Of a stretch of DNA of 30,433 nucleotides, positions 1-30,433 are shown piece after piece. The translations under genes and the position numbers were made by a program. Origin of the DNA: Chiloscyllium plagiosum (Eukaryota); NCBI RefSeq assembly GCF_004010195.1, contig NC_057718.1, forward strand, positions 50,501,380 through 50,531,812. The letters run 5' to 3'. Positions within the stretch are counted from its first letter, which is position 1. The number at the start of each line of letters is the position of its first letter. Under the pieces are notes generated by a model. The model saw only the letters and a list, made by a program, of their open reading frames with translations. It did not search any database and was not told the DNA's origin.

Positions 1-49
1 TGTGGGGCACAGGTTCTCGGGGGAAGTACGGGACCTTGGGGCCAATGTG

Positions 50-1552
50 AAACAAGATATATCAGTACTTAGGAGCAAATGGACTGATTAGGAATAAACA
101 GCATGGCTATGTGCGTGAGAGGTCATGCCTCACTAACATAATTGAGTTTTTTGAGGAAGTAACAAAGTTGATTGATGAGGATAAAGTGGTTGAGGTTGTC
201 TATGTCGATTTCAGTAAAGCCTTTGTCAAGGTCCCTCATGACAGACTGGTACAAAAGGTAAAGTGCTGAAAATGTGTTGCTGGAAAAGTGCAGCAGGTCA
301 GGCAGCATCCAAGGAGCAGGAGAATCGACGTTTTGGGCATGAGCCCTTCTTCAGGAATTCCTGAAGAAGGGCTCATGCCCGATACATCGATTCTCTTGCT
401 CCTTGGATGCTGCCTGACCTGCTGCGCTTTTCCAGCAACACATTTTCAGCTCTGATCTCCAGCATCTGCAGTCCTCACTTTCTCCACAAAAGGTAAAGTC
501 ACATGGTATCAGAAGTGTGCTCACAAGATGGTTACAGACTGGCTTAGTAATAGGAGACAGAGGGTAGTGGTGGAAGGATGTTTTTCGGAATGAAGGGTTA
601 CGACTAGTGATGTTCCATGGGGATCAGTGCTGGGGCTGCTTTTCGTGATCCACATAAATGATTTGGAGGAAAATATATCTCATCTAATTAGTAAGTCTGT
701 GGATGATACAAAGATTGGTGAAGTTGCGGATAGTGAGGAGGATTGTCAGGGGATACAGCAGAATATAGATCAGTCAGACGCAGAAAAATGGTAGAATGAA
801 ATTAATCTGGACAAATGTGAGGTGATGCATTTTGAAATTATAGAGTGAATGGCAGAACCCTTAGGAGTGATGATATGCAGAGGGATCTGAGTGTGCAGGT
901 CCACAGATCACTAAAGGAGGCAGCGCAGGTAGATAAGATAGTAAGAAAGGCCAATTGCATGCTTGCCTTCATTGGAAGGGACGGTGAGTATAAGGATAGA
1001 CAAGTTATGCTGCAGCTTTATAGAACTTTAGTTAGGCTAACTTGGAATATTACGTACAGTTCTGGTCACCACACTACCAGAAGGATGTGGATGCTTTGGG
1101 GAGAGTACAAAAAAAGCTTTACCAGTTATGGGGGATTTTAGCTTTGAAGAAAAGTTGGATAGACTGGTTCTATTTTCACTGGATTGCAGAAGGTCGAGGG
1201 GCGACCTGTTAGAAGTTTATAAGATTGTGAATGGCCTGGATAGAGTGGAAAAAACGAGGCTTTTTCTCAGGGTGGCAGGGTCAATTACAAGGGGACACAG
1301 TTTCAAGCTGCGAGGGGGTAAGTTTAAAAGAGATGTGCAAGGCACAAAGGGTGGTGATGCCTTTAACGCATTGCCAGAGGAGGTGGTGGAAGCAGACATA
1401 ATTGCAGCATTCAAGAAGCAACTGGATGAATGCACAAATAGGAAGGGAATAGAGAGATATGGATCCTGTAAGTGAAAACAGTTTTAATATGGAAGGGCAA
1501 AGTGTGTCGGCGAAGGGCCTGTTCTTGTGCTGTTTTGTTCTTTGTTCCTTGT
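50..1552 (+). mobile_element. CR1-clade LINE, 5'-truncated, decayed ORF2 (RT to 3' UTR), interrupted by a PLE palindrome at 265-485
   Basis: Translates to QHGY..RSCLTNIIEFFEEVTK, VYVDFSKAFVKVPHDRL and SKSVDDTKIG. ORFs 845/1128 give QRDLSVQVHRSLK, MLQLYRTLVR, RGDLLEVYKI and TRGHSFKL. Ends in a TTGTTC-like tail. Many stops and frameshifts. Confidence 0.92.
265..485. mobile_element. Penelope-like element terminal repeat (pLTR) inserted as an inverted pair plus a 35-nt tail
   Basis: 265-357 is the reverse complement of 358-450 (5 mismatches in 93). The sequence matches the 3' end of the GIY-YIG element at 22470-22595. Flanked by the exact direct repeat ACAAAAGGTAAAGT (251-264, 486-499). Confidence 0.9.
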
Positions 1553-2546
1553 CAGTAGGGAGTAGAATAGGAGCCTGTCCTGCATCTATGGCTAGTGGAT
1601 GATCAAACAGTAGAGGGAGAACCTCAAGCAGACTGAGCAAGGGCAGGTCCCATTTTAGACTAGTGATAAGCAGGTAGAGAATTTGTTCCATGGGAAGAGA
1701 CAACCTAATGTTTCAAATTGTCCATTACGGCAACTGATCAAGATCTGGTTTAATGAGGTTTGGAAGAAGTCCTCAAAAAAAACCATGGGTCCTGATCATA
1801 ATGCCAAAGCATAATGGATTGTAACTCTTTGACATGGAAAATGTCAGCATTATTCAAGAAGGAGTATGGTTAGATTATGATGGCATCCTTTCCTATGCTG
1901 GTGAGAAAGAATCACTCTGGATAAACGTCAGCACACAAAAAAAGTGAGCCGCCACCCTGTGTATTCAAATTAACATGGCTTGTTTGGTTTTTGGACAAAT
2001 GCCATCCTAAATTGCACTGTAGATATTCGGAGCCTGAACATAGATATCACCAGGAAAGGAAGAATACTACACCAAAAGTTCCCTAAAACACTGCCAGTAT
2101 GGAACCTTCTCATGTAACATCCATAACACTACCTTCTGTATTAGGACACAATATCAGGCAGGGCAAGTTTAACCAAGATCACAGACATCCACAGGAGGAG
2201 TGAGATCTTTGTTAATGTCAGTCACTAGCTCAAAGAAACTTTCGGAGATTGTTATGAGATGTCCGATACTGCCATTAAACTCCTATCTGAAAACTTAGAG
2301 TAGGTCCGCACACAATGGCACATAAAGGTTTTGCTACTGTTATTCAGCAGGCAGATCCAATTCAAATGGGTATCAGGGAAATCAAAGTGACTGTTTGCTG
2401 CAATGACTTCTGAAAATGGAGCTCCAACCTGCAGTGGGTATGTCTCCTATCACACCTGACTGTGGGGTTCCTTCTGTTTATCTTGGTCTATCTCACCATC
2501 CTTATGTGATAGCAACATCTGAACAGGTTGATTAGGAAAGTAAATT

Positions 2547-2637
2547 CCTGAAGAAGGGCTTATGCCCGAAACGTCGATTCTCCTGTTCCTTGGATGCTGC
2601 CTGACCTGCTGCGCTTTTCCAGCAACACATTTTCAGC
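2547..2637 (+). mobile_element. Solo ~91-nt Penelope-like pLTR unit
   Basis: Near-identical to 360-450 and to the terminal unit starting at 22472. Flanked by TAGGAAA(G/A)TAAATT at 2533-2546 and 2638-2651 (14-bp TSD, 1 mismatch). Confidence 0.9.
2548..2575 (+). ncRNA. Minimal hammerhead-ribozyme-like motif in a PLE terminal repeat
   Basis: CTGAAGA (CUGANGA box), an extra A, stem-loop GGGC-TTAT-GCCC, then GAAA-CG-TC (palindromic ACGT stem III, GUC site). Stem I pairing is weak. Confidence 0.65.
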
Positions 2638-4113
2638 TAGGAAAATAAATTGTCACCCACAGTGAACCTTGGTATACAGCAGTATTGTTCCTACCTCAGA
2701 GCCAAGAATTGACTTCAGGTCCCATCAGCTCCATAGGTGCATCTTAACATGTTTGAACAAGTTGATTAAAATAACAACAGATGATTGGGAGTCTTGTGAT
2801 TACATGGTTAGACTCTATTTTGGAGCCAGATGGTCTGGGTTATAAAGATGTAGACACCCATGGCAGCCAAAAACAAAACAAAACCAGCACTCAGGCTAAT
2901 GGTTATCTACAGGGATAATTTGCTAAATCTTCCATAGGACAGGAGAGAATCAAATTGTCATAGGAGAGCTAGAGGCTCCTCACCTCGTTGATGTTGATCT
3001 GGTTTTAATGCTGGAGACTCTAAGGGGAATCCACTTTTAGACTACTGTTGTATAAGGTAATGGTTCTGAAGGGGTTAATATCCATGTTCCATTGACTTCA
3101 CCCATTCTACTAATGTTACACAGTGTGTGAGTGGAGAGAAGGAATTTGATTCCAGTTTTTGGGGTGGGGGTACGGGGTTACAGAGGTGTATGTACTGTAC
3201 CATCTTCCTAAGCTGCTAGTAATTACACCTGACTAAATGCAGTCATAGTTATTACCACATTACAATAAACATTTTTGTTATCTGAGAACAATGCTGCTTT
3301 TGTCGACACTTAATGATGGTGTATCCTCTCCCATTAATCACTAAATAGGCCAAAGATGAAGGGGTATTGGTGACAGAGAGCTACATCAAACTGCACTTAT
3401 CCTTTACCACAAATTAGTAGAGACTGCAAATACAACAAGATGCCATCAATCGGCATCTGGGAAAATGCCACAGCCACCCCCTACTGTGCAACAGGCACTC
3501 AGCTTTGTTTGCAGTCCTCTTCCACCACCTCCAATCCATCCTTTGTTCCTCCCACTTTATTCTTCACCAATGAGCTGTTGCCTTCCAGGGACTCAGTGCT
3601 CTCCATGTTTACAGGCCTTGTAACTTAGAACGCAGCAGCCAGGACCCCTGCAGGAGGGTATTTGAGGGCACCACCTCTGTATTTGCAGAGGCCTGATGGA
3701 CCACTCAATGGTTGTCCTCCTCAGTAAGTGACATTGATTAAATCAGTTCTGTGTTTCTATCTGGGGCTCCCTTAAGAGGGTGTGCAGCCATGTCTTCAAA
3801 CAAATGAAAACTGAAAGAAAAACCGAAACCACATAATGTGATGACATGGGGTAAACCTCCTGGAAAAATAGCTGGTTCAGCAAGAGTCAAACATTTGAGT
3901 CCTATGATTTCTCTTTGTGCTTTCGAAGAGAGCTCTTTGCACTTCTGATGTCCTCATTGAGGCAGGATAATCACCACTAATCATCTCATCACTATCTTCA
4001 TCAAAGCTCTAAAAGAAAATTTACCATTTATATTACTCTTTAAACATTCCATCTTTCAACTTTGACAAGCTTTTATTTGATCTCATTTAGGAGTGGGTTT
4101 CTATAGATATGTT

Positions 4114-4195
4114 CCTAATCAAATAGTTCAGATGTTGTTACATACCTCTAGCATAGATGGGACCCAGGCCTCCTAGCTCAGAGGTAGCAACATTA
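4114..4195 (-). repeat. Fragment of the same SINE-like unit as 2425-2845
   Basis: Reverse complement reads CTACCTCTGAGCTAGGAGGCCTGGGTCCCATC...AACATCTGAACTATTTGATTAGG, similar to 2690-2770 and 2514-2536. Confidence 0.5.
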
Positions 4196-5775
4196 TTTGT
4201 CAGATTTAATATACTTGGATTAGGAGGACGGGATTTTCATTCTAATCTTGCAATGAACTAGTTGACATTACTGTTGCTTTGGAATGCCATCCAGATCCCA
4301 ATGTATGCATAGTACTGATAATGTTGGTGTAACACATCTGATCATCACCATTCTTTCTCCCTTCAGGGTAGACCAGTATTTCCCCCTGTAATAGCAATTA
4401 CACTTAAACCATTTTTTGTGCTGCACCTTTTCACAAATATTTAATTTGTACAATTACAGTAGGCATTTGATTATTTTTCCTTTATGATATTGTAAATGGA
4501 CCTCATCCCGCATTAATGTATTATTCCCATTAATCATTATGTCCCTCCTGTCCTATTCTGCTTTTCTTTAACCAAATCATGACTCTGCTCGATCAATTTG
4601 GCTTCCCTCTTTATTACGTTTTTCTAAATCTACTGTTATTTCACCCCGCCCACCACTTTTATTTTAAAACCTTATCCAACAGCTCTAATTATATGATTTA
4701 CGAGGACAATGATGCCAGTCAATTTTACAGGAGACCATCCCATTGGAATAACCTTTTTTTTCTGCCAGTACTGTTTCCAAAGCTGTAGCCATGCAGAGTA
4801 GTTTTCAGTCGTGCGAGATATGCATAACATTGGACTCTCACATCAGTCAAGTTGGCATGCCACCTGTGTTACATCACAAATTTGGGTTAATCAAGCACAA
4901 ATTCATTGTGTCTACTTTGTCCAATTTAGCCCCAAAGTTTGTAGACACAGTCAATTCATGGTTTTGGGACTAATTCTGAGATATTTCTGTAATTGAGCCT
5001 GTGCTGATTTTATTAAACCACTTTTGCAAAACATGTGCCGATGGCATGGGGGAAATGTGTGTACGTTTCTCCAGTGGAAGGATGAGGAGAATGTTGTGTT
5101 TTTAATTTGAATGGGGCAGTGGGAAGAGGGAAACAGTTTATTTTTAAATCATGCACGATGATAGATGACTTCCATTTCATTAAGAAATCTCCCGGGTAAG
5201 GGAGAAATAAAACTGATATAACAGGTGACTGCTGTGGTGTATATTCCCTAGCACAGTTGGATAGAAGTTGTGGACATACGCTGAGCTTGGTGATCTGTGG
5301 AAGAACACCTTTGTGGATGATATTGGTATTTCTGTTGTTTGAAACCCAAGGCATTTCCTGCCCCACTTTTGTATTTGTGAATTCTGTCCCTCTTGTGGGA
5401 TATTGCTGAGTTACTATAGTTGGCAGCTTCATTGACACTCAAGAATACATGCTTTTACATGTATGGATGGTGGTGAAGTGTGATGGAAAGTAATTGTTGA
5501 ACCAATACTCGAATGAAGCAGTACTTTAATTCTAAACTATATGAGTTAGTAACCGACCCAAAGAAAAGTTTCATAAGCTTCTGGGTCTTTCCAATGGACT
5601 GTCCAGCAAAACTAAAGAATCAAAGGAGACCTTTCGGGCCATTATGTACATGTCAGGTCTCTGCAAAAGCAACTCCTCACCTCATGTATTCTTCCTCAAC
5701 CTTACCTCCCCCCCCACCTCCCCGGCCTCCACATATTCTATATTTATTTTCACTTCAGCAGATTGTCCAGTTCGG

Positions 5776-5927
5776 TTCAGGGATATCTGTAGGTTAGGTG
5801 CATTAGTCAGAGGTAAATGTAGAGTAATAGGGTGAGCGAATGGGTTGGGTGGGTGACTCTTCGGAGGGTTGGTGTGGACATGTTAGGCCAAAGAGCCCAT
5901 TTCCACACCAGCGATTCTATGATTCTA
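5776..5927 (+). mobile_element. 5'-truncated HE1-like SINE (3' half)
   Basis: Aligns with 12411-12564 (TTCAGGGAT..GTAGGTTAGGTG.ATTAGTC...GGTGTGGAC...TTTCCACAC) and has an ATTCTATGATTCTA tail. Confidence 0.8.
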
Positions 5928-6964
5928 AGTCTGAAAGAACAAAATGTCATAGATCTCCTCTTATCTGGTTTTTATCATGTTCTGCCAATTCAGAAACAAT
6001 GAGCTGTTTTTGCAGTTTTTTGCCCTTTCTAAGGATTGGTTTTGAAGTATGTAACATTTATATTTTTTATGTCTTTGAATCATTGATTAACTGTTTCTTT
6101 CAATTAAGTTACCTTCTTTGTCAAGCTTTGTCAGTCCAAAACCCACACACGTACAGTTAGACATGACCATCATGAATAAATTAATAATTTCTCTTTTCAT
6201 GCTTTTGTTTTCATTTTTGCTCAATGCAACTTCCTGACCAATATGATGCCAGTATCTTGTCTGGTTAATGACATATCCATCCGACAATTAGTTATGGACA
6301 TTCACAGTCTCAGTTTAAGCCAAAGTGTATGTTATATAACTGTGACAAAATAATGATCATTCCTGTAGCTTGGGCGAATGAAAATTGGTAGCAGGAATGA
6401 GAACAAAAGTGCTGATATTTGGTGTTGTCTATAATTTGCACACTTCAACCAGTTCATGTATTAAAAACACTTTAACTCGATGCTCTTTTCAATGAGGCAG
6501 ATGAAGGGACAGAATTTGGTTTGCAGTTTAACTCGATTTTATTAGTATATATTCCTTATTAAAAACAACATGCAAGCATTTCCCAAATTCCCACAATATT
6601 TACTCTCTACCTACCTCCATCCATCTGAAAAAGGATATTACCCACAATGCTCCACGTGTTTGAGTTGGGTCATTGAAAGCTCTATTCATCTCTGACACAG
6701 ATTTGCTCTCTTCTGTGAAGGTGGGTCTTGCAGGTTAGGGCAGATTGGATTACTGCACGGTTTTCCATCACGAATCTTGCTGTGAATCTTCCAGGTGTGT
6801 GTTCTTTACCTCCTCGCCCCGTACCTTCCAGAATGTTCTGTGGCCTTTGGCCAATGGGGTCATGGTTGGGGGTGGGGGGGGGGATGGTTTGCAGCATCCA
6901 TTGGGATCATAACAACACTCTTCACAGTTCCTGTGCTGGGGAGGTGTCAAGTGCTTATCCTCAT

Positions 6965-7525
6965 GATCTGAAAGCTTTCAGTGGCTTGTTATTTTAATTC
7001 TTCACCTTACTCTCAGGCTGACTTATCCTCAGCCTGCTGCAATAGTCCAGTGAAATTTAGACTCTGGGAGCAGCAGCTTGCCTTTCCATGAGGCACTTTG
7101 CAGCTTTCTGGACTCAACATTGAGTTCAACAATTTCAGACGGGATCTTTGCTCTCAATTTTATTTCCTTTTGTTGTTTAATTTCACTGTTCATCTTTTCT
7201 CTTGCTTTTGCTTTAGGGTGGTAACTTTTTTTTTTACTGGGTCACTCCCACCTCTTCTGGACAAATCTTCCATTTATTTCCTGTTCAATTAAATCTTTCC
7301 TACCATGGACCTTTTTTTGTTATTTGGTGTCTCTCTGTCTTCTGCCCTACCACAGCCATTCCTTTTGGTTCCCTTTCCATCCACTTGATCAGCATAAATC
7401 TTATCACATTCTTAATTGCTTCCAGTTCTGATGAAAGATCTTTGACATGAAAGATTATCTCTGTTTCTCTCACCAAAGAAGTTGCCAGACCTGCTGAACA
7501 TTTTCAGCACTTCCAGTTTATATTT
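6965..7525 (+). mobile_element. Old, decayed Penelope-like element 3' end (GIY-YIG C-terminus, pyrimidine-rich UTR, terminal unit)
   Basis: ~7069-7139 translates EQQLAFP*GTLQLSGLNIEFNNFR, compared with EEDRLIFRLGTLQPQEMNADFSSF at ~22182-22253. The terminal part has TTCTGATGAA...GAAA...TGCCAGACCTGCTG...TTTTCAGCA, paralleling the younger pLTR. Confidence 0.7.
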
Positions 7526-8863
7526 AAGTAAGTCTCCTTGTATGGTATTTCTGGCAATTTGCAAAAGTGCTCCTTTAAAAACTATTTAAAATTCATCCCA
7601 AATGTTACTCCTTGGACAGACCTAAATATCTTTTATCCTTGTCTCTGTCTAAAAGTCCAGTTTTTGGAAATCATATTTCATCATTCATAAATGATTCTAG
7701 TAAAAGCCTGATATGATATTCACTGCTGTCATTTAATACAACAAAGAGCACCATAATTTGTGAAAGCAGAATAAATATGCCAGCTAAATACCTCTGAAAG
7801 ATTTGATAGCTGGGCCACCTGTTATCACTGGGACTGCTGCCATGTAACATTCTGCTTTATTCCAAAGGCTAAGAAGAGCAACAGTTCAATGCTAACCATG
7901 AGACTTCGCTTTTGCTAATGATGATCAGAATCCATGGCAATTCCATCTGTTGCGACTGCAGGATCCAGATGCTTCAACCATAGGTGGCAAAATTGGCATT
8001 TGATAGGGCATGTACTGATTTCTGAAGGGATTAATCCCTTGAGTAGTCCACATTGCTAAAAATTTCACTCAATAGTTCTGCTGTTGGCAAGTAGGTAAAA
8101 CAATTGTGTTTTTTGTTTAGATTGCTGTTGATTGGCTTGGTGAAATGCTTGCAAAGAGAACCAGGAAGTCATTCCAAGCTATCACATTTGGTGGAAAAGA
8201 AAACAGGAATGGATACATTTATTCCATTCTCCATCTACTGTGTCAGCTAATTATACAATTATCTTACAAGGAGGAGAAGAAAATAAAGCATAAATCAAGA
8301 AGTTCTGGCTTTGTGATATCGAGGGCTGGGTACTTGGGGTCACCCATGGACAGCAGGGAAAGGAATGGCATGAAAATACTGCTGCAGTTGGCATGTCGAT
8401 TTCAGGGCATCATGCCCAGAACTTCAAGGCTTTCCCCAGGGGTAAGTGACTGCGGGACAGGAATCCTACTCATTTTCATAATGAGGCCAATTAAAATAGA
8501 TTATAACTTCTTTAAGAGCTTCTTAATATTGAAAGGTGGCCTTTTGAAAACCATGCACAAATTTCAGGAGGTGATTGTTTCCAGATCTGCTGAAGAGATA
8601 ATGGTACAGGAGGCAGTGGTGGATGTCTAAGGTAATCACCTGAGCTCATAAGATGGTTAGCAGGATGAAGGGGATTTGACATTTGATCAGGAGGTGAACC
8701 TTGAGTTGCATAGAAGATGGGAAAGATGCACTCGGGTAATGATTGATGTTGTCACATGCCTGCCATTGTGGGAATCAAAATGGAGAGCAAGGCTACCAAG
8801 GACAATAGGACACCTGCCTGTCTGAAATGAAGGCTATAACTGGCATTGGAGATATGGATATCA

Positions 8864-9212
8864 GATTGTCATAGAGGTGTACAGCACAGAAACAGATCCT
8901 TTGGTCCAATTCGTCCATGCCAACCAGATATCCTAATCTAATCTAGTCCCATTTACCAGCACTTGGCCCATATCCCTCTAAATCCTTCCTATTTGTATAC
9001 CAGATACCTTTTAAACGTTGTAATTGTACCACTTCCTCTGGCAGCTCATTCCATACACACACCACCCTCTGCATAAAAATCTAGCCCCTGAGGTCCCTTT
9101 TACATTTCCTCTTTAACCCTAAACCTATGCCATGTAGTTCTGGACTCCCCCACCCCAGGGAAAACTACTTGTTTTTTTCCCCTATCCATGTCCCTTATGA
9201 TTTTATAAACCC
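8864..9212 (-). mobile_element. CR1 LINE 3' fragment
   Basis: Reverse complement encodes VYKIIRDMDR, then a degenerate TRGH-like motif and WNELPEEVV, followed by a CR1-type 3' UTR ending GTGCTGTACACCTCTATGAC. Confidence 0.85.
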
Positions 9213-9310
9213 TGTTTGATAAGAAGGGACATCCTTTGTGAGAAGGAAGGCATTCCATATAGCAGGAGGGCACAGGAGATGAGAAAAGATCAGGAATATT
9301 ATAAAAACTG

Positions 9311-10970
9311 TATTCTCACCACAGGATCTACTGTCAACAATAGAGTTACCTGGAAGCCAAGACTCAATATCACAGGAAATTAGCTGATCTATGATATGTA
9401 TGCCCTTGCGACCAAATAACACTGTCTCACAACAACGTTCATCACATCCTTCCAGTAAGCATCAAAGTGGAGGTACCTTCAACTGAGGCATTCAAGAGGG
9501 CAATGGTTGGGGCAGGGGTATGGGGAAAATGCAGGAGGATGGGATTAGCTCATGCTGGCCATCTGGACAGCTGATATAGACATGGTGGGCACATAGCCTC
9601 ATGTTGTGCCGTTTCTCTTAAGTGAAACCATTGTGTCTTTGTCTCTGGGTCTTTCAAAGATTAGCCAGTCCTTTGTGAAATCTGAAAGGTAGCTGCTCAG
9701 AACTGCATTTCAAAGGTCATTCATATCCTCTTACCCAAAGCTCGATGGGATATTAACTTCTCTTGCAGCAGCAAACAGTATTTGGTTTTGTCTCCATCAC
9801 TGTATTTCTTTCAGGTCAACTGCACTGTTGATTGCATCCATATCTCCAACAAGGCATCAATTGGTATTCCAGTAAGGTCCATTAACAAGAAGGGTTTCCA
9901 CATAATAAGAATCCAAAAAGTCTCCAGCCACACAAAGCTTCCTCTGTTTGGGAGATTTTGTGTATCCCTGCTGGCGGGTTAAAGACAGAAGGGCTTAGCA
10001 AAGCAAGATAACAATTTGATTTTCACCTACCTGGCCCCAATACAATTATGTCAGCACCCCTTCCACTGGCATTTCAAATCTTAGCCTGTCTTCTTGCCAG
10101 CCTTAAGTTGGTAAACAGCTGAGTAAAAAAAAAAGACTTCCTGTTTCTTAGGGATGGAAATATTGTACAGGTCAGTTGTAAACCCCCATCATCACCTCCT
10201 GACTATTTAGCCAGGGGAAAGGGAAATCTGGCACGATTTACAATTCAGCCTGAGATGAACATTTGCTTCTTATCAGCTATCATGACTCATTCATCCTGAA
10301 CAAGTCCAGGTTGCCTGAGGTCTTCAATCCAATCTGTTGTATTATTTATAACTCAGAGCTATGCAGCAGTGGCACACTAGCTTATATGTTGCTAAAGGTT
10401 TAATTCCAAGTGTAGCAAAATGCCTGTTCTGTCATGCTTATAGAACTCGCTTCAATAAGTGTGTGCAGTTTGTTTACTTTTCTGGGTGCCTACACCCAGA
10501 CTTTACTAATCAAGTGCAGTGAGAATCAATAGGAAAGAGATCCACATATTCAAACACAGAATAATTGAACATTGCACAACTCCCAAAAATGTGTAGATTG
10601 ATTCTTGAGTACAAGGAATATCTTTTAACGACATGACTAATCACCATTCTGTGGGAGTCTCAGTGTATCAAAGAATTAACAACACCAATATCACTTGCTC
10701 AGGAGGACAGCCAGAGAGCAGGCACTCAGAGCTCTGAAGGTGCAATTCCAGTGCTTGGTCTGGTTGGCTAGCATCTTGCAAAATGATTTCAGATATTGTG
10801 GTGAACTGTGACACTCTCCATAGCATTGCCTTTCAACAAAGTGTGAACTTTGGGGACAGTGGGGCCTTGGAAGGAGACAACTCATCAGGGGAAGAGCAAG
10901 TACAGGAGGTGAAAAAGAAGGAAGAAGAGGAGCCAAAAGCTGCTGATACTAAACAGAGAGCTCTTGCTTT
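9311..10970 (+). mobile_element. Decayed PIF/Harbinger (HARBI1-like DDE) transposase, interrupted
   Basis: Collinear motifs: YSHHRIYCQQ*SYL (9311), HILPVSIKV (9443), FVSGSFK (9638), FFQVNCTVDCIHI and INKKGFHIIRIQKV (ORF 9782), EQALRALKVQFQCL (~10716), ISDIVVNCDTLHSIA plus an acidic tail (ORF 10783). Confidence 0.72.
9484..9620 (+). mobile_element. Old CR1-like 3' end fragment inside the Harbinger fossil
   Basis: GCATTCAAGAGGGCAATGG...GGGGTATGGGGAAAATGCAGG...GACATGGTGGGC resembles the CR1 ends at 16192-16300 and 1407-1530. Confidence 0.5.
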
Positions 10971-12206
10971 GTGATAAGGTCTTGTCCACGTATCATCATC
11001 TGGGAAGAGAAACTCCCTCCTCTCCCTTGTGACATGCAGCATTAGACCTAGATCAGTGACAACGAAATGACACTGTCCTGCCCTGGTGCCAAGTCTCTGG
11101 CTCCCTTCTGATACTTTGCTTCACTCCACTTTGCTGTAAAGATGTTGGCACATCTAGTAGACTTCAGCCTTTTGGATTTTAACTCCACACTCCCCTTTCA
11201 AAGCCTGCTAAACGCAACAAGCAGTTCGTGCAAGCACAATCACGCCTCAAGATGACCAAAAACTAAAAAAAATTTAAATGCTTGTAGAGCAAGCAGGCCA
11301 AGTGTACCTGGGCATACTGGGTGCAGGACAGGGTGTTGCAATCAGTGATATTTACTGAGGTCTGTACTTCCATGGGTTCGGGCAATATGCTCACAAATAT
11401 GGTGGATGCTTCACTTTCAGCCTAAGTTCCATACATCAAGATACAACAGTCCTGGTGACAGAGCCCAGTCCCTATGGCTGTTGGTTCTGTTAGTCAAAAT
11501 GCTGGTTCTGATTAATGTAATGTGCCCTTACGTATGCTCCCCTCCCCTCCTCCTGTCAAAGGTGAGGCCACACTAAAGGTTAGGAGTTCCAAATATTCAG
11601 AATAACAGCAAGGCATTTGTGAAAATTCAAGCACGGGGTGGCCAATCAGAGAAAAAACACTGCCATGAGTGGAATCAGCAAAGATTGTTTTTTTCCCCTT
11701 GCTTGCTGGAGAACTGCAGAACAGAAACAGCCTCTGATTGGAGAATTTAGAAAGGAAAGTGTTGGCAGTGAGAGGTAGCCACTGGAAGCAACACAGCTGC
11801 CTATTGCCAAGGGCTCGGGTGTAGGAGCCACACTGGGAGGAGAAGGAAACATTTTGCTGTATCTGGCAGGGGATCAGAGTTGGCTGGTGACCCTGAAAGG
11901 GGACTGGTGGGACGTTGCTGGGGGTAAGTTGCAAAGGCTGAGAGAAAAAATAGTGAAGCTGTAAGAGGTTGAGAAAGAGACTGAGGCTATAAAGAACACA
12001 GAATAGCCTCAATCTTTAAATAAAAGGGACATTCATCTCATTGGAAGTCAGGGAAAAAAGTGAAATGACTGAGTTAATGAATTACTTGGAATGAATATCT
12101 AGCTTAAGTCTGCATATGTTCGGAATCAACTATACATTAACCACTCACCAATTTCACTGATGCCGCACACAAACAGTTTTACAATCGGGGAAAATACCAC
12201 ATGGTT

Positions 12207-12564
12207 GGGGCGGCATGGTGTCTCAGTTGTTAGCATTTCTGCCTCACAGTGCCAAGGACCCAGTTCAATTGCAGCCTCGGGTGACTGTCTGTGTGGAGTT
12301 TGCACATTCTCCCTGAGTCAGCGTGGGTTTCCTCCGGGTGATCTAATTTCCACCCACAATCCAAAGATGTGCAGGTTAGGTGAATTGACCATGCTAACTT
12401 GCCCATAGTGTTCAGGGATGTGTAGGTTAGGTGTATTAGTCAAGGATAAAATATAGGATAATAGGATAGGGGAATGGGTCTGTATTGGTTATTCTTCAGA
12501 GGGTCGGTGTGGACTTTTTGGGCCAAAGGGTCTGTTTCCACACTATAGAGATTCTATGATTCTA
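12207..12564 (+). mobile_element. Full-length HE1-like tRNA-derived SINE (V-SINE type) with a CR1-like tail
   Basis: tRNA-like head with A-box-like GGTGTCTCAGTTGTTAG and B-box-like GTTCAATTGC. V-domain core GTGTGGAGTTTGCACATTCTCCC..GCGTGGGTTTCCTCCGGGTG. Tail ATTCTATGATTCTA. Confidence 0.88.
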
Positions 12565-15082
12565 ACTAACCCTTAGTACAAGGAGAAGAAACCTAGAAGA
12601 CCTTCAAGAACAGAAAAAAAGTCAAGCACACGAGCTTCCAATTTTAAATGCATAACTACATTAAGAGGGCAGTCAGTCAACAGTTAAAATGGGATTACCA
12701 ACAAAAGAGACTTCAGCAGCCAAGGAAGCACTAAAAAGTCAAACCTAGCACTCCAAGGCTCATTCAGAAACTGGTGAGAGGCATTGTGAAAGTGTAGGCT
12801 ATCAAAAGAGAGAAAAAAGCCTGACACTCTGAAAATCTTATGGAGATTTTAGCAAAGAGGGGCCATTAAGGGGCAACTGAAAGTTCCAGGAAGTGAAGTT
12901 GGAGATTTCTAAGGGAAAAGACAATAACCTTATGAAAAATGAAGCAAAGACCAAAGGGAAGGCAAGGAAGTGTAAAAGAGAGTTCTTGTCTCTCACAATG
13001 AGCATTGTTCCATCAACATTGAGTTCCATGAGACACAGCTGCAAGGAACAGTGAAAGAACCAGAAAAAAAAAAATTAGATTGGAGCTACCGAATGGGATA
13101 GGCCTCAGAATTTACTTAAGCTGCAAAGTAACCAATTTTCAAAAATGGTCATGACTGGCCCAGTGAAGTTGATTTCAGACGATTATGGATTCAATGCTGC
13201 TGCTATTAACTGCTTCCAGGTGCCGATGTTACAGCTGAAAGGAACAAAAGTCAGAAAGCATGCTAAGAAAATTCAGTGATTAGATTGTGCAACGTTCCAG
13301 CTAGTTGGACAATCGGAATACAGATGTAATGTACATAATCTATGGAAACAGTAAACAAGGACATGGTTAAGACAGTGGGAGCAAGCAGAGTATTTGGGAG
13401 GGAAGGGGTGACTAGGAGGGAGGAAGCAACTACCTAACTTAATAGCCAAATAGATTTTAGTCCAAGAAACAAAGATGAATGAATTGACAAAGTCTGAGAA
13501 GATTGCTTATATTTACTTTTCTAAGCTCTCTTTGTGGTGATGTCAGCCAAGAAATGAGCCATCACCAAAACTGCAGCAGATCAGATGTTTATATGGCAGA
13601 GCTATGACCCTGTAAATCATGATGCCTGTTCCATTCAGGTATCATTCCATAAATAGATTCCTGTTTAATTTCCTGACTTCATCATTCTACTACACTAATT
13701 TCTACCATCAAATTAGGCTGTGAATTCCTCTTTTTCTTTCTTATCCAGACATCATCTCCTTACAACAGCTATAAGTAATGAAATAGTACATCTAAATGCA
13801 ATTAAAATGAAAAGAAAATCATGAATTGATTACTCATTTCTGCTGTATTTTGCTTCCAGCAAGTTATCTACGATGGTGAAAATCAGTCCACTGACCATTT
13901 TCTTACAGGCTTAGTCATTACAATCTAATTTTAAAAAATGAAAACTCCATGTGAGGATCATCCCTAGAGTCTCATTCCTTTAGAATTGGAGATTTGGGGA
14001 TATAATTCCCATATTTTAGTACATCGGCTAATATGTTTTCATTAAATTTCTGTTTACTCAATTTTAACACAGCAGTTAGTCTTTTATTTATTTTCTAACT
14101 GGCTATTGCTGTGTTAACACAGTGCAGGCAGAAATTTAGCACAAGTACGTTAACCACTGTTCTAAAAATAGAATAAATTAAATCATCAGACTCACAGTGG
14201 CTGCAACCTTCAGTCGAGGAAGAAAATAATGGGGATGCACCCTGACTGCTTCAGTATCAGCCTGCAACAATGGCTTTATATTTTGATGGATGACAGCACG
14301 GATTTCCTGTGCTTGTAGGTATGTAAGTGTGGAGAGTGGTCAAATGGTGGTGTTATTCAGCATTTAATGCCAATTTGATGTTCAACCTGCAATTTGGACT
14401 TTGCAGCTCCTGTTAATGACCTCTCTTAAACATGCACAGGGTATGCACTAAGCTGCATGAGCAATTATTCCACCCCATCCTCCATCAGTGCTTTTTGAAA
14501 GGTAGTATTATCCAGTTTGCAAATTGGATGCTTTTAACTATCTCTTTGCTTTCACAAAATTAGTGGAAATACTATGTTGCTGGAGTTAGTGACAGACCTT
14601 AGTTAAGCCAAAAGAGTGTCGTGGTGAACATTTAGAATAATTTGTGTGATTTTGAAAATCCTCTGAATACATCACTTTCCCCAGACATAGGGGTTATAGA
14701 TGCCGTTTGCCTTCGGTTGCATTATCAGTGCAAGGTCATATAGCAGCAACAGAGATGACAAGTTGCTAATAAGTGGAGGAGATGGGCTCTCATCAAGACA
14801 CACTTCTTCCATCTGAACCACTTCCAGAGGCTGTATGTCATCAAGGAGATGACAATATAAAGCCACCTTGTCAACCTGAAGCTGCAGCCACAGACCAGGT
14901 TTAGGAGTATCTCCCAATGGCCAAGCGGTCACCCGTTTATGACAAAGATGTGAAGGAATTTTTTCACTTAGAGGGTAGTCAATCCTTACCATGTTTAATG
15001 AACTGTCAAGGCTTGGATGTTAACTATATTCAAAGCTGAATTAGATTTTAATCAGGAAGAGAATCAAGAATCAAGAATCAAG

Positions 15083-16330
15083 AGGCCTGATGGCATTTAT
15101 CCTAGGATTCTCTGGGAAGCAAGGGAGGAGATTGCAGAGCCATTGGCCTTGATTTTTATGTCCTCTTTGTCTACAGGAGTAGTGCCAGAAGACTGGAGGA
15201 TAGCAAATGTGGTTCCCTTGTTCAAAAAGGGAAGTAGGGATAACCCTAGTAACTATAGGCTGGTGAGTCTCACTTCTGTTGTGGGCAAAGTCCTAGAGAG
15301 AATTGTAAGGGATAGGATTTATGCACATCTGGATAGGAATAATGTGATCAAGGATAGTCAGCATGGTTTTGTGAAGGGCAGGTCGTGCCTCACAAACCTT
15401 ATTGAATTCTTTGAAAAGGTGACGAAGGAGGTTGATGAGGGGAAAGCGGTAGATGTGCTATATATGGATTTTAGTAAGGCGTTTGATAAGGTTCCCCATG
15501 GTAGGCTACTGCAGAAAATACGGAGATATGGCATTGAGGGTGAGTTGGAGGTTTGGATTAGGAATTGGCTGGATGGAAGAAGACAGAAGGTAGTAGTTGA
15601 TGGCAAAGTTTCTTCATGGAGTGCCGTCACGAGNNNNNNNNNNNNNNNNNNNNNNNNNNNNNNNNNNNNNNNNNNNNNNNNNNNNNNNNNNNNNNNNNNN
15701 NNNNNNNNNNNNNNNNNNNNNNNNNNNNNNNNNNNNNNNNNNNNNNNNNNNNNNNNNNNNNNNNNNNNNNNNNNNNNNNNNNNNNNNNNNNNNNNNNNNN
15801 NNNNNNNNNNNNNNNNNNNNNNNNNNNNNNNNNNNNCTTTAGGAAGGATGTGGAGGCACTGGAACGGGTGCAGAGGAGGTTTACCAGGATGTTGCCTGGT
15901 ATGGAAGGAAGATCGTATGCGGAAAGACTGAGACACTTGGGGCTGTTTTCATTAGAGAAAAGACGGTTTAGGGGTGACTTGATTGAGGTGTACAAGATGA
16001 TTAGGGGGTTAGATAGGGTTGACAGTGTGACCCTTTTCCCGCGTATGGAGTCGGGTATTACAAGGGGGCATAGCTTTAAATTAAGTGGGGGGTAGATATA
16101 GGACTGAAGTTAGGGGTAGGTTCTTCACTCAGCGAGTCGTAAGTTCATGGAATGCCCTGCCAGTAGCAGTGGTGGACTCTCCCTCTTTATGGGCATTTAA
16201 GCGGGCATTGGATAGGTATATGGAGGATAGTGGGTTAGTATAGGTTAGGTGGGCTTGGATCAGCGCAACATCGAGGGCCAAAGGGCCTGTACTGCGCTGT
16301 ATTCTTCTATGTTCTATGTTCTATGTTCTA
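15083..16330 (+). mobile_element. Young 5'-truncated CR1 LINE (RT and 3' UTR) containing an assembly gap
   Basis: Open frame PDGIYPRIL..VPEDWRIANVVPLFKKG..NYRLVSLTSVVGK..QHGFVKGRSCLTNL..YMDFSKAFDKVPH. After the gap: RKDVEALERVQRRFTRM..RGDLIEVYK..TRGH. (TTCTATG)n tail at ~16305-16330. Confidence 0.96.
15634..15836. other. Assembly gap (203 N)
   Basis: Run of N. Confidence 1.
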
Positions 16331-19300
16331 AGTGTTAAAGGGAAACAATCGCAGGCAAGTGTTGAGGATTATCAGATGATAATCATCTCATTATCTGAGA
16401 ATGATCATATCTCACTGAATGGTAGAAGACACTTGATGGGTGAAATGGCTGACTGCTACTCCTACACCTTGTGGTTATTAAGATAACCATCACCTTTTAA
16501 TTCTCCTAAAAGTGGATCCTTCCAGATTAGATCAGATGACATTGCTAATACTTTACACTTCAGCAGTCAATATCGGATCCGAGGTTACAGAGAATTTGCA
16601 AACCATGAGTGGACAATTTACTGTCCTCTCCACTAACAGAGAGAAGCAGAGAAACAGACTCTGCTAAAATATCAGAATTCCCATGAGGTATGCAGCTGTT
16701 AATTTTGGTATATGGTCTTACGGATATAACATCTTAATGGAGAGACTGAATCTGCAGGGGATAACTTTCGCTCAATACGCAATTGATGAGACACTGCACA
16801 GAACAGTACACCATTGAGTGGCCACCAACCTGACAGCTGTCATTATGTTTTGATGCTGAAAAACTCTGTAGTTCCAACCAGTTTTAGGGAAATAGAGTTG
16901 AATGGCTATTCAGCAATGAGAGCTACCCCTCATATGTGTGACATGTTTCTCCGCAACTCCATCAATCATGTCCAGTGATTCTACAATGAAAGACAGTGCC
17001 AAGCAGAAACAACATGGAGCAGTCTGTTGCTGTTCTAAGGTGATAGTGGCACTGGCAGAACTGCTTGGGGTACATTGTCGAGTGTTTGCGATTGCATATC
17101 CCTAATTTGTAGCGGTCTGCTGCAAACTCCAGAATGTAACCATCACCAGTGCTTCAGCAATCACCTCAGGAGAAAGAGAAGGAGGGAGCAGGAAGAGAGA
17201 TGAAGGAGACAATAAAGGAGAAGTGGGAGGAGCAGAAAAATAAAGTAGCTAGCACATCTGGAGACTGGACAGATTTCCCTTTAGTGCATCATCAAATTCT
17301 AATTCTAATTAATAAATCTCACAGTCCTCAGTGAAGAATACCTCCCAACTGGCCACCTCCCTGTTATGGATCATCATGATGTTCTCTTGGCCATAAACCA
17401 TGAAACAAAATACTCCCAAGTATTCCATAACAATTTAATCCAATAATTCTGTGGGTAATGTTCTCCGTACTTGAAATCAGGGATTATCCAAACGTGGTCC
17501 CTTTTCATTTGTGATGCCAGATAACTTTCAGATGAGTCTGCTCTATGCCTATATAAATTGTCTGATGTGCAAAATGCACACTGACATCATACGTTGGGAT
17601 ATCCGACAAGTGCATCTCTACTCACTGCCACTTTCAAGCAGTTTGCACTGTGGTGGCAACAATTTTATTTTGCAATACTTAGAATAAATTTAAGGAGGGG
17701 AATTGTTGGCACTTATCTTACTCAATTGATTGGATTGGAACCCGCATTATTTTGAAGTTTTGGACAGTTGGTCAGTCTTTCTAAAGTTTAAGATCCAATC
17801 TTTGAAAATCTGCACAATGTCTCCTTTAAGATAGGCACATCTAATATGTATCAATGCAACAATTACATTGGAAATGTTGGTGATCAAATTATGGTTTCCA
17901 AAGACAAGAGGCACTCAAGGGTGAACTTCTCATAACAGTTCAGTTGTGATTATCTCTACATTCACTACATTTTTCTATTTAATTTCTTGCCTACCAATTC
18001 ACCTTTTGATGGATTTAGAATTTTGAGTAGCCTTTGTAGGCCTGGTCAGGTATCCACTGGATTGACATGCTGAAGACTTTATCATCTAATACTGCATTAT
18101 TGACCCATTGCGGGATACCATACCAAAATGAGTCGGTTTCAGAATCGAAGAAAGGTGGCAATCACATGCAAAGTGTACCTCAAGACCAGAAAAAGGAGAT
18201 ATAAGTATCATTTAGCTTGACAATACTAATACACCTCACAGGAGTCAATTACCATAAAGCAATTAATTTATAAAATTATTAAATTGTTTGAAAAGCAATG
18301 AGCATGAGTAGTCAACAACAAACGATCAAGAAATTCAGTATCTGTGCTCTAAAAATATCAGCGCCTGTTGTGACCATAGACTGTGACAAATTAAAAGTGA
18401 CATTGGAAATAAAGAAAAGCATGTCTCAATCCATAGGGACTCAGACAAATCATTATGTGCTTTCTTTCTCAGCAGCTTTGGCAACACATCATTGTTGTCA
18501 GCTCAAGAGTGAATATCTGACATCAAAAACAGTAATGTAAAAACATTTTTCAAGACACAGTTCTGCTTTGAGGTTTGCATGTGGACCTAACTTTTTTATG
18601 AAGATGCAAGATCTCCACTGAGTCATTCAAGATATTAGTTCTGAAAGGGTTAAGGCTGGAGATTGCATCAGGTTCTACCCAATCTGAATGTGTCATGCTG
18701 ACTTGAGTAGTGAGTTGAGGAGTCTAGCTGAAGTTCTCAACAGGGTCAGACACGTCAATTTTGGCCCCCTGATAGTTTTAATAATTATATCCAACTGTCC
18801 AATGTAACTTTTATCTATTGCTACCATGCAATAAATTACTTTTTAAAAATTAAGACACATGCTTCTTCTTATTGAAACTCTTCCATTGTTCATCCTAAAC
18901 CATTGCCAACCAAAGAGGCCCTTACAACTCATATCGGAATGAAGACTGGATGGTAGCATCTACTGTAAACACAAGCAAGCATTGGTTGGTTTTGCAAACA
19001 TACAACATGCTCCTTAATCAAATGGTGCCAGAGCCCCAAATCCATGAATCCAGGGATCCAGCACCTGTCAGGGAAGGTTGGAGGAATATACTGGGACACA
19101 GTTCACTGAAGGAATAGCACACTTAATTATGCAGCGTTATTCACTCAGGAGCAATTTTCCTGAACAGGATTTCCAACACATGACTCGCCATGAAGGGATT
19201 AGGGACCATGGGAGGTGTAGGAGAATGAGTGGCTGGGTTGACATAAATGGAGCATAGGGAGTGTGCAGAGGGGATATGTGTAAGGAGTGATCATAACAGG

Positions 19301-19839
19301 ACCTTATAGGTCTAAGGCACGCAAACGGCCAGAAGAACGAATCCACCTCCTCACTCATGACCTTTGCTTCTGGAGTGGCAGGCCTGAGTCTAGCTAATCA
19401 TTAGCCCACCTCTACTCAACCAATGAGCCCTATTCAGACCAAAAATATCACTACTTGGAGAAGTTTCTCCTGAGCTGGAAACTTTTCAGATCTGTTCACC
19501 TCTGCCCCAGATCAGCAAGTCAAAGTAATGTTTGTTTCAAATAAATAAATAAATATGAATTTGTCATTTATGCATGTGCATAGAGCTAACCCTAATGTAA
19601 GTATGTCCAATCACTGTCAAATACCATTTGCAAATTTTAAGCTGCATATTATTGATATTCTTACATTAATTCCCACTGTGATGGCTGCACTAGCATCTTG
19701 ATGCTCCTTATCAAATTCAGTTGGCCTGAATCAGGTTTAAATTTAGCTGATAGAAGCAGGAATCTTGAATTAAACATTACAGCAGAAGGGCAGGCAGAAA
19801 GGTATATTAACTCTAATTTCTGGGGAGTTGAAAATCAAA

Positions 19840-20814
19840 GTAGGTTTGCCACTAATTCTGATTCAATTACCTTGTATAATGTAACACTATACCTTGTGGG
19901 CTAACCGTATAGATTAAAGAAAGATCTTTACTTTTAACCACTTTCAGAAGGCTAATTACACAATAGCTTCAGGCTGTTCCATGAATGGTAGGTTTAAAGA
20001 TTGTGATATTAGGATTCTATTGATGCACATTAGAATCTTCAAATGAAAATAACGAGGTCAAGGTTAATAATAATTTTGGTCAAGATATTAATATATTTCA
20101 GATTCACCAGTTGCTGCTGTATGTTATCTTCCACTTTCTGGTGGAGTTGGTTTTAACAAGCATTTTTCTGTGTTTTCCTTTACTTGCCTTGCCTTCAAGC
20201 TGACGGGGAATATATAGAGGTGACAACTCAGATATGCAAAGTCTAGTGGGCCTCTATGCTCTATGTGCAGGAAGATTTCCATCTTTCAAGGCTAATTTGT
20301 TTGATGCATTTTTAGGTCTTGCAAATCAATGCTTTTAGTAGTGGTAGTGTTACTACATTAAGGATTTACAAAAAGGAGTGAGTTTGAGTTCCATGATAAT
20401 GTCCCACATCTGATTCACAGCAGGATTTGCCTCCTCGTCAAAACAAGTGGGAACAAAGGTTGCAGATTTCCCAGCTCTGCTGATGTTGGTGCTGGGAGCC
20501 TGGAGACCAAGAAACATGTAATCCTCCCCAGCTCTATCATGGCCAGTTTAGGAAATGTATCTGAGAGGCGTGTCACATGTGCTCTGGAGGCATACAAAAT
20601 GCAGATGGCAACATGGCAACATCTGAAGCTGAATTGTCTAAGCCCTTCTTCAGGTTCTGTTAAGTGCCCTTCCTGAAGAAGGGCTTATGCCCAAAACGTC
20701 GATTCTCCTGTTCCTTTGAAAAGTAAAGATCTTTCTTTAATCTATACGGTTAGCCCACAAGGTATAGTGTTACATTATACAAGGTAATTGAATCAGAATT
20801 AGTGGCAAACCTAC
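19840..20814. repeat. Perfect 96-bp inverted repeat (19840-19935 and 20719-20814) with a 783-bp spacer
   Basis: Base-by-base reverse-complement identity. ORFs 19698+ and 20750- both end RFATNSDSITLYNVTLYLVG. Confidence 0.97.
20639..20718. mobile_element. Short rearranged Penelope-like pLTR pieces
   Basis: TAAGCCCTTCTTCAGG (20639-20654, antisense), 15 nt of filler, then TTCCTGAAGAAGGGCTTATGCCCAAAACGTCGATTCTCCTGTTCCTTTGA (20670-20719, sense). Confidence 0.85.
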
Positions 20815-21139
20815 AATGAGAATTTTTGGAGAGCATACCAGTAGAAGAACCAGGCAAACCCAAAAAAGTGGTGGCAAAGTAGTCACATAGGACTGCATGC
20901 AAGTTTAACAGTGGAGGCAACATGTGATAGAGGGAGCAAAGTGATCCCTTAGCTAATGGGTCAGACCAGAGCTCTGCAGTCCTACAACAAACAGTCATGA
21001 ACAGCAGTGTATAATTAAACAATTTACCGCAGGAGCTGGTCACCTTTCTTAGTAATGAAGGTGTAAAAGAAAAAGGCTGAATCATTTGTAACTATCTACA
21101 GCCAGAAATACTGAATGGATATTGATTGACAACACCACA

Positions 21140-21395
21140 AGTATGAAAGCACTGTGTACCCACATGCAGTAAAACCGGGACAGTATTCAAACCTCAGATG
21201 GTCAGTGACAAGCAATATTCATGCCACACAATTTCCAGGCAATGATGAACTTCAACAAAATAAAACCTAACCAGTTAACCATAATTGAACCAGTTAACCA
21301 TTGAATGGCAATATCATTGTTAAGCACCTCCTCCCACCACCCCAAACCTAACAGTAACATCATTGTCATCATTGACTCAAAACTTTATCGGATAA
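21140..21395 (+). mobile_element. Highly decayed LINE RT C-terminal fragment
   Basis: HMQ*NRDSIQ, IFMPHNFQAM and IIDSKL-like remnants resemble the LQxDLxxI..F.P.K..LGV.ID..L region of CR1/L2-group RTs. Confidence 0.45.
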
Positions 21396-21693
21396 TCTGT
21401 TGCATTGCAATGTGTTTGAATGGTATTGAATCATACACCTTTCCAAAATGAATACTTGGCAGTATCTAGATCCTGCAAGATGGGGAATGTGTGAGGCTTG
21501 TAGCTGTGACGTATGTGAGGGTATCGAATGAGGGTGTAACAATATTATGCATGAATGTTGATTACTAAAGACTGCTGATAGTGATTAATAGAAATGTGAT
21601 TCATTGAGTACTGTGTGAGGATGACAGTGTGCCGAACAGGAGATATCAATTTCAAGATGCATTCACCGACTTAGAGCAGTTTGTCTCAGATCA

Positions 21694-22595
21694 CTTGCGG
21701 TTGCAGGGGAATGTGCTGGGAGTGGAGGTTGGGTTGGTGGGTGGGTGTGGACCTGATGAGGGCGTCACGGAGGGAGTGGTCTTTCCAGAATGCTGATAGG
21801 GGAGGGAAGGGAAATATATCCTTGGTGGTGGGGTCTGTTTGGATATATTTCTCTCCCCTCCCCTATCAGCGCAAGAAATGCAAAACTTGCACCCACACCT
21901 CCCCCCTCACTTCCCTCCAAGACCCCAAGGGATCCTTCCATATACATCACAAATTCACCTGCACCTCCACATACATCATTTGCTGCATCCGATGTGGCCT
22001 CCTATACATTGGGGAGACAGGCCTCCTACTTGTGGAACGTTTCAGAGAACACCTCTGGGACACCCGCACCAACCAACCCAACCACCCCGTGGCTGAACAC
22101 TTTAACTCCCCCTCCCACTCCACCAAGGACATGCAGTTCCTTGGCATCCTCCATCGCCAGACCATGGCAACATGACGCCTGGAGGAAGATCGCCTCATCT
22201 TCCGCCTAGGAACCCTCCAACCACAAGAGATGAATGCAGATTTCTCCAGCTTCCTCATTCCCCCTCCCCCCACCTTATCTCAGTCCCAACCCTTGGACTC
22301 AGCACCACCTTCTTGACCTGCAATCTTCTTCCCGACCTCTCCGCCCTCACCCCCTCTCCGGCCTATCCCCCTCACCTTAACCTCCTTCTACCCATTGCAT
22401 TCCCAACGCCCCACCCCCAAGTCCCTCCTCCCTACCTTTTACCTTAGCCTGCTTGGCACACCCTCCTCATTCCTGAAGACGGGCTTATGCCCGAAACGTC
22501 GATTCTCTTGCTCCTTTGATGCTGCCTGACCTGCTGCGCTTCTCCAGCAACACACTTTTCAGCTCTGATCTCCAGCATCTGCAGTCCTCACTTTC
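21694..22595 (+). mobile_element. Penelope-like retroelement, 5'-truncated with an inverted 5' segment; GIY-YIG endonuclease, C-rich 3' UTR and pLTR with tail
   Basis: ORF 21681: RKKCKTC..FTCTSTYIICCIRCGLLYIGETG..ERFREHL..PVAEHFNSPSH, continuing *RLEEDRLIFRLGTLQP. Terminal unit at 22470-22595. 21694-21842 is upstream ORF sequence on the minus strand. Confidence 0.93.
22473..22500 (+). ncRNA. Minimal hammerhead-ribozyme-like motif
   Basis: CTGAAGA-C-GGGC TTAT GCCC-GAAA-CG-TC. Confidence 0.62.
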
Positions 22596-22888
22596 ACCCA
22601 CTCTCTGAAATGGCCTAGCAAATCATTCAGTTGTATCAATCCATCGTGAATAATAAAAAAAAATCAAAGAAACAGGATGGATCACCTAACATCATACAAA
22701 GAACTGGAAATTGCAACAGCAATTGTAGCCCTGTTGTTCCTGCAAACTCCGCCTTACTAACATTTGGAATCATGTGCCAAAATGTGGAGAAAGGTCCTAC
22801 AGACTAGTCAGGTAACGGCCTGACATTTATCAGACTTTTAGAATCTACCTTTCAGCAATGTTCTGGACACTATCATTGCCGTCCAGCC

Positions 22889-23080
22889 GGGAGGCAGTGG
22901 TGTAGTATTAATGTTACTTGACTAGTATTCAGAATCCAACCCTAATGTTCTGGACACATGGGATCAAATCTACCATGCCAGATAATGAAATTTGAATTCA
23001 TTAAAAATATGGAATAAAAAGCTAGCCAAATGGTGACCATTTAACCATTCTGTGAAAGAATATTAAAAAGCAAACTAATG
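22889..23080 (+). mobile_element. Decayed tRNA-derived SINE-like insertion
   Basis: A-box-like GGCAGTGGTGTAGTATTAATG and B-box-like GGATCAAATCT. Interrupts the LINE endonuclease sequence. Confidence 0.5.
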
Positions 23081-23465
23081 TTCTGACCCACTGAAAGGAC
23101 AGATCCACCAGCGTTATGGCGCAGTGGTGTAGACTATGAAGGAGTTGCTCTGGCTGTCTTCAAAATTGACACTGGACTACATGAATTTTCATGCCAACAG
23201 GTGAAACATGGGCATGGAAATCTCCATCTGATGACCACTTACCACACCCAGCACCAACATCTCCATCCCCCACCAGCACATCCCACTCCCAACTAATGAG
23301 CCAGCACTCCTCCATGTTGAGCACCACTTGAAAGAAGTTTTGAGGGTACCAAGGGCACAGAATATATTCCAGATGGTGGTCATAATAGCCACCATCAAGT
23401 ATGGCTTAGTAGCTTCATCTCTAGCAGAGCTTAAGCTTTAAAACTTGTAGACTGAGTCTTCAGCT

Positions 23466-23484
23466 GGGGGGGGGGGGGGGGGGG
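23466..23484 (+). repeat. G19 homopolymer
   Basis: Direct count. Confidence 0.95.
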
Positions 23485-23633
23485 AAGCCACAAGAGGGAA
23501 AAATCTACTTTACCTCATGCTCACCAAACTGCTTGGTGCAGATTCAGCCATACATAAGAGTATTGGTAGGAGTGACTGTAGCACAGTACTTGTAGAGATG
23601 AAATCCTGTCTTTACATCAAGGATACTTTCCAT

Positions 23634-24198
23634 CACAACACCGTCCACTTGAGTATATCCTGGCAAGACAGAGTGTCCAACACGGCAGTCCTACCTCGTG
23701 CTGACCTTCCCAGCATGTAAACTCTGCTCAGGCAGTGGAGACTACGCTGGCTGGGCCATGTCCACTTCATGGAGGATGGCCGCATCCTAAAGGATATCCT
23801 CTATGGAGAGCTCACATCCAGGAAGAGACCCACTGGGCATCCCCAGCTGCGCTACAAGGACATCTGCATGAAGGACATGAAGGCACTCAATATTGGTATG
23901 GAGTCTTGGGAACGACTTGCAGCTGACCGCACGAGATGGAGAAGCACCCTGAACTAACACCTCAAAACAGGGGAAAGGAGGCCAATGAGCGCTATAGCAG
24001 ACAAGAGGGCACCAAGGAAGGAGTGCAGCAGATCTCGCAGATCAACAACCACATACAGATGTGATCTCTGCGACCGGGACTGTCAATACAACATTGGTCT
24101 CTTTAGTCACAAGCGACATTGCTTCAGGGAAGCAGAAAGCCAGAACAACGAGGATGCAACCCATGGTCAGCCATGACCGAAAGGGGCCTCACATCTCC
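23634..24198 (+). mobile_element. RTE-clade LINE 3' fragment
   Basis: ISWQDRVSNTAVL, RLRWLGHVHFMEDGRILKDILYGEL..RPTGHPQLRYKD..SWERLAADRTRWR, then a C2H2-like finger CDLCDRDC..IGLFSHKRHC. Flanked by a ~58-bp direct repeat. Confidence 0.9.
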
Positions 24199-24561
24199 CT
24201 GTAGCACAGTCCTTGAAGAGATGAATCCTGTTTTCACATCAAGGATAGTTTCCATAATGTTGTGCAGCACTATTACTACATGGAACAGGTTTGAACAAAC
24301 TAGCAACTCAAGATTGGATATCCATGAGGTTGTGGAGGCCACCAGCAGCAACAGAATTGTATTCAATCACAATTGGTAATCTCATAGCCTGGCACTCTAC
24401 CAGTGACATCAAGTTGGGAAATCTATCTTGGTTTATTGAAGAGTGCAGGAGGGCATGCTAACCTGGTGAAGGTGCAACACATGCCAAACAGCAGAGGCTA
24501 CATGCAAAAACCAGGGCAAAATGATCCCACAACCAACAGATCAGATAATAAGCTCTTCAGT

Positions 24562-27500
24562 ATGGTGGTAAATAAAAAGGAAAGCAGCAATTTATCATGT
24601 GTGCAGAAGGGTTTAAGTACAAGGCAGACTGTGAAAGAAGTAAAAAGGAAGGATAACTCAGGAGATATTATTATTGGAGATGTTGGAATTCATAAAGAAG
24701 ATTCTAAAACTAGCATAAGGGCACTTTACCTGAATGCTTGTAGCATTCATAACAAGGTTGATGAGTTAACAGTGCAAATCATTGCAAATGAATATGATTT
24801 AGTAGCCATTGCGGAGACATGGTTACAGGATGGTCACAACTGGGAGTTAAATATCCAGGAGTATCAGACTATTTGGAAGGACAGATAAGGAGTTAAGAGA
24901 GGTGGTGTAGCTCTGGTATTTAAGGACAACATCAGGATGGTGGTGAAAGATGATATAAGTTCGAGGGAGTATAATGTTGAATCCATCTGGGTGGAAATTA
25001 GAAATTCTAAAAAGAAAAAGTCTGTAATATGTGTAGCCCATAGAGCACCAAATAATAATATCACATTGGGGCAGACAATAAACAAAGGAATAACTAATGC
25101 CTGTAAAAATGGTATGGCAATTATCATGGGGGAATTTTAATCTACATGTCGACTGGTCGCACCAGATCGATCAGGGGAGCCTTGAGGAGGGGTTCATTGA
25201 ATGCATCCGCTTTAGTTTTCTTGGACAGTTTGTAATGGAACCGATGAGGGAGCAAGCTATCCTCAATCTGTTACTGTGTAATGAGACAGGAATAATTAAT
25301 AATGTCATAGTTAGGGATCATCTTGGAAGGAGTGATCACTGTATGGTTGAATTCAGAATACAGATGGAAATTGCAAAGGTAAAATCCAATACCAGGGCCC
25401 TGTGCTGAAACAAGGGAGACAAAAATAGGATGAGGGAGGAAATGGCTAAAGTAGATTGGAAGCGAAGACTTTTTGGTGGGACAGTTAACGAACAGTGGAG
25501 AACTTTCAAAGCAATTTTTCAAAGTGCTGTGAAGTAGTGTGTACCAGTGAAAAGGAAGGACTGTAGGAAAAGAGGTTATCTGTCACGTGTGTCTGAGGAA
25601 AAAAGGGAAGCTATCAAACTGAAAGAGAAGGCATACAAAGTTGCCAAGATCAGCAGGAAACTAGAAGATTAGGAAAGCTTTAAAGGTCAACAGAAATCCA
25701 CAAAAAGAACTATAATGAAAAGTAAGAGAGTATTAGACAATACTAGCTCAGAATATAAAGACAGATAACAAAAGTTTCTATAAATATATAAAACAAAACA
25801 GAGTGGCTAAAGTAAACGTTGGTCCTTTAGAGGATGAGAAGGGAGACTTCATAATGGGATATGAGAAAATGGCTGAGGCATTGAATATGTATTTTGTGTT
25901 GGTCTTCACAATGGAGGACATGAATAACATGCCAGTAATTGACAAAGACACATAACCAGGTCAGGACCTGGAATCAATCAGTTATCATGAAAGAGGTAGT
26001 GTTGGGCAAACTAATGGAACTAAGGATAGACAAGTCTCCTGGCCCTGATAGAATGCATCCGGGGGTCATAAAAGAGATGGTGGGAGAAATAACAAATGCA
26101 CTTGTGATAGTTTTCCAAAATTCACTGCACTCTGGGGTTTTTCCAACATATTGAAAAACAGAAAATGTGACACCACCATTTAAAAGGGAGGTAGAGAAAA
26201 TATGGGGAATTATAGACCAGTTAGCTTAACTTCTATAGTGGGAATAATGCTTGAATCTATTATCAAGGAAGAAATAGCAAGACATCTCGATGGAAATTGT
26301 TCCATTGGGCAGACACAGGATGGGTTCATGGAGGGCAGATCATACTTAATTAATCTTTTGGAATTCTATGAAGACATAATGAACACAGTGGACAACAGGG
26401 ACTCAGTAGATGTGGTGTATCTGGATTTCCAAAAGGCATTTGACAAGGTGCCAAACAAAAGGCTGCTGCTTATGATAAAGATGCAAGGCATTATGGGTAA
26501 TGTATTAGCATGGATAGAGGAATTGTTAACCAGCAAGAAGCAAGGAGTGGAGATAAATGAGTGCTCTTCTGGCAAGAAGGCATGTAAGTGGAGCTGTGTC
26601 CATGAAAAGAGCAGCCATGACCTTATTGAATGACGGAGCAGACTTGAAGGACCAGATGTCTACTCCTGCTCCTAGTAATCAGTGACTAGTCGTGTGCCTC
26701 AGGGATCAGTGTAGTGACTGCAATTATTCACAATTTACATAGATGATTTGGACTACGTGTAGTGTGTCAAAGTTTGCAAATGACACTAAGATGAGTGGTA
26801 GAGCAAAGTGTGCAGAGAACTGTGAAACCTTGCAAAGGGACATAGATAGTTTAAGTGAGTGGGCAAAGGTCTGGCAGATGGAGTGCAATGTTAATAACTG
26901 TGAAGTCATCCAGTTTAGTAGGATTAACAGTAAAAACAACTATTACTTGAATGGTAAGAAATTGCAGCATGCTGCTATGCAGAGGGACCTGGGTGTACTT
27001 GTGCAAGAATTACAGAAGGTTGGTCTGCAGGTACACAAGTAATTAGGAAAGCAAATGGAATTTTGTCCATCATTGCTGAAGGGATTGAGTTTAAATGCAG
27101 AGAGCTTATGTTGCAGCTGTACAGGGTGCTGGTGAGGGCATACCTAGAGTACCGCATGCAGTTTTGGTCTCCTTACTTGAGAAAGGATATAGTGGCATTG
27201 GATGGGGTGCAGAGGAGGTTCGCTAGGTTGATTCCAGTGTTGAGGGGGTTGGCTTATGAGTAGACTGAGATTATATTCATTGGAATTTAGAAAGATGAGG
27301 GGGGATCTTATAGAAGCATATAAAATTATGAAGGGAATAGATAAGATAAAAGTAGAGAGGATGTTTCCACTGGCAAATCAATCTAGAACAAGAGGGCATC
27401 GCGTTAAAATTAGGGGAAGCAGATTTAGGATTGAAATGAGAAGGAAATTCTTCACCCAGAAGGTTGTAAATCTATGGAATTTCCTGCCCAGTGAAGTAGT

Positions 27501-27690
27501 TGAGTCTTCCAAATTAAACGTTTTTAAAGCTAAGATAGATAACCTTTTGAATAGTAAAGGAATTAAGGGTTATGGTGAGAGGGTGTGTAAATGGAGCTGA
27601 GTCCGCAAAAAGATCAGCCATGACCTTATTGAATGGTGGAGCAAGCTCGAAGGGCCAGATGGTCTACTCCTGCTCCTAGTTCTTGTGTTT
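24562..27690 (+). mobile_element. CR1 LINE with nearly complete but disrupted ORF2 (APE and RT) and 3' UTR
   Basis: ALYLNACSIHNKVDEL, IAETWL, GGVAL, ESIWVEI, LGRSDH (APE); KSPGPD, NYRPVSLTS, YLDFQKAFDKVP, VPQGS, SKFANDTK, RGDLIEAYKI, TRGH (RT and C-terminus). Multiple stops and frameshifts. Confidence 0.96.
26575..26676 (+). mobile_element. ~100-bp CR1 3'-end copy inside the RT of a closely related element
   Basis: TGTAAGTGGAGCTG.GTCC..AAAAGA.CAGCCATGACCTTATTGAATG...TCTACTCCTGCTCCTAGT matches 27586-27680. Confidence 0.88.
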
Positions 27691-27769
27691 AGTCCTGCCA
27701 CAGCTCATAGTGAATGATGTTGGATGAGTAAAATACTTGCTCTTGTTGATCTCCCAGAATTGGGGATCC

Positions 27770-29858
27770 AAGTAACAGGGGAGAATGAGGAAAGAAGGAA
27801 ATTGACATTAATACAAGGGTTGTGCTAGAGAAAATAATGGGGCTGCAACTTGATAAATCCTCAGGATATAATGGTCCACGTCTCAGCGTTGGAGGAGAAT
27901 TACAAGATAACTGATGCATCGGTGATTAACCATAACAATTCCATAGATTACAGAATAATTCCTGTGGATTGGAAGGTAGGAGATGTCATCTTACTAATTA
28001 AGAAGGCAGCAAGAGAAAAAAAGATGATCCATAGACCAATTAGCCTTATATCAGTAACAGGGAAAATGCTAAAACCTATTATAAAGGATGGATAAATAGG
28101 CATCTGTTTGATATTGATCCAATCAGACAAAGCATGGATTTGCAAAAGGAATTTTGTATTTGACTAACTTGGAGTTGTTTGAAGATGTTACTGTCAAAAT
28201 TGTTAAAGGAGAGACAATGGGCATAGTATACTTAGATATGAACATAGGAAGAGGAATAGCACATTTAAACTCTCGAGCACAGTCCCCAATTCAATCTTAA
28301 CATGGCCAGTCTGTGGCCAAACTTTGTATACCTACCTACGGCCCACATCCCTTAGTATCTTTGCTTAACAAAAAATTATTTACCCTAGATTTAAAATTTA
28401 CAACTGATCTAGCATCTACTGCGACTCTTGTGGAAGAGAGTTCCGAACATCTACCACTCTGGAAATGTTTCCTAACATCTCTCCAAAATGATCTGGCCCA
28501 AATTGTCAGACTACCATCTTTCTAGAATCCCCAATCAATGGAAATAGTTTGTCTTTATTTATTCTATTTTTTTTCTGTAAATATCTTGTAGACTTCAATC
28601 AGATCACCCCTTAGCCTTCACAGTTTGAGACAAAACTTTCAGAAGACATTTAATAAAGTCCACAACAGCAAGCTGAATAGAAAAACAAAGCACATGAGAT
28701 AGGAGTATTGGCTTGGCTTAATAACTAGATAACGGACAAAATAGAGAAAAGGAATCGATGAGTCATTCTTACATTCGCAGCCTATGTCTAGTGGGGTACC
28801 ACAAGGATCAATATTGGCCCCCATCTGTTCACAATCTATATCAGTTGTTTAGAGAGGACCAAACACAATATTTCAAAACTTGCAATGATGCAAAGTTAAG
28901 TGGGAATGTAAATTCCAAAAAGAAGCAAAGAGACTTCAAAAGATTTAGGACAGGCTTGAAAGTGGCAGATGGAATATACTGTAATGCTGGGGGGAAAAAA
29001 AAGTGAGGTTATCCATGGCAGGAAAAAAGCAGATGTGCAGAGAAATTCTTAAATAGTAAGAGGTTAAAAAGCGTATGAACTTGGTGCCCTTATCCATAAG
29101 TCACTGAAGGTTAACACACAGATGTAGGAAGATAATAGGAAAGCTAATTGAAGGTTAGGCTTTATTGCAAGTGGATTGGAGTATAAGAGTAGTGAATGCT
29201 TACTTCAATTGTTTAGACCTCACCTGGAGTACTGTGTGGAGCTTTGGTCTACTTCTCTCAGGAAAGATATTGTTTCCGTGGAGGCAGTGCAAGTGTGGTT
29301 CACTCTCACGATGTTTAAGTTTTTTCTATAGTTGGGTAAATGCTATAGTTACAATATGATTGAAAAGCTTGGCTATGGATGTGACTAGCTCTTGAGCACA
29401 TGTCTTTAGCACTATTGCCAGAACTGTTCTATGAAGACACACCCGGAAAACTGGGTATGTATTCTCCAGAGTTTTAAAGAATAAGAATTTATCTTTTTGA
29501 AATTTACAAAATACTTAAAGGGATTGACAAGGTAGATGCAGGTAAGAGGTTTCCCTAGTTGGAATGACAAGATCAGAGGGCACAAATTAAAAATAAATCG
29601 GATGCCACTTACGTACGAGATGAGGTGAATACATTTCATTCAGAGGATTGTGAACCTTTGAAATTCTCTATCACAGAGGCCTATAGAAGTTCACTTTTTG
29701 ATGTGCAATGTAGAGATTGATAGATTTTTGATTACCAGTGACATACAAGATTATGGGGATTGAAGGAGTAAAAGACATTGAAGTGATCAATCAGCCACAA
29801 TCGTATAAATTGATGGGATAGGCTCGACAGGCTGACTGGTGTACTCCTGTTCATATTG
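27770..29858 (+). mobile_element. Older, more decayed CR1 LINE (RT to 3' UTR)
   Basis: IPVDWKVGDVILLIKK, HRPISLISVTGKML, VYLD|FQKTFNKV, SGVPQGSILAP, NDAKLSG, HLEYCV and IRGHKLKI. 3' UTR ends TACTCCTGTTC. Confidence 0.88.
28238..28635 (-). mobile_element. Antisense CR1 3' fragment nested in the older CR1
   Basis: Reverse complement reads LRGDLIEVYKIF..RVVDVRNSLPQ..FKSRVNNFLLSKDTKGCG followed by a CR1 3' UTR. It splits the host VYLD|FQK motif. Confidence 0.85.
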
Positions 29859-30101
29859 TGGTCAAGCAACCACAGGCCCAAAATTTGACATTCTGTATAG
29901 AATCACAGCCGGAGAAATTGGGCTGAACAGAAAATTGACCAAACTAAATGAAACAGCAGCCAGCAGCTACTGAGAACAGTGGAGACTAAGATCAAAGAGG
30001 TTACAAAAGGTGGGGGGATCCAGACACTCTGGCATTTTAACCACCTGAGTAGGTGCACTTTACACTTCCTGGCATGACAACAATGAAGGGTGTTGGCAAG
30101 A

Positions 30102-30433
30102 GGAAAAAGTGAGGTCTGCAGATGCTGGAGATCAGAGCTGAAAATGTGTTGCTGGAAAAGCGCAGCAGGTCAGGCAGCATCCAGGGAACAGGAGAATCGA
30201 CGTTTCGGGCATAAGCCCTTCTTCAGGAATGAGGAAAGTTTGTCCAGCACGCTAAGATAAAAGGTAGGGAGGAGGGACGTGGGGGAGGGGCGTCGGAAAT
30301 GTGATAGGTAGAAAGAGGTCAAGGTGAGGGTGATAGGCGAGACTGGGGTGCGGGGGGAGAGGTGGGGAAGAAGATTGCAGGTTAGGAAGGCGGTGCTGAA
30401 TTCGATGGATTTGACTGAGACAAGGTAGGGGGA
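30102..30433 (-). mobile_element. Penelope-like element 3' end (tail, pLTR, UTR), running off the window
   Basis: Reverse complement aligns with ~22270-22595. Confidence 0.92.
30199..30226 (-). ncRNA. Minimal hammerhead-ribozyme-like motif
   Basis: Reverse complement reads CTGAAGA-A-GGGC TTAT GCCC-GAAA-CG-TC. Confidence 0.65.

Follow-up and report, generated by a model that had tools for sequence, protein, structure and literature searches.

Truncated, inverted and solo pseudo-LTRs (pLTRs) with tails have already been described for PLEs in the available text of earlier work (PMC3846280; PMC8557442; PMC6155905). The origin of these pseudo-LTRs, of inverted ends and of tandems is an acknowledged open question (Frangieh 2024, PMC11167929; Schostak 2008, in its available part). 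According to the accessible portion of Arkhipova 2013 (PMC3846280), a Cys-rich linker between the RT and the endonuclease is the mark of the Neptune clade. An extra base after A9 and a palindromic stem III remnant are listed traits of PLE minimal hammerheads in the accessible portion of Cervera and de la Pena 2014 (PMC4209133). The PLE protein of PAc starts reverse transcription at two neighbouring internal positions, which delimit the tail. It extends both strands of the nicked target and requires sequence downstream of the RT start for binding. Cutting the PAc template from the 5′ side gives a shorter product, mutation of the hammerhead leaves the product unchanged, the endonuclease prefers ATT, and the hammerhead is protein-assisted (Frangieh 2024, PMC11167929). 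PAc is a Poseidon-clade element, and its properties are carried over to the Neptune-like family described below by analogy between clades.

Six copies of a repeat unit, A to F, were located in the window, the whole 30,433-nucleotide stretch of Chiloscyllium plagiosum DNA analysed here (NC_057718.1, positions 50,501,380 to 50,531,812). All lie where the preliminary description had placed them, with corrected ends, which corresponds to about one copy per 5 kb. Copy A (265-358, minus strand) is an inverted arm with the short 3′ end, and copy B (357-485, plus strand) is a direct arm with a tail and a mutated core that overlaps copy A by 2 bases. Copy C (2544-2637, plus strand) is a solo unit that extends from an initiator-like A to the short 3′ end and shares 99% identity with copy F over 95 nt. 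Copy D (20639-20719, plus strand) is composed of a 16-nt inverted arm (20639-20654), a 15-nt filler and the first 50 nt of the unit (20670-20719); the 3′ part of the unit is missing. Copy E (22469-22598, plus strand) contains the unit and the tail, and copy F (30101-30230, minus strand), the reference for read placement, consists of the unit (30137-30230) and the tail (30101-30136). The latter two had been taken for free units, and both turned out to be the 3′ ends of longer PLE copies. Copies A, B and C start with ATTCCTG and copy D one base later. The 3′ end lies at TTTTCAGC in A and C, and B, E and F carry a tail of about 35 nt, in agreement with the two kinds of end noted earlier; the unit is 94-130 bases long, without or with the tail. 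A perfect 96-nt inverted duplicate of nearby DNA (19840-19935 / 20719-20814) abuts the broken 3′ end of copy D and may represent local template capture during insertion.

Copy C is flanked by target-site duplications (TSDs) at 2533-2546 and 2638-2651 (plus strand). The 14-bp duplication attributed to the solo copy is present at that length, although with one mismatch; its 13/14 identity was reached by 4 of 20000 random placements. The last three bases of the left TSD are also the first of the unit, so that the start of copy C can lie anywhere in 2544-2547. Short related repeats, one of them inverted, surround this insertion site (2510-2538, 2754-2768 and 4112-4140) and may mark where another small element ends. 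The A and B pair has an exact 14-bp TSD (251-264 and 486-499, plus strand), the left copy of which lies inside a CR1-type LINE RT fragment. Because the two copies share this TSD, they represent one event, a single head-to-head insertion (265-485), and the LINE frame is open across the empty site. Thus, A+B, C and D are three independent insertions with a common start, as had been claimed. For copies D and E, the search for TSDs gave nothing convincing. Decayed CR1-type LINE fragments are found at 1-1475, 15002-16095 and 26184-27600, with an assembly gap at 15.6-15.8 kb inside one of them. These repeats, 94-130 bases long, are genuine insertions whose ends are fixed.

Copy E is located downstream of the decayed end of a PLE ORF (21876-22172, plus strand), which encodes a Cys-containing linker and a GIY-YIG endonuclease (Pfam GIY-YIG, E 1.3e-4). 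This fragment shares 69% identity with the protein P0002, and its best matches, with 80% and 70% identity, are Chiloscyllium proteins, consistent with the shark host. As expected of a pLTR, the unit adjoins the 3′ end of an RT/GIY-YIG element, and its proposed PLE origin is supported. Two further pLTR features are an optional one-sided tail of 30-40 nt, present in B, E and F and absent from A and C, and an adjacent inverted copy with a TSD, seen in A+B and paralleled by opposite-strand joints at 30229-30232 among the joints listed from the public runs described below. P0002 contains the Cys-rich region between RT and endonuclease that distinguishes Neptune, and part of this region is found in the window fragment. 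Judged by sequence, the parent element would be a Neptune-like PLE, with no RT domain of the element in the window. Copies E and F share 87% identity over 331 nt and 83-87% in the upstream sequence. At the 5′ end of the long copy E lies an imperfect 79-nt palindrome (21792-21870) with several chance Rfam miRNA matches, which is likely an inversion junction.

Four public runs were placed on copy F and 200 nt of upstream PLE sequence. Two consist of DNA contigs, from organism A (X1, 78447 placed) and the related organism B (X9, 73882 placed), and two are poly(A) single-cell RNA runs, of which X21 gave 3334 reads and X22 gave 0 and is hence uninformative. Across 30224-30237 the depth falls 10.5-fold in X1, 9.5-fold in X9 and 5.9-fold in X21 (raw RNA reads), the last being the largest of the 18 two-bin ratios of that run; contig depth is noisy, and X9 also shows a 13-fold drop farther upstream. 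About 85% of the depth stops at the boundary and 14-17% continues upstream. Among the best 18 of 859 rows, loose ends at 30230 occur in X1, X9 and X21 with an agreement of 0.31-0.40, which means unrelated flanks, and the further best-supported 5′ loose ends are at 30231, 30234 and 30221. The 3′ loose ends in the same rows pile up at 30101-30102, the tail end, and at 30141-30146. At 30141-30146 the loose sequences have some ten letters in common that belong to a variant subfamily, so that the true ends would lie near 30135, the TTTTCAGC site. The tail/core depth ratio is 0.45-0.76. Copies E and F differ at seven of the first 32 upstream bases, and five of the seven differences appear among the variants of placed reads (30236-30250), which shows that the depth step is not mainly due to clipping. 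Endpoints are therefore clustered rather than uniform, and the depth step, the loose ends at 30230 and the TSD-flanked solo insertion support the earlier suggestion of fixed endpoints and a defined intermediate instead of random truncation. Head-to-tail joints were found in at least 12 of the 78447 X1 contigs (4, 2 and 6 in the three joint rows listed). In a few contigs, among the rows listed, joints link 30229-30232 with 30189-30198, where the hammerhead cut site lies or has just been passed; these could arise by fold-back on stem I or from cleaved templates. The 3334 X21 reads carry unit sequence with a 1.6-fold sense bias, and 93% of them run into unrelated flanks. In this poly(A) library, which would miss circular RNA, there is no position where many RNA molecules begin and no pile-up of ends at the boundary or the cut site. 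Depth is no measure of copy number; the density in the window, about one copy in 5 kb, and the summed depth both suggest that there are probably several hundred thousand copies.

The intact core reported for the solo copy was confirmed. Copy C contains a minimal type I hammerhead core (2548-2575, plus strand) with CUGAAGA, an extra A, a 4-bp stem II (2556-2567), GAAA and a palindromic stem III remnant. C17 is position 2575, and the predicted cut after C2575 lies 32 nt inside the 5′ end of the unit. The features of PLE minimal hammerheads, namely CUGANGA, the extra base, G10.1-C11.1, GAAA, the palindromic 15.2-16.2 and UH, are present in C, E and F. The extra base after A9, previously given as a reason to doubt catalysis, is a described trait of this group and not a defect. 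Stem I was correctly called weak: in folding of the monomer, the pair probability is 0.98-1.0 for stem II and 0.001 for the 2-bp stem I. The CUGA box (2548-2554) is predicted to pair with the short 3′ end (2630-2636; p 0.96-0.99), a pairing that, if formed as modelled, would block the ribozyme. The first stem I pair is kept as U-A, C-G or G-C in 21 of 22 motifs, a set for which the core and part of stem II were already in the search pattern. The core is intact in three of the six window copies (C, E and F) and broken in the other three, twice at the catalytic G12 (A and D). Among the six copies, 3 of 14 core positions vary compared with 9 of 80 elsewhere; the core is no better kept than the rest of the unit, as expected for decay after insertion. 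In the Rfam search, which had been recommended with hammerhead models, no hammerhead was among the 15 matches at E up to 5, and no match reached the gathering score. The MFE z-scores of five unit sequences (-0.76 to +0.52) indicate no unusual stability, and a search of viral contigs gave 0 matches. Self-cleavage was considered as the source of the 5′ end and rejected: with the cut site 32 nt inside the unit, hammerhead cleavage does not make this end.

TATA and initiator elements are consensus promoter motifs, the former lying about 30 nt upstream of the start. The PLE sequence upstream of the copy F boundary (30231-30433, minus strand) contains a TATA-like box at 30252-30259 (6/8, shuffle p 0.03) and an initiator-like TCATTCC around 30230. 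In copy E, a weak TATA-like box (22440-22447, plus strand) is located 29 nt upstream of the A at the boundary; it agrees with 5/8 of the consensus and is the single best match within 100 nt (shuffle p 0.13). Seven long copies were tested, E, F and five metagenome copies related to one another. In an offset window chosen after inspecting the data, -33 to -37 from C3, the TATA-like match is best or tied-best in 100 nt in all seven and unique best in four, with shuffle p values of 0.001, 0.014, 0.03, 0.10, 0.13, 0.13 and 0.16. An initiator-like motif is present at the boundary in six to seven of the seven, with A or its equivalent at -3/-4. Two cDNAs that end at the boundary A with a 2-base overlap, one tailed and one not, account exactly for the junction between A and B. 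We infer from these features that the boundary is the transcription start of the PLE RNA; the missing pile-up of RNA ends in X21, and the unrelated flanks of 93% of its reads, speak against this. RT can copy the cap and thereby add a C to the cDNA. Next to 30230, both DNA loose-end consensuses have a C on the cDNA strand, as do four of the five joint rows listed; in X21 the consensus at this position begins instead with A, and none of the three insertion events in the window has an extra G at the boundary. The C next to 30230 might, at a weak level of confidence, be a copied cap. A splice acceptor was rejected as the boundary, as this point lacks an AG and the loose ends have no sequence in common.

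A pattern scan of metagenomes yielded 20 loci from distant PLE families, in which the boundary reads ATGT or AGT and not ATT. In one family of eight copies, two begin at -3/-5, two contigs break at -4 and four continue upstream. An inverted arm abuts the motif in 5 of the 20 loci, two of the five being identical. The TSD search in these loci gave one plausible case, L008, which starts at -52 and not at the boundary, and repeats in L001 and L017/L020. In the distant family, the tail of L003, L005 and L018 appears to be about 60 nt long versus the usual 30-40 nt, and E-box, CRE and CCAAT-like words occur upstream of the TATA-like box in L001, L009 and L012. In L014 (17-736), the contig begins with a hammerhead, behind which an open frame of 240 codons extends past the end of the locus. 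This frame may encode a PLE N-terminus; a protein atlas search with it gave no usable match. The geometry is not universal, since the D. virilis Penelope starts away from its hammerhead: in the available text of Schostak 2008, an intron ends next to the hammerhead, and transcription begins 46 nt upstream of that intron from an internal, TATA-less promoter.

Retroviral minus-strand strong-stop DNA is a cDNA of fixed length that extends from an internal primer site to the 5′ end of the RNA. We propose, with somewhat better than even confidence, that the unit is likewise run-off cDNA: synthesis on a Neptune-like PLE RNA would begin at an internal RT start and proceed to the 5′ end of that RNA, and the product would be inserted alone or head-to-head. 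The first transcribed base of the PLE RNA would be the A that immediately precedes stem I of the hammerhead. The PLE protein would nick AT-rich DNA with a stagger of about 14 bases, and the RT would prime at one of two sites, 94 or about 130 nt into the RNA, and run off its 5′ end, as in strong-stop DNA. By analogy with PAc, the two 3′ ends are the known signature of two internal PLE RT starts. The short cDNA could then be joined to the target via a few shared bases, as in copy C, or two cDNAs primed from the two nicks could meet head to head, as in A+B. Longer copies would require read-through, a tandem or circular template, or a jump. The inserted stubs would be dead ends, and the hammerhead a passenger in this step. 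The scheme builds on the fixed ends, the TSDs, the PLE origin and the internal cut site observed here and on the boundary as the presumed transcription start; from the literature come the two internal starts, the priming on both strands and the product length set by the template 5′ end. Of the "small RNA or cDNA intermediate" suggested in the preliminary description, the defined intermediate is retained, and a small RNA is less likely than a short cDNA on the parent RNA.

The copies might also derive from the 3′ end of a long PLE RNA, with the cDNA stopped at the front edge of the hammerhead by a protein-bound or dimeric roadblock, or cut there by the endonuclease at ATT. The boundary is the first base of stem I here and in distant families, in E and F the unit terminates a long copy on its 3′ side, and the ATT preference of the PAc endonuclease and the protein-assisted PAc hammerhead (Frangieh 2024, PMC11167929) fit such a stop. 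However, an RT moving 3′ to 5′ would be expected to open stem I from its 3′ strand before the boundary, stem I is barely formed in the monomer, distant families do not have ATT at this point, and the promoter-like spacing is left unexplained. We consider this route unlikely. Rather less likely is a non-autonomous, SINE-like lineage, in which short masters, or deleted PLEs that kept the promoter and the binding region, are spread in trans by the PLE protein. Short copies outnumber long ones by about 6-10 to 1, solo copies have TSDs, head-to-tail joints occur (at least 12 contigs, in rows of 4, 2 and 6), the 3334 RNA reads with unit sequence show the sense bias, and pLTRs can mobilise DNA in trans according to the available text of Arkhipova 2013 (PMC3846280). 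Against such a lineage, none of 12 substitution columns splits the four short from the two long copies (n=6), columns 43, 46 and 52 group short with long copies, solo copy C is 99% identical to the long copy F, the upstream TATA-like box lies outside the unit, and 93% of the X21 reads are embedded in other transcripts. With six copies compared, an independent lineage may still exist, and the unit might contain an internal promoter like that of D. virilis; no discrete transcript was seen in X21.

That hammerhead self-cleavage and circularisation define the unit, as in a retrozyme, is very improbable. The type I hammerhead with its covarying stem I base, the few tandem joints and the derivation of retrozymes from pLTRs proposed in the available part of Li et al. 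(bioRxiv 10.64898/2026.07.22.740005) would agree with it, but the cut site after 2575 lies 32 nt inside the 5′ end, none of the six window copies is in a tandem array, all being solo or head-to-head, and the hammerhead is minimal and not a canonical type I motif with loop 1-loop 2 contacts. X21, a poly(A) library from which circles would be lost, shows no concentration of RNA ends at the cut site, and 94 nt is below the 150-450 nt range in the accessible text of PMC7229834, shorter families being given in that of Li et al. (bioRxiv 10.64898/2026.07.22.740005). We give just as little credence to random 5′ truncation with a step created by alignment across diverged upstream sequence. The upstream sequence is indeed more diverged (E versus F 83-87%), an 85% cut-off can clip reads, and the loose ends at 30231 and 30234 look partly G-rich like other subfamilies among the rows listed. 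However, the reads that carry the E-type variants at 30236-30250 do extend across the boundary, TSD or inversion junctions place the end of three window events at this point, and the flanks of the 30230 loose ends are unrelated. The separate retrozyme-like non-autonomous element of the preliminary description was not upheld, given the internal cut site, the missing arrays, the minimal hammerhead and the variants shared between short and long copies. The unit lacks the upstream promoter-like box and, by analogy with PAc, the downstream protein-binding region. Most likely, the repeats are short dead-end DNA copies of the front end of the parent PLE RNA, the part that bears the ribozyme, and not a separate self-spreading element.

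The run-off reading links internal priming in vitro to a genomic signature, the shared 5′ end of most copies, and junction bases and CAGE can test it. It also carries a warning that huge hammerhead counts in such genomes may represent mostly dead stubs and not retrozymes. A broader form, to which we assign a little less than even probability, is that strong-stop-like cDNA off a capped, hammerhead-first RNA is the default product of PLE transposition, with the same layout in distant families and some stubs maybe re-expressed. Most genomic copies would then be a direct footprint of the transcription start, full copies would need a template jump or circular or tandem RNA, and a general rule for the origin of pseudo-LTRs and inverted ends would follow. 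Stubs re-expressed from an internal promoter might form a minimal hammerhead-headed SINE class.

Among known systems, retroviral strong-stop DNA differs in that the product here would be target-primed, without a tRNA primer, and integrated as such, and the parent is not an LTR element. Non-LTR retrozymes, in the available text (PMC7229834; bioRxiv 10.64898/2026.07.22.740005), are likewise non-coding and pLTR-related, with a type I hammerhead, long TSDs and monomers, whereas the window copies show neither tandem arrays nor the canonical motif of retrozymes, and circular cut-to-cut RNA was not seen in the poly(A) reads; the accessible part of Li et al. (bioRxiv 10.64898/2026.07.22.740005) admits minimal hammerheads among retrozymes too. 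The metazoan PLE minimal hammerheads in the available portion of PMC4209133 have the same type I core, extra base after A9, G10.1-C11.1, palindromic 15.2-16.2 and weak stem I. They are mostly single motifs ascribed to truncated PLEs, as here. That portion contains no boundary analysis and names no cartilaginous fish, and the activity of the window motif is a prediction. PAc, the Anolis Poseidon element (PMC11167929), shares the two adjacent RT starts bounding the tail, the extension of both strands, the AT-rich targets and the dispensable hammerhead. It belongs to another clade, and the accessible text treats 3′ ends only and describes no dominant short genomic run-off product. In the literature searched, with most subscription journals outside the search, no dominant fixed 5′ end or start-site explanation was found for such PLE repeats. 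The closest counterparts are the pLTR insertions of endonuclease-positive PLEs (Arkhipova 2013, PMC3846280; Craig 2021, PMC8557442), which, in the text available, are alike in 5′-truncation, adjacent inverted copy, one-sided 30-40-nt tail, TSD and solo pLTRs, and in one of which TATA and Inr-like motifs are noted, as here. Their truncation is described there as variable, whereas in the present family a single point marks the end of about 85% of the depth, and a product no longer than 94-130 nt occurs at very high copy number. The repeats are thus real and abundant, a variant of the known pLTR insertions that offers a testable mechanistic lead.
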